DNA of 64,000 nucleotides from Thermoanaerobaculia bacterium (GTDB taxonomy: Bacteria; Acidobacteriota; Thermoanaerobaculia; Multivoradales; Multivoraceae). Positions 1-64,000 of the stretch are shown here, in pieces; position 1 is the stretch's first letter; each line of letters begins with the position of its first letter. Below the pieces are notes generated by a model. That model ran no database searches. It had not been told where the DNA came from and saw only the letters and a program-made list of their open reading frames with translations. The stretch spans positions 4,704,001 to 4,768,000 of the forward strand of contig OY762911.1 in assembly GCA_963666565.1 (NCBI GenBank). The letters run 5' to 3'. The position numbers and the translations under genes are program-made.

Positions 1-475
1 GTTCGCCGCCTCCTTCCAGGAGGCCTTCGACGAAGAAGACTGGGAAGCCTGGGCCGAGCAGTTCGAGGACGCGAACTTCAAGGATCTGGACGAGGCCGAG
101 CGCGAGCGCCTGAAGGCCGCCCTGGGCGAGTTCAGGGAGTCCTTCGGCGACGCCATGGAAGGCGTGGACTGGGAGACGTTCCTTGAGGCGCTCGTTGCCT
201 TCGCCAACCAGATCGGCGAAACCGCGGCACTGACGGCCGAGGGCGTCGCCGGCGCCGGTTGGGGCGACTTCGGCGATCTCGTGGCCCGGACGGTCGAGCA
301 GGCGCTCGAAACCGCCGGAGAGGCCACGGAGCGGGCCGCCGAAGAGGCCGGGGAGGCGAGAGAGTCCGCCGGCGAAGAGGCCGAACGAGCGGAGGACGCT
401 GCCGAGGCCGCGGCGGAAGCAGCCGAAGGCGCGTCAAAAGCAACCGAGCAGGAAGCCGAAGAGATCGACGCCTGA
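1..475 (+). CDS. Hypothetical acidic, Ala/Glu-rich protein, 5'-truncated by the window edge
   Basis: The frame is open from position 2 (FAASFQEAFDEEDWEAW...) through ORF 155..475 to TGA, with GC3-rich codons. Confidence 0.7.
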   Translation, partial: FAASFQEAFDEEDWEAWAEQFEDANFKDLDEAERERLKAALGEFRESFGDAMEGVDWETFLEALVAFANQIGETAALTAEGVAGAGWGDFGDLVARTVEQALETAGEATERAAEEAGEARESAGEEAERAEDAAEAAAEAAEGASKATEQEAEEIDA

Positions 476-639
476 ACGCGTCTCCGGGAACGCTCCGGCG
501 GCCGACGGATCGAGGGCAGGGATGCCCAGAGACCCACGCGCTTTCGGGAAACCCCTCGTGACGGCGTCGGTCCGCTCGGCGCGGCAAACCGGCGTGACGT
601 AGGCTTCGCGCTCCCCCTCACGACCCACGGAGTGCGGAG

Positions 640-1590
640 ATGCCAGTCGATCCCCAGGTACAGGCCTTCCTCGAAGCCCAGGCGCAGGCCGCCGTCGAGA
701 ACCACGTTCCTCCCATCGCGGAGCAGACCGTCGAGATGGCCCGCGCCGGCTATCTCGCGGTCGCCGAGATGCTGGGGCCGGGGCCCGACGTAGACACCGA
801 GGACTCGGCGGTTCCCGGCCCGGCCGGGGACATCCCGGTCCGCATCTACCGGCCGCGGGACGCCCGCCCCGGCCTGCCCGTCCTCGTCTACTACCACGGC
901 GGCGGCTGGGTGATCGGCGACCTCGACACCCACGACTACGCCTGCCGCGAACTCTGCGCCGGCGCCGGATGCCTGGTGGTCTCCGTGGACTACCGGCTCG
1001 CGCCCGAGGCACGGTTCCCGGCCGCGGTCGACGACTCCTGGGCCGCCTTGCAGTGGGTCGCCGCAAACGCGGAAAGCCTCGGCGGCGACCCGTCCCGGAT
1101 CGCCGTCGGCGGCGACAGCGCCGGCGGCAACCTCTCCGCCGTGATGAGCCTGCTCGCCCGCGACAACGGCGGCCCGGACCTCGTCTTCCAGCTCCTCGTC
1201 TACCCCGCCGTCGACATGGACTTCAGCCGTCCCTCGATCGACGAGAACGCCGACGGCTACGTGCTGACGAAGGACCACATGATCTGGTTCCGGGGCCACT
1301 ATCTCCGCTCCGAAGCCGACCGCTCCGACTTCCGCGCCTCGCCGCTGCTGGCCGCCGACCACGGCGGCCTGCCGCCGGCCCTGGTCGTCACCGCCGAGTT
1401 CGACCCGCTCCGCGACGAAGGCCGGGACTACGCCGAGGCCCTCCAGGCCGCCGGCGTCGACGCCACGCTCTCGAACTACGAGGGCCAGGTCCACGTCTTC
1501 TTCCAGCTCTCGCCGATCCTCAACGGCGGCCGCAAGGCGGTCGACGAGGCGTGCGCGGCGCTGCGCGCGGCGTTCGGCGAGACCGGTTGA
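640..1590 (+). CDS. Alpha/beta hydrolase, HSL-family esterase/lipase
   Basis: HGGGW oxyanion motif, GDSAG nucleophile elbow, DPLRDEG Asp motif and C-terminal His (QVHVF). Confidence 0.93.
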   Translation: MPVDPQVQAFLEAQAQAAVENHVPPIAEQTVEMARAGYLAVAEMLGPGPDVDTEDSAVPGPAGDIPVRIYRPRDARPGLPVLVYYHGGGWVIGDLDTHDYACRELCAGAGCLVVSVDYRLAPEARFPAAVDDSWAALQWVAANAESLGGDPSRIAVGGDSAGGNLSAVMSLLARDNGGPDLVFQLLVYPAVDMDFSRPSIDENADGYVLTKDHMIWFRGHYLRSEADRSDFRASPLLAADHGGLPPALVVTAEFDPLRDEGRDYAEALQAAGVDATLSNYEGQVHVFFQLSPILNGGRKAVDEACAALRAAFGETG

Positions 1591-1804
1591 CGCCCACCCA
1601 ACCGGCGGAAGGCTGGAGATTCCCGGCAGGCCGGCGCGCGCGGAGTCGTCATGGCGAAGCTCCCGAGCAGTTCGGGTTGGCGACCATGCCGGCCGGCCTG
1701 GCCTCACCAGATCGTCCGCCACCCTGCAGCGCCAGCAACTGGAAGCCGCGCTCAGTCGGCGGTTCCTCTCGGAGACAAGAAGGGGGAAGCGGTAGGCTCG
1801 CGCC

Positions 1805-3391
1805 GTGAGCGTTCCCGCCAGCCGGCCGAGAAACGCCGCCGAGTCTCTCCAGACCGAACGGCAACTCGGCGCCGTCGCGGCGGAACTGACAAGCACAAAC
1901 CGCCCGCTGGCGGCCAAGTCGCCGGGACACGGTCTCGCGGACGAACTCCGAGACCGGATCCGAGCAGGTGGCGACCCGCTCGGCGAGGCTTTCTGCAGAA
2001 TCCGAACGCCGCGGGAACGTCGCGACCAGGGGGCCACCTATACGCCGCCGGCGATCGTGGACAACATGCTCGCGTGGACGGCGAGGCACAAGTCGCCGGC
2101 CCGTGTTGTCGATCCTGGCGCCGGATCCGGACGCTTCATTCTGGCTGCCGCTCGCCAGTTCCCGGACGCCGATCTGGTCGCGGTCGAAACGGACCCGCTC
2201 GCGACTCTGATCCTCCGGGCCAACGCCGAGGTTCACGGCCTGTCCGAACGCCTCTCGATCAAAGAGACCGACTACCGCGACCTCTCGCTGCCCGCGATCG
2301 ATGGACCGACGCTGTTCGTCGGCAATCCGCCCTACGTTCGCCACCATCGCATCGACGCCGAGCGGAAGGACTGGCTCGTCGAGACCGCCGCCAGGCATGG
2401 GCTCCGAGCGAGCAAGCTGGCGGGACTCCACATCCACTTCTTCCTCAAGAGCCTGGAGTTGGCGCGGCCGGGCGACTACGGCGCCTACATCACGGCAGCC
2501 GAGTGGCTGGACGTCAACTATGGCTCGGTGCTTCGCGATGCCCTCGCCGACGGACTGGGCGGCCTCGCTCTGCACCTCATCTCGCCCAAGGCCGCGCCTT
2601 TCCCGGACGCGCTGACTTCGGCCGCCATCACGTGCTGGGAGGCGGGCAGCCACGGCCCTGCCGTCGCGGTGCGGACGATCGACGATCCTGACGACCTGGA
2701 CGAGCTGCGATCGCGGCGGTCGGTACCCTGGAGCACCTTCAAGAAGGCGCACCGCTGGTCGACAGTCATCAGGCCCTCCGGCCGCAAACGCGCCGGCGCC
2801 ATCGAGCTCGGTGATGTCTGCCGAGTTCACCGCGGCCAGGTGACCGGCAACAATGGGGTCTGGATCGCCGGGAAGTACGACGGGGACCTGCCGCCCGAGG
2901 TCCTCTTTCCGGCCATCACACGCGCGCGGGAGCTGTTCTCGGCAGGCCCCGTTCTTGCCCGTACGGACGATCTGCGCGGCATCGTGGACCTGCCGCACGA
3001 GCTCGACAGCCTGCCGGACTCGGACCGCAGCCTGATCGACGAGTTCCTTCGCTGGGCGCGGGAGCAAGGCGCGCACAAGTCCTACATCGCCCGCCACCGG
3101 CGTCCCTGGTGGAAGGTCGGCCTGCGAGAGCCCGCACCGATTCTCTGTACCTACATGGCGCGCCGCCCGCCAGCGTTCGTCCGCAACGTGTGCGGCGCCC
3201 GCCACATCAACGTCGCCCACGGCCTCTACCCCCGGCAAGAGCTTCCCGACGCGCAGCTGGCGGCGCTCACCGAATGGCTCAACCGCCACGTCGGCACCGA
3301 CCAGGGCCGCACCTACGCCGAAGGCCTGACGAAGTTCGAGCCCAAGGAGGTCGAGCGGCTCCCGATCCCGAGGCTTGAAGAACTCGGATGA
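1805..3391 (+). CDS. N6-adenine DNA methyltransferase of a type II R-M system (XamI-like)
   Basis: GATYTP motif X, DPGAGSG motif I and catalytic NPPY motif IV; overlaps the downstream endonuclease (ATGA). Start codon uncertain. Confidence 0.88.
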   Translation: MSVPASRPRNAAESLQTERQLGAVAAELTSTNRPLAAKSPGHGLADELRDRIRAGGDPLGEAFCRIRTPRERRDQGATYTPPAIVDNMLAWTARHKSPARVVDPGAGSGRFILAAARQFPDADLVAVETDPLATLILRANAEVHGLSERLSIKETDYRDLSLPAIDGPTLFVGNPPYVRHHRIDAERKDWLVETAARHGLRASKLAGLHIHFFLKSLELARPGDYGAYITAAEWLDVNYGSVLRDALADGLGGLALHLISPKAAPFPDALTSAAITCWEAGSHGPAVAVRTIDDPDDLDELRSRRSVPWSTFKKAHRWSTVIRPSGRKRAGAIELGDVCRVHRGQVTGNNGVWIAGKYDGDLPPEVLFPAITRARELFSAGPVLARTDDLRGIVDLPHELDSLPDSDRSLIDEFLRWAREQGAHKSYIARHRRPWWKVGLREPAPILCTYMARRPPAFVRNVCGARHINVAHGLYPRQELPDAQLAALTEWLNRHVGTDQGRTYAEGLTKFEPKEVERLPIPRLEELG

Positions 3392-4308
3392 TCGAACCGA
3401 GGCGGTGGACCCTCCCCGAGCTTGAACGAGACGCCGAAGAAGCCGAGTCGGTCTTCCGCGAAGAACGGCTCAGCGAGCCCCTGCATCGGTACACGGAGTT
3501 CTTCGAGCGCTTCGCGGCCGTCTTCCGGGAACTCGTCGACCGCCTGCCGGCGCTCGCGCACGCGGAGGACTCAGCGGACACGATCATCGAGATCTTCAGC
3601 GAAGAGGACGCGCGAACTGCTCTTCGCTACCTCGCCGCGCCCCCGGTGTCAGACGACGACCTGAAGACTCTCGCCGAGACCAGACTCTCCGCCGCCGCCC
3701 TCCGAAGCACACCTGAGAACGCCCGCCGCATCGCCGCTCTCGTCTTCCGCCTGATCGATCCCCACCGCTTTCCCTGGGTCACCGAGAGCCGCCTGCCTAC
3801 GAGCGACGAAGTCGAACGCGCCGTCGTCGCTTCCGCAGCCCTCGTTGCGACGCAGAAGGTCGCCACCTCCCGTCGAAGCGCCAGCAAGGTCCAGGAAGAC
3901 GCGGTCAAGGAGGTGCTCCGCTCCCGCGACTTCATCGAGGATCCTTCCCGGCCCGACATCGAGACCCTCGTCGATGCCCCGGCCCCGAACCACTTCCGGA
4001 GCGAAAGCAAGCTGGGCCGAACCAAGGCCGACATCGTGGCCCGTCTGGCCGATCAGCGGATTCTGGCAATCGAATGCAAGGTGTCCAACAGCGCCGTCAA
4101 CTCCTTCAAGCGCGTCAACCACGAGGCCGTCGGCAAGGCACGGTCCTGGCTGTCCGACTTCGGAACACGCCAGATCGTCCCGGCCGCCGTCCTCGGCGGT
4201 GTGTTCAAGCCCGAGAATCTGGCGACGGCTCAAGACGAGGGACTCGCGCTCTTCTGGGCCTTCCGCCTTGACGATCTGAGGGAGTTCCTCCAGCAGGTTT
4301 CAGCCTGA
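3388..4308 (+). CDS. XamI-family type II restriction endonuclease
   Basis: PD-(D/E)xK-type segment KADIVARLADQRILAIECKVSNSAVNSFKRVNHEA, recognised as typical of the RE_XamI family; translationally coupled to the MTase. Confidence 0.82.
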   Translation: MIEPRRWTLPELERDAEEAESVFREERLSEPLHRYTEFFERFAAVFRELVDRLPALAHAEDSADTIIEIFSEEDARTALRYLAAPPVSDDDLKTLAETRLSAAALRSTPENARRIAALVFRLIDPHRFPWVTESRLPTSDEVERAVVASAALVATQKVATSRRSASKVQEDAVKEVLRSRDFIEDPSRPDIETLVDAPAPNHFRSESKLGRTKADIVARLADQRILAIECKVSNSAVNSFKRVNHEAVGKARSWLSDFGTRQIVPAAVLGGVFKPENLATAQDEGLALFWAFRLDDLREFLQQVSA

Positions 4309-4401
4309 GCCAGGTCCGCGCCCGGTTGGTTCCGTGTCAACGACATTCCGCGACGGCAGCGGCGAATCCGACAGCGATGCGGGCCGCGACGTCTCATCGC
4401 C

Positions 4402-4438
4402 TTGACACGTCACCCGTAGTGTGTACTATGTAGTACAC
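4402..4438 (+). promoter_or_regulatory. Sigma70-type promoter overlapped by a perfect palindromic operator
   Basis: TTGACA (4402-4407), 16 bp, TACTAT (4424-4429). Inverted repeat GTGTACTA-TG-TAGTACAC (4421-4438) sits directly before ATG 4439. Confidence 0.75.
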
Positions 4439-4789
4439 ATGACATTCGGGAGCCACGTACGGAAGCGGCGCGAGGCGTTGCGGCGAGACGACCCTTCGTT
4501 CTCGCTGCGCCAGGTCGCGCTGCGGGTCGGAATCGAGCCCGCCTACCTGAGCAAGGTGGAGCGCGGGCAGGTGGCGCCTCCCTCGGAGGCGACGATTCGG
4601 CGGCTCGCCGCCGAGCTGGCCGAGGAACCGGATCTCCTCCTCGCCATGGCCGGCAAGGTCTCCCGCGAACTTCAGGAGATCATCATCCGCCGCCCTCAGC
4701 TCTTCGCCGAACTGCTGCGGCAGCTTCGGCGAGCGCCCGACGACGCCCTTCTGCGAATCGTCCGGGAGGTTCGGGACGGCGACTGGTAA
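4439..4789 (+). CDS. XRE-family helix-turn-helix transcriptional regulator
   Basis: SLRQVALRVGIEPAYLSKVERG HTH_3 pattern. ATG 4439 is preferred over GTG 4421, which lies inside the promoter/operator. Confidence 0.85.
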   Translation: MTFGSHVRKRREALRRDDPSFSLRQVALRVGIEPAYLSKVERGQVAPPSEATIRRLAAELAEEPDLLLAMAGKVSRELQEIIIRRPQLFAELLRQLRRAPDDALLRIVREVRDGDW

Positions 4790-4809
4790 GACGACGACAG
4801 GAGAACCAG

Positions 4810-5802
4810 GTGATCGAACTTCGCAACGACGAACTCAGCTTCAGCTTCCCGGAAGTCCACCGAGACGCACGGGCGTCCGTTTCCTTCAGCCGGACGCTGC
4901 GGATTCCGGACGACAACCGGTCGCATCCCCTGCCGCCGGGCCTCGGCCGGTTTCCCCTACACCACGTCGACGACTACGTGTCCCGCCTGCCCGCCGACTG
5001 GCGCCGGCACGGCGGCGTCTTCCTGCCGATGTACCAGGCCGAGGCGCTGTGGATCCTGTTCAACGGCAGCTATCCCATGGCGGTCAAGGTCGCGGCGGGG
5101 AAGATCGACGCGGTCACGGGAACGCGCTTTCGGAACCGGCTGCACAAGAAACAGGACTACGTCGTCCTGCCGGAGCAGCCGTGGCTCGACGGCTTCTGCG
5201 TCCGCAAGGGGCTGATCCGTCAGTTCGTTGCGATGCCGCTCGGGGAGGGCTACACCGCCGAGGAGCAGTTGACCGGAGAGGCCGAACACGGCGGCCTGCA
5301 GTTCGTCGTGTATCCGATGAAGGCGTCGCGCTACGAAGAGATGAAGCGGAAGTGGGAAGACGTTGACCTCCTCTTCTGCCCGGCCGAGCCCGCCCAGACG
5401 GTCGCGCGCGAGATGGGCCTCGCGCCCGGCGGCCTGATGCACCAGGAGATCTACGAGGACGACCACGGCCTCGACGCCTGGGACATGAGGGCCCGGTCGC
5501 GGTGTTTTGTCCACATCCTCAACTCGGCCCAGTATCGCGGCGTCACCGGCGGCAGGCCGCCGCACGAACCGCCAACCGCTGCGGACTACGGCCGCTACGG
5601 CCTCCCTTGGTTCGAGTACTACGACGCCGACCGGAAGGCCCTTGACGGCGCGCCCAGGCTTGCCGGCCTGGACAGCGTCGCGACGCGCCGGATCAAGGAA
5701 GGGCACGAACCACCGGAGGACGACGTGACGATCCCCGCGGCGGCAAGGCACGTCGTTTCGCTAGGACCGGACCGAGACCGCGTCCGCGAAGGCCGATTCT
5801 GA
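4810..5802 (+). CDS. Conserved hypothetical protein (330 aa)
   Basis: GGAG RBS and strong coding bias; conserved-looking blocks RTLRIPDD, LPPGLGRFPL, QPWLDGF, RQFVAMPLG and GLAPGG; co-transcribed with the XRE gene. Confidence 0.75.
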   Translation: MIELRNDELSFSFPEVHRDARASVSFSRTLRIPDDNRSHPLPPGLGRFPLHHVDDYVSRLPADWRRHGGVFLPMYQAEALWILFNGSYPMAVKVAAGKIDAVTGTRFRNRLHKKQDYVVLPEQPWLDGFCVRKGLIRQFVAMPLGEGYTAEEQLTGEAEHGGLQFVVYPMKASRYEEMKRKWEDVDLLFCPAEPAQTVAREMGLAPGGLMHQEIYEDDHGLDAWDMRARSRCFVHILNSAQYRGVTGGRPPHEPPTAADYGRYGLPWFEYYDADRKALDGAPRLAGLDSVATRRIKEGHEPPEDDVTIPAAARHVVSLGPDRDRVREGRF

Positions 5803-6460
5803 CCGGGCCGCCGAACGCTCAGCGAAAAGCAAACCCGACCGTGAGTCAGCGGTCCTGAGACCCCAGCAGCGCGAGACCCACCAAGGCGCGAAGCACAAGT
5901 GCCTGATCCCCGCGGGCCATCTGCTAGCCTCTCTTTGTGACTGCTTTCGAGAAGATCACTGGTGTGCCGCTCCGGAAGGCGAGGCGCCAGTGCTTCGCCA
6001 CGCTGTTGGTCGGGGTTCCCTTCGCGGCAGCCGCGGTTTGGGAGCCCGGAATCGTGGGCTTCGCCCTGGTGGCCGCCTGGGCCGGCGGTTGCGTCGCCGC
6101 CGTAGCTGGCCTGCTGGGCAGCGCGCCCCGAAACTGAGCGGTCAACTCTCGGCCGCTCTGTTACCGCCTCCAGCGTCGTCCGCCGCTTCTTCGCGGCACT
6201 CGGGCGTCGAAGCAGTTCACTCTTGAGCCTTCGCGGGCACACCGGGGAGCATCGCCCCTGCGTCCAGCAGTTCCTCGGCCGACCGAGCTGCCGCCGCTTC
6301 CAGTTCCAACCCCCCTGCTTCAAGGTCGGCCACATGTCCCGATTGCGCCGCCAAGGCCGCGCCTTGTTCAAGGTCAACGTCCCATGCCGCCGCCCAAAGG
6401 ACTGCGGCAGACATCTGCCCATGAGACACCTTCACCCGACCGGACCGCTCCGTTTCGGTC

Positions 6461-11245
<4,785 letters not shown>

Positions 11246-11451
11246 GGGTCATCCTAGGAGATGCGCCCGATACGCAGCGAAGCAAGGTCGGGCGCCATCT
11301 CCTGGGGTGAGGACGGGATGGGCCGAAACACCGAGCTCGCGAGGAGTTTCGGGGCGCTACGCCGTTCGCGCGGCCCCGCCGGCGCGCACCCGGCTGCTAA
11401 CCTCGCCGCTCTTCGGGAACCGGATCGAGCGGCAGGCGGAAACAAGGAGCG

Positions 11452-11757
11452 ATGGCGCACCACGACCACGGCAAGCACGGCGGCAAGCGCTACTGGCTCG
11501 ACGACAAGCGGAACGTCGCCAAGGTCTTCTACGCGCTGATCGCCGTCGATGTCCTGTGGCTGGCGGCTGACTTCTTCTACAAGAAGAAGGCGGAGTTCGA
11601 CGCCTGGGGCGGCTGGGCGGACGGTGGACTCGGGTTCTACCCCGTCTACGGCTTCGTCGGCGCCTTCCTGCTGGTGCTGGCCGCGAAGCAGATGCGGCGC
11701 GTGCTGATGCGGCCCGAGGACTACTACGAGCGGCGCCGCGACGGCGGGGCTTCCTGA
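11452..11757 (+). CDS. Small two-TM membrane protein typically found in Mrp antiporter loci
   Basis: AAGGAG RBS, two hydrophobic segments and C-terminal LMRPEDYYE motif; directly upstream of the MrpD-like gene. Confidence 0.7.
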   Translation: MAHHDHGKHGGKRYWLDDKRNVAKVFYALIAVDVLWLAADFFYKKKAEFDAWGGWADGGLGFYPVYGFVGAFLLVLAAKQMRRVLMRPEDYYERRRDGGAS

Positions 11758-11764
11758 GTCCCGG

Positions 11765-13549
11765 ATGGTCGACTTCCTGCTGTCGCCGCCGCTGCTGCTG
11801 ATGTTCGGCAGCGTGGCGCTCGCCGCGGCGCCGCGCAACGTGCTGCCCCGCACCGTGTTGCGGGCGCTCCTGCTGGCCCTGCCGGTCTGGTCGCTGTGGC
11901 GGTTCTGGGGCCTCGACTTCGGCGATCACGCGCAGTTCGACCTGTTCGGCCAGACCCTGACGCTGATGCGGATCGACGGTCTCTCCCGGATCTTCGCCGT
12001 CATCTTTCACCTGGCGGCGCTGATCGGCAGCGTCTACTCGTTCTACGTCAAGGACAACTTCCAGCCGCTCGTCGGCGTCTTCTACGCCGGATCGGCGCTG
12101 GGGGTGGTGCTCGCCGGCGACCTGTGGACGCTGTTCCTGTTCTGGGAGATCGCCGCGGTGTCGTCGGCGCTGCTGGTGTGGGTGCGGCGAAGCGGCCGGG
12201 CGGCCGGCGCCGGGCTGCGCTACCTCGGGATGCAGATGGTGTCCGGCGTGATGCTGCTCGCGGGGATCGTGCTGCTCCGGCACGAACTCGGGGCCGCCCC
12301 CGGCTGGGCCGAGTTCCGCGACCTCACCGGCCTGCTCGAGGACGGCGGGCTCGGCTTCGCAAACCTGGGGCCGACGCTGATCCTGCTCGCCTTCGGCCTC
12401 AAGGCGGCCTTCCCGCTGCTGCACAGTTGGCTGATCGACGCGTACCCCGAGTCGACTCCGGCCGGCGCGGTGTTCCTGTCGGCGTTCACGACGAAGTTCG
12501 CGATCTACGCCCTCGCCCGCGCCTTCCCCGGCCAGTCCGAGCTGATCTGGATCGGCGGGCTGATGACCGCCTTCCCGATCTTCTTCGCCGTGATCGAGAA
12601 CGACCTGCGGCGGGTGCTCGCCTACAGCATGACGAACCAGCTCGGCTTCATGGTGGTCGGCATCGGCATCGGCACCGAACTGGCAATCAACGGCGCGGCG
12701 GCCCACGCCTTCGCCGACATCCTGTTCAAGGGGCTGCTGTTCATGGCGATGGGCGCGGTGCTCTACCGGGTCGGCCACGTGAACGGTTCGGACCTGGGCG
12801 GCCTCTACAAGTCGATGCCGATCACGACCGGGCTGTGCATCGTGGGCGCGGCGTCCATCTCGGCCTTCCCGCTGTTCTCGGCCTTCGCGACGAAGTCGCT
12901 CATCATGAGCGCGGCGGCGCACGAGCACTACCTGTGGCTGTGGCTGGTGCTGCTGTTCGCCTCCGCCGGCGTCTTCCACCACGCCGGAATCAAGATCCCG
13001 TTCTTCGCCTTCTTCCACCACGACTCGGGCATCCGCTGCAAGGAGGCGCCGCGATCGATGATCGTCGCGATGGTCCTGGCGGCCGCGGCGAGCATGGCGA
13101 TCGGCCTGTTCCCGCTGGCCGAGATGTGGTTCGGCGTCGCGAATCCGTTCTACGAACTGCTGCCCTACCCGGTCGACTACGAGGTGTACACGACGACCCA
13201 CGTCATCACCCAGAGTCAGCTCCTCTTCTTCTCGGCCCTGGCGTTCGCGACGCTGATGCGCACCGGCCTCTACCCACCGGAACTGCGCTCGGTGAACCTG
13301 GACGCCGACTGGCTCTACCGCCGGGTCGGCCTGCGCGTGTGGGACGGCGTCGCCGCGGCGTGCGTTGCGCTGCACCGGGCCGGGTACGCCGTCGCCGGGC
13401 GCCTTGCCGCCCGTGCCCTCGCCACGGCGCAGCGTCACCTGGGGCCGCAGGGGTTCCTGGGCCGCTCCTGGCTCACGGCGTCGATGGCGCTCTGGGTGGC
13501 GCTGCTGCTGGCGGCGTACCTCGTCGTCTTCTACTGGCGGTTGGGTTAG
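11765..13549 (+). CDS. Na+/H+ antiporter subunit D-like protein (proton-conducting membrane transporter family)
   Basis: Many TM helices; LFWE, KAAFPLLHSWLIDAYPES, RRVLAYS and QLGFM motifs of the MrpD/NuoM family. Confidence 0.87.
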   Translation: MVDFLLSPPLLLMFGSVALAAAPRNVLPRTVLRALLLALPVWSLWRFWGLDFGDHAQFDLFGQTLTLMRIDGLSRIFAVIFHLAALIGSVYSFYVKDNFQPLVGVFYAGSALGVVLAGDLWTLFLFWEIAAVSSALLVWVRRSGRAAGAGLRYLGMQMVSGVMLLAGIVLLRHELGAAPGWAEFRDLTGLLEDGGLGFANLGPTLILLAFGLKAAFPLLHSWLIDAYPESTPAGAVFLSAFTTKFAIYALARAFPGQSELIWIGGLMTAFPIFFAVIENDLRRVLAYSMTNQLGFMVVGIGIGTELAINGAAAHAFADILFKGLLFMAMGAVLYRVGHVNGSDLGGLYKSMPITTGLCIVGAASISAFPLFSAFATKSLIMSAAAHEHYLWLWLVLLFASAGVFHHAGIKIPFFAFFHHDSGIRCKEAPRSMIVAMVLAAAASMAIGLFPLAEMWFGVANPFYELLPYPVDYEVYTTTHVITQSQLLFFSALAFATLMRTGLYPPELRSVNLDADWLYRRVGLRVWDGVAAACVALHRAGYAVAGRLAARALATAQRHLGPQGFLGRSWLTASMALWVALLLAAYLVVFYWRLG

Positions 13550-13556
13550 CGACCGG

Positions 13557-13697
13557 CTGGGCGCGCGGGTCCTCTGACCCGCTGCCGCCGAAGGCGGCGT
13601 CCAGCGTCGTCGCCGGCCTCCGGCCGGCGGCGTTCGGTCCGGGCTGCGCCGCTCCGCGGCTTCGCCCGTCAGCGGGTCGGAAGACCCGCGCACCCAG
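13557..13697. repeat. REPIN-like element: two inverted REP copies
   Basis: CTGGGCGCGCGGGTCCTCTGACCCGC (13557-13582) faces GCGGGTCGGAAGACCCGCGCACCCAG (13672-13697). Confidence 0.85.
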
Positions 13698-13698
13698 C

Positions 13699-13751
13699 AT
13701 CAGCTTCTCTAATGCTCAGCGCTTGCTCATCAGGGTTAGCTAATGTAGGCT
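13699..13751 (+). promoter_or_regulatory. Putative LysR autoregulatory boxes and promoter
   Basis: ATCAG-N5-CTAAT (13699-13713, fits T-N11-A) and ATCAG-N6-CTAAT (13729-13744); TTGCTC-17-TAGGCT (13723-13751) upstream of the LysR ATG. Confidence 0.55.
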
Positions 13752-13763
13752 CTTGCACTTCCG

Positions 13764-14684
13764 ATGCAAGGGCTCAGGATCTTCTGCGACGTCGCCGATC
13801 TGCGCAGCTTCAGCCGTGCCGCCGAGCTTCACGGCATCACGCAGTCCGCGGTCAGCCAGCGCATCCAGCACCTGGAGGAACTGTTCGGCACACGGCTGCT
13901 CGACCGCTCGAAGCGGCCCTTCGTGCTGACGCCGGCCGGCGAACTGGTCTCCAGCGAGGGGCGCGAACTCGTCGCCCGTTACGACGCGCTGGCGCGCAAC
14001 GTCGCCCGCCTCGACCCGGAGCGCGGCGGCACCGTGCGCGTCCACGCGATCTACTCCGCCGGCATCGCCCTGCTCAACCAGTTGCGGGCCGAGTTCCATC
14101 TCCGGCGTCCGGAAGTCGACGTGGAGATCGAGTACGAACCGCCGTCCGCGGTGGCCGAAGCAGCCCGGACCGGCCGCTGCGACTTCGGCATCGTCTCCTA
14201 CCCGGAGCAGTGGCCGGGCCTGCATTCGCGTCCGCTGCGCGAGGAGCGGATGTGCCTGGCCTGCGGCGTCGACCACGAACTGGCCGGCGCCGACCGGGTG
14301 CGCGCCACCGACCTCGACGGCCGCGAGTTGATCCACTTCACCCACGAACTCCCGGCGGCGCGGCACATTCGCAGCTACCTGGTCGCAAACGGCGCCAATG
14401 CGGTGTTCGCCCAGCGTCTCGACAACATCGACACGTTCAAGAACATGCTGCAGGCGACGGACTACGCGGCGATCCTGCCGCTGCGGACCTTCCTCGCCGA
14501 AGTGCGCGCCGGCCTGCTCGCCGCGGCGCCGCTCGAACCGGCGCTCGAGCGGCCGATGGGGATCGTCTTCGCCCGCCGCCGGCTGCGTCCGGCCGCCGAG
14601 GACTTCGCGGCCTTCCTGGTCGAAAACGCCGGGCCGATGCTCGCGGACGACGACCTGAGCGCCGAGCGCGGAGAAGCGGCATGA
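13764..14684 (+). CDS. LysR-family transcriptional regulator upstream of gltBD
   Basis: N-terminal SFSRAAELHGITQSAVSQRIQHLE HTH followed by a substrate-binding domain. Confidence 0.92.
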   Translation: MQGLRIFCDVADLRSFSRAAELHGITQSAVSQRIQHLEELFGTRLLDRSKRPFVLTPAGELVSSEGRELVARYDALARNVARLDPERGGTVRVHAIYSAGIALLNQLRAEFHLRRPEVDVEIEYEPPSAVAEAARTGRCDFGIVSYPEQWPGLHSRPLREERMCLACGVDHELAGADRVRATDLDGRELIHFTHELPAARHIRSYLVANGANAVFAQRLDNIDTFKNMLQATDYAAILPLRTFLAEVRAGLLAAAPLEPALERPMGIVFARRRLRPAAEDFAAFLVENAGPMLADDDLSAERGEAA

Positions 14685-14769
14685 CGATCCGTAACGACAC
14701 GCTCGCCGCCGCCTGCCTCCCGCTCGACACGCGGACGGAAGCCACCGACCGACGGCCGCTGGAGCCCGC

Positions 14770-19353
<4,584 letters not shown>

Positions 19354-19409
19354 GGACGGCCGGGGGGGAAGGTGCAAGGCCAGGCGATGCAATCCGGCAC
19401 GACAGCGCC

Positions 19410-19462
19410 CTGGGTGCGCGGGTCTTCCGACCCGCACTGGGTGCGCGGGTCTTCCGACCCGC
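19410..19462. repeat. Tandem REP doublet (2 x 26 bp)
   Basis: CTGGGTGCGCGGGTCTTCCGACCCGC occurs twice, separated by 1 bp; exact reverse complement of 44382-44434. Confidence 0.9.
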
Positions 19463-19522
19463 TTCCGAGTGAACTCGCGCGAGGCGCCAGCCTCGCTCCT
19501 TCCTGTTGAGAGGGCGGCAGGC

Positions 19523-21022
19523 ATGGGCAAGGACACCGGCTTCAAGGAGTACGCGCGCGCCGCGGTTCCCTACCAGGATCCGCTGATCCGCCTGAGTCAC
19601 TACGGCGAGTTCCTGGCGCCGGTGCCGGAACAGCACCTCGCCACCCAGGGCGCCCGCTGCATGGACTGCGGCGTCCCCTTCTGCCAGTCCGACGAAGGCT
19701 GCCCGATCGACAACCTGATCCCGGAGTGGAACGACCTCGTCTACCAGGGCCGCTGGAAGGAAGCGCTGCGGCGCCTGGAGAGGACGAACAACTTCCCCGA
19801 GTTCACCGGCCGCGTCTGCCCCGCCCCGTGCGAGGGCGCCTGCGTGCTGGGGATCACCGACCCGGCGGTGACGATCAAGAACATCGAGAACGCGATCGTC
19901 GACCGCGGCTTCGAGGAGGGCTGGATCGTTCCCCGCCCGCCCGTCAGGCGCACCGGCAAGAAGGTCGCGATCGTCGGTTCCGGGCCGGCGGGACTCGCCG
20001 CGGCGGCTCAGTTGAACGGCGTCGGCCACTCGGTCGCCGTCTTCGAACGCGAGGACCGCATCGGCGGCCTGCTGATGTACGGCATCCCGAACATGAAGCT
20101 CGACAAGCGCCTGGTCGTCGACCGGCGGATCGACCTGATGCGGGCCGAGGGCATCGAGTTCGTGACCGGCGCCCACGTCGGCGTGAACGTCGACGCCGCC
20201 GATCTGCGGCGCGACCACGACGCGATCCTGCTCGCCTGCGGCGCGACGAAGCCGCGCGATCTCCCCATCCCGGGCCGCGAGCTCGCGGGCGTCCATTTCG
20301 CGATGGACTTCCTGACCGAGCACACCCGTGCCCTTCTCGACGCCGATCTGCCGAGTGACGGCGCCCACCCTGTCCAGGCGCCGATTCACGCATCCGGAAA
20401 GAACGTCATCGTGATCGGCGGCGGCGACACCGGCGCCGACTGCATCGCGACCGCAGTGCGCCACGGCTGCGCCTCGCTGGTTAACTTCGAACTGCTGGAG
20501 CGGCCGCCGGACGACCGGGCCGCCGATAACCCGTGGCCGGAATGGCCCCGCATCTTCCGCGTCGAGTACGCGCACGCCGAAGCCGCGGCCCGGTTCGGCG
20601 CCGACCCGCGCGTGTTCTCCGTTCTCTCCAAGCGCTTCGTCGACGACGGCGCCGGCGGCGTCGCCGGTATCGAGACCGTCCGCGTCGCCTGGAAACGGGA
20701 CGCCGGCGGCCGCTTCGCGATGGAGGAAGTGCCCGGAACCGAAGAGACCTTCGAGGCCGAACTCGTGCTCCTGGCAATGGGCTTCCTCGGCCCCGAAGCG
20801 ACTCTCGGCGAGCGCTTGGGCCTCGCCACGGACGAGCGCAGCAACTTCGCGGCAGAACCCGGCCGGTACGCGACCTCGGTCGAGGGGGTCTTCGCCGCCG
20901 GCGACTGCCGCCGCGGACAGAGCCTGATCGTGTGGGCGATCGCCGAGGGCCGCGGCGCCGCGGCCCGGATCGACGAGTACCTGACCGGGGCCACCGAACT
21001 GCCGCTGCCGTCGGCGCTCTGA
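19523..21022 (+). CDS. gltD: Glutamate synthase small subunit
   Basis: [34 protein letters not shown] and [12 protein letters not shown] 19523 (MGKDTGF) is preferred over the GTG at 19469, which abuts the REP. Confidence 0.97.
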
Positions 21023-21039
21023 CCACCCTCCGTTCTGGT

Positions 21040-21640
21040 CGAACAGATCGAACACCTCGATGCGGCATCCCACCGCGCGAACCCGACAGGTGTGCTCTTG
21101 ACTCCTCGGAGGAGGACATCAGGGACTACTCCACCGGCGAGCTTCCAAGGGCGATGTTCAACTGAGATGGGCTGCACCAAGAGGTGCCCTCACTCCATCT
21201 CTGCACCCCCGCCTTCGCGGCCGTCGACAAGGCCTTGGCCGCTCGGCGCCCCAACGCGCCGCTTGAAGCCGCGCCCTACCACACGCCCCATCACGACGGA
21301 ACCTGATCCCAACTCAGAGTCCAGAAGCCGAGCGACCGCCGAGCTACTCGCCGCCCACAACCAGTCGATCACCAGCGCATCGAACAACGCACCGAAACGA
21401 GAGTCTCCCTCCGACCAGGGTGCGCTGATCGTGAGAACCCCCGTGCTCCGCGCACCGCACGCGGAGCACGTCCGCGGCCAAGATGGTCCGGTACGCTGCC
21501 GGATACGGGGGTCCCGATCTCGGCATCGCAGGTACCTCCTCCTACGAGGAGGAAGTGCCTGCGGAACCGGGGCAAGCTCAACTCGTCCCCCTTCGATTCG
21601 GAAGGCCCCAGTGGTCTTCCGCCTTTCCCCCGGCATGCGA
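21040..21640 (-). pseudogene. Degraded ISL3-family transposase remnant
   Basis: Frameshifted fragments YRTILAADVLRVRCAEHG and APWSEGDSRFGALFDALVIDWL..SSSAVARLL match the ISL3 zinc-finger/HTH region. Boundaries approximate. Confidence 0.72.
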
Positions 21641-21645
21641 CAAGG

Positions 21646-22257
21646 TCAATGAACGTCTTCGGAGAGCCAGTACCCGAACGCTTTCTCCAGATTCTCTCTG
21701 GCAGAGCTAACCGCTTGGCGCACATACTCGGCTTCAGAATCGGCACGAATCCGACTCAGCTCTCGCCGAACCGTAGTCAGGATCCGAGTAGCATTGCGCA
21801 TATCGGGATGCCGTGCATACGGGCGAAGGGCACGACGATGTTCCAGAAGTGCGCGGAGACTCCAATCTCGCAGTTCTGGGTGGCTGTACATGGGCTCTGT
21901 CGTTCTCGTGTCTGAGACACCATCCAAGATGCGAAAGACGATCGTCGCTTTGTAGTTCTCTGCAGCCATCCAGTCTGGATCATGCCAAGAGTCGAGTCTA
22001 CTAAGGGCGTTCTCCACTCGCGTCGGAACCTCGACGTCGATCAGGCGCACCATGCGATCCTCTTCCTTCGCTTCGGCGAATTCTCCTTGGAAAAACGAAA
22101 AGAGAATCGGCAGGGAGACAACGGCTAGAGAAGGCAGTAGAGCCACAAAGAAAGGCTCGTTCAGGAAACGCCATAGGCCTCGGCGCTGTCCCTTCATTGG
22201 GCCAGGCTCACAAGTGGCCTGTATCTTCGATTCGTCGGCTGACGCGCTACTCTTCAC
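21646..22257 (-). CDS. Hypothetical protein with one N-terminal TM segment, lower GC
   Basis: 203-aa ORF with hydrophobic FFVALLPSLAVVSLPILFSFF; co-oriented downstream of the truncated receptor cassette. Confidence 0.55.
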   Translation of the reverse strand: MKSSASADESKIQATCEPGPMKGQRRGLWRFLNEPFFVALLPSLAVVSLPILFSFFQGEFAEAKEEDRMVRLIDVEVPTRVENALSRLDSWHDPDWMAAENYKATIVFRILDGVSDTRTTEPMYSHPELRDWSLRALLEHRRALRPYARHPDMRNATRILTTVRRELSRIRADSEAEYVRQAVSSARENLEKAFGYWLSEDVH

Positions 22258-22328
22258 CCAAAGCGTCTCCCTGGTGTCAGCGGTTCCGAGAGAGTAGGGG
22301 GCCTCTGGCTGGGGGCGCTCAACCTAGC

Positions 22329-24734
22329 CTAGAAGCTGAACCGAGCGCCAATCTGTAACTGACGCCAGGACGTGACTCGGCCGGACGGTATGCCGAGGTC
22401 TTCGGGAACTACGCCGCCCTCCACGTTTCGCTGGCTGAAGCCGACCGCGAAGCTGTGTTCGTCGAATAGGTTAAAGGCCTCGACGAACACGTCCAGGCGC
22501 ATTTCATCGCCGAACCGGAAGAACCTGCCGACGCGGACATCGACCGTCTGGAGCGACTCGTTCCTGAAGGTGTTTCGTCCTACGACGGAACCATCGATGA
22601 TGGCTCGGTAGTCGGGGCAGTTGAAGATGGGCCACCCGCAGCCGATACTGTCGAAGCCTCGGACGGGTGTGTCGCGGTCGTTCACATCAACGGCCGTGTA
22701 CGGCGTTCCCGACTGGTAGTTCAGGATGCCGGAGATCTGGAAGTCGGCCGGCAACTGGACCATGCCCGTAACTACGAGCCGGTGCTTCACGTCACGATCC
22801 GAGAGGCCCCAGTCGTAGTCCAGGTTGCCGGTGTCGGAGATCGTGACGCCGGTCGCCGAACGCTCGTTCGAGTCGGTGTCGCGATCCTCGCCCCAGGTGT
22901 AGTGGGCGCCGAACTGGTAGCGACCGGTGAAGCGCTTGTTCGCCTTGAGCGTGACCGCCTGATACTCGGACTCGCCCCGAGACTGGCGAACGAGGACTTC
23001 GGCGCACCGGATTTCGTCGAGACCCGGGCACACGTCATTGCGGCCGGCCCACATCGGGCGGCCGTACGGGTCGTAGCCGCCGAAGACCCGGTTGAAGTCC
23101 GTGTTGCGCTGCAGGCTGGTCGCTTCGGCATACACGGCATCGACGCCGGCGCTCCAGCCGCCGCCGAGTTCCCGCTCCCAGCCGACGCTGGCGCGCAGCG
23201 TTTGGGCGTCGTCGAACTCGGGATCCACGTACGAGATGGCGGGAATGATGCCCGGCGGCGGGTTCTCGTTGTCGATCTGCGTCCCGAGCGGCACGTAGCC
23301 GTTCTGGCCGGGACGAACCGTGATGCGACCGTAGTTCGGCGGTACGCCGTTGGCCTGAACCTGGTTGGCGAACAGCAGGGTGGGCGTGCGGCCGAAGAAG
23401 AAGCCGATGCCGCCGCGGAGGACCGACCGGCCCTCGTCCTGGGACCTGGCGAAGCCGAAGCGGGGCGCCAGGTTCTCGGTGTCCGGGATCTGGCGGCCGT
23501 CCGGGTGCAGGTGATCCAGGCCGTCCGGGTTGTCCGTGGACGTATAGCGGAGGCCGTAACTGATTGTCACGTTGTCCCGCTTGAGACTGTCCTGCCCGTA
23601 GAAGGCGAGGGCCTCCTGAGTCTCGTCGTAGTTCGGGTACGTCGAATCGCCGAACCAGATTCGCGCCCGGAAAGCCTCGTTGCTCAAGAAGTCCTCCGGC
23701 GAGCCGAAGTCATAGCGGCCGTCGCGGCTGCCGGCGAAGAGCTGCGCCAGATCGTCCTTCGAGTAGTCGACGCCGAACTTCATGTCATGGGCACCGAACA
23801 GGTAGGAGAAGTCGTTCTTGACCTGGAGCTGCTCTTCCTCAACGAAGATCGGGAGGAAGTCGAACTTGCCAACGCTGTCAAACTCGTCGAAGAAGAAGCG
23901 GACCTGCGCCTCGATTGGCGTGCCGACCCGCTTGGACAGGCGATCCAGATTGTCCGTCGCGGACTGAATCCGGAACTCGTTGACGCCACGGCTGCCGACG
24001 ACCGAGGTCATCGATGCGATGATGGACAGCGTGTCCTCCGTCTTCAGCGACTCCTCGTCCAGGTAGTCGCTCTCCCGCTCGAAGTCCGTCACATTGGCGC
24101 GCAGGGTGATGAGGTTCGAGTCGTTGATCTGGTGGTCCAGCTTGCCGAAGAGGATCTGGTTGCTCACCGAGCGCAGGAACAAGCCGGTGGCGGAACCGTC
24201 GGCGTTTCGCTCGAAGCCGTCGACCAGAGCCGCGAATCCGGGCTCTGTCTCCGCCCTCTTCATGATCAGGTCGTAGGTGCTGTTGACGCCGGTCGAGCGC
24301 AGCGAGCGGGAGAACGGGATGTCCTGGTCGCGGAGGTCGACGCCGAAGTAGTAGTGGGTGCGATCCTGCTTGAACGGACCACCGACCGAGAAGCCGTAGT
24401 TCTGGGTGTCGAACTCGTCCACCGGTCGCGAGCCGTCACGGCCCCGGAAGTCGTCGAGAGGCGACGAAGGAATGTCCTCGGCCATGCTGTCGTCGCGGAA
24501 CTGGTAGAAGGCCGAGCCCCTCATCTCGTTCGTGCCGGACTTCGTGACCACGTTGACGAAGGCGCCGCCGTGCCGGCCGTACTCGGCCGAGAAGCCGTTG
24601 GTGATGACCTGGAACTGGCGAACCGTGTCCTGGGCGATGATCAGGCCGTCGTTCTCGGTCGCCTCGCCGCCCCGGCCATAGCCGAAGAAGGTGCTCTTGT
24701 TGTCCGCGCCGTCAACGGAAAGGCCGCTGTACAT
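22329..24734 (-). other. Silent, 5'-truncated TonB-dependent receptor cassette (801 codons, uninterrupted)
   Basis: Paralogue of 27067-29445 with the first 59 aa identical. It lacks the signal peptide and N-terminal domain, has an in-frame TGA (24740-24738) two codons before the ATG, and ends in the OMP-type GARFSF. Confidence 0.88.
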
Positions 24735-24737
24735 GCC
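24721..24737 (-). repeat. Candidate recombination core GGCATGTACAGCGGCCT, inverted copy 1
   Basis: Identical to 27064-27080 in inverted orientation; marks the 5' limit of continuous homology. Confidence 0.6.
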
Positions 24738-24955
24738 TCACTGGTCGGGCTTCAGTTCCATGAAGGTCCGAAGAGCAGGAGAGAGTCCGGGAACAACCGA
24801 GAACTCCTGTAGACACCGTCACTTGTGAAGGTCTCGTTACGTTGCCCAAGGCCGCGGATGCGGTTGACGGCAAACGGCAAATCGCCGACGGGATTGGGGG
24901 AAGTGGGGGACACGGTGAGGGAGTGCCATACGGCCGTCCTTGCTATGTTCGAGCG

Positions 24956-26092
24956 ATGCCCCTTACCCAACGGAGAGTCGACGCCGTCAGACCCACCGGC
25001 CGGCCCTTCAAGCTGTACGACCGCGACGGCCTGATGCTCAGGGTCACCGCCGCCGGCAAGAGCCGATGGGTCTGGAGAGGCGTCGTCAAGGGAAAGCGGA
25101 TCGAGGTCGGCATGGGCTCGACACGTTTCCGCTCGCTGAAGGAGGCAAGGGAGGTCGCCTTCGAGAATACGAGAACGGCGAGACTGGGAGGCGATCCCAG
25201 AGCGGCCGTGTCCTCTGACGTTCCGACCTTCAGGGAAGCCGCGACGCTCTATCTGGAGATCCAGTCCACCGATTGGGGAGAGGCCCACTCCCGCCAAGTC
25301 AGACGGATGCTGGAGCGCCATGCGTTCCCGGGCTTCGGGGACCTTCCGGTAGACGAGATCCAGACCGCCGACGTGATGCGGGTTCTGGTACCGCTGTGGC
25401 GGCGTCAGAGGCCGACCGGACAGCGGCTCAGGCAGAGGATCGCCGGCGTCATGGCGTGGAGCGTAGCGGCGGGCTACCGGGCCGACGATCCGACGAGCAC
25501 TCTCTCGGCGGTCTTGCCCGCCGGCCGGACGCGGCGGAAGCACCATCGCTACCTGCCCGCCGTCAAGCTGCGCGAAGCACTGGTCAAGGTGCAGGACTCC
25601 GGAGCATGGATCGGAACGCGGTTGGCCATGCGCTTCCTGGCGCTGACGGCGGCGCGCTCCGGCGAGGTGCGTGGAGCGAGGTGGCGGGAGATCGATCTGG
25701 AGTCGGTCACGTGGACCGTTCCCGCCTCGCGGATGAAGGCGCGCCGTGAGCACCGGGTCCCCCTCTCCAGCGCGGCCCTTGCGGTCCTTGAGCGGGCCGG
25801 CGGACTTCGGGGTCGGGGCAGAGGGCTCGTCTTTCCCGGCGTCCAGGGGAAGATGGTCGGTGTGTCGGTGTTCGGTCGGCTGCTGAGAGACCTCGATATC
25901 GATTGCAGCCCGCACGGGTTCCGCAGTGCGTTTCGGTCGTGCTGCTCCGACGAGGGGATCGACCGGGAGTTGGCGGAACAGGCCCTGGCACACGCGGTCG
26001 GGAGCCAGGTCGAGCAGTGCTATGCGCGAAGCGACGTGCTGGAGCGCCGCCGAGACGTCATGGAGGCTTGGGGTGCGTTCCTGGTCCAGTAG
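24956..26092 (+). CDS. P4-type tyrosine recombinase/integrase
   Basis: N-terminal arm-binding domain (KLYDRDGLMLRV...IEVGMG...SLKEARE). Catalytic R (TAARSGE), K (RMKARREH), HGFR, LAH and Y (QCYARS) are all present. Confidence 0.93.
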   Translation: MPLTQRRVDAVRPTGRPFKLYDRDGLMLRVTAAGKSRWVWRGVVKGKRIEVGMGSTRFRSLKEAREVAFENTRTARLGGDPRAAVSSDVPTFREAATLYLEIQSTDWGEAHSRQVRRMLERHAFPGFGDLPVDEIQTADVMRVLVPLWRRQRPTGQRLRQRIAGVMAWSVAAGYRADDPTSTLSAVLPAGRTRRKHHRYLPAVKLREALVKVQDSGAWIGTRLAMRFLALTAARSGEVRGARWREIDLESVTWTVPASRMKARREHRVPLSSAALAVLERAGGLRGRGRGLVFPGVQGKMVGVSVFGRLLRDLDIDCSPHGFRSAFRSCCSDEGIDRELAEQALAHAVGSQVEQCYARSDVLERRRDVMEAWGAFLVQ

Positions 26093-26334
26093 CGGACGGA
26101 CCGGACATGCAGGGCCGTGGTCCAGGCTCGCGCCGCAGCTTCGCCGCGGCGCGGGGGGCTTTCCCAGGGGCAATCCAGTCCCCTGGGCGGAGCCACGGAG
26201 CTGGCCCTGCCGTTGGCTCATAGACAGCCGGATCGAGCGCCTCCGCGAAGGCTTCAACGCCCCGGCGGAGACTCTCCGCGTGAAGTCCGCGAACCGTGCC
26301 GTCGATTCAATATCTTGAAGCGAGCCGCCCTCCG

Positions 26335-26364
26335 TTGACGGGGGGCGAAGCGATTCTCTATAGT
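26335..26364 (+). promoter_or_regulatory. Sigma70-type promoter of the TonB-dependent receptor
   Basis: TTGACG (26335-26340), 18 bp, TATAGT (26359-26364); GAGGAG RBS before ATG 26512. Confidence 0.6.
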
Positions 26365-26511
26365 CGTACCCGGTCTGTGGCCTTGCGCGCGAGCGCCCCA
26401 CCACCGCCACCCACTCGGACAATCGAGAGACCTTCCACGCGTGAAGCGCACGCCGGTGAATTCGTGCCGAATTCGACGGCGCCTACTCAGACACAGAGGA
26501 GAAACCCCACC

Positions 26512-29445
26512 ATGCAGTCGACCCGCCTCCGGGCACGTCTTCTTGCGACCCTCCTGGCAACGGCCTGCGTCCTCCTGATCGGCGGCGCCGGCTTCGCCCA
26601 GACGATCACCGGCACCGTCCAGGGCTACATCTCGGATGTCGAGGGCGGCCCGATTCCCGGCGTCACGGTGACCGTCACCAACCAGGACACCGGCATCGCC
26701 CGCGCCGCCATCGCGGACGCCAACGGCTTCTACAGCGCCAAGGCGCTCCAGGTCGGCACCTACTCGGTGACCGCCGAACTCGCCGGCATGCAGACCACGC
26801 AGCAGAGCGACGTCTCCGTCCTGGTCGGCCAGATCAAGGACGTCAACCTGACCCTCGAGGTCGAGTCGACCTCCGAGGTGATCACCGTCACGTCCGAGGC
26901 CCCGATCATCGAGGTCAGTCGTTCGGGCGCCGCCAACTACATCGACGAGGTCGCCATCGAGAGCCTGCCGATCGTCGGCCGCGACTTCACCGACTTCGCG
27001 ATTCTCACTCCCGGCGTCCAGCGCGACCGTTCCCGCGGCTTCCTGACCATGGCCGGTCAGCGCGGCATGTACAGCGGCCTGTCGGTCGACGGCGCGGACA
27101 ACAAGAGCACCTTCTTCGGTTACGGCCGCGGCGGCGAGGCCACCGAGAACGACGGCCTGATCATCGCCCAGGACACGGTGCGCCAGTTCCAGGTCATCAC
27201 GAACGGCTTCTCGGCCGAGTACGGCCGGCACGGCGGCGCCTTCATCAACGTCGTCACGAAGTCCGGCACGAACGAGCTCAGGGGTTCGGCCTTCTACCAG
27301 TTCCGGGACGACAGCATGGCCGAGGATCTGCCGTCCTCGCCGCTCGACGACTTCAACGACCGCGACGGCTCGCGTCCGGTGGACACGTTCGACACCCAGA
27401 ACTACGGCGTCTCGATCGGCGGGCCGTTCAAGCGCGACCGTACCCACTACTATTTCGGAATCGACCAGCGCGACCAGGACATCCCGTTCACCCGGTTCCT
27501 GACCAACCGCGGCGGCAGCGTCTATGACCTGGTCATGCAGCGAGCGCAGAGCGAGCCCGCCTTCGCCGCCCTGGTGGACGGCTTCGAGCGAAACTCCGAC
27601 GGCTCCGCCACCGGCCTGTTCACGCGCTCGGTGAGCAACCAGATCCTGTTCGGCAAGCTGGACCACCAGATCAGCGACGCGAACCTGATCACCCTGCGAG
27701 CCAACTGGACGGACTTCGAACGGGAGAGCAGCTTCCTCGACGAGGAGTCGCTCAAGACGGAGGACACGCTGTCGATCATCGCGTCGATGACCTCGGTCGT
27801 CGGCAGCCGCGGCGTGAACGAGTTCCGAATTCAGACGGCCGACGACAACCTGGATCGCCTGTCCTTGCGGGTCGGCACGCCGATCGAGGCGCAGGTCCGC
27901 TTCCGCTGGAACGGCGCGAGCGTCGGCAAGTACGACTTCCTGCCGATCTTCGTGGAGGAGTCGCAGCTCCAGGTCAAGAACGACTTCTCCTACCTGTTCG
28001 GCGCCCACGACATGAAGTTCGGCGTCGACTACTCGAAGGACGACCTGGCCCAGCTCTTCGCCGGCAGCCGCGACGGCCGCTACGACTTCCGCTCGCCGGA
28101 GGACTTCCTGTCCAACAACTCAAGCGCCGCCCGGATCTGGTTCGGCGATTCGACCTATCCGAACTACGACGAGACCCAGGCGGCTCTCGCCTTCTACGGC
28201 CAGGACAGCCAGAAGCGCGACAACATGACGATCAGCTACGGCCTCCGCTACACGTCCACGGACAACCCGGACGGTCTCGATCATCTGCATCCGGACGGCC
28301 GCCAGATCCCGGACACCGAGAACCTGGCGCCCCGCTTCGGCTTCGCCATGGCCCAGGACGAGGGCCGGTCGGTTCTCCGCGGCGGCATCGGCTTCTTCTT
28401 CGGGCGCACGCCCACCCTGCTGTTCGCCAACCAGGTTCAGGCCAACGGCGTGCCGCCGAACTACGGCCGCATCACCGTCACTCCCGGCGAGAACGGCTAC
28501 GTGCCGCTCGGAACGCCGATCGACAATGAGAACCCGCCGCCGGGCATCATCCCCGCGATCTCCTACGTCGACCCCGAGTTCGACGACGCCCAGACGCTGC
28601 GCGCCAGCATCGGCTGGGAGCGGGAGCTCGGCGACGGCTGGAGCGCCGGAGTCGACGCCGTGTACGCGGAGGGCACGAGCCTGCAGCGCAACACGGACTT
28701 CAACCGCGTCTTCGGCGGCTACGACGAGTACGGTCGCCCGATGTGGAACGGCCGCAACGAAGGAACCTGCCCCGGAGTCCCGGGCGCCGAATGCGCCGAG
28801 ATCCTGGTTCGGCAGTCCCGCGGCGAGTCCGAGTACCAGGCGGTCACGCTGAAGGCGAACAGGCGCTTCACCGGCCGCTACCAGATGAGCGCCCACTACA
28901 CCTGGGGCAAGGATCGCGACACCGACTCGAACGAGCGTTCGGCGACCGGCGTCACGATCTCGGACACCGGCAACCTCGACTACGACTGGGGTCTCTCGGA
29001 CCGCGACGTCAAGCACCGTCTGGTGGTCACCGGCATGATCCAGTTGCCGCTCGACTTCCAGATCTCGGGCATCGTGAACTACCAGTCGGGTACCCCGTAC
29101 ACGCTGGTCGACAACGGCGTCGACTGGGCTTACTGTCGCACGGTCGGCTGGAACTGCCCGGACTACCGTGCGGTGATGGACGGCGTCGTCGTCGGCCGGA
29201 ACACGGAGCGGAACGAGTCGATCCAGACGATCGACGTTCGCCTCGGCAAGTTCTTCACCTTCGGCGACGGCATGCGGCTCGACGTCTTCGTCGAGGCGTT
29301 CAACCTGTTCGACGAGAACAGCTTCGGCGTCGGCTTCAACCAGCGCAACATCCGCAACGGCAACGTTCCCGACGACTTCGGGGTCCCGTCGTACCTGACG
29401 ACGCGCCCGCGCCAGTTGCAGATCGGAGGCCGGTTCAGCTTCTAG
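26512..29445 (+). CDS. TonB-dependent outer-membrane receptor, Oar-like, with carboxypeptidase-regulatory N-domain (977 aa)
   Basis: Signal peptide ending GFA-QT; GGPIPGVTVTV N-domain; plug motifs VDGADN and SAEYGRHGG..NVVTKSGTN; terminal GGRFSF. Confidence 0.93.
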   Translation: MQSTRLRARLLATLLATACVLLIGGAGFAQTITGTVQGYISDVEGGPIPGVTVTVTNQDTGIARAAIADANGFYSAKALQVGTYSVTAELAGMQTTQQSDVSVLVGQIKDVNLTLEVESTSEVITVTSEAPIIEVSRSGAANYIDEVAIESLPIVGRDFTDFAILTPGVQRDRSRGFLTMAGQRGMYSGLSVDGADNKSTFFGYGRGGEATENDGLIIAQDTVRQFQVITNGFSAEYGRHGGAFINVVTKSGTNELRGSAFYQFRDDSMAEDLPSSPLDDFNDRDGSRPVDTFDTQNYGVSIGGPFKRDRTHYYFGIDQRDQDIPFTRFLTNRGGSVYDLVMQRAQSEPAFAALVDGFERNSDGSATGLFTRSVSNQILFGKLDHQISDANLITLRANWTDFERESSFLDEESLKTEDTLSIIASMTSVVGSRGVNEFRIQTADDNLDRLSLRVGTPIEAQVRFRWNGASVGKYDFLPIFVEESQLQVKNDFSYLFGAHDMKFGVDYSKDDLAQLFAGSRDGRYDFRSPEDFLSNNSSAARIWFGDSTYPNYDETQAALAFYGQDSQKRDNMTISYGLRYTSTDNPDGLDHLHPDGRQIPDTENLAPRFGFAMAQDEGRSVLRGGIGFFFGRTPTLLFANQVQANGVPPNYGRITVTPGENGYVPLGTPIDNENPPPGIIPAISYVDPEFDDAQTLRASIGWERELGDGWSAGVDAVYAEGTSLQRNTDFNRVFGGYDEYGRPMWNGRNEGTCPGVPGAECAEILVRQSRGESEYQAVTLKANRRFTGRYQMSAHYTWGKDRDTDSNERSATGVTISDTGNLDYDWGLSDRDVKHRLVVTGMIQLPLDFQISGIVNYQSGTPYTLVDNGVDWAYCRTVGWNCPDYRAVMDGVVVGRNTERNESIQTIDVRLGKFFTFGDGMRLDVFVEAFNLFDENSFGVGFNQRNIRNGNVPDDFGVPSYLTTRPRQLQIGGRFSF
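27064..27080 (+). repeat. Candidate recombination core GGCATGTACAGCGGCCT, copy 2, inside the plug-coding region
   Basis: Exact 17-bp inverted match to 24721-24737. Confidence 0.6.
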
Positions 29446-29499
29446 GCTGAGCGGTGCCAGAGCAGCCGCGGCGCCCGAGGCCGCGGCAAAGAGAAATCG

Positions 29500-29532
29500 A
29501 GGGCCTCCCCAGCAACGGGGAGGCCCTTCTTC
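29500..29532 (+). terminator. Intrinsic terminator hairpin
   Basis: AGGGCCTCCCC-AGCAAC-GGGGAGGCCCT followed by TCTT, between convergent genes. Confidence 0.75.
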
Positions 29533-29553
29533 GTCAACGATCGCGGAGCGGCT

Positions 29554-30522
29554 TCAGAGCCGGAGAAGTCGAAGGAGTTCCGCTTCGTCGGCACACATCT
29601 GCGCCGCCTTGGCGATCTCGACCTCGGACAAGCCGCGGAGGCCGGCCAGGCGTTCGGCAAGGTCCGGGCTCGTCGGTACGCCGCGCGCATCGAGCACGGC
29701 GACCGCCATCCGGGCACGCCCTGCGGCGAGGCCCTCGTCACGGCCCTCGTCGCGCTCAGCTCGCAGCCACGGATCGTCGTCCGGGCCGGTACCCTCGAGC
29801 GCGCCCATAGCGCGGCCCACGCGACGGAGAACCTCCAGGGTCTCCGGCGACGGCAGGTCGCGGCTCAGGGCAACGTGGATCTCTTCGGCGGTCCAGCCCG
29901 GAAAGGCCCGGCTGGAGGCCGCTTCCCGGAAGCGCTCGCCGTGGTGAAGGTGAATCGTCAGACCGGACAGCAACGACCTCGGATACGAGCGTTCGTCCGG
30001 CACGTCGATCCAGACCTCCGGGAAGCCCCAAGCCTCGTACAGCGGCAGCTTCCACAACCGCGCGTCGGTCGAGTAGTCGACTTCCAGCACGACGTCCGGC
30101 AGTTCGCCGCCGTCAATGTCCACCCGCGCCCCGGCCGGCAACGCGGCCGGATCCAGGTAGAGGATCTGGTCGGCCTGCATCAGCACCCTGTACCCGCCGT
30201 CAGCCTTGGCGCGCACCAGATCCGCCGTCCCCAACGTCTCGATCGGCGCGCCTCTCGACGCCGCGATGCGCTCGGCCAACCTGGCCAACCGCTGCGAGGG
30301 GCGCTCGTGATAGACGGTCGTCGGTTCGCGCAGGACCATGGCCCGCTCCGTGCGTTCCTCCCAGTACTCCACGCGGCCCTCGTAGTCGTCGATCCGCTCC
30401 TTCGGGATCCGAACCGTCCGGCAACCGGACTCGGCGGCCAGGGCCAGCGGCGATGCAACCGGCTCGGGACGTCCCGCTTCCGGCGGCCGCGGGTTCGGGG
30501 TTCGGACGGGCGGTTCAGCCAT
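29554..30522 (-). CDS. Uma2-family (PD-(D/E)xK) putative endonuclease
   Basis: HERPSQRL, MQADQ, LPDVVLEVD and LYEAWGFPEVW; C-terminal AERDEGRDEG repeat-like tail. Start taken at ATG 30522. Confidence 0.78.
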   Translation of the reverse strand: MAEPPVRTPNPRPPEAGRPEPVASPLALAAESGCRTVRIPKERIDDYEGRVEYWEERTERAMVLREPTTVYHERPSQRLARLAERIAASRGAPIETLGTADLVRAKADGGYRVLMQADQILYLDPAALPAGARVDIDGGELPDVVLEVDYSTDARLWKLPLYEAWGFPEVWIDVPDERSYPRSLLSGLTIHLHHGERFREAASSRAFPGWTAEEIHVALSRDLPSPETLEVLRRVGRAMGALEGTGPDDDPWLRAERDEGRDEGLAAGRARMAVAVLDARGVPTSPDLAERLAGLRGLSEVEIAKAAQMCADEAELLRLLRL

Positions 30523-30544
30523 GGCCCGAGCGTACACCGGCGCT

Positions 30545-30690
30545 CGGGCCTTCGGCAGCGAGAACCCGGACTGCGGAACGTCGCGGTCGAGAAAGGTCTC
30601 CACGAAACTCTGGCGCCACAGGGCGGACAGGTCGCCGTCCTCGGCCAGAAAGCTGCGAGGGAACCCGCCCCGCAACCAGAGCTTCCGCCA
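30545..30690 (-). pseudogene. Short internal fragment of an AAA+/DUF4143 ATPase
   Basis: KLWLRGGFPRSFLA..SALWRQSFVETFLDRDVPQ.G matches the region after the AAA domain in this family; no Walker motifs are present. Confidence 0.6.
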
Positions 30691-30767
30691 TCCGCCTGGA
30701 GTTGCTTGAAAATCGCTCGGTCAAGAGACGATTTTCCCGAAACTTCCGGTGCGGACCGCGTCTCAGG

Positions 30768-32042
30768 CTACCCGGCCACCCAGGGAATCGTCTGCGGACC
30801 TTCGGGCAGCACGCAGATGCGCGCGTCGGGCCGCGCCGCCACGCACTCGGCGAGCGCGTCGTCGAGGTCGGGCGCCGGCTCGAAGTGCGCGGCGGCAAGC
30901 TGCTCCCCGCTCAGGCCGTCCGCCTTGACCAGCACCCGGGCGCGGCGCTGGATCAGCGCCTGAACCTGGACCTGCCACTGATCTGGCTCGGTCGTCGGAC
31001 GAGCCTCGATCTGCTGGAGCAATTCCTCGGGCGAGCCGCCGCGGCCGAGCAGTTCGGCGTAGCGGCCGTGGTCCGGAATGCCGTCGCTGCACTCGGCCGC
31101 GCAGAGGATGGTTCCGCCGTCGGCGACCACCTGCGCGGCCGCCGACATCCCCTTGACCGCCTGGTAGAGGTTCTGGTCGAGCGGGTAGCCGGAGTTCGTC
31201 GTCACGACGACGTCGAACCGGTGGCCGGTCTCCCGCATGGCAATCGGCTTCGCGGTCGCGCAGGCCCGCCGGTGCATCTCGAAGAGTTCGCCAGCGAAGA
31301 CGTACGTGATCCTCTGCTGCCGGTCGAGCAGCACGTCGACGCTGAAGTGCGGCTTCGCCTCCGGCCGCGCCGCGATCGCCCGGATGTCGCCGTGCAGCGG
31401 GTTGTCGTCGATGATCCCCCAGGTCGACCGCGGATCGCCCACGCGGGCGGCGTCGTGCAGGGTGAGCACCGTGTCGAGCCCGGCGAGCCCCGGCGCCACC
31501 ATCTTCGGGCCGCCCGAGAAGCCCGCGAAGAAGTGCGGCTCGACGAAGCCGGTCGTGATCCGGAGGTCGGCCTCCAGCCAGTGGCGGCAGAGCCGGGTCG
31601 GGACGCCGGCGCCGGTCTCTCCCAGGTCGACGAGCGAGGCGTCGTCGCGGGCGTCGTGGTTGACCACGCGGCAGGCGCCGAGGATCTCGTCGCCCAGCAT
31701 CGCCCGGAGTTCGGCCCGCGTGTTGGCCCGATGAGTGCCGGTGGCGATCAGGATGGTGACGTCCTCCGGGCGAACGATGCCGTCGAGTTCCCGCAGAACC
31801 GCGGCGACCATCTCCCGCCGCGGCTGCGCCCGGGTGATGTCGCACACCGAGATCGCGACGGTCTGTCCCGGCTTCGCCAACTCGCGGAGGGGCGGTCCGG
31901 CGACCGGTCGCCGCAGCGCCGCTGTCAGAGCCGCGGCCGGTTCGTCCAGTGCGGGCGCCTGGATCGGCTCGATCACGGTCGTCCGCTCGCGCGGCACGTT
32001 GATCGTCAGGCCGCTGCGGCCGTAGGCCAGGCGCACACGCAT
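30768..32042 (-). CDS. Nickel-dependent lactate racemase (LarA) family protein
   Basis: DITR, IATGTHR, VVNHD, EPHFFAGFSGGPK and DQNLYQAVKG motifs. Confidence 0.9.
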   Translation of the reverse strand: MRVRLAYGRSGLTINVPRERTTVIEPIQAPALDEPAAALTAALRRPVAGPPLRELAKPGQTVAISVCDITRAQPRREMVAAVLRELDGIVRPEDVTILIATGTHRANTRAELRAMLGDEILGACRVVNHDARDDASLVDLGETGAGVPTRLCRHWLEADLRITTGFVEPHFFAGFSGGPKMVAPGLAGLDTVLTLHDAARVGDPRSTWGIIDDNPLHGDIRAIAARPEAKPHFSVDVLLDRQQRITYVFAGELFEMHRRACATAKPIAMRETGHRFDVVVTTNSGYPLDQNLYQAVKGMSAAAQVVADGGTILCAAECSDGIPDHGRYAELLGRGGSPEELLQQIEARPTTEPDQWQVQVQALIQRRARVLVKADGLSGEQLAAAHFEPAPDLDDALAECVAARPDARICVLPEGPQTIPWVAG

Positions 32043-32195
32043 GAGCGAACTCTACGCGCCTGCCCTCACGGTCTGCTCGCGGCGCCGCCGCCTCGCTCGA
32101 GAATCGGCCACTGACCGACCGATCTTCAAGGATCTTGAGCGGAGGGTCCGAGTGTCGGTGCGCCGGCCTTCCGGCCGGCTGCCAGCGGAGGCGGC

Positions 32196-33575
32196 TCAGT
32201 CGAGGCGGCGCACCTTGATGCTGCGGAAGGCGACCTCGTCGCCGTGGTCCTGCAAGAGGATGCGGCCCTCCGGCCACTTGCCGAACCCTTCGCGGTGGGC
32301 GAACTTGCTCAGGGCGATCGCCTCGTCGAGCTCCTCCGAGTTCCGGTCGAACGCCAGCACCAACTGGTGGTTCAGCCAGTGTTCCACCGTGCCGTCGGCG
32401 CGGACGACGATCCTCGCGTGGTTGTAGCGGCCCGGTCCATGAACGAAGCGCCCTGTCTTGGTCGCCGGCAGGAGGTCGTAGAGGGAAGCGAGCGTCCGGT
32501 TGCCGTCAAGGCCAGCCTGGGCGTCCGGGTGGCGCATGTCGTCCAGGATCTGGTACTCGAACGCCACCGCCGAACCGGGGGCCGAGCCGTAACCCTCCGT
32601 GACCAGGTACTTGATGCCGCTGTTCGCGCCCTCCGTCATCCGCAACTCCAACTGGAGCTCGAACGCGGAGAACGTCTCGCGGGTCACGATCCCGCCGCCG
32701 CGGGGTCCGCCGGGTTCCGAGGCGAGTACCGTCAGCTCTCCGTCGCGCACGTCCCAGCCGGTCGCCGGGAAGTCCTCGCGGTGGGCGCCGCGCCACGCCT
32801 CCGTGCTTTCGCCGTCGAAGAGCGGTTCCCAGCCCATTGCCGCTTCCGCCTCCGAGAGCCGGTTCGGCCGCGTGTCGACAACGTACGGGAACGATCGGCG
32901 GCTTGGCGAGAGATCCTCGGTTCGCAACAAGACGTTCCGGTAGCGAACCTGCAGTCCGCCCTGCTCCGGCCCGACCGAGTGGACCTGCAGCGCGATGAAG
33001 CCGCGCGGCGTCATCTCGTCGATCAGGAAGGTCGCCGGCACGTTGTTCAGCCAGGTCCGGATCTCGGGGCCGATCGCCTCGATGTAGACGTGGTTCCAGT
33101 CTCCCTGGCGAAAGGCCTGGCTCGCCGCCGGGTTCAGGGTCAGTGGAAACAGCCAGCCGCGGCGGGCTTCGTCGTAGATGCCCGCGCTCCAGGCGCGTTC
33201 GCTGGGGTCGATCTCCACCTGGTAGCCGTGGACGACGCCGTTCCAGTAGTCCGGGTCGCTGTGGCTGCGGATCTGGATGCCGGCGTTCAGCCCCTCGTCG
33301 ATCTTGAACTCGAGCTGCAGGGCGAAGTCGCCGTACTCCTCCGTCGTGGCGAGAAAGGAATTCGGCGTCTCGATCACCGCCGTGCCGACGACGACGCCGT
33401 CCTCCAGCGAGTACTTGGCCGCCCCGCCAAGTTGGCGCCATCCGCGGTCGAGTCCGCCGGCGGTCAGGTCGATCCAACCGGAGTCGGCCGCCGGTTGAGC
33501 GGTGCCGGGCGCGGTCGCGCCGAGCAGGAGGACGAGGCCGGCCGCGAGGCACGTCGAGGCAGGGAAGGGGCGCAT
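32196..33575 (-). CDS. Secreted tandem DUF1080 (3-keto-disaccharide hydrolase-like) protein
   Basis: Signal peptide and two domains, with NAGIQ/NSGIKY, YQVEID/EYQILDD and ILLQDHG motifs. Confidence 0.85.
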   Translation of the reverse strand: MRPFPASTCLAAGLVLLLGATAPGTAQPAADSGWIDLTAGGLDRGWRQLGGAAKYSLEDGVVVGTAVIETPNSFLATTEEYGDFALQLEFKIDEGLNAGIQIRSHSDPDYWNGVVHGYQVEIDPSERAWSAGIYDEARRGWLFPLTLNPAASQAFRQGDWNHVYIEAIGPEIRTWLNNVPATFLIDEMTPRGFIALQVHSVGPEQGGLQVRYRNVLLRTEDLSPSRRSFPYVVDTRPNRLSEAEAAMGWEPLFDGESTEAWRGAHREDFPATGWDVRDGELTVLASEPGGPRGGGIVTRETFSAFELQLELRMTEGANSGIKYLVTEGYGSAPGSAVAFEYQILDDMRHPDAQAGLDGNRTLASLYDLLPATKTGRFVHGPGRYNHARIVVRADGTVEHWLNHQLVLAFDRNSEELDEAIALSKFAHREGFGKWPEGRILLQDHGDEVAFRSIKVRRLD

Positions 33576-33622
33576 GGAAGTCTCAGCCTATCGTCCTCGT
33601 TTCAACGAGGCCGCCGGCCGGG

Positions 33623-33682
33623 GGCCGGCGACGATGCTGTACGCCGCCTGCGGCGGCAGCGGGTCAGAGGACCCGCGCACCC
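33623..33682. repeat. REP copy with extended flank shared with the 13557 REPIN
   Basis: GCCGGCGACGATGCTGTACGCCGCCTGCGGCGGCAGCGGGTCAGAGGACCCGCGCACCC is a near reverse complement of about 13559-13618. Confidence 0.8.
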
Positions 33683-33745
33683 GGCCGGCGGGCCGGAGGA
33701 CTCGCACACCCACCCGGCTAGGATCGCCGCTTCCAGCCGTTCGGC

Positions 33746-34855
33746 GTGAGGAGGAGACAGCCCTTGGAATCGATCGACATTCACCCGCGGGCACTGCGCC
33801 AGGCGGCCATGACGATCCTCGAAGCCGGCGGCAGCGGGCCGGAGGAAGCGCGCATCGTTGCCGATCACCTGGTGCTGGCGAACCTCTCGGGGCACGACAG
33901 CCACGGCGTCGGCATGATCCCGGCCTACGAGCGGAGCCTGAGCAATGGCACGCTGAAGCCGAACCGGACGGTCGAACTGGTCCGCGACGACGGCGCGATC
34001 ATGATGTTCGACGGCGGCATGGGCTACGGCCAGGTGGTCGGCCGCGAAGCGACGGCAGCGGCGATCGAGCGCTGCCGGACCACCGGCGTGGCCGTGGCGC
34101 CGGTCCGCTACTGCCACCACCTCGGCCGGATCGGCACCTACGGCGAACAGGTGGCGGACGCCGGCCTCGCTTCGCTCCACTTCGTCAACGTGGTCGGCCA
34201 CCAGGCGCTGGTCGCGCCTTACCGGGGAACCGACGCCCGCTACTCGACGAATCCCATCTGCCTGTCCCTGCCCGGCAGCGAGGCGCAGCCGCCGGTCCTC
34301 CTCGACATGGCGACCAGCCGGATCGCCCACGGCAAGGCGCGGGTGGCCCACAACATGGGCGAGAAAACGCCGGAGGGATCCCTGATCGACCACCGCGGCC
34401 GGAAGACCCGCGACCCGGGGGTGCTCTTCAGGCAGCCGGCAGGCGCGTTGACCTCGTTCGGCGACCACAAGGGCTACGGCCTCGCCGTCTTCTGCGAACT
34501 CCTCGGCGGCATGATGAGCGGCGGCCGCACCGCCCAGCCCGAGCACGCGATGGAGGGCACGATTTGCAACAACATGTTCATGATCGTGTTCGACCCCGAC
34601 CGGCTGATCCCGCGTTCGGCGATGGAGCACGAGCTTGCGGCCCTGGTCGCCCACGTCAAGGCGTCGCCGCCGGCCGATGCGGGAGAACCCGTGCTCGTGC
34701 CGGGCGACCCCGAGCGGGCCAGCCGGAGCGAACGCGCCGAGGCGATCCCGGTGGACGCCGAGTCCTGGCGTCAGATCGTCGCCGCCGGGGAGCGGTTGGG
34801 CGTCGATCCCGACGGGCTGGAGGCCCTCGCGGCCGGCCAGGCGGAGCCGGCCTGA
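33746..34855 (+). CDS. Ldh2-family (malate/lactate/ureidoglycolate) dehydrogenase, YbiC/HcxB-like
   Basis: GHDSHG, HHLGRIG, STNPIC, LDMATS, HKGYGL and VLVPGDPE. Start approximate. Confidence 0.88.
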   Translation: MRRRQPLESIDIHPRALRQAAMTILEAGGSGPEEARIVADHLVLANLSGHDSHGVGMIPAYERSLSNGTLKPNRTVELVRDDGAIMMFDGGMGYGQVVGREATAAAIERCRTTGVAVAPVRYCHHLGRIGTYGEQVADAGLASLHFVNVVGHQALVAPYRGTDARYSTNPICLSLPGSEAQPPVLLDMATSRIAHGKARVAHNMGEKTPEGSLIDHRGRKTRDPGVLFRQPAGALTSFGDHKGYGLAVFCELLGGMMSGGRTAQPEHAMEGTICNNMFMIVFDPDRLIPRSAMEHELAALVAHVKASPPADAGEPVLVPGDPERASRSERAEAIPVDAESWRQIVAAGERLGVDPDGLEALAAGQAEPA

Positions 34856-34890
34856 CGACCGGCGCGCGCTTCTGGCCGCCTCCGGCGGCA

Positions 34891-34916
34891 GCGGGTCGGA
34901 GGACCCGCGCACCCAG
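34891..34916. repeat. REP copy
   Basis: GCGGGTCGGAGGACCCGCGCACCCAG between convergent genes. Confidence 0.85.
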
Positions 34917-34918
34917 CG

Positions 34919-35983
34919 TTAGCGCTCCGCCTCGCTGAGGAACCGCCACAGTAGTTCGCCGCCGAAGTTGCCGGCGTCGTCCCGGGGCCATACGTGGGCG
35001 CCGTTCCACGAGCAACTGCGGACGGCGCGGCCGCCGGCGCAATCCGGGTACTCGACGCACGTGAGATCCCGCCGGCCGTCCCACGGCGTCTCGACGGCGA
35101 CCGGTTCGGCGGAGCAGGATTGCGACTCCGCCCACTTCGCCGCCACTTCCGCCTGCGACGTGTAGGTGTAACCGTCGCTGGCGTCCGAACCGTCGATGGG
35201 CACGGTCCGGTCCGCCGTGCCGCCGACCAGCAGCATCGACGGACCGGGCGCCTCCGCCGCGCAGTTGAAGCCGCGGGCCAGGTAGCCGTGCATCGGCGCG
35301 ACCCCGGCCAAGCGGTCGCCGAGGGCGCAACCGAGCCGGTGGACGAACATGCCGCCGTTGCTGTAACCGGAGGCGAAGACGCGGTCCGTGTCGATGCAGA
35401 GCTCCGCCGACAGGCGGTCGATCAGCGCCGCGATGTAGCCGACGTCGTCGTGGCATGAGCACCAGTTGCACGGCCCGCAAGTTCCGCACTCCGGCGGGCA
35501 GGGATACGGGTCCGCGTCCTCGCGGCAGGCGGGCGCCTCCGGCTGGAGCGCCGCGCTGCAGGCGAGATCGTTCCAGGAGGTGATCGTCGCGCTCCGGCCG
35601 CCCGCCGCGTCGCCGAGCGGCGCCTTGAACGACGTGCCCTGCGGGAACACGAGGATGAACCCCTCGCGGTCGGCGAGCTCGGAGAGGCCCGTCCAGCCGT
35701 CGCTGTGCCGGGCGCTGCCGGTGTAGCCGTGCACGTGCAGCCAGAGCGGCGCGGGGGACGCGGCGTCGTGGCGGGCGGGTAGGTGCAGCCGGTAGCCCCG
35801 GATCAGGCCGCCGTGGGCGAGTTCCAGGTCGACGCCGGCGCCGGGCGTAGCGGCCGAGGCGAAGCCGGCGGAAGATGACGCGGCCGAGCAGCCGGGGCTC
35901 TCGCCGGCGGCGAGCGGCGCGGCGACCGCGAGGAAGGCGACGGCCGCTGCGCCCGTTGACCGTCGTGGAGGCATTGCCGGCAT
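34919..35983 (-). CDS. Secreted LpqP/PHB-depolymerase-like esterase with a Cys-rich insert
   Basis: HGY, VFPQG, DDVGYI, GYSNGG nucleophile, D (ADRTV) and H (AHVWP). The upstream part of the 610-aa ORF is shadow. Confidence 0.8.
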   Translation of the reverse strand: MPAMPPRRSTGAAAVAFLAVAAPLAAGESPGCSAASSSAGFASAATPGAGVDLELAHGGLIRGYRLHLPARHDAASPAPLWLHVHGYTGSARHSDGWTGLSELADREGFILVFPQGTSFKAPLGDAAGGRSATITSWNDLACSAALQPEAPACREDADPYPCPPECGTCGPCNWCSCHDDVGYIAALIDRLSAELCIDTDRVFASGYSNGGMFVHRLGCALGDRLAGVAPMHGYLARGFNCAAEAPGPSMLLVGGTADRTVPIDGSDASDGYTYTSQAEVAAKWAESQSCSAEPVAVETPWDGRRDLTCVEYPDCAGGRAVRSCSWNGAHVWPRDDAGNFGGELLWRFLSEAER

Positions 35984-36052
35984 CGTAGCGCGGGCGGAGC
36001 GTGGAAGGTGCCGGCCTATGGCCGGCGCGTTTCCTGGCCGCCTTCGGCGGCA

Positions 36053-36114
36053 GCGGGTCAGAAGACCCGCGCACCCAGTCGGTCGCAGACTGGGCGCGCC
36101 GACGTCCTCGTCGG
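36053..36114. repeat. Adjacent REP copies of both subfamilies
   Basis: GCGGGTCAGAAGACCCGCGCACCCAG (36053-36078) and CTGGGCGCGCCGACGTCCTCGTCGGC (36089-36114). Confidence 0.8.
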
Positions 36115-36180
36115 CCTTCCGAAAGACACGCGCGAGGCCGAAGGCCTCGCTCCGTGAGGGACGCAGCACCCAGCCGGAGG

Positions 36181-36966
36181 CTAGCGAGGCAGCGCCTGGA
36201 AGTAGCCGCCCCGTTCCACGACTTCCACGCCAACCTCGAACAGCTCGGACAGTGTCGCGCTCGTCAGAACTTCGTCCTTCGGCCCGTCCGCGAACACCCG
36301 TCCGGCCTTGAGCAGCACGACCCGCTCGACCTCTGGCGGGATCTGGTCGACGTGGTGGGTGACGATGACCAGCGTCGTGCCAGCCGCCGCCAGGGCCCGC
36401 AGCCGCTCCATCAACCCGAACGCGGCCTTGAGGTCGAGGCCGGTCGCCGGCTCGTCGAGCAGGAGGGTGTGCGGCTCGTGGACCAGCGCCCGCGCCAACA
36501 GCAGGCGCCTCTGCTCGCCGGAGGAGAGCGTGTCGAACCGGCGCTCCAGCAGGTCGCCGGCGCCCTGGCTCGCCGCAGTTGCCACGGCCCGCTGCCGCTG
36601 AGCGTCCGTCAACCCCTGGTGCCGGTAGACGCCGACGCTGGCGAAGAAGCCGGAGCACACCACGTCCAGGCCCGAGAGCCAGCCGTGGTGCGTCGCCTGC
36701 AACTCGTGCGACACAACGCCGAGCTGCCGGCGCACATCGAACACGTTCCACCGGTTCCGGCCCAGCAACCGCATCCGGACACCCGGCCGCCGCAACGGGA
36801 AGAACTCGCCGTTCAGCATCCGCAACAGAGTCGACTTGCCGGCGCCGTTGGGACCGAGAACGGCCACGTTCTGCCGCTGAGGAATCGTCAGCGACACCCG
36901 GTCCAGGGCCCGCCGGCCGCCCCGCACCACGGTCACCTCTCCCAGTTCGACGAGCGACGGGATCAC
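36181..36966 (-). CDS. ABC transporter ATP-binding protein, ModF-like
   Basis: GPNGAGKS, LSSGE, LLLDEP and VTHH. Start uncertain (GTG 36966). Confidence 0.88.
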   Translation of the reverse strand: MIPSLVELGEVTVVRGGRRALDRVSLTIPQRQNVAVLGPNGAGKSTLLRMLNGEFFPLRRPGVRMRLLGRNRWNVFDVRRQLGVVSHELQATHHGWLSGLDVVCSGFFASVGVYRHQGLTDAQRQRAVATAASQGAGDLLERRFDTLSSGEQRRLLLARALVHEPHTLLLDEPATGLDLKAAFGLMERLRALAAAGTTLVIVTHHVDQIPPEVERVVLLKAGRVFADGPKDEVLTSATLSELFEVGVEVVERGGYFQALPR

Positions 36967-37065
36967 GGCAGCACCGGCATGGAGGACTGGCGATTCGAGC
37001 GCTTCAGCGGGCCGGAACGGGCACGGCAGCCGCCTGCCGGACAACGGCCGATTCCCGGCACGGAA

Positions 37066-37887
37066 CTACCGGCCCCGGAACCGCGGCGGCCGCTTCTCCA
37101 GGAACGCCTTGCGGCCCTCGACGTAGTCGTCGGAGCGGAAGCAGGCCTCGACGAGCTGCTTCACGCGGTCCAGGTCGCGGCGTTCCGGGTCCTTGGTGGC
37201 CTGCTTGATCGCGAACTTGGCGGCGCGGAGCGTCAGCGGGGCATTGGCGGCCATCCTGCCGGCCAGATCGCGGACGGTGTCCTCCAGATCGTCGACGGCG
37301 GCGACCCGGTCGATCAGCCCCATGTGCATCGCCTCGGCGGCCGTGAACCGGCGCGCCGTCAGCAGGATCTCGCTGGTGCGGGACGGCCCGACGAGATCGA
37401 CCAGCACCTTGATCCCGGCGAAGCCGTAGCCCACGCCGAGCCGGCCGGCCGGGATCCCGAACAGCGAGTCCTCCGAGGCGATACGCAGGTCCGCGTTGAG
37501 CGCCGTGGCCAGACCGCCGCCGAGGCAGTAACCGCGGATCATCGCGATCAGCGGCTTCTCCAGCGCGGCGAACGCCCGGCCGGTCTCGCGGCCGGCGCGG
37601 TCGTAGCGTTCGCGGGCCTCGACGGTCGTCCGCAGCTTCTTGAACTCGGAGATGTCGGCGCCGGACACGAAGGCCCGGTCACCGGCGCCGCGCAGCACGA
37701 CGACCCGCACCGCGTCGTCCTCCTGGAACCGGCGCAAAACGAAGGCCGACGCCTCCTGCATCTCCAGAGACAGGGCGTTCCGCCGCTCCGGGTTGTTGTA
37801 GGTGAGCCAGCCGACGCCGTCGTCGATCCTCGCCTCGATCTTCGTCGTCGGCAGGTCGACGACCGTCGCTTCGGAGGTCGCGGTCAC
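37066..37887 (-). CDS. Enoyl-CoA hydratase/isomerase
   Basis: NNPERRNAL, AFVSGADISE, KPLIAMIRGYCLGGG and EGRKAFLEKR. Confidence 0.92.
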   Translation of the reverse strand: MTATSEATVVDLPTTKIEARIDDGVGWLTYNNPERRNALSLEMQEASAFVLRRFQEDDAVRVVVLRGAGDRAFVSGADISEFKKLRTTVEARERYDRAGRETGRAFAALEKPLIAMIRGYCLGGGLATALNADLRIASEDSLFGIPAGRLGVGYGFAGIKVLVDLVGPSRTSEILLTARRFTAAEAMHMGLIDRVAAVDDLEDTVRDLAGRMAANAPLTLRAAKFAIKQATKDPERRDLDRVKQLVEACFRSDDYVEGRKAFLEKRPPRFRGR

Positions 37888-38002
37888 TCTCGCTTCTCCG
37901 AGCAGAAGGCGCTGCGCCCTTCGCCGATCGGGGTCACGGCGCCGACCTCTCGCTCCGCAGTCATTGCGCGCGTCCTCGAGAGCGGGCCTCCATCCTGCGT
38001 CA

Positions 38003-39181
38003 TCACGCCACGACTCCTCCGGCCCGAAGCTCGTCGATCTCTTCCTCGCCGAGCCCCGCCTCGGCGAGGATCTCGTCCGTGTGCTCGCCCAGCCCTGGCG
38101 CCGGGCTGCGCAGCTCGAAAGGCGTTCTGCTCAGCCGCACCGGCTGGCCCACGAGCCGCACCGGACCGAGGTCCGGGTGCTCCAGCGGCACGGCGATGCC
38201 ACTGTGCTCCACCTGGGGGTCTGCGAAGGTCTGGCCCAGGTCGTAGACCGGACCGCACGGCAGACCGGCGTCGTTCAGGCGCTCGACGATCTCCTCCACC
38301 TTGAAGCGCCGGGTCAGGTCGGCGACCTCCTCCTCGAGCCGCGCGCGGTTGGCGACGCGCCGGGCGGAATCCCCGTACTCCGGCCGCTCGAGCAGTTCCT
38401 CGCCGCCGAGGGCCTGGCACATGCCGCGGAAGTGCTTGTCGCTCGTGGCCGCGATGTTGACCCAGCCGTCGGCCGCCGGGAACGTGCCCATCGGCGAGAT
38501 CGTCGGGTGGTGGTTGCCCTGCTGGCCGGGGACTTCGCCCTCGACCAGGTAGCGCGCGGCCTGAAAGTCGAGCATCCCGATCATCGCCTCGAGCAGCGAG
38601 GTCGTCACCCACTGCCCCTCGCCCGAACGCTCGCGTTCGCGCAGCGCCGCCATGATGCCGAAGGCGAGGTAGAGGCCGGCCGCCAAGTCCGAGATCGCCG
38701 TGCCGACCCGCACCGGGCCCTGACCGGGCAGCCCCGTCACCGACATCAGCCCGCCCAGACCCTGGGCGATCTGGTCGACGCCGCCGCGATCCCGGTACGG
38801 CCCGGTCTGGCCGAAGCCGGACACGCTGGCGTAGACGATGCGCGGATTGACCGCCCGCACCGTCTCGTAGTCGAACCCGAGCCGGCGCTTCACGTCGGCG
38901 CGGTAGTTCTCGACCAGCACGTCCGCGTCGCGGGCCAGGCGCAGCAGCACCTCGCGGCCTTCGTCCTTCTTCAGGTCCAGCGTCAGGCAGCGCTTGTTCC
39001 GGTGGAGGTTCTGGTAGTCGTGGCCGAGCCGGCGCGAGATGCCGATCTCCCTGCCGGGCGCCGGCGGGCGTTCGATCCGCACCACGTCGGCGCCCCAGTC
39101 CGCGAGCTGCCGCACCGCGGTCGGCCCGGCGCGGGCGATCGTCAGGTCGAGGACCCGCAGGTCCGCCAGGGGAAGCGACAT
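38003..39181 (-). CDS. CaiB/BaiF family III CoA-transferase
   Basis: VLDLT..RAGP, GADVVRIE, RNKR, DVLVENYR, SGFGQTGP and APGLGEHT. Confidence 0.93.
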   Translation of the reverse strand: MSLPLADLRVLDLTIARAGPTAVRQLADWGADVVRIERPPAPGREIGISRRLGHDYQNLHRNKRCLTLDLKKDEGREVLLRLARDADVLVENYRADVKRRLGFDYETVRAVNPRIVYASVSGFGQTGPYRDRGGVDQIAQGLGGLMSVTGLPGQGPVRVGTAISDLAAGLYLAFGIMAALRERERSGEGQWVTTSLLEAMIGMLDFQAARYLVEGEVPGQQGNHHPTISPMGTFPAADGWVNIAATSDKHFRGMCQALGGEELLERPEYGDSARRVANRARLEEEVADLTRRFKVEEIVERLNDAGLPCGPVYDLGQTFADPQVEHSGIAVPLEHPDLGPVRLVGQPVRLSRTPFELRSPAPGLGEHTDEILAEAGLGEEEIDELRAGGVVA

Positions 39182-39190
39182 GAGCCGGAA

Positions 39191-39925
39191 TCAGACCTCG
39201 GGCACCGCGGCATCGACCGACCGTGCATCGGGCGGCCGCTCCAGATCCCGCAGGAGCCAGGACAACGCTTCCTCGACCTGCCGCTTCGCGCCGTGCTCGA
39301 CGATGTCGCCGTGGCAGGGAACGAGGCGGTCGAACGGACAACAGAGCATGCGGAGACAGCTTGCCGCGGCCGCGGGCCGGTCCCGCACCGCCAGTCGGAA
39401 GACCCGGCTCTGCGCCACCCGGCCGTAGCCCCCGGTCAGCCGCAGGTAGATCGTGACGGCCGGCCCCAGCCGACGCCTGAGGTTGAAGAGCAGATCCGTC
39501 ACCAGCAGCGACCCGCTCGGACGATGGACGAAGACGACCTCCTTGAACGTGGGCATGCCCTCGATGGGGATCGCCTGGAGTTCGTCGCCCCACGGCGCGG
39601 CGACCCCCAGCGTGCCGGCGAACGTCACGTCCGGCCGCTTCTTCTCAAGTCCCGGCGCCGCGTGAACTTCCGCCTCCGGAAATCGTTCGACCGCCGCCGG
39701 CAGGTGAAGGTGATGGAACAGGTTCGGGGCGACGAGGTACTCCACGGGACCCAGCTCGCCGATCTCGGCCGCCCGCGCATCGTCCATCGGTCCCGGCGAG
39801 TGAATCCAGAGCCCGCCGGAGGCCAGCCGCACGATCGTCATCCGGCACGGCGCCGTGAGACCGAAACCGAACTTCTGACGATGCTCGGCGCACCAGACGC
39901 CGGAGCAGATCTCCCGAACACCCAT
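39191..39925 (-). CDS. DUF4336-like (metallo-beta-lactamase-fold) protein
   Basis: RMTIVRL, VAPNLFHHL, EVVFVH, LLVTDL and PCHG. Confidence 0.78.
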   Translation of the reverse strand: MGVREICSGVWCAEHRQKFGFGLTAPCRMTIVRLASGGLWIHSPGPMDDARAAEIGELGPVEYLVAPNLFHHLHLPAAVERFPEAEVHAAPGLEKKRPDVTFAGTLGVAAPWGDELQAIPIEGMPTFKEVVFVHRPSGSLLVTDLLFNLRRRLGPAVTIYLRLTGGYGRVAQSRVFRLAVRDRPAAAASCLRMLCCPFDRLVPCHGDIVEHGAKRQVEEALSWLLRDLERPPDARSVDAAVPEV

Positions 39926-39960
39926 CCACGCAAGTATAGGAGTCGTAGAATCCCGAGGCC

Positions 39961-40944
39961 ATGCAGCCGATTCCCATCCGTCCCCGGCGCAACCGCCGCT
40001 CGACGGCGATCCGCTCGCTGGTCCGCGAGACGGACCTCGGACCGGACCGGCTCATCTACCCGCTGTTCGTCACGGAGGGCAGCGACGAGGCCGAACCGAT
40101 CGACTCGATGCCCGGGCAGGCGCGGCTGAGCATCGACCGCCTGGTGGCCGAGAGCCGCGCCGCGCACGCGCTCGGCGTGCCGGCCGTGGCGCTGTTCCCG
40201 GCCGTGGACGACGAGCTGAAGGACCGCACCGCCAGCGGCGCCCTGGACCCGGACGGCCTGGTCCAGCGCGCCGTGCGCGAACTCAAGTCGGCGCTGCCGG
40301 ACCTGCTCGTGATCACCGACGTGGCGATGGACCCGTACTCGAGCGACGGCCACGACGGCCTGGTCGAGGACGGCGAGATCGTGAACGACCCGACGCTCGA
40401 GATCCTCGCCGCCACCGCGGTCTCCCAGGCCGACGCCGGCGCCGACGTCATCGCCCCCTCGGACATGATGGACGGCCGGGTGCGGGCGATCCGCGCCGCC
40501 CTCGACGCCGCCGGCCACGACCAGGTCGGCATCCTCAGCTACACCTCGAAGTACGCCTCGCACTTCTACGGCCCGTTCCGCGACGCCCTCGACTCGGCGC
40601 CCCGCGCCGGCGACAAGAAGACGTACCAGATGGACCCGGCGAACGTCCGCGAGGCGGTGCGCGAGGCCCGGCTGGACGCCCAGGAAGGGGCGGACGTCGT
40701 CATGGTCAAGCCCGCCCTCGCCTACCTCGACGTGATCCGCGCCGTCCGCGAGGCGGTCGACCTGCCGGTCGCCGCCTACCAGGTGAGCGGCGAGTACGCG
40801 ATGATCCAGGCGGTCGCCGCGAACGGCTGGATGGACGGCGACGCGCTGATGATCGAGACCCTCACTTCCATTCGCCGCGCCGGCGCCGACATGATCCTCA
40901 CCTACTTCGCCCGGCGCTGCGCCGAGGTCCTGGACAGCCCGTGA
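39961..40944 (+). CDS. hemB: Porphobilinogen synthase (delta-aminolevulinate dehydratase)
   Basis: RPRRNR, DVAMDPYSSDGHDG (Asp-rich metal site), PSDMMDGR, FYGPFRDA, MVKPA and AYQVSGEY. Confidence 0.97.
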   Translation: MQPIPIRPRRNRRSTAIRSLVRETDLGPDRLIYPLFVTEGSDEAEPIDSMPGQARLSIDRLVAESRAAHALGVPAVALFPAVDDELKDRTASGALDPDGLVQRAVRELKSALPDLLVITDVAMDPYSSDGHDGLVEDGEIVNDPTLEILAATAVSQADAGADVIAPSDMMDGRVRAIRAALDAAGHDQVGILSYTSKYASHFYGPFRDALDSAPRAGDKKTYQMDPANVREAVREARLDAQEGADVVMVKPALAYLDVIRAVREAVDLPVAAYQVSGEYAMIQAVAANGWMDGDALMIETLTSIRRAGADMILTYFARRCAEVLDSP

Positions 40945-42581
40945 CGCGCCGCCCGTTCGCGGCCTGCCTGGTCGCTCTCGGCGCTGCCGCGGCGCTCGGA
41001 GCTTGCACGACGGAACCGGGTGCGCCGACGCCTTCCGCGGCTTCCGGGCAAGACGCGGCGCGAAGCGGCGACCGATCCGCGGGCGCCACGGCGGAAAGGC
41101 CGCCGAACATCGTCTTCTTCCTTGTCGACGACATGGGCTGGCGCGACGTCGGCGTCTTCGGCAGCACGTTCCACGAGACGCCGCACATCGACGCACTCGC
41201 CGAGCAGGGCGTGCGCTTCACCAATGCGTACGCGGCGACGCACGTCTGTTCGCCTACCCGCGCCTCGCTCATGACCGGCAAGTACCCGGCAAGGCTGCGC
41301 CTGACGGACTGGCTGCCGGGCCGCAGAGAGCACGCCTTCGAACGGCTGTTGAGCGCCGAAAAGCTGGCCGCCCTGCCGCTGGAGGAAGTGACGCTGGCCG
41401 AAGCGCTCAGGGAACACGGCTACAGCACGGCGATCTTCGGCAAGTGGCACCTCGGCGGCGACGAGGCGGGACCGCTCAACCAGGGCTTCGACGTGCAGAA
41501 GCCCGACTTCCCCGGTTCGACCCCTCGCGGCGGCTACTTCCCGCCGTACCTGATGGCCGGCCTGGTCGTCGAAGGCGAGGAAGACGAGTACCTCACCGAC
41601 CGCCTGACCGATTTCGCCGTCGAGTTCATCGAGGAGAGCCGGGACCGCCCCTTCTTCCTCTACTTGTCGCACTTCGCCGTACACGACCCGATCGAGGGAC
41701 GCCCGGACCTGGTCCTGGAGTACCGCGAGAAGCTGGCGACGATGGCGCCTCCGGCCGAGCCGGCCTTCCTCCTGGAAGGCAATCCCGACGATCCCGAGCC
41801 GCTTTCGCGCGCCCAACTGAACGCCCTGCTGGAACAGCCCTCGCATCGGGAGCACCGGGTGCTGCCCCAGAACACCGTCAAGATCAAACAGCATCAGGAC
41901 AACGTCGAGTTCGCGGCGATGGTCGCCGCGGTCGACGACAGCCTGGGGCGGGTGCGGAGCGCGCTCGACCGGCTGGGGCTGACCGGGAACACGATCGTCG
42001 TCTTCTACTCGGACAACGGCGGGATGTCCGCGGCCAACCTCGGCAATCCCGCGAGGAAGGTGCCCCCCGACCTGCTGGACGTCGCCTACTCCACGTCGAA
42101 CCTGCCGCTGCGCGGCGCCAAGGGCTGGCTGTACGAAGGCGGGATCCGGGTACCGCTCATCGTGCGCTGGCCGGGCGCGGGCCGGGCCGGCGCGGTCCAC
42201 GACGAGCCGGTCATCAGCCCCGACTTCTATCCCACGCTGCTGGAGATGGCCGGGCTGCCCGCCAGGCCCGAACAGCACGTCGACGGCGTGAGCTTCGCCG
42301 CGGCGGTCAAGGGCGAGGACTTCGAGCGCGGACCGATCTACTGGCACTTCCCCCACTACAGCAATCACGGGATGCAGAGCCCCGGCGGCGCGGTCCGCGA
42401 TGGCGCCTGGAAGCTGCTGGAGTACTTCGAGAACGGCACGGTGCAGCTCTTCGACCTGGAGAACGACCTGGGCGAGCGGCGCGACCTCGCCGCCGAGCGG
42501 CCGGCGAAGGCTGCGGAGCTGCGCGACCGGCTCCACGCCTGGCGGGAGGCCGTGTCGGCGGCGATGCCGACGAGTCGCTGA
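40941..42581 (+). CDS. Formylglycine-dependent sulfatase, likely a lipoprotein
   Basis: LGAC lipobox, DDMG, CSPTRASLMTG, GKWHLG, SDNGG and YEGGIRVP. Confidence 0.93.
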   Translation: MTRRPFAACLVALGAAAALGACTTEPGAPTPSAASGQDAARSGDRSAGATAERPPNIVFFLVDDMGWRDVGVFGSTFHETPHIDALAEQGVRFTNAYAATHVCSPTRASLMTGKYPARLRLTDWLPGRREHAFERLLSAEKLAALPLEEVTLAEALREHGYSTAIFGKWHLGGDEAGPLNQGFDVQKPDFPGSTPRGGYFPPYLMAGLVVEGEEDEYLTDRLTDFAVEFIEESRDRPFFLYLSHFAVHDPIEGRPDLVLEYREKLATMAPPAEPAFLLEGNPDDPEPLSRAQLNALLEQPSHREHRVLPQNTVKIKQHQDNVEFAAMVAAVDDSLGRVRSALDRLGLTGNTIVVFYSDNGGMSAANLGNPARKVPPDLLDVAYSTSNLPLRGAKGWLYEGGIRVPLIVRWPGAGRAGAVHDEPVISPDFYPTLLEMAGLPARPEQHVDGVSFAAAVKGEDFERGPIYWHFPHYSNHGMQSPGGAVRDGAWKLLEYFENGTVQLFDLENDLGERRDLAAERPAKAAELRDRLHAWREAVSAAMPTSR

Positions 42582-42596
42582 GCCCCTGCCCGGTTG

Positions 42597-42764
42597 GCGC
42601 CGCCGGACGGTCGCCGCTTCGCGGCGCGTTCTTGTCGGAAGCCGGCGAGGGCGCCGGCGCACCCAGTGTGCGGCGGCGCAGGCTCCCCCGAGCGCCAGTG
42701 CGGGGCGGCGCGTCCTGCTTCGGAAGCCGGCGAGGGCGCCGGCACACCCAGTGTGCGGCGGCGC
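42597..42764. repeat. REP subfamily-2 element with a 45-bp direct repeat
   Basis: TCGGAAGCCGGCGAGGGCGCCGGC(G/A)CACCCAGTGTGCGGCGGCGC at 42635-42679 and 42720-42764. Confidence 0.82.
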
Positions 42765-42776
42765 CAGGTTCCGCAG

Positions 42777-43460
42777 TCAGCGGGCGGCGCGGAACAGGAA
42801 CAGGTGCTGGGTCGGCAGCGAGTCGATCCGTTCGACCAGCTCGTAGCCGGCCGGGATCCACTCCTTCATCACCTGTTCGATCGACATCCGGTGGTCGAGC
42901 TTGATGTGAGCCGCGCTGCGGCCCTCCAGCCGGAACTCGACGAGGGCGATGACGCCGTCGGGCGCGAGCGCCTTCCGCATCGCATGGAGCATCGGCTCGG
43001 GCCGGGAGAACTCGTGGTACACGTCGACGAGCAGCATCAGGTCGACCTCGCCCTCCGGCAGGTTCGGATCGTCTTCGGCGCCGAGCACCGTGCCGATGTT
43101 CTCGATCCCTTCGCGGGCCGCGAGTTCCGACGCGATCCGCAGCATCTGCGGCTGAATGTCGTTGCACAGCACCGTGCCCTCGGGGCCGACCTCCGCCGCC
43201 AGCCGGCGTGCGTGGTAGCCCGAGCCGCAGCCGATGTCGACGACCAGCATCCCCTTCTCGATCGGCAGGGCGGCGATCAGCGCGTCGGGGTTCTCCTCTT
43301 CGATCCGCGTCGCCCGCTCCAGCCATCCGGCGCCGCGGAACGACATGACGTCGGCGATCTTGCGGCCCTTGTAGACGCCGGGTTCGTCCGGCGCCTGCGC
43401 GGACACGACCGCGTGGAACGGCGCCGCCAGCGCGATGACGGCAACAGCGAAACGACTCAT
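42777..43460 (-). CDS. Class I SAM-dependent methyltransferase with signal peptide
   Basis: VVDIGCGSG motif I, DIQPQML and DVYHEFS. Confidence 0.87.
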   Translation of the reverse strand: MSRFAVAVIALAAPFHAVVSAQAPDEPGVYKGRKIADVMSFRGAGWLERATRIEEENPDALIAALPIEKGMLVVDIGCGSGYHARRLAAEVGPEGTVLCNDIQPQMLRIASELAAREGIENIGTVLGAEDDPNLPEGEVDLMLLVDVYHEFSRPEPMLHAMRKALAPDGVIALVEFRLEGRSAAHIKLDHRMSIEQVMKEWIPAGYELVERIDSLPTQHLFLFRAAR

Positions 43461-43540
43461 GACGAGCCGGACGCTATCGCACGCCCGCGCGCAGGCCTCC
43501 GGTGGTAGAATCGCCGATTCTCGAAAGGCAGGAACCCCCC

Positions 43541-44332
43541 ATGAGAATCTTCACCCTTCTTGTTCCGGCCCTTCTCGGCTCGGCCGTACTGGCGCAGGAG
43601 AACCGCCTGACCTCGGCTCGTCTCGACGGCGACGTGCTTCGCCTGAGCGTCAACGACGAGCTGCAGGCGGTACGGCACTTCCCCCTGCCCGGTCCGCCCC
43701 GCGTCGTGGTCGACCTGTTCGGCATCGATGCGTCGGTCGCCGAGATGCCGGCGCCGGCGGCCGGCAGCCCGGCCTTCGAGGTGCGCACCGGCCAGCACCC
43801 CGGCTTCGTCCGCGTGGTTGTCGATCTGAAATCGGCCCTGCCGTCCTACCAGGTGCGCCAGTCGGAAGGACTCGTCGAGATCGGTCTCGGCACGACTCTC
43901 CCGCCGTCGGCGACCGGGGTCCTGGTCGGAGAGTCGCCGGTTCCCGGCGCCGCGCCGGCGCCGCGACCGGCCGCGGCACCGGTGGTCGACGTCGCCGTCG
44001 AGGCGGCGCCCGCCGCGCGGCCGGCACCGTCGGCCTCTCCCGCATCGCCGGCGCCGACGGGGAGCGCACTGCAGAACCTCGACGACCTGACGACGGACGA
44101 GCTCCTGGAGCTCATCGACGCGGAACTCGCCGCGGCCGGGCTCGATCAGCAGGAGTCGGCGGAGGAGCTGATCGAGCAGGTCGAAGCCGAGCTGGCCGCC
44201 CGCCCGCCGAGCCCGGCCGTCCCAGAGGCGCCGGCCGAACCGGAACGGCGGGCGCCCGCGGAGGTTGGCGATCCCGCGGATCGGCCGCCGTTCCGCTTCA
44301 TCGACGAAGAGCCGGACGCTCCGCCGAAGTAG
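43541..44332 (+). CDS. Secreted AMIN-domain protein with a Pro/Ala-rich linker
   Basis: Signal peptide; PPRVVVDL and VRTGQHPGFVRVVVDL AMIN-like strands. Confidence 0.7.
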   Translation: MRIFTLLVPALLGSAVLAQENRLTSARLDGDVLRLSVNDELQAVRHFPLPGPPRVVVDLFGIDASVAEMPAPAAGSPAFEVRTGQHPGFVRVVVDLKSALPSYQVRQSEGLVEIGLGTTLPPSATGVLVGESPVPGAAPAPRPAAAPVVDVAVEAAPAARPAPSASPASPAPTGSALQNLDDLTTDELLELIDAELAAAGLDQQESAEELIEQVEAELAARPPSPAVPEAPAEPERRAPAEVGDPADRPPFRFIDEEPDAPPK

Positions 44333-44381
44333 AGGTCGCCGGCCAGGGCCGGCGGCTGGCTTCCAGGGGCTTCGCCCCAGG

Positions 44382-44434
44382 GCGGGTCGGAAGACCCGCG
44401 CACCCAGTGCGGGTCGGAAGACCCGCGCACCCAG
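44382..44434. repeat. Tandem REP doublet
   Basis: GCGGGTCGGAAGACCCGCGCACCCAG occurs twice; the 53 bp are the exact reverse complement of 19410-19462. Confidence 0.9.
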
Positions 44435-44451
44435 CCAGCGCACCGGGTGGA

Positions 44452-44958
44452 TCAGCACCAGAAGCACCAGTGGTAGGGCGGCCGGAAGTAGGTGATCAGC
44501 CGGCCGCAGACGATGACGCCGATCCAGCAGACCAGGGAGACCGCCGCCGCGGTGCGGGCGCCCGCCGGCGCCGGCGCGCCGGCCGCAGCCGCCCGCACGG
44601 GCCGGAAGGCGAAGCGGTAGAAAACGAGGATGTTCAGGCCGGCGATCGCCATCAGCGACAGCTTGATCTGGAACGCGGGGTTGTAGAGATACTGGTTCGG
44701 AGCGCTGACCACGAACAGGAAGCCGGTACACAGGTTGAGCGCGTAGCCGCCGACTCCCCAGGGCACGAGCCGGTGCAGCGCTCCCATCGGCACGCCGCGC
44801 GCCACCCCGAGCAGGCGCAGGTCCCAGAGACCGATGCAGCCGATCAGCAGGGACAGGCCCAGGAAGTGGAGCGACTCCACCGTCGGCCAGCCCCAGGACG
44901 TGTGCATGAAGTTGTAGATGCCGCTCTTCTGGCCGATCGAGTACAGCAGGTCTTCCAT
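44452..44958 (-). CDS. Four-TM membrane protein, DUF6644-like
   Basis: ESLHFLGL..DLRLLG, NPAFQIKL and GRLITY. Confidence 0.75.
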   Translation of the reverse strand: MEDLLYSIGQKSGIYNFMHTSWGWPTVESLHFLGLSLLIGCIGLWDLRLLGVARGVPMGALHRLVPWGVGGYALNLCTGFLFVVSAPNQYLYNPAFQIKLSLMAIAGLNILVFYRFAFRPVRAAAAGAPAPAGARTAAAVSLVCWIGVIVCGRLITYFRPPYHWCFWC

Positions 44959-44977
44959 GGCGCCGGCCCGCTCCGTC

Positions 44978-45481
44978 TCAGTACAGGAGGTGCGAGGCCA
45001 GCATGACCTTCGCGGTGTAGGCGAGGAAGCGCCCGGAAGTGATGACGGCGACCCAGAGCACGAGCGATGCCGCGGCCAGCGCCTTCTCCTTCCCCGGCGC
45101 CGGCGCCGCGTCGTGGCGCGAGTCTCCCAGTACGCCCCGCATCAGCGCTCTCATGATCCAGAGCGCCGCGGCGATCGCCGCCAGCTTGAAGTAGAAGACC
45201 GGGTTGGTCAGCGCCTTCGCCGGATAGGCCAGGAGCAGGGCGAGGCCCGAGACCGTGACCACGGCCAAGCTCGCCCAGAGCGCCGGCAGGTAGCGCCGCA
45301 TGAGCGACCGGGGCACGCCCGGCGCGACGCCCAGGATGCGGAGGTCCGTCACGACATGGATGCCGGCCACGAAGGCCATTCCGATCGAATGGAAAACGAG
45401 ACTCGAGAAGAACGCCCCGCCCGACTCCCGCATCCAGGTCGACGGGCGGGTCTCCTCGAGCCAGATCAGAAAGTCGATCAC
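44978..45481 (-). CDS. Four-TM membrane protein, DUF6644-like, paralogue of its neighbour
   Basis: FHSIGM..DLRILG, NPVFYFKL and GRFLAY. Start taken at GTG 45481. Confidence 0.72.
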   Translation of the reverse strand: MIDFLIWLEETRPSTWMRESGGAFFSSLVFHSIGMAFVAGIHVVTDLRILGVAPGVPRSLMRRYLPALWASLAVVTVSGLALLLAYPAKALTNPVFYFKLAAIAAALWIMRALMRGVLGDSRHDAAPAPGKEKALAAASLVLWVAVITSGRFLAYTAKVMLASHLLY

Positions 45482-45601
45482 CCTGGCGGCCCGGACGCGG
45501 CTAGGAACTTGCGCCGTGGAACGCAGCGCGGCAAGTTCCGCGGCGCGAGTTCTGGAGGTGGGGGCTGAGGCCAAACATGGAGCCTGCGACAGGTTTGGCG
45601 G

Positions 45602-47368
45602 CTACTGGCGCTGCTCTTCGATCCAGGCGTCGATCAGCTCTTCCAGAATGTCCAGCGGCACGGAACCGTTGGCCAGCACGGCGTCGTGGAAGTGGCGCAC
45701 ATCGAAGTCGCTTCCGAGGGCCTGCTCGGCCCGCCCGCGCAGTTCCCGGATCTTCAGTTCGCCCATCTTGTAGGCCAGCGCCTGGCCCGGCCAACTGATG
45801 TAGCGGTCGGTCTCGGTCGTGACCTCGTGCAGGGAGAGAGCCGTGTTCTCGGCCAGATAGTCGAGCATCTGCTGGCGCGTCCAGCCGAAGGCGTGCACTC
45901 CGGTGTCGACCACGAGCCGGCAGGCCCGCCAGATCTCGTAGGTCAGGCGGCCGAAGTTGCTGTACGGATCCTCGTAGATGCCCGCCTCGAGCCCGAGGTA
46001 CTCGGCGTACAGGCCCCAGCCCTCGCCGAAGGCCGAGAGGTAGTCGTGGCGGCGAAACTCCGGCCCGGCGTCGATCTCGGCCGCGAGCGCATTCTGGAGG
46101 TGGTGACCCGGCACCGCCTCGTGCAGGGTCAGCGCCGCCAGCGCGTAGAGGGGCCGGCTCGGGAGGTTGTACGTGTTGACCCAGTAGATGCCGGGCTGGG
46201 TGCTGTTGTACGGGGCGGACACGTAGCGCCCGGCGGTGTACTTCGGCGCCATGTGGTCCGGGACCGGCTCGACCGTGTAGGGGACCCGCGGCAAGGTCGC
46301 GAACAGGGACGGCAGCTTGCCGTCCATCGTCTTGGCGATCCAGGCGGCGCGCTCCAGCAGCTCCTGCGCGGTCTTCGGGTAGAAACGCGGATCGGTGCGC
46401 AAGAAGTCGAGGAACTCGGCGTAGGACCCCTCGAAGCCGATCTCGCGGATCACCTCCGCCATCTCGGCCCGGATCCGCGCGACCTCGCCGAGGCCGATCT
46501 CGTGGACCTCCCGCGCCGTCACGTCGAGCGTGGTGAACCAGCGAACCTGGCTCTCGTAGTAGGCCCGGCCGTCCGGCAGGTCGGCGGCGCCGACGGTCTC
46601 CCTGGCGCCCGGAAGGTACTCGCCGACGAAGAAGTCGTGGAACCCCCGGTAGGCGGGGACCACCGCCTCGACGATCGCCGCCTCGGCATCCGTCAGGATC
46701 CGCTCGCGGTCCATCTCCCCGACGGACGCCGGCACCTCCTCGAAAGGCGCCCAGAAGGCGCTGTCCCGCGGGTCGTCGACGATGTGGGCGGAGATCGTGT
46801 CCTCGTAGCCTTCGAGGGTCACCCGGGGCAGGGTGAAGCCGCCCTCGATCCCCGCGCGCATGTGGCCCTGCTGCTGCTCGAAGTAGGCCGGGATCGCCCG
46901 CATCCTGGCGATGTAGTCGTCGTAGTGGCCGGGAGTCCGGAACGGCATCGGACGGTGCATCCGGGCGAACCCCATGTGGAAGCCGGAGTCCGCGTTGAGC
47001 GGCATCCGGTAGCCGCCGAACTCGAATCCCTCCACGCTGCCGCGGAGCTGGCGCTCGAACATCCGCGCGTTGATCCGGTCCGCCGCGCTGAGCCCGGAGA
47101 TGTCGATCTCCTCGAAGCGCCGCAGGAGATCGCGGCGGCGCTCGACCCGGCGCTCGATCGCCTCAAGGCTCATGTCGGCCAGTTCGTCGTTCCGGCTGTG
47201 ATCGCCGACGCTGGTCGCGAGCTGGGGGCTCTCGCGGAGCCTGGCCTCCCAGTCCTCGTCGAACAGCCCGTAGAGCCGTTCGCGCGCGTCCTCGGGCGGC
47301 GCGCAGGCGGCGAACGCGGCCAGCGCCAGCAGCGCGGAGACGGCTCTGACGGCTGTAGAAACGCTCAT
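45602..47368 (-). CDS. DUF885-family lipoprotein (putative metallopeptidase)
   Basis: FAAC lipobox, HEAVPGHHLQ, EGWGLYAE, RLVVDTG and PGQALAYKMG. Confidence 0.9.
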   Translation of the reverse strand: MSVSTAVRAVSALLALAAFAACAPPEDARERLYGLFDEDWEARLRESPQLATSVGDHSRNDELADMSLEAIERRVERRRDLLRRFEEIDISGLSAADRINARMFERQLRGSVEGFEFGGYRMPLNADSGFHMGFARMHRPMPFRTPGHYDDYIARMRAIPAYFEQQQGHMRAGIEGGFTLPRVTLEGYEDTISAHIVDDPRDSAFWAPFEEVPASVGEMDRERILTDAEAAIVEAVVPAYRGFHDFFVGEYLPGARETVGAADLPDGRAYYESQVRWFTTLDVTAREVHEIGLGEVARIRAEMAEVIREIGFEGSYAEFLDFLRTDPRFYPKTAQELLERAAWIAKTMDGKLPSLFATLPRVPYTVEPVPDHMAPKYTAGRYVSAPYNSTQPGIYWVNTYNLPSRPLYALAALTLHEAVPGHHLQNALAAEIDAGPEFRRHDYLSAFGEGWGLYAEYLGLEAGIYEDPYSNFGRLTYEIWRACRLVVDTGVHAFGWTRQQMLDYLAENTALSLHEVTTETDRYISWPGQALAYKMGELKIRELRGRAEQALGSDFDVRHFHDAVLANGSVPLDILEELIDAWIEEQRQ

Positions 47369-47403
47369 GAAGGCCGAACCCTATCGCGTAGGATCTCGCG
47401 CGC

Positions 47404-48552
47404 GTGAAGTACCTGACCGCTCTCCTGCTCCTCGCCTCCTCGGTCGCCGCGGCGGCGCCGCTGGAACTCCGGCCGGGCGACCGGATCTGCCTCGTCGGCA
47501 ACACGTTCGCCGAACGATTCCAGCTCTTCGGCTACTTCGAGAGCGAACTGCTGGCCGCCTTCCCGGATCTCGGTCTGTCCGTTCGGAACCTCGCCTGGTC
47601 GGCGGACGAGGCGGCACTCCGGCCCCGGCCGCTCGACTTCGGCGCCGTGGACCGTCACCTCGAAGCCCAGGCCGCCGACGTCGTGCTGATGTTCTACGGC
47701 GCCAACGAGTCGTTCGACGGCACCGCGGGACTGCCCGCGTTCCGCAACGACCTGGGCCGGCTGCTCCGCCACGTCTCGAAGCGGACCTACAACGGCGAGG
47801 AACCTCCGCGCGTGGCCCTCGTCTCGCCGATTCCGCAGCAGGCCCTGCCCGGAGGCGCCGGCCTCGACGAGGCGGCCGTCTCGCGGCGAAACGCCGCGCT
47901 CCGCTCCTACTCCGCCGCGGCCGCGGCCGTGGCCGCCGAGAACGGCATCGGCTTCCTCGACGTCTTCGGCCCGATGGCCGCCGCCCTTGACGCGGCGCCG
48001 GCGCCCCTGACGATCAACGGCATCCACCTGAACGATGCCGGCTACTGGCACGCGGCCGGGGCCTTGGTCGAAGCGCTCGGCGGTTCGGCGCGAGGGACGC
48101 TCAAGGTCTCGGCAGGCGGCGCCGCGGGAATCGAGTTCGAGCCGCCCGTCCGCTTGCGGCCACCCGCCGGCGGCGCGGCGCCGCTTCGGATCGCGGTCTC
48201 CGATCTGGACGCCGGCTACTACGCGCTGCGCTGGGGCGAGGAGACCCTGGCCACCGCCGATCGCGCCGCCTGGGCCGAAGGCGTCGACCTGCCGGCGACC
48301 GCGACGGCCGCCCTGGCCGAATCCGGCGACCGGCTGCGAAGCGTCGTGGTTCGCAAGAGCCGGCTGTTCTTCGACCGCTACCGCGCCGTGAACGGCTACT
48401 ACATCTACGGCGGGCGCAAGGAGCCCTTCGGCGTTCACTCCTTCCCGCCCGAGATGGCCCGCTTCGACGAACTGGTCGGCGAACTCGACGACGAGGCCGC
48501 GGCGCTCGCCCGGTCGGACGAAGTGTGGCGCCTGGAGCGCGTCGACCGATGA
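47404..48552 (+). CDS. Secreted SGNH/GDSL-hydrolase-like protein
   Basis: GNTFAER, RNLAWSAD, YGANE and NGIHLN; signal peptide present. Confidence 0.75.
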   Translation: MKYLTALLLLASSVAAAAPLELRPGDRICLVGNTFAERFQLFGYFESELLAAFPDLGLSVRNLAWSADEAALRPRPLDFGAVDRHLEAQAADVVLMFYGANESFDGTAGLPAFRNDLGRLLRHVSKRTYNGEEPPRVALVSPIPQQALPGGAGLDEAAVSRRNAALRSYSAAAAAVAAENGIGFLDVFGPMAAALDAAPAPLTINGIHLNDAGYWHAAGALVEALGGSARGTLKVSAGGAAGIEFEPPVRLRPPAGGAAPLRIAVSDLDAGYYALRWGEETLATADRAAWAEGVDLPATATAALAESGDRLRSVVVRKSRLFFDRYRAVNGYYIYGGRKEPFGVHSFPPEMARFDELVGELDDEAAALARSDEVWRLERVDR

Positions 48553-51500
48553 TTCGCCCAGCCGCGCACCTACGGCACGCGGATGCCGGCGGGGACGCCG
48601 GCGCACCCAGTGACGAGTCCCTGAACAAAGCCGAGGCCGCCATCGCCGCCGTCGTGACCGCGGCTCTCGCTCTCGGTCCGGCCGCAGCCCAGAACGTCGC
48701 CGACGAGGAACCGAACCGCGGCGGCGAGGCCCGGTACGAAGCCCGCGATCCCGCCTACGCGCTGGAACACCTGCACCCGGCCGAGGGATACGAGGTCTCG
48801 CTGTTCGCCTCCGAGCAGGACTTCCCGATCGGGAACCCGGTGGCGCTGGCGTTCGACTCCCGCGGCCGGCTCTGGGTAGCCACCATGCCGTCCTATCCCC
48901 AGCGGCTCCCGGACGAGGCGCCCGACGACAAGATCGTCATCCTCGAGGACACGGACGGCGACGGCCGCGCCGACCGCCACACCGTCTTCGCCCGCGGCCT
49001 GCACGTGCCGACCGGCTTCGAACTGGGCGACGGCGGCGTCTACGTGGCCCAGCAGCCGAACCTGATGTTCATCGAGGACACGGACGGCGACGACGTGGCC
49101 GACCGCTACGAGGTGATCCTCCACGGCTTCGGCACGGAAGACAGCCACCACTCGATCTCCGCCTTCACCTGGGGACCCGGCGGCGCGCTCTACTTCCAGG
49201 AGGGGACGTTCCACCACAGCCAGGTCGAGACGCCCTACGGGCCGGTGCGGCTGGTGGACGCCGGCGTCTTCCGCTACAAGCCGCGGCGCTTCCACCTGGA
49301 GGTGTTCGTCTCCTACCCCTTCGCCAACCCGTGGGGCCACGTCTTCGACCGCTGGGGCCAGAACTTCATCGCCGACGCCTCGGGCGGCGCGAACTACTTC
49401 GGCGCACCGATCACCGGCAACGCGCCCTACCCGCGGAAGCGGCGGCGGATGAAGGTGTTCACCTCGATCGTCCGGCCGACGTCAGGCTGCGAGATCGTCA
49501 GCTCGCGCCACTTCCCCGACGAGGCGCAGGGCAACTTCCTGATCAACAACACGATCGGCTTCCAGGGCATCAAGCAGCACCGGGTGATCGAGGAGGACTC
49601 GGGCTTCACCTCCGAGGAGGTCGAGCCCCTCCTCTACTCGACCGACATCAACTTCCGGCCCGTCGACCTCCAGTTCGGGCCGGACGGTGCGCTCTACGTC
49701 GTCGACTGGTTCAACCCGCTGATCGGCCACATGCAGTACTCGCTCCGGGACGAGCGCCGCGACCACGACCACGGCCGGATCTGGCGGGTGCGGCACGGTT
49801 CGCGGCCGCTGCTCGAGCCGCCGGAGATCGGCGGCGCCTCGACGCCGGCGCTCGTCCGGCTGCTGGAAAGTTACGAGGACCGCACCCGCTACCGCGTCCG
49901 GCGCGAACTCCGGGAACGCCCGCGCGACGAGGTGCTCGCCGCGGTCGAGGAGTGGCTGGACGACATCGACGCCCGCGAACGCGGCGCCGACGCCGGCGGC
50001 GACGCGAACGTCTCCGACCTGGAGCACCACCGGCTGGAAGCCCTGTGGCTCCATCAGAACCTGAACGTCGTCGAGCCCGAGCTGCTCGGCCGCATGCTCG
50101 ACTCGCCCGAGCCGCGGGCGCGCGCGGCGGCGACCCGGGTCGCCCGCTTCTGGCGGCGGGAACTGGACGATCCGCTGGCCCTGCTCGCCGCCCGGGCCGA
50201 GGACTCCTTCCCCCGGACCCGCCTGGAAGCCCTGCTCGGCCTGAGCTACCTGGAGTCCGAGCCCGCGGCCCTCGCGGCGCTCAAGACGCTGGACAGGCAG
50301 ACCGACTACTACCTCGACTACGTCCTCGGCGAGACGGTCGACACGCTGGAGGACTTCTGGCTGCCGGCGCTCGAGTCGGACCGCGAGCCGCCGCTGCTCG
50401 ATACCCTGCCGGCGTCCGAGGCCGGCTACCTGCTCAGTCGCCTCTCGACCGGCAAGCTCGAGCGCCTGCCGACCCACCCGCTCACCGACCGTGCCGTGCT
50501 CCGTCGGGCCGACGCCAGCGTCGAGCGCCAGCGCCAGGCGCTCGCCGGCCTGACGAGCGGCGAACCGGGCAGCCGCTTCATCCGGGAGACGCCGGCCATG
50601 CTCCTGGCCGGGGAACTGGCCGAACTGGACCGGTTGCAGCCGCCGGACCCGGAGCGCCTGGAACGGATCGTCCTGCACCTGATGGAACAGGACGCGCCCT
50701 CCCTGCTCGCGGCCCGCGACGAGTTCGAGGCGCTGGCCGCGAACGGCGCCCGGCAGGGCACGCGAAGCGCCGCCATCGCCGCCCTGATCGCCGCTGCCGG
50801 CGATCCGTCGCCGGACAACGTGCTGCCCCACCGGCCGAGCAACGACCAGACGATCGACTGGCTGCGCGCGGTGGACGCCCTGCCGCCGGCGCTGCGCGCC
50901 GAGGCCTATCCCGCCGTTTCCGCCCTGTTCGACCGGCGGCGCGAGCGCGGCCAGGAGATGCTCGACGCGGCGGTGCGGACGCTCGCGGGCATGACCCAAG
51001 ACGCCCGGGACCCGCGGAGGGCGCAGCGCAGCTTCCGGAGACTCGCCGAACTCGTCGGCGACCCGGCGCTCCGGCTGGCTGCGCTGGAAGGCCTCGGGCA
51101 ACTGACCGCCGAAGCCCCCGGCGCCTGGCCCGCCGGCGGCGGCGAGGACGCGCTCGCCGATCCGATCCTGGCGGCCATCCGCGACGCGCCGCCACGCGAA
51201 CTGGCCTCGCCGCGCTACCGCCGCATCCACGACCTGGGACTCCGCATCGCCGACCGGCGGATCGACAGCACCGGCGGCGAGCGCGGCGCCGACCTCCGCG
51301 AGGAGATCGTCAACCTCGGCGCCGCGATCGTGACCCTGCGCCCCGTTCCCCACCAGATGCTCTTCGACCTGGAGGAGTTCACGGTCCGCGCCGGCGGACC
51401 GGTCGAGATCGCGTTCGAGAACATCGACGTCATGCCCCACAACGTCGTCGTCACCAAGCCCGGAGCGCTCGAAGAAGTCGGCCGGGCCGCCGACGCGGAG

Positions 51501-52265
51501 GCGGAGCGCAATCCGGCCGGGGCCGAGGCCTCCGGCTACGTACCGAAGACGCCCCTCGTCCTGTTCCGGACCGGCCTGGTCCAGCCGGGCGAGACGGAGG
51601 TCCTGAGCTTCAACGCCCCGAGGGAACCGGGCCTCTATCCCTTCGTCTGCACCTTCCCGGGACACTGGATCCTGATGAAGGGCACGATGCGGGTGGTGGA
51701 GCGACTCGACGGCGCGGCGGTCACCCGCTACGCCGCCCCGCGGCTCGCCCCGGACGTTCCCCAGCGCGCCTTCGTCGCCGACTGGAGCTACGCGATGCTG
51801 GAGACCGACGTCGCTCCGCTGGAAGCCGCCCCGCCCGCCAGCGACGAGGAACTCGACCGCGGGCGGCGGCTCTTCGTCGAGGCCGGCTGCGCCACCTGCC
51901 ACCAGCTCGACGGCGCCGGCGGCGACGTCGGTCCGGCCCTGGACGACGCGCGCGACCGGCTCGGCGCGCTCGACACGCTGCGGCACATCCTGGCGCCCTC
52001 GGACGAGGTGGCCGAGAACTACCGCACCACCCTGGTCGAGACCCGCGACGGGCGCTTCTACTCTGGTCTGCTCGTAGAAGCCGGCGAGGACGCCGTGCGC
52101 ATCCGCTCGAACCCGCTCGATCCGAACCACGTCGAGACGATTCCCCGCGAGGAGATCGAGAGTCTCGACGAGTCGTCGCTCTCGCCCATGCCGAGCGGCC
52201 TGCTCAGCACCCTCCAGCCGTCCGAGGTGCGGGACCTGATCCGCTACCTTCTGCACTCGCCCTGA
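48549..52265 (+). CDS. PVC-type membrane-associated dehydrogenase: beta-propeller + HEAT repeats + cupredoxin + cytochrome c
   Basis: LFASE..FDSRGRLWV, DTDGDG repeats, GPDGALYVVDW, type-1 copper HNVV..CTFPGH..M and heme CATCH; ATGA overlap with the upstream gene. Confidence 0.85.
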   Translation: MIRPAAHLRHADAGGDAGAPSDESLNKAEAAIAAVVTAALALGPAAAQNVADEEPNRGGEARYEARDPAYALEHLHPAEGYEVSLFASEQDFPIGNPVALAFDSRGRLWVATMPSYPQRLPDEAPDDKIVILEDTDGDGRADRHTVFARGLHVPTGFELGDGGVYVAQQPNLMFIEDTDGDDVADRYEVILHGFGTEDSHHSISAFTWGPGGALYFQEGTFHHSQVETPYGPVRLVDAGVFRYKPRRFHLEVFVSYPFANPWGHVFDRWGQNFIADASGGANYFGAPITGNAPYPRKRRRMKVFTSIVRPTSGCEIVSSRHFPDEAQGNFLINNTIGFQGIKQHRVIEEDSGFTSEEVEPLLYSTDINFRPVDLQFGPDGALYVVDWFNPLIGHMQYSLRDERRDHDHGRIWRVRHGSRPLLEPPEIGGASTPALVRLLESYEDRTRYRVRRELRERPRDEVLAAVEEWLDDIDARERGADAGGDANVSDLEHHRLEALWLHQNLNVVEPELLGRMLDSPEPRARAAATRVARFWRRELDDPLALLAARAEDSFPRTRLEALLGLSYLESEPAALAALKTLDRQTDYYLDYVLGETVDTLEDFWLPALESDREPPLLDTLPASEAGYLLSRLSTGKLERLPTHPLTDRAVLRRADASVERQRQALAGLTSGEPGSRFIRETPAMLLAGELAELDRLQPPDPERLERIVLHLMEQDAPSLLAARDEFEALAANGARQGTRSAAIAALIAAAGDPSPDNVLPHRPSNDQTIDWLRAVDALPPALRAEAYPAVSALFDRRRERGQEMLDAAVRTLAGMTQDARDPRRAQRSFRRLAELVGDPALRLAALEGLGQLTAEAPGAWPAGGGEDALADPILAAIRDAPPRELASPRYRRIHDLGLRIADRRIDSTGGERGADLREEIVNLGAAIVTLRPVPHQMLFDLEEFTVRAGGPVEIAFENIDVMPHNVVVTKPGALEEVGRAADAEAERNPAGAEASGYVPKTPLVLFRTGLVQPGETEVLSFNAPREPGLYPFVCTFPGHWILMKGTMRVVERLDGAAVTRYAAPRLAPDVPQRAFVADWSYAMLETDVAPLEAAPPASDEELDRGRRLFVEAGCATCHQLDGAGGDVGPALDDARDRLGALDTLRHILAPSDEVAENYRTTLVETRDGRFYSGLLVEAGEDAVRIRSNPLDPNHVETIPREEIESLDESSLSPMPSGLLSTLQPSEVRDLIRYLLHSP

Positions 52266-54910
52266 TGCGGAGGTGCGTTTCCGGCTCGGGCCTGGGAACA
52301 CGGGCATCCCGCCCGCCTCCCGCGTCGAGCGGCGGCAAGGACCGGGCCGGTCGACTGGCGGCTTTGCCGGTCGCCGCGCTGGCCGCCGCGGCCGCGGCCG
52401 GCGCGCCGGCGGCCGGCCAGCACGGCGCGATCGGCGGCGAGTGGCGCGAGTACGGCGGCGACGCCGGCGGCACGAAGTACGCGCCGCTCGGCCAGATCCA
52501 CGCTGGCAACGTCGGCGACCTGGCCATCCGCTGGCGCTGGCAATCGCCCGACAACGCGATCGCGGACCCCGACGCCGGTCTCGAAATCGTCGCCTTCGAG
52601 GCAACGCCGCTGATGAAGGGCGGCGTCCTCTACACCAGCACCTCCTTCAGCCAGGCTGCCGCCATCGACGCCGCGACCGGCCGCCAGCTCTGGGTCCACG
52701 ACCCGAAGAGCTACGAGTCGGGACGCCCTCCGAACAACGGCTTCCTCCACCGCGGGCTCGCCTGGTGGACGGACGGCGAGACGGAGAGCCTGTACCTGGC
52801 AACCGGCGACGCACGCCTGATCGCGCTCGATCCGGCGACCGGAACGCCCCGGCGCGAGTTCGGCAACCGCGGCACGGTCGATCTCAAGGCCCGTATCCGT
52901 TCGCTCAACGACCGCTCCGACCAGTACGGACACACCTCGCCGCCGATCGTGGTCGGCGACACGGTCGTCGTCGGTTCCTCCGTCATGGACTGGGCGCCGC
53001 AGCCGGAGTGGCCGCCGGGCGACGTCCGCGGCTACCACGCCCGCACCGGCCGGCTGCTGTGGACCTTCCATACCGTGCCGCGCCGCGGCCAGTTCGGTTA
53101 CTCGACCTGGGAGAACGGCTCCGCCGAACGGGTCGGCGGCGCCAACGTCTGGCCGCCGATGACCGCCGACCTGGAGCTCGGGTACGTCTACCTGCCGGTC
53201 AGCGCTCCGTCGAACCACTTCTACGGCGGCCACCGCCGGGGCGACAACCTGTTCGCGAACAGCATCGTCTGCCTCGACGCGCGGACCGGCCGCCGCGTCT
53301 GGCACTACCAGATCGTCCATCACGACATCTGGGACTTCGATCTCCCGGCGCCGCCCAACCTGGTCGACATCACGGTCGGCAGACGCGAGATCCCCGCGGT
53401 CGCGCAGGTCACGAAGCAGGGCTGGGTGTTCGTGTTCGACCGACGGAACGGCCGGCCGGTTTGGCCGATCCACGAGGTCCCGGTCCCCCAGTCGACCGTG
53501 CCCGGCGAGCGCACCGCGCTGACTCAGCCGCGGCCGACGAAGCCGCCGCCCTTCGACCGGCTGGGAATCGCGCGAGAAGATCTGGGCGACGGCGCCGAGG
53601 AAGTGCTGGCCGACCTCGACTGGGGGCCGATCTACACTCCCCTGTCCACGCGCGGCGCCGTCATCTACCCCGGCCTCGGTGGCGGCGCCAACTGGGGAGG
53701 CGCCGCCTTCGACCCCGTCCGATCGAGGCTGTACGTCCCGGTCCAGGGGGTCGTGCCCTTCTGGATCCGCCTCTATCGAACCGCCATCTCCGGCTACTAC
53801 CTGTACGAATCGGGCATCCTGACCGCCTCCGGCAACCGCTATCTGCTGAAGCCGCCCTGGGGACACGTCGCCGCCTACGACCTCGACCGCGGCGAGCTCC
53901 TCTGGCAGCGGGCCAACGACGGCGCGAACGGCTACGCCGGCACCCCGTCCCTGCTCGCCACCCAGGACCTCGTTTTCTACGCCAACCGGTCGCGGCCGGT
54001 CCTCACCGCGCTCGACCCCGACGATGGCGGCGTGCTCCGCACGATCCCGCTGCCGGCGCGGGCCTCGGGCGCCCCGATGAGCTTTACCGCGGACGGCCGC
54101 CAGTACGTCGTCGTCGCGGTCGGCGCCGGGTCCGACGATGCCGAACTCGTCGCGCTCTCCCTGGAGGGCGATCTGCCGGAGCAGCATCCCGGCGCCCTGG
54201 GCTTCTCCCGGCCGTCCGTGACCGCCCGGGAAGCGGACGGCGAGATCGCGTTGAGCGTCGAGCGCGCCGGCGGCAGCGACGGCGCGGTTGCCGTCGATGT
54301 GCGGACCGCGGGCGGCACCGCGACCGCCAAGGTCGACTTCGAGCCCGTCGCCCGCACCCTCGCCTGGGGCCACGGCGACTCGGAGTCGAAGAGGTTCGCG
54401 CTTCCGCTGCTCGACGACGGCGCGGGCGAGGGCACGGAGACCATCCAACTGGAACTTCGCGATCCGCTGGGCGGCGCGGCCCTCGGCCAGCGCCGCACGG
54501 TGGTGACCGTGGAAGACGACGACGGTGACGACGGCGGAGTGGACGAGCCGATCGAGCCCTGCGCCGGAAGCCCGACGACGCTGTGCCTGAACCGCGGACG
54601 CTTCAGGGTCCAGGTCCGCTACGCCGCGGAAGCCACCGGCGGAGACAGCGTCCCGGCGACCGGCGCCCACCTGACCCCGGACACCGGCTACTTCACCTTC
54701 TTCGACCCGGCGAACGTCGAGATCATCGTCAAGGTCCTCGACGCCTGCGCGCTGACCGGCACGTACTGGCTCTACGCCGCCGGCCTGACCGACCTGGACG
54801 TCGAGGTCGAAATCGCCGACCCGGTAACCCAGAGCCGCCGCGTCATCGCGAGTCCGCGCGGCGAGCTGTTCCAGCCGGTGGCCGACACGCAGGCGTTCGC
54901 CTGCGAGTAG
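52265..54910 (+). CDS. PQQ-dependent dehydrogenase (glucose/quinate type) fused to Calx-beta and a Cys-containing C-terminal domain
   Basis: YAPLGQI, EATPL, GANVW, HHDIWDFD and KPPWG; Calx-beta segment VERAGGSDG..DD..EGTET..DDD; TGATG overlap. The N-terminal part of the 1859-aa ORF is shadow. Confidence 0.85.
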   Translation: MRRCVSGSGLGTRASRPPPASSGGKDRAGRLAALPVAALAAAAAAGAPAAGQHGAIGGEWREYGGDAGGTKYAPLGQIHAGNVGDLAIRWRWQSPDNAIADPDAGLEIVAFEATPLMKGGVLYTSTSFSQAAAIDAATGRQLWVHDPKSYESGRPPNNGFLHRGLAWWTDGETESLYLATGDARLIALDPATGTPRREFGNRGTVDLKARIRSLNDRSDQYGHTSPPIVVGDTVVVGSSVMDWAPQPEWPPGDVRGYHARTGRLLWTFHTVPRRGQFGYSTWENGSAERVGGANVWPPMTADLELGYVYLPVSAPSNHFYGGHRRGDNLFANSIVCLDARTGRRVWHYQIVHHDIWDFDLPAPPNLVDITVGRREIPAVAQVTKQGWVFVFDRRNGRPVWPIHEVPVPQSTVPGERTALTQPRPTKPPPFDRLGIAREDLGDGAEEVLADLDWGPIYTPLSTRGAVIYPGLGGGANWGGAAFDPVRSRLYVPVQGVVPFWIRLYRTAISGYYLYESGILTASGNRYLLKPPWGHVAAYDLDRGELLWQRANDGANGYAGTPSLLATQDLVFYANRSRPVLTALDPDDGGVLRTIPLPARASGAPMSFTADGRQYVVVAVGAGSDDAELVALSLEGDLPEQHPGALGFSRPSVTAREADGEIALSVERAGGSDGAVAVDVRTAGGTATAKVDFEPVARTLAWGHGDSESKRFALPLLDDGAGEGTETIQLELRDPLGGAALGQRRTVVTVEDDDGDDGGVDEPIEPCAGSPTTLCLNRGRFRVQVRYAAEATGGDSVPATGAHLTPDTGYFTFFDPANVEIIVKVLDACALTGTYWLYAAGLTDLDVEVEIADPVTQSRRVIASPRGELFQPVADTQAFACE

Positions 54911-54922
54911 GGCGGCGAACGG

Positions 54923-56293
54923 CTACGGCGGTCCGTCCGCCCGCAGGCGCCCGAACGCCTCCAGTTGGGCCTCGGCCTCCTCGCTTCGCCCCAGCGCCTC
55001 CAGCACGCGGGCGTAGTTGAAACGGAGCGGCGCGTTGGCGTCGAGCCCGAGTTCGAGCGCCCGTTCCATGCGCTCGGCCGCTTCGGCCGGACGGCCGGCT
55101 TCAGCGGCGATCATGCCGAGCAGGGCGTGGGCCTCGCCGAGGCCGGGATCGAGCGCCAGGGCCCGTTCGAGCGCGGGCGCGGCCTCCCCGGCGCGCCCGG
55201 CCGTGTGCAGGAACATGCCCTCCAGGTAGTGGTGCTCGACCCGGTTCGGTTCGAGCCGGCGCGCCGCGGCGGCGCTGGCCGCCGCTTCGTCGACCCGGCC
55301 CATGGAGAACAGCACCTTGGCTCGCAGGGAGTGGACGTCCGCGGCGCCCGAGTCGTCCCGGCCGTCCGTCACGCTCGCAAGACGTTGGATCGCGGCTTCC
55401 AGATCGCCCGCCGCCGCGAGGCGTTGGGCCTCCGACAAGGCAGCCGCCGTTTCCCTGGAAGCCAGGCGTGCGGTCTCCGCCGCTCGCTCCCGGGCGGCCT
55501 CCAGCGACCGGTAGCGGTCGAGTGCCGCGCTAGCCGCCTCCCGGTCGCCGGCGGCCGCGAGCGTCCTTCCGAGGCGATAGGACACTTCCGGCTCGTCCGG
55601 CGCCAGTTCCGCCGCGGCGCGCAGGTGCTCGAGCGCCTCCGGGTAGCGCTCTTCGGCCGCGAGAACGTCGGCCGCCTCCATGTGCACGACGACCGGATCG
55701 CCCGCGCCGGCGTCGAGAGCGCGTTGCAGGTAGCCCAGCGCCTCCGAGCGCCGGGCCGGATCGCGCGCCAGCGCCAGACCCTGGACGAGGTCGAGGCCCG
55801 GACTCCGGAGATCTTCGGCCGCGGCCGCGGAAACGGCCGCCAAAGCCCTGTCGGCCCGGCCGTCCGCCAAGTGGAGCAGGGCGAGCTGCTCGGGGACGGC
55901 GGCGCTGCCGAGACGCCGGGCCGCGCCCTCTTCCAGCAACCGGATCGCCTCGCCCGTGCGGTCTAGGTCACGGAGCAACAGCGCCGGCGCCAGGAAAGCC
56001 GACGCCATCTCGCGGCCCGCCTCGCTCACGGAGCTGCCCTTACCATCCGGATCGAGCTCTCGCGCCCGAGCGAACGCGGCGAGCGCGTCCTCCGTGCGGC
56101 CGAGCGCGGTCAGCGCCCGGGCCAGCGCCAGCGCCGGCCCGAACTCCGCCGGCGCCCTCTCCACCGCGGCGCGCGCCAGAGCCAGAGCCTCGACCGGATC
56201 GCTTGCCGACGCCGCGTCAACCTGTGCCGGAACAAGCTGGCCCGGGACGGTCGCCGCCATGACGATCGCTAGAAGGACGGCTGCGCCACGCAC
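54923..56293 (-). CDS. Secreted tetratricopeptide-repeat protein
   Basis: Signal peptide and repeated A..L.P..A helical TPR patterns. Confidence 0.82.
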   Translation of the reverse strand: MRGAAVLLAIVMAATVPGQLVPAQVDAASASDPVEALALARAAVERAPAEFGPALALARALTALGRTEDALAAFARARELDPDGKGSSVSEAGREMASAFLAPALLLRDLDRTGEAIRLLEEGAARRLGSAAVPEQLALLHLADGRADRALAAVSAAAAEDLRSPGLDLVQGLALARDPARRSEALGYLQRALDAGAGDPVVVHMEAADVLAAEERYPEALEHLRAAAELAPDEPEVSYRLGRTLAAAGDREAASAALDRYRSLEAARERAAETARLASRETAAALSEAQRLAAAGDLEAAIQRLASVTDGRDDSGAADVHSLRAKVLFSMGRVDEAAASAAAARRLEPNRVEHHYLEGMFLHTAGRAGEAAPALERALALDPGLGEAHALLGMIAAEAGRPAEAAERMERALELGLDANAPLRFNYARVLEALGRSEEAEAQLEAFGRLRADGPP

Positions 56294-56400
56294 GAGCGGC
56301 CAGCGTAGCAGTCACCCTCCCGACCGTCGTTCGAGCGCCTGCCCCGGTGGACGCGGCGCGTCCTCGCGCCGGCTCCCTCCAGAAGACACGCAACCGCCCC

Positions 56401-56450
56401 TTGACATCGAGCACGGCCAGAACAACAATCTGGCCAGCCCAACTAGCCAG
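56401..56450 (+). promoter_or_regulatory. Toxin-antitoxin promoter with repeated (G/A)GCCAG operator-like motifs
   Basis: TTGACA 56401-56406, AACAAT 17 bp later; CGGCCAG, TGGCCAG and TAGCCAG repeats. Confidence 0.45.
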
Positions 56451-56465
56451 ACACTGGAGGCACTC

Positions 56466-56720
56466 ATGTCCGCATGGCAACTGCAGGAAGCGAAGAACCA
56501 GTTCAGCGCAGTCGTCGAAGCCGCCCTGACGGGGGAACCCCAACGCATAACCCGACGAGGCAAGCCCGCCGTCGTCGTACTCGCGGACGAACAGTACGAA
56601 CGCCTCCGCCACCTGGAGAAAGCGAAGGCGCCTACGTTCGCCGAACACCTCCTCGCAATGCCCCAGGACGACGGAGAGTTCGAACGACTCCAGGTGAAGC
56701 CGCGCGATGTCGACTTCTGA
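56466..56720 (+). CDS. Phd/YefM-family antitoxin
   Basis: MSAWQLQEAKNQFSAVV..PQRITRRGKPAVVV; GGAGG RBS. Confidence 0.9.
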   Translation: MSAWQLQEAKNQFSAVVEAALTGEPQRITRRGKPAVVVLADEQYERLRHLEKAKAPTFAEHLLAMPQDDGEFERLQVKPRDVDF

Positions 56721-57130
56721 TGTACCTCCTCGACACCAACGTGCTGTCGGCCTTGCGCCGAAGGCAACGCCACGCCCAGGTCATGCGTTGGGTGTCGACA
56801 CAGAGAAGCAGCGATCTCCATGTGAGCGTCATCTCACTCGGCGAGATCGAGCGAGGCATCGCCCGAGCCAGGCGCCATGACGCCAGGTTCGCCGCCCTGC
56901 TCGCCCAATGGCTGGACGACACGATCAACCTCTACGCCGGCCGCATCCTCCCGATCGACCTCGGAGCCGCAAGGCGCTGGGGTCTCCTCTCGCAGGCGCT
57001 CGGCAATCAGGACGCCGATCTTCTCCTCGCCGCCACGGCGCTCGAACACGGCCTGACGGTCGTCACCCGCAACGTGCGGCACTTCGAGCCGACGGGCGTG
57101 CCCGTACTGAATCCGTTCGACGCTCCATAG
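56720..57130 (+). CDS. vapC: VapC PIN-domain toxin
   Basis: MYLLDTNVLS, GEIERG, DLLLAATA and VTRNVRHF; overlaps the antitoxin stop. Confidence 0.9.
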   Translation: MYLLDTNVLSALRRRQRHAQVMRWVSTQRSSDLHVSVISLGEIERGIARARRHDARFAALLAQWLDDTINLYAGRILPIDLGAARRWGLLSQALGNQDADLLLAATALEHGLTVVTRNVRHFEPTGVPVLNPFDAP

Positions 57131-57172
57131 CGCCACCGCGGCGCATCGGCTCCGGCGCCAGTTCCATGCGAG

Positions 57173-57745
57173 TCACTCCAAGGCGAAAAGGACCCTCAGC
57201 GCCGCGTCCAGTGTCGATGCACGGGCGTCGAGAGCAACCAGCCGACCCTCCCGGTCGAACAGCAGGGAGCGCGGCGGATACTCCACATGGAAGCGCCGGG
57301 CAACGGCGCCGGCCGCGCCGAGGCCGTCGTGGAGGACGGGCCACGCGATGTTCTGGCGGCGGGCGAAGCTCCGCAGGTCGCTGCGCGAGGAGCGGTCGAG
57401 CGAGACGGAGAGGATGACAAGCCCCCGCTCGCCGTAGGCTGCCCGCGCCCGTTCGAGATGAGGGAAGTCGGCGAGGCAGGGAGCGCACCAGGTCGCCCAG
57501 AAGTCGAGCAGGACGACGCGACCCTCAAAGTCGGCCGCGGTCCACGTCCGGCCGTCGAGATCCCGGACCGCGAGATCCGCCCAAAGGTCGGCAAGCCGCA
57601 CGCCGTGATTCTCCGGAGCTTCCGGCACGTCGGCCCTCGCCGGCGCCGGCCCCTCATCCGCCACGACCGCCGGCGGCACGCACAACGCGAGCGTCAGCAC
57701 CGACGCCGGAACCGCCCGCGATGGAGCGAACGCAAATCTCCGCAC
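57173..57745 (-). CDS. TlpA-like thiol-disulfide oxidoreductase
   Basis: LLDFWATWCAPC; directly downstream of the TonB receptor. Start approximate. Confidence 0.85.
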   Translation of the reverse strand: MRRFAFAPSRAVPASVLTLALCVPPAVVADEGPAPARADVPEAPENHGVRLADLWADLAVRDLDGRTWTAADFEGRVVLLDFWATWCAPCLADFPHLERARAAYGERGLVILSVSLDRSSRSDLRSFARRQNIAWPVLHDGLGAAGAVARRFHVEYPPRSLLFDREGRLVALDARASTLDAALRVLFALE

Positions 57746-57747
57746 GG

Positions 57748-60051
57748 CTACAGGTCCACCCTGACGCCGACGACCACGCTGCGCGGGAACCGCGGTCCAT
57801 GGACGTAGCCGGCATCCCGCAGCGGCCCCCGGTCCAGGTCCCGCTGGTACTCGTCCGTCAGGTTCCTCAACGCAACGGTGGCGGTGATCCGGCGGTCGCC
57901 GCCCAGAGCGAACCGGCGCGACAGGCCGAGATCCCACGTCAGAAAGCCCGGCGTAACTTCGAGCCGGTCCTCGGCGATGTAACCCGCGTAGTGAGGCGCC
58001 AGCATGGAGCCCGTGTAGCGGAGCCCGGCGAACAGGTCGAACCCTCGCGGCAGCGCCCACTGCACGCTGGCCGTGCCGTACTTCTCGGGAGTCCGGAACA
58101 TCGTCGTGCTGCCGAAGTCCGGCTCGGCGACGCCGAACTCCGCCCGCTGCCAGGCGTAACCCGCGTCCACCGTCAGGCCGCCATGCCGGAGTCCCCAACC
58201 CAACTCCAGGCCGCGCACCCGCGCGCGGCCGAAGTTCGCGCGCACGAACTCGAGTTCCGGCGTCCCCGGCTCGTCGGCCTCCAGCCTGTGGAACAGGTCG
58301 TCGATCCGGGTGTCGAAGAAGGTCGAGTCGACCGCCATCGCCGTGCGCCGTCCCACCATCGGCCGCCACTCGATACCGACCATCCGCGCCGCCGACGTCT
58401 CCTCGCGCAGCGCGGGATCGTCGCGCACGACCATCGCCTTGCCGCCCAGGAGGGCAATGTGCAGGTCCTCGTCGAACGCAGCGGGCGGCCGGAAGCCGGC
58501 GCTGTGGGAAGCGCGCAGCGTCAGGTCGCTCCGGGGGGTCCACATCAGGGCGGCCCGGGGCGAAACGATCGACCCGTCGACCGCGCTGTGGCGGTCGACC
58601 CGCGCTCCGTAGAGCAGCGTCACGCGGTCGCCGATCCGGCGATCGTCCTGGACGAAACCCGAGACGCTCCGGTACGTCTCCCGGATCATGCGGCGGTAAG
58701 CCGGTTGCCGGTCGTCGATCAGGTCGCTCGCGGCCTGGATGCCGAAGCTCACCGTGCCCCGGGCGCCGCCGCGGTTGACGTGGGAATCGAAGACCCGGAG
58801 GGGGTTGCGGGTCGCGCCGAACGCGCCCGGGTCCCCTCCGGCGCCGTAGTAACTGGCGCGTTCGGCAGCGGCGTGGGAAACGGTGGCGCGCCAGTCCCAG
58901 AGGGGCGACGCGGTGTGCAGCCAGGACACGCTGGCGCCGCGCCGGCTGGAGTCCAACTGCTCGGCGACCTCGACCTGCTCCGGCGGCAGGCGCAGCCGGT
59001 CGCCGCCGCGCCTGAACTCCGACATGTGGCTGACTTCCACCGCGAGTCTCGCCGAGCCGTCGCGGAAGAACTCGTGGTAGCGAACGCCGAACGCGTCGAG
59101 ATCGCGGATCGACACGTCGCTGAAGCCGTCGCCGTCCACGTCGACCGGCGCCACCCGGTCGGCCTGACCGTGCAACGTGGCGGCGCGCCTGGCCCCCGGG
59201 GTCCAGTCCGCCACGAGGCTGTAGGACGGCGTCACGGCGGCGCCGACCGCGCCCTCCATCCTCTCCGAGCGCGCGTCCGCCTCGACGTGGGTGTGGTCCG
59301 GATGGTGAGGGATCAGGTTGATCACTCCCGCGACGGCGCCGGCGCCGTAGGCCGGCGAACCGCCACCCTTGACCACCTCGATGCTGTCGATCAGCCGTGC
59401 CGGCAGTTGCTCGATGCCGTAGACCATTGCCAGCGACGACAGGGTCGGCTGACCGTCGACCAGAAGTTGCGAGTACGGCCCCTCGAGCCCGAGCATCCGA
59501 ATCTGGGAGGCATTGCAGGTCTGGCAGGTGGACTCCACCCGCACCCCGCGGGTCCACTCGACGGCGTCGGCCAAGGTGCGCGCGGCGACGCTCTCGATTC
59601 GCGAGCGCGGCATAGTCTCCATGTGGAGCGGCACGTCGGCCAGCCGCTTCTCCGTCCGCGTCGCGGTCACCACCGTCTCCTCGCCGAACGCGGCGCGAAG
59701 CCGGACGTCGATCTCGACCGGTTCTCCGTCCTCCAGCCGGACCTGGCGCTCGGCCAGACCGTAACCGTACGCGTAGACGACGAGCCTGTGCTCGCCCGGT
59801 TCCGCCGGGACGAGACAGAAACGGCCGCGCTCGTCCGTCGCCACGGTTCGCGAGGAACCCGTCAACGTGACCGCGGCGCCCACCACAGGTTCACCGGTAA
59901 GGGAGCGCACCGTGCCGTGCACTCCGGCATCCGCCGGACATCCGGCCGCTCTTGCCTGACCCGCGGCCAGGATCGCGAGGATCGTCCACAGGCCAATGGC
60001 CGGGGCGCCGATGCGAAACGGCTTGCCGCGCTTTTTTCTCGGCGTTTCCAC
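57748..60051 (-). CDS. TonB-dependent receptor, CirA/BtuB-like, with a CxxC in the plug
   Basis: VVTATRT TonB box region, ESTCQTC, IEVVKGGGS..YG..AVAGVINLI. Start is GTG 60051 or 60057. Confidence 0.9.
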   Translation of the reverse strand: METPRKKRGKPFRIGAPAIGLWTILAILAAGQARAAGCPADAGVHGTVRSLTGEPVVGAAVTLTGSSRTVATDERGRFCLVPAEPGEHRLVVYAYGYGLAERQVRLEDGEPVEIDVRLRAAFGEETVVTATRTEKRLADVPLHMETMPRSRIESVAARTLADAVEWTRGVRVESTCQTCNASQIRMLGLEGPYSQLLVDGQPTLSSLAMVYGIEQLPARLIDSIEVVKGGGSPAYGAGAVAGVINLIPHHPDHTHVEADARSERMEGAVGAAVTPSYSLVADWTPGARRAATLHGQADRVAPVDVDGDGFSDVSIRDLDAFGVRYHEFFRDGSARLAVEVSHMSEFRRGGDRLRLPPEQVEVAEQLDSSRRGASVSWLHTASPLWDWRATVSHAAAERASYYGAGGDPGAFGATRNPLRVFDSHVNRGGARGTVSFGIQAASDLIDDRQPAYRRMIRETYRSVSGFVQDDRRIGDRVTLLYGARVDRHSAVDGSIVSPRAALMWTPRSDLTLRASHSAGFRPPAAFDEDLHIALLGGKAMVVRDDPALREETSAARMVGIEWRPMVGRRTAMAVDSTFFDTRIDDLFHRLEADEPGTPELEFVRANFGRARVRGLELGWGLRHGGLTVDAGYAWQRAEFGVAEPDFGSTTMFRTPEKYGTASVQWALPRGFDLFAGLRYTGSMLAPHYAGYIAEDRLEVTPGFLTWDLGLSRRFALGGDRRITATVALRNLTDEYQRDLDRGPLRDAGYVHGPRFPRSVVVGVRVDL

Positions 60052-60059
60052 GGCCACGA

Positions 60060-60089
60060 ATACTATTTTTCGTGATGACTAAAAGTCAA
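60060..60089 (-). promoter_or_regulatory. Promoter with a DtxR/MntR-like inverted repeat in the spacer
   Basis: TTGACT-18-TAGTAT on the minus strand; TTTTAG-N6-CGAAAA imperfect palindrome; the only AT-rich patch locally. Confidence 0.55.
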
Positions 60090-60220
60090 CCCGTGGCACG
60101 GGAGGAACCCGGCCGTCCCCGTCAGGACACGAGGAGTGCGAACGACCGCCGCTCAGGCCGGGCGCGGCCGACCTTCGACGCAGCCGGCCGGAACCCACCT
60201 GTCGCCGGCCGTTCCCCGGA

Positions 60221-60595
60221 TCAGCCGGCCGACATCTTGAAGAAGCAGAGCTTGTTGCCGTCGAGATCCCGGACGTAGGCGCCGTAGAAGGTGGGCATCC
60301 GCGATCCCGGCTCTCCCTCGTCGGTACCGCCCAACTCGATCGCCTTGGCGTGGAGCGAGTCGACCTGCTCTTCCGAGCCCGCGGGGATCGCCACCATGTT
60401 GCCGTTCCCCGGAACCTGCGGTTCCTCGTTGTAGGGGATGCAGATGGCGAGCATCGGCTGTCCGGGCGCGACGCCATAGCCCTTGATGCGGCCCATGTCG
60501 AACATGGTCTTCGCGCCCAGCTCGCCCAGCAGCGCGTCGTAGAACGCCGTCGCCCGGTCCATGTCGTTCACGCCGATCGTGCAGTAACCCAGCAT
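60221..60595 (-). CDS. VOC/glyoxalase-family protein
   Basis: IGVNDMDRATAFYD, GNGNMVA, GGTDEGEPG and YVRDLDGNKL. Confidence 0.9.
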   Translation of the reverse strand: MLGYCTIGVNDMDRATAFYDALLGELGAKTMFDMGRIKGYGVAPGQPMLAICIPYNEEPQVPGNGNMVAIPAGSEEQVDSLHAKAIELGGTDEGEPGSRMPTFYGAYVRDLDGNKLCFFKMSAG

Positions 60596-60688
60596 TGGAA
60601 GCCTCCAGGAAGAACGCGCCGTCGAGGAGCGACGGGGCGCGCCGGAAGATAGCAGCCGAACGCGGCCGGTGCGCCGGCCGCCGGCGGC

Positions 60689-61744
60689 TCAGCTCTCGTC
60701 GTCTTCGTCTTCGATCAGGTCGGCCCGCCGGAGGTCGAGCTTCTCGCCGGTGAAACTGTCCAGCTTGTAGACCCAGGAGCCGTGGTAGTCGTTGAAGTCC
60801 CGCATCTCCTCCGCGCGGGTCAGGATGTCCGCCTTCTCCTGGAGTTCCTCGTCGGGCGTGTCCCGCTCGATCTCGACCTGCTGCACGGTGTGGTAGCCGC
60901 CGATGCGGATGTAGCGGTCGTCCTCGCGGCCGGCGACCGCGACGACGTAACCCGAACCGTCGTCCAGTTCGTACCGGAACTCGTCGTCGAAGGACAGATC
61001 GGCCACTTCCCCGGAGTCGAGGAGATGGACCTCGGAGAACCGCAGCCGGGACAGGAAGTTCCTGACCCGTCCGGCCTCGCTCGTCTTCTCGCGGCGCCCG
61101 GCCGGCACGCGTTCGAGCGCGAGTTCCGCGTCCTCCTCGCCGGCCTTGCCGAAGGTGAAGTCGGGGCCCTCGATGCGGACCACGTCGCCCGAGGCGACGT
61201 CGACGATCTCCTTCTGGAGGAACTGGTCGGCCCCGCTGTCGATCAGCACGGTCGCCTCGGTGAGGTAGATCGGATCGTCCTCGCCGTCGAGGCGCCGCAC
61301 GTAGTTGCCGCTGCCGTCGGCGAACCGGTCGCCGACCCGCAGCCGGACCATGTCGCTGCCGGCCGCGTTCCTGAGCGCCACCTCCACCGTGTCCTCGCCC
61401 GGCGGCTCGATGCCGAGTTCGGCGGCCAGGCTCTCGCCGGCGCCGACCTCCTTGGCCAGCTCGATGTCGAGCAGGTTGCGCACCAGCCGGTTCACGCCCT
61501 CGTTCCTGGCCCGGTAGTCGTGAGCCTCCTCCACGACGTACCGGTCGCCTTCCCGGGTCAGGGTCACCTGCTCGCCGCCCTGGATCACCTCGACCTGCGC
61601 GATCTCGTCCGGGTTCAGGTTGGGCAGGAACTTCTGGCCGCTCTCGAAGCGCTCGGCGCGCGACACGCTGTTCCAGTAGCTGAAGAGGCTCAGGGCGAGC
61701 AGCACCGCCGCGGCCCCCGCCAGTCGCTGGTTCATCTGGTTCAT
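60689..61744 (-). CDS. DUF4340-like membrane-anchored protein of a Gld-type ABC system
   Basis: N-terminal TM followed by a periplasmic domain; directly downstream of the GldG-like gene. Confidence 0.72.
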   Translation of the reverse strand: MNQMNQRLAGAAAVLLALSLFSYWNSVSRAERFESGQKFLPNLNPDEIAQVEVIQGGEQVTLTREGDRYVVEEAHDYRARNEGVNRLVRNLLDIELAKEVGAGESLAAELGIEPPGEDTVEVALRNAAGSDMVRLRVGDRFADGSGNYVRRLDGEDDPIYLTEATVLIDSGADQFLQKEIVDVASGDVVRIEGPDFTFGKAGEEDAELALERVPAGRREKTSEAGRVRNFLSRLRFSEVHLLDSGEVADLSFDDEFRYELDDGSGYVVAVAGREDDRYIRIGGYHTVQQVEIERDTPDEELQEKADILTRAEEMRDFNDYHGSWVYKLDSFTGEKLDLRRADLIEDEDDES

Positions 61745-61769
61745 GCCGGTTGACTCCCTCGATCTTCGG

Positions 61770-63884
61770 TCAGCGCCGGCGGGCGCGGTACAGGCCGACC
61801 AGCAGCACGACGATCGGCATCCAGCCGATCACCGCGAACCGCACCATCGACTCCTCGCGCTCCAGCGCCTCGCGCCGTCCCTTGCGGATGTCCCGGAGCT
61901 CCCGGTTCGCCTCCAGGATCCGCTCGTTCAGTTCGTCGACCTCTTCCTGCAGTTGCCGCTCGAAGAGCGCGGCGTTGCGCTGGGTGATCTCGCCCTGCTT
62001 CTCGCGCAGCTCCTCCTGGAAGCTCTCGATCTCCTCGCGGATCTGCCGCTCGCGGTCGAGCGTGTCGAGCTCCGCCTGAGCCTCGATCTCGTCGAAGCGG
62101 AGGAACGGGCGGCTCATGCCGCTCTTCGCCCGGACCGCCATCAGGTCCCGGGAACCCAGGAGGTAGTCGATGCCGTTGAGGACGACCTTGTGGTTGTCGT
62201 TCTGGGCCTGGACGATCCCGAACGGGTTCTGCAGGAAGGCGATCTGGTCGTGGACGAAGTCGACGTCCGCGAAGACGACCACCGCCGCCTCGCCCCGTTC
62301 CTCCTCCGGCAGCGGATCGCGGTGGACGATCTGCGCGTCGTCGGGGGGCGGCACCTCGATTTCCGGCGGCAGGTTCGGCGGCCGCACCGCCTCCTTGTCG
62401 GGGTAGTCCACACCGTCCGGGAAGGCGGTCGGCAGCTTGCCGCGCACGACGTACGCGAGGACCAGGGGCTCTTCGCCCGGCGTGAACGCGTCGCGGAGCC
62501 TGGCGCCGTCGTTCAGGTCGGTGTAGGCGAGAGCGTCGCCGCCGCCGAAGCCGGGCAGCACCTCGAGCGTGTTGCCGGCGGCCGTGGTCGAGATCAGGGG
62601 ACGGCGTTCGATGGCCGCGACCTGTTCGGCGGCTGCCGGTTCGTCTTCGCCATCCTCCCCGGCGCCGGCGGCGTCCGCCGCCGCCTCGCTCTCGACCTCC
62701 CGCAACACGCCGGACAGGAAGAAGCGCAGCTCGGACAGGCCGCGCAGCATGGGGCTCTCCCCGTCCAGCACGTCGTCGTGCAGGGTCGAATCGACCACCA
62801 GGTCGATGAGCACGGACTCCGACGCGCCGAACTGGCTCATCGGCCGCCGGGCGGCAAGCTCGAAGTCGGCCGCGAACTCGTTCTCCAGGAGTTCCAGGCC
62901 CCAGGCGTCGAGCAACGGCGCGAGGTTCGAGGCCGGCTGGTACTGCAGCGCCGCCCAGGGCTGCTGCGGATTCTGGGGCGGCGTGTCGCCGAGCGCGTAG
63001 GGGTCCAGGAAGATCAGCGTGTTGCCGCCCCCGGCCACCCACTGGTCGATCGCGAAGACGGTCTTGTCCGGCAGCGCCTTCGGGTGGACGACGACCAGCA
63101 GGTCGTACTCGTCGCGCGAAATGTCGTCGACGTCGGCCGCGACCTGGGAGACGTCGTAGAGCTCCTCCAGGACCTGGACGAGGATCCACTTCTGCGAGGG
63201 CGTCCGTCCCTGGGCGGCCAGCATCTGGGCCATGATCGGATCCTGGCCGCCGCCGAAGACCTCCAGGCTCGACAGCACACCCACGCGCTGCCGCGTCGGC
63301 CACAGCAGGCCGTGGATCTTCTTCGAGATCTCGTACTCGACGTTCTGCTGCTCCTGCGGCCACAGGAACTCGATCGTCTCCCGGCTGCCGGTCTGGGTCT
63401 CGAAGGCGAGGCCGAAGTAGAAGAGATCGCCGTTCTGGTTGATCAGCTTCCCGTCCAGCCCGTCCTCGGCGGCCCGGTCGGCGTCGTCGCTGTCGGGGAT
63501 CGGGTCGATCCACTCGATCCGGATCTTCCCCGCCGCGGCCCGCTCGTACTCGCCGAGCAGGCTGCGGAGGTAGCGCTCGTAGCCGATGAAGTCCTTGACG
63601 AACTTCGGCAGCGTCTTGCCCGTGGTCTCGGAGAAGTAGAGCCGGATGTCCAGCGGCTTCACTCCTTCCTCCTGGATGCGGTCGAGGATCGCGTGGGTGC
63701 CGTCCGTCAGGGAGTAGAGGTCGTCGCCGGTCAGGTCGACGCGGAGCCCCTCGGCCCACTCGTTCGCCAGGTGGATGGAGAGCACGGTCACGAGCCCGAT
63801 CAGGGCCAGGGTCAGGATCGGACTCCGGGCCGCCGTCAGGCCGCGCCCGCCGGCATCCGGTTTCATCCTCGGTTCGTCAGTCAT
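61770..63884 (-). CDS. GldG-like ABC-type auxiliary component
   Basis: RVDLT..LYSLTDGT, EYEISK, IDQWV..GG..IFLDP, VVVFADVD, coiled coil and C-terminal TM. Confidence 0.85.
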   Translation of the reverse strand: MTDEPRMKPDAGGRGLTAARSPILTLALIGLVTVLSIHLANEWAEGLRVDLTGDDLYSLTDGTHAILDRIQEEGVKPLDIRLYFSETTGKTLPKFVKDFIGYERYLRSLLGEYERAAAGKIRIEWIDPIPDSDDADRAAEDGLDGKLINQNGDLFYFGLAFETQTGSRETIEFLWPQEQQNVEYEISKKIHGLLWPTRQRVGVLSSLEVFGGGQDPIMAQMLAAQGRTPSQKWILVQVLEELYDVSQVAADVDDISRDEYDLLVVVHPKALPDKTVFAIDQWVAGGGNTLIFLDPYALGDTPPQNPQQPWAALQYQPASNLAPLLDAWGLELLENEFAADFELAARRPMSQFGASESVLIDLVVDSTLHDDVLDGESPMLRGLSELRFFLSGVLREVESEAAADAAGAGEDGEDEPAAAEQVAAIERRPLISTTAAGNTLEVLPGFGGGDALAYTDLNDGARLRDAFTPGEEPLVLAYVVRGKLPTAFPDGVDYPDKEAVRPPNLPPEIEVPPPDDAQIVHRDPLPEEERGEAAVVVFADVDFVHDQIAFLQNPFGIVQAQNDNHKVVLNGIDYLLGSRDLMAVRAKSGMSRPFLRFDEIEAQAELDTLDRERQIREEIESFQEELREKQGEITQRNAALFERQLQEEVDELNERILEANRELRDIRKGRREALEREESMVRFAVIGWMPIVVLLVGLYRARRR

Positions 63885-63904
63885 CTGCCAGCCACCTCAG
63901 GACA

Positions 63905-64000
63905 CTAGTTCGTCTTCGTCTGGCTGAGCACCAGCATGCCGCAGATCAGCCAGCCGACGGTGAACAACACGAAGAACAGCAGCGAGTTCAACTGCAACAG
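63905..64000 (-). CDS. C-terminus of an ABC-2 permease (GldF-like), truncated by the window edge
   Basis: LLQLNSLLFFVLFTVGWLICGMLVLSQTKTN-stop, upstream of the GldG-like gene. Confidence 0.6.
   Translation of the reverse strand: MLQLNSLLFFVLFTVGWLICGMLVLSQTKTN

What the first reader, a model, noticed from the sequence alone, without database searches (positions are those of the whole stretch)
22329..29445. Candidate invertible TonB-receptor switch driven by a P4-type integrase
Seen: a complete receptor gene (26512-29445, +) and an inverted copy of only its 3' part (24734-22329, -; 801 uninterrupted codons, no signal peptide, in-frame stop just upstream). The ~2.3 kb between them (about 24738-27063) holds an intact tyrosine integrase, the receptor promoter and the 185 N-terminal codons. 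Inverting that segment at the shared core would fuse promoter and N-terminus in frame to the alternative cassette, giving a 986-aa receptor instead of 977 aa and silencing the current one. Established: tyrosine-recombinase SusC shufflons exist in Bacteroides, and TonB receptors are common phage receptors. Inference: this is a two-state phase-variation switch run by an arm-domain P4-type integrase repurposed as an invertase and carried on its own invertible segment. I do not know of such a system in an Acidobacteriota-like genome.
Basis: partly seen in the sequence, partly recalled or inferred. Interest (0 to 1): 0.92.

Follow-up and report, generated by a model that had tools for sequence, protein, structure and literature searches.

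The report
Candidate invertible TonB-receptor cassette switch
An Acidobacteriota-like genome keeps a silent, inverted spare copy of most of an outer-membrane receptor gene beside a mobile-element integrase, and the spare evolves like a working gene, so it is probably swapped into use by DNA inversion, although no flipped molecule has been seen.

Summary
A complete 977-aa TonB-dependent receptor gene (A) faces an inverted, promoterless copy of codons 185-977 (B, 802 codons, no stop). Between them lie an intact P4-type integrase, the receptor promoter and 184 N-terminal codons.

New context:
- B plus integrase are part of a 5.3-kb insertion at the 3' end of a gltD-like gene. It is flanked by an 8-bp direct repeat and was found in 2 of 42 genomes of the genus (G000, G050).
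- The integrase belongs to a multi-copy mobile-element family. None of 15 other copies examined sits next to a receptor.
- In G050, B is broken by a phage-like insertion and a stop codon.

Against an inert relic:
- B in G000 versus G050 has dN/dS 0.13 (CI 0.09-0.20), the same as the active gene (0.14). The integrase gives 0.15.
- B is not a recent local duplicate. It is a divergent allele whose changes lie mostly in predicted surface loops.

No flipped form was found, but the only read data were k=31 contigs, which cannot see the likeliest crossover.

Verdict: a plausible two-cassette receptor switch, mechanism unproven. It is a new variant of the Bacteroides SusC-type shufflons.

The parts
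21014..26304 (.). 5.3-kb insertion relative to relatives: region X, cassette B, integrase and its flanks
   Evidence: In G006, G004, G014 and G051, window ~21012 is joined directly to ~26294. The junction sequences were read. G050 has an insertion at the same site.
21006..21013 (.). Left copy of the 8-bp direct repeat TGCCGTCG, inside the last codons of the gltD-like gene
   Evidence: The empty site in relatives reads ...CTGCCGTCCGATTCAAC...
26297..26304 (.). Right copy of the 8-bp direct repeat TGCCGTCG
21023..22328 (.). Region X, the left part of the insertion. G+C is 61%, no recognised domain, and it is not shared with G050
   Evidence: Pfam and PHROGs found nothing for 5 of 5 ORFs. G+C. 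G050 has an ISL3 transposase at this position instead.
22329..24737 (-). Cassette B: promoterless copy of receptor codons 185-977 (802 codons plus stop), with no signal peptide
   Evidence: dN/dS against the G050 copy is 0.13.
24738..24740 (-). In-frame TGA immediately upstream of the shared sequence of cassette B
24738..24955 (+). Integrase 5' flank. It is weakly homologous to the 5' flank of the other family members up to within a few bases of the cassette boundary
   Evidence: MAFFT alignment of 12 upstream regions; G000 against G050
24956..26092 (+). P4-type tyrosine integrase, 378 aa, intact
   Evidence: Pfam Arm-DNA-bind_3, Phage_int_M and Phage_integrase. PHROG 1 integrase. CP4-like integrase N-terminal and central fragments in the PDB. 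dN/dS 0.145 against G050.
26198..26223 (+). Short stretch that resembles the 3' end of the gltD-like gene (a second att-like remnant?), absent from G050
   Evidence: read by eye, no statistic
26335..26364 (+). Sigma-70-like promoter of the receptor (TTGACG-18-TATAGT), conserved in relatives
   Evidence: 1 site found in 9 kb; shuffles give a mean of 0.8, so a consensus match only
26512..27063 (+). The 184 N-terminal codons unique to the expressed gene: signal peptide, CarboxypepD_reg domain and the first part of the plug
27064..29445 (+). Cassette A: codons 185-977 of the expressed receptor (rest of the plug and the 22-strand barrel)
27088..27119 (.). First exact A/B identity run of 31 nt or more (32 nt; its partner is 24682-24713). 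A crossover here would be invisible to k=31 contigs

Best explanation
Cassette B is a maintained, silent alternative body for a core TonB-dependent receptor gene.

Proposed mechanism:
- The 2.3-kb segment 24738-27063 carries the integrase, the only promoter, the signal peptide, the CarboxypepD_reg domain and the first part of the plug.
- That segment inverts by recombination within the first part of the 2.4-kb inverted repeat.
- The same N-terminus is then fused in frame either to A (977 aa) or to B (986 aa), and the other cassette falls silent.
- The two products differ mainly in predicted extracellular loops. The largest difference is an 8-residue insertion in loop 10.
- The recombination is most likely catalysed by the resident P4-type integrase. 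Its own 5' flank abuts the repeat boundary to the nucleotide.

Origin: the module (B plus integrase) is not ancestral to the host. It sits in a 5.3-kb insertion at the 3' end of the gltD-like gene, and it appears to have spread between species of the genus.

Shown: the anatomy, the insertion, selection on B and on the integrase, and the loop bias of the differences.

Inferred: that inversion happens, that the integrase does it, and what the switch is for (escape from phage or other agents that dock on the receptor, or a change of substrate).
For: (1) The geometry is exact and in frame.

(2) B is under purifying selection.
- B in G000 against B in G050: 40.2 non-synonymous and 95.8 synonymous differences over 803 codons, dN/dS 0.115.
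- On 787 codons shared by all four cassettes, dN/dS is 0.134, bootstrap 95% CI 0.085-0.197. The expressed gene gives 0.142 (0.097-0.196).
- A binomial test against the neutral expectation gives P = 5e-31.
- Both B copies are cut at the same base and joined to the same integrase flank, so their common ancestor was already truncated.

(3) Over its whole branch B has dN/dS 0.16-0.26, using each of 28 outgroups.

(4) The integrase is intact in both genomes (378 aa). Its dS of 0.18 matches B's 0.20, and its dN/dS is 0.145 (CI 0.08-0.24).

(5) B has no start context, signal peptide or promoter-like site of its own. Selection can therefore act on it only through fusion to the shared N-terminus.

(6) A/B amino-acid differences lie at 82 of 366 predicted loop positions against 39 of 437 elsewhere (odds ratio 2.9, P = 1e-7). 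Only 2 of 72 plug positions differ. Of 37 residues private to B, 29 are in loops and 15 of those in loop 10. The model has pLDDT 80.3 and pTM 0.78 and a TonB-transporter fold.

(7) The module is less diverged between G000 and G050 (dS 0.18-0.20) than five flanking genes or gene parts (dS 0.24-0.41). The relatives nearest to G050 on the receptor tree lack it.

(8) A proven precedent of the same logic exists. In B. thetaiotaomicron, tyrosine recombinase BT1041 moves the 5' end of BT1042 onto 5'-truncated TonB-dependent transporter genes (passages read in bioRxiv 10.1101/521070).
Against: (1) No flipped molecule or genome was seen.
- G050 has the same orientation.
- In four runs (one study, at most three samples) one exact contig spans roughly 24684 to 26842-27117 in the reference orientation. 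No strand-changing joint is among the listed joints, though 6 joints were not shown.
- None of the 120 best of 1860 database proteins is a B-type full-length receptor; the best identity to B is 87%.

(2) The module was found in only 2 of 42 genus genomes. It was not seen in the rest of 300 genomes of the order, where only 2 candidates per genome were scored.

(3) In G050, B is broken by an 8.2-kb insertion (terminase, ISL3 transposase, a second integrase) and an internal TAG. The cassette is therefore dispensable.

(4) The integrase is a mobile-element integrase. Copies 87-90% identical occur several times per genome in six relatives and in five metagenome loci, and 0 of 15 loci have a receptor beside them. 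Its conservation could simply serve the element.

(5) No convincing core site was found. An imperfect dyad at the boundary is no better than chance by my own rough estimate. There is also no clear identity between the boundary and the corresponding point of the other elements' flanks.

(6) I know of no arm-type P4-like integrase that acts as an invertase (recalled; not searched specifically).
Confidence: 0.45

Rival explanations
1. B is a functional silent cassette, but the exchange is done by general (RecA-type) homologous recombination or gene conversion between the 2.4-kb inverted repeats. This would be rare and could occur at any of the longer identity runs. The integrase would be only the integration enzyme of the mobile element that brought B in.
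For: - The repeats hold 13 exact runs of 25 nt or more (58, 52, 47, 42 ... 32 nt).
- Within-genome shared sites slightly exceed the control pattern: ABAB 11 against ABBA 3, with 169 AABB.
- The integrase family is otherwise linked to mobile elements, not receptors.
- No core site was recognised.
Against: - At about 12-15% divergence homologous recombination is strongly suppressed (general knowledge).
- Yet B is constrained as tightly as the expressed gene, which argues for frequent expression.
- The repeat ends exactly at the integrase's own flank and at a stop codon.
- The 11 ABAB sites are scattered and form no tracts.
Confidence: 0.2
2. Inert relic. A mobile element picked up or truncated a receptor gene from another species, then inserted beside the host's own receptor. 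B is a dead fragment that has not yet decayed in G000.
For: - It is an insertion with an 8-bp direct repeat, found in 2 of 42 genomes.
- B is broken in G050.
- B lies outside the clade of A on the tree and is about equally distant (84-88% aa) from all 40 genus orthologues.
- GC3 is lower in B than in A, 0.88 against 0.94.
- No flipped form was seen.
Against: - dN/dS between the two truncated copies is 0.13, not about 1 (P = 5e-31).
- The 802 codons carry no stop or frameshift, although the two copies differ by dS 0.20.
- I judged the non-coding integrase flank to diverge at about that same rate, from identities of 80-90% per 100 nt, so dS looks like a fair neutral yardstick.
Confidence: 0.25
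3. Assembly artefact: a collapsed or misjoined repeat in a metagenome-derived genome.
For: Long inverted repeats beside mobile genes are classic places for misassembly.
Against: - The same architecture is present in an independent genome (G050), with the junctions conserved to the base.
- Exact contigs from four runs span both inner junctions.
- The arms are 12-15% diverged, so they are not collapsible repeats.
Confidence: 0.02

Closest known systems
Bacteroides thetaiotaomicron BT1032-BT1053 PUL shufflon: tyrosine recombinase BT1041, full-length BT1042, 5'-truncated BT1040 and BT1046 (Porter et al.; bioRxiv 10.1101/521070, passages read)
   Same: A tyrosine recombinase gene sits among TonB-dependent transporter genes. 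Only one of them has the full 5' end and promoter, and the others are 5'-truncated. Recombination inside the 5' part of the coding sequence moves the expressed 5' end onto another gene body. The proposed benefit is alternative surface receptors under phage pressure.
   Different: - There the system is proven by PCR, amplicon sequencing and a recombinase mutant, with a 7-bp crossover site. Here nothing is proven.
- Three cassettes with their operons there; two cassettes and no SusD partner here.
- The phylum is Bacteroidota there and Acidobacteriota-like here.
- Here the recombinase has an arm-binding domain and belongs to a mobile-element integrase family, and the module is an insertion found in 2 of 42 genomes.
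- I did not compare the two recombinases.
Bacteroides fragilis SusC/SusD shufflon-type inversions by Tsr0667 (as summarised in the introduction of PMC4747536, passages read; the primary paper was not read)
   Same: Tyrosine-recombinase inversions that vary which SusC/SusD-family outer-membrane protein is expressed.
   Different: A master invertase acts on many distant regions through short repeats. Here there is one local pair of 2.4-kb repeats.
Intragenic invertons (bioRxiv 10.1101/2023.03.11.532203, 'Intragenic DNA inversions expand bacterial coding capacity'; seen only in the search listing)
   Same: An inversion with an end point inside a coding sequence changes the protein that is made.
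   Different: Known only from the title and the start of the abstract, so no detailed comparison was made.
P4/CP4-type integrases of genomic islands
   Same: Domain architecture of Arm-DNA-bind_3, Phage_int_M and Phage_integrase. There is a match to CP4-like integrase fragments in the PDB. The gene lies at the end of an inserted segment flanked by a short direct repeat at the 3' end of a gene.
   Different: There is no tRNA gene in the window or in 14 related loci. The island is only 5.3 kb with no recognisable cargo other than the receptor cassette. No excisionase was recognised.

Membership tests
TonB-dependent outer-membrane transporter (receptor A and cassette B) | Plug domain followed by a 22-strand beta-barrel | tested here: met
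   - Pfam OMP_b-brl_4: E 3.6e-68 for A and 2.9e-66 for B.
- AlphaFold model pLDDT 80.3, with 22 long strands by my count of the DSSP string.
- Foldseek top hits are YddB, FusA, PirA and BtuB, E down to 2e-32, target-normalised TM 0.66-0.79.
TonB-dependent outer-membrane transporter (receptor A and cassette B) | TonB box and signal peptide at the N-terminus | tested here: inconclusive
   A has a signal-peptide-like start that matches 28 orthologues. The TonB box was not looked for. B has neither feature.
Recombinase-driven invertible switch (shufflon or inverton) | Inverted repeats that bound a segment carrying a promoter or a 5' gene part | tested here: met
Recombinase-driven invertible switch (shufflon or inverton) | A site-specific recombinase gene in or beside the segment | tested here: met
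   An intact tyrosine integrase lies inside the segment
Recombinase-driven invertible switch (shufflon or inverton) | Both orientations present in a population or among strains | tested here: inconclusive
   - Only the reference orientation was seen in G050 and in the contigs of 4 runs.
- k=31 contigs cannot register a crossover inside the 32-nt identical run 27088-27119, and contigs drop rare variants.
- No raw reads were available.
Recombinase-driven invertible switch (shufflon or inverton) | A short conserved crossover site with recombinase-binding half-sites | tested here: inconclusive
   No convincing site was found. The boundary dyad is not better than chance by my estimate, and there is no shared core with the other elements of the integrase family.
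Recombinase-driven invertible switch (shufflon or inverton) | The silent alternative is kept functional | tested here: met
   dN/dS 0.13 between the two truncated copies, equal to that of the expressed gene
P4-type (arm-domain) tyrosine integrase | Arm-binding N-terminal domain, central SAM-like domain and catalytic domain | tested here: met
   PF13356 (E 1.4e-12), PF22022 (E 7.7e-23) and PF00589 (E 8.2e-16), all above their curated cut-offs
P4-type (arm-domain) tyrosine integrase | Catalytic R..HxxR..Y residues | tested here: inconclusive
   The translations read ...AARSGEV......HGFRS......EQCYARS... in both G000 and G050. Assigning these to the catalytic residues is from memory. No full-length solved relative aligned over the catalytic domain.
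Integrated mobile element or genomic island | Present or absent at a fixed site among relatives, with flanking direct repeats and an integrase at one end | tested here: met
   The site is empty in 4 of 4 syntenic relatives fetched. There is an 8-bp repeat, and G050 has an insertion at the same site.
Integrated mobile element or genomic island | Insertion next to a tRNA gene (usual for P4-type integrases) | tested here: not met
   0 tRNA genes in the window and 0 in 14 related loci

The most novel reading that the evidence does not exclude
This is a horizontally mobile 'receptor-swap module'. A small integrase element carries a promoterless alternative body for a core host receptor gene. It inserts next to that gene and, using its own arm-type integrase as an invertase, gives the host (or itself) a reversible change of the exposed loops of the receptor.

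Such a module would be a phase-variation system that spreads between species, rather than evolving in place. It could serve as superinfection exclusion for the element or as phage escape for the host.
Probability: 0.2. Interest if true: 0.8.

Novelty: new variant of a known kind. Interest (0 to 1): 0.6.

Why it matters
Programmed swapping of TonB-dependent transporter bodies by a tyrosine recombinase has, to my knowledge, been shown only in gut Bacteroides. The one search that included 'Acidobacteria' returned no listed paper containing that word.

If the switch is real, it would matter in three ways:
- It would extend this strategy to Acidobacteriota.
- It would show an arm-type P4-like integrase working as an invertase.
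- It would be a surface-variation module that arrived on a mobile element and moved between species.

It also gives a clear, cheap test case: one locus, two cassettes and one enzyme. If it is not real, it is still an unusual case of a truncated gene fragment under strong purifying selection, and that would need another explanation.

Tried and rejected
- **Flipped junctions in public reads.** Four runs hold the locus, but only as k=31 contigs. No strand-changing joint and no B-type letters at 27081, 27084 or 27087 were listed. The contigs stop inside the 32-nt identical run, so a crossover there or in any longer identity run cannot be seen. I count this as no test. Twenty other runs held shares of 0.05-0.16.
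- **Metagenome scan for the B|integrase junction.** A 31-nt pattern gave 0 matches.
- **Metagenome scan with the integrase protein.** It gave 5 loci, and none has a receptor beside the integrase.
- **The same design around other copies of the integrase.** I looked for a truncated inverted gene copy in 6 loci from relatives. No inverted repeat longer than 69 nt was found, so the design is not a property of the integrase family.
- **Other local inverted repeats in the genome.** There are 8 pairs of 300 nt or more lying within 20 kb of each other. The two long ones I examined are full-length paralogue pairs (ABC transporters; AcrB-type pumps) with no recombinase between them. The four remaining pairs were not examined.
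- **Other truncated cassettes in the protein database.**
  - P0058 (786 aa, on a 2529-nt contig) starts at exactly the same MYSGLSVDG. However, it clusters with a normal 971-aa protein and may simply be cut by the contig end.
  - P0060 (792 aa, on a 17-kb contig) starts six residues earlier.
  - P0124, the second member of B's cluster, is an ordinary 978-aa orthologue without B's loop-10 insertion.
- **Homogenised tract at the inner end of the repeat.** The first ~260 nt have few fixed A/B differences. The same stretch is conserved in all 29 orthologues, and its synonymous divergence (0.32) is ordinary. I make no claim from it.
- **Core-site hunt.** An imperfect dyad is centred on the homology boundary with 7 of 11 matches. 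By my rough estimate this is expected by chance once spacer and position are left free. There is also no clear overlap identity with the other elements' flanks.
- **G057.** Its receptor match starts at residue 193 because of a 263-nt frameshifting deletion, not because it is a cassette.
- **Order-wide search.** Of 300 genomes, 73 have a match. Only two others (G131, G150) have two copies, and both copies are full length. Only 2 candidates per genome were scored.
- **Supplements** of the Bacteroides papers, which hold the crossover-site figures, could not be seen.
Full report
**What is there.** The window carries a 2.4-kb inverted repeat with arms 22326-24748 and 27053-29448. It appears as five collinear blocks at 75-90% complementarity, or 85.4% identity over 2430 nt by megablast.
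- The right arm is the 3' four-fifths of a complete gene (26512-29445, 977 aa). This gene has a signal-peptide-like start, a CarboxypepD_reg domain and an OMP_b-brl_4 barrel.
- An AlphaFold model built on 81 sequences (pLDDT 80.3, pTM 0.78) matches solved TonB-dependent transporters: YddB, FusA, PirA and BtuB, with E down to 2e-32.
- The left arm, cassette B, is the same part on the other strand. It is open for 802 codons and starts at the shared GGC ATG TAC, with a TGA in frame directly upstream.
- Between the arms lie an intact integrase (24956-26092; Arm-DNA-bind_3, Phage_int_M and Phage_integrase domains), a sigma-70-like site at 26335-26364, and the 184 codons unique to the expressed gene.
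- Inverting 24738-27063 would therefore make a 986-aa in-frame fusion to B.
- The genome is one contig of 4.79 Mb. It holds no other close copy of the receptor; the next best matches are 31-36% identical. It holds a single copy of this integrase.

**Where it came from.** The receptor is a single-copy core gene. 41 of 42 genomes of the genus have it at E <= 1e-100, always as one full-length copy.
- A second, partial, inverted copy exists only in this genome and in G050. The other partial hits lie at contig ends, and in G057 the partial hit reflects a 263-nt deletion.
- In four syntenic relatives (G006, G004, G014, G051) the end of a gltD-like gene is joined directly to the receptor promoter. 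That gene carries Fer4_20 and Pyr_redox_2 domains.
- Window 21014-26304 is thus an insertion. It holds a 1.3-kb region with no recognisable gene, then B, then the integrase. It is bounded by the 8-bp repeat TGCCGTCG.
- G050 has an insertion at the same site. Its B and integrase are 92.7-93.5% identical in DNA to those here, but its left part differs and holds an ISL3 transposase.

**B is not a recent local duplicate.**
- On a tree of 27 rows it sits on a long stem outside the well-supported clade that contains A.
- It is 84-88% identical in protein to all 40 genus orthologues, and 86% to A.
- Its synonymous distance to every orthologue (0.46-0.69) exceeds that of A (0.30-0.53).

**The integrase comes from a mobile-element family.**
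- Copies 87-90% identical occur, often several per genome and with fragments, in six relatives and in five metagenome loci.
- In 0 of these 15 loci is a receptor nearby.
- Those copies share about 330 nt upstream and up to 1.3 kb downstream with one another.
- The copy here shares clear similarity only over 24900-26101. Weak similarity of its 5' flank runs up to within a few bases of the B boundary.

- I compared B here with B in G050. Both are cut at the same base and fused to the same flank, so their common ancestor was already truncated.
- There are 40.2 non-synonymous and 95.8 synonymous differences, giving dN/dS 0.115.
- On the 787 codons present in all four cassettes, dN/dS is 0.134 (bootstrap CI 0.085-0.197). 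The expressed gene gives 0.142 (0.097-0.196) over the same species pair.
- Under neutrality about three quarters of changes should be non-synonymous. The binomial probability of the observed split is 5e-31.
- The integrase 5' flank, which is non-coding, shows 80-90% identity per 100 nt between the two genomes. I judged that roughly equal to B's synonymous rate.
- The integrase itself is intact in both genomes, with dS 0.18 and dN/dS 0.145.
- B has no promoter-like site, usable start context or signal peptide of its own. Such constraint is therefore hard to explain unless B is regularly expressed as a fusion to the shared N-terminus.
- In G050 the cassette has since been hit by an 8.2-kb phage-like insertion (terminase, ISL3 transposase, a second integrase) and by one internal TAG. 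The cassette can evidently be lost.

**What differs between the two products.** I read the strand pattern of the model as 22 strands, with short periplasmic turns alternating with long loops. This assignment comes from the DSSP string, not from coordinates.
- A and B differ at 82 of 366 loop positions against 39 of 437 elsewhere (P = 1e-7).
- Only 2 of 72 positions differ in the swapped part of the plug.
- Of 37 residues found in B and in no orthologue, 29 are in loops. Fifteen of those are in loop 10, which carries an 8-residue insertion.
- The share of differences in loops (0.68) equals that of the more distant orthologues (0.57-0.69). B therefore looks like a normal, working, foreign allele with a distinctive loop 10.

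**Did it flip?** No evidence either way.
- G050 has the same orientation.
- Four public runs (one study) hold the locus, but only as k=31 contigs. One exact contig runs from 24684 to between 26842 and 27117 in each run. It stops within or before the first 32-nt run of A/B identity.
- A crossover in that run, or in any longer identity run, creates no new 31-mer, so these data cannot detect it.
- A crossover in the first 17 nt of the repeat would have shown, and it did not appear among the listed differences.
- No B-type full-length protein is among the 120 best hits in the 5.8-billion-protein collection. A junction pattern found nothing in JGI metagenomes.

**Spread.**
- B and the integrase differ between G000 and G050 by dS 0.18-0.20. 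The flanking genes differ by 0.24-0.41: gltD-like 0.41, receptor N-terminus 0.24, receptor body 0.32, and two downstream genes 0.33 and 0.40.
- On the receptor tree, G050 groups with G006 and G014, which lack the module.
- This pattern fits later transfer of the module between species better than vertical descent with several losses. The dS estimates are noisy, however.

**Reading.** Three explanations remain.
- *Integrase-driven two-cassette switch (0.45).* This is the Bacteroides SusC-shufflon logic, realised by a module that a mobile element brought in. In B. thetaiotaomicron, BT1041 moves the 5' end of BT1042 onto truncated BT1040 and BT1046. In B. fragilis, Tsr0667 does the equivalent, as summarised in PMC4747536.
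- *Same function, but by rare homologous recombination (0.2).*
- *Inert relic (0.25).* This would require the strong constraint on B to have another cause.
- A misassembly is very unlikely (0.02), because G050 and the contigs of four runs confirm the junctions.

I file the locus as a new variant of a known kind. It is unproven, and raw long reads or a simple PCR would settle it.

Noticed in passing
L031:10532-10715 with 14683-14868 and 16579-16618; L033:176-475 with 6789-7088; L035:3353-3401 with 3761-3809; L078:8582-8754: In relatives, the last 50-300 nt of this integrase gene are repeated in direct orientation 0.4-6.6 kb downstream of the full gene. This looks as if cassettes or elements insert at an attachment site that overlaps the integrase's own 3' end. 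The family also shares a conserved 5' flank with a repeated GGAGCGAGCG motif that the window's copy lacks.
   Followed up: partly
L070:5169-13420 (G050): Cassette B of G050 is split by an 8.2-kb insert that carries a terminase large subunit, an ISL3 transposase and a second tyrosine integrase next to the junction. About 9 nt are duplicated at the insertion point (window equivalent 23098-23106).
   Followed up: partly
window 29529-30775: A 1.2-kb segment just downstream of the receptor is absent from G006, G004, G014 and G051. It is present as two diverged copies (70-72%) in G050. Its 373-aa ORF on the minus strand has only a weak Uma2 (putative restriction endonuclease) match, below Pfam's cut-off.
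   Followed up: partly
window 26198-26223: A 26-nt stretch inside the right end of the insertion resembles the 3' end of the gltD-like gene of relatives. It may be a second, older attachment-site remnant. It is absent from G050.
   Followed up: no
L084 (G057:C239), receptor gene: The receptor of G057 has a 263-nt frameshifting deletion (window equivalent 26831-27093) that ends 30 nt inside the start of the repeat. P0056 from another assembly has an in-frame deletion of about 96 residues in the N-terminal domain. Either could be a real variant or an assembly error.
   Followed up: partly
G000:C1:4228126-4248757 (outside the window): The genome's self-comparison shows a ~20-kb array of tandem repeats with a period of about 333 nt at 84-89% identity. 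It also shows several IS-like repeats of 1.3-1.9 kb, present in about 4-7 near-identical copies.
   Followed up: no
L081:6794-7864 (G000:C1:139793-140863): A 356-aa WD40 beta-propeller protein lies between two convergent ABC-transporter paralogues that form a 2-kb inverted repeat of 82% identity. No recombinase lies between them.
   Followed up: partly
protein P0058 (JGI contig of 2529 nt): A called protein from another metagenome begins at exactly the residue where cassette B begins (MYSGLSVDG), yet it is only 85.5% identical to B. It could be a contig-end effect or another cassette. Its context could not be fetched.
   Followed up: partly
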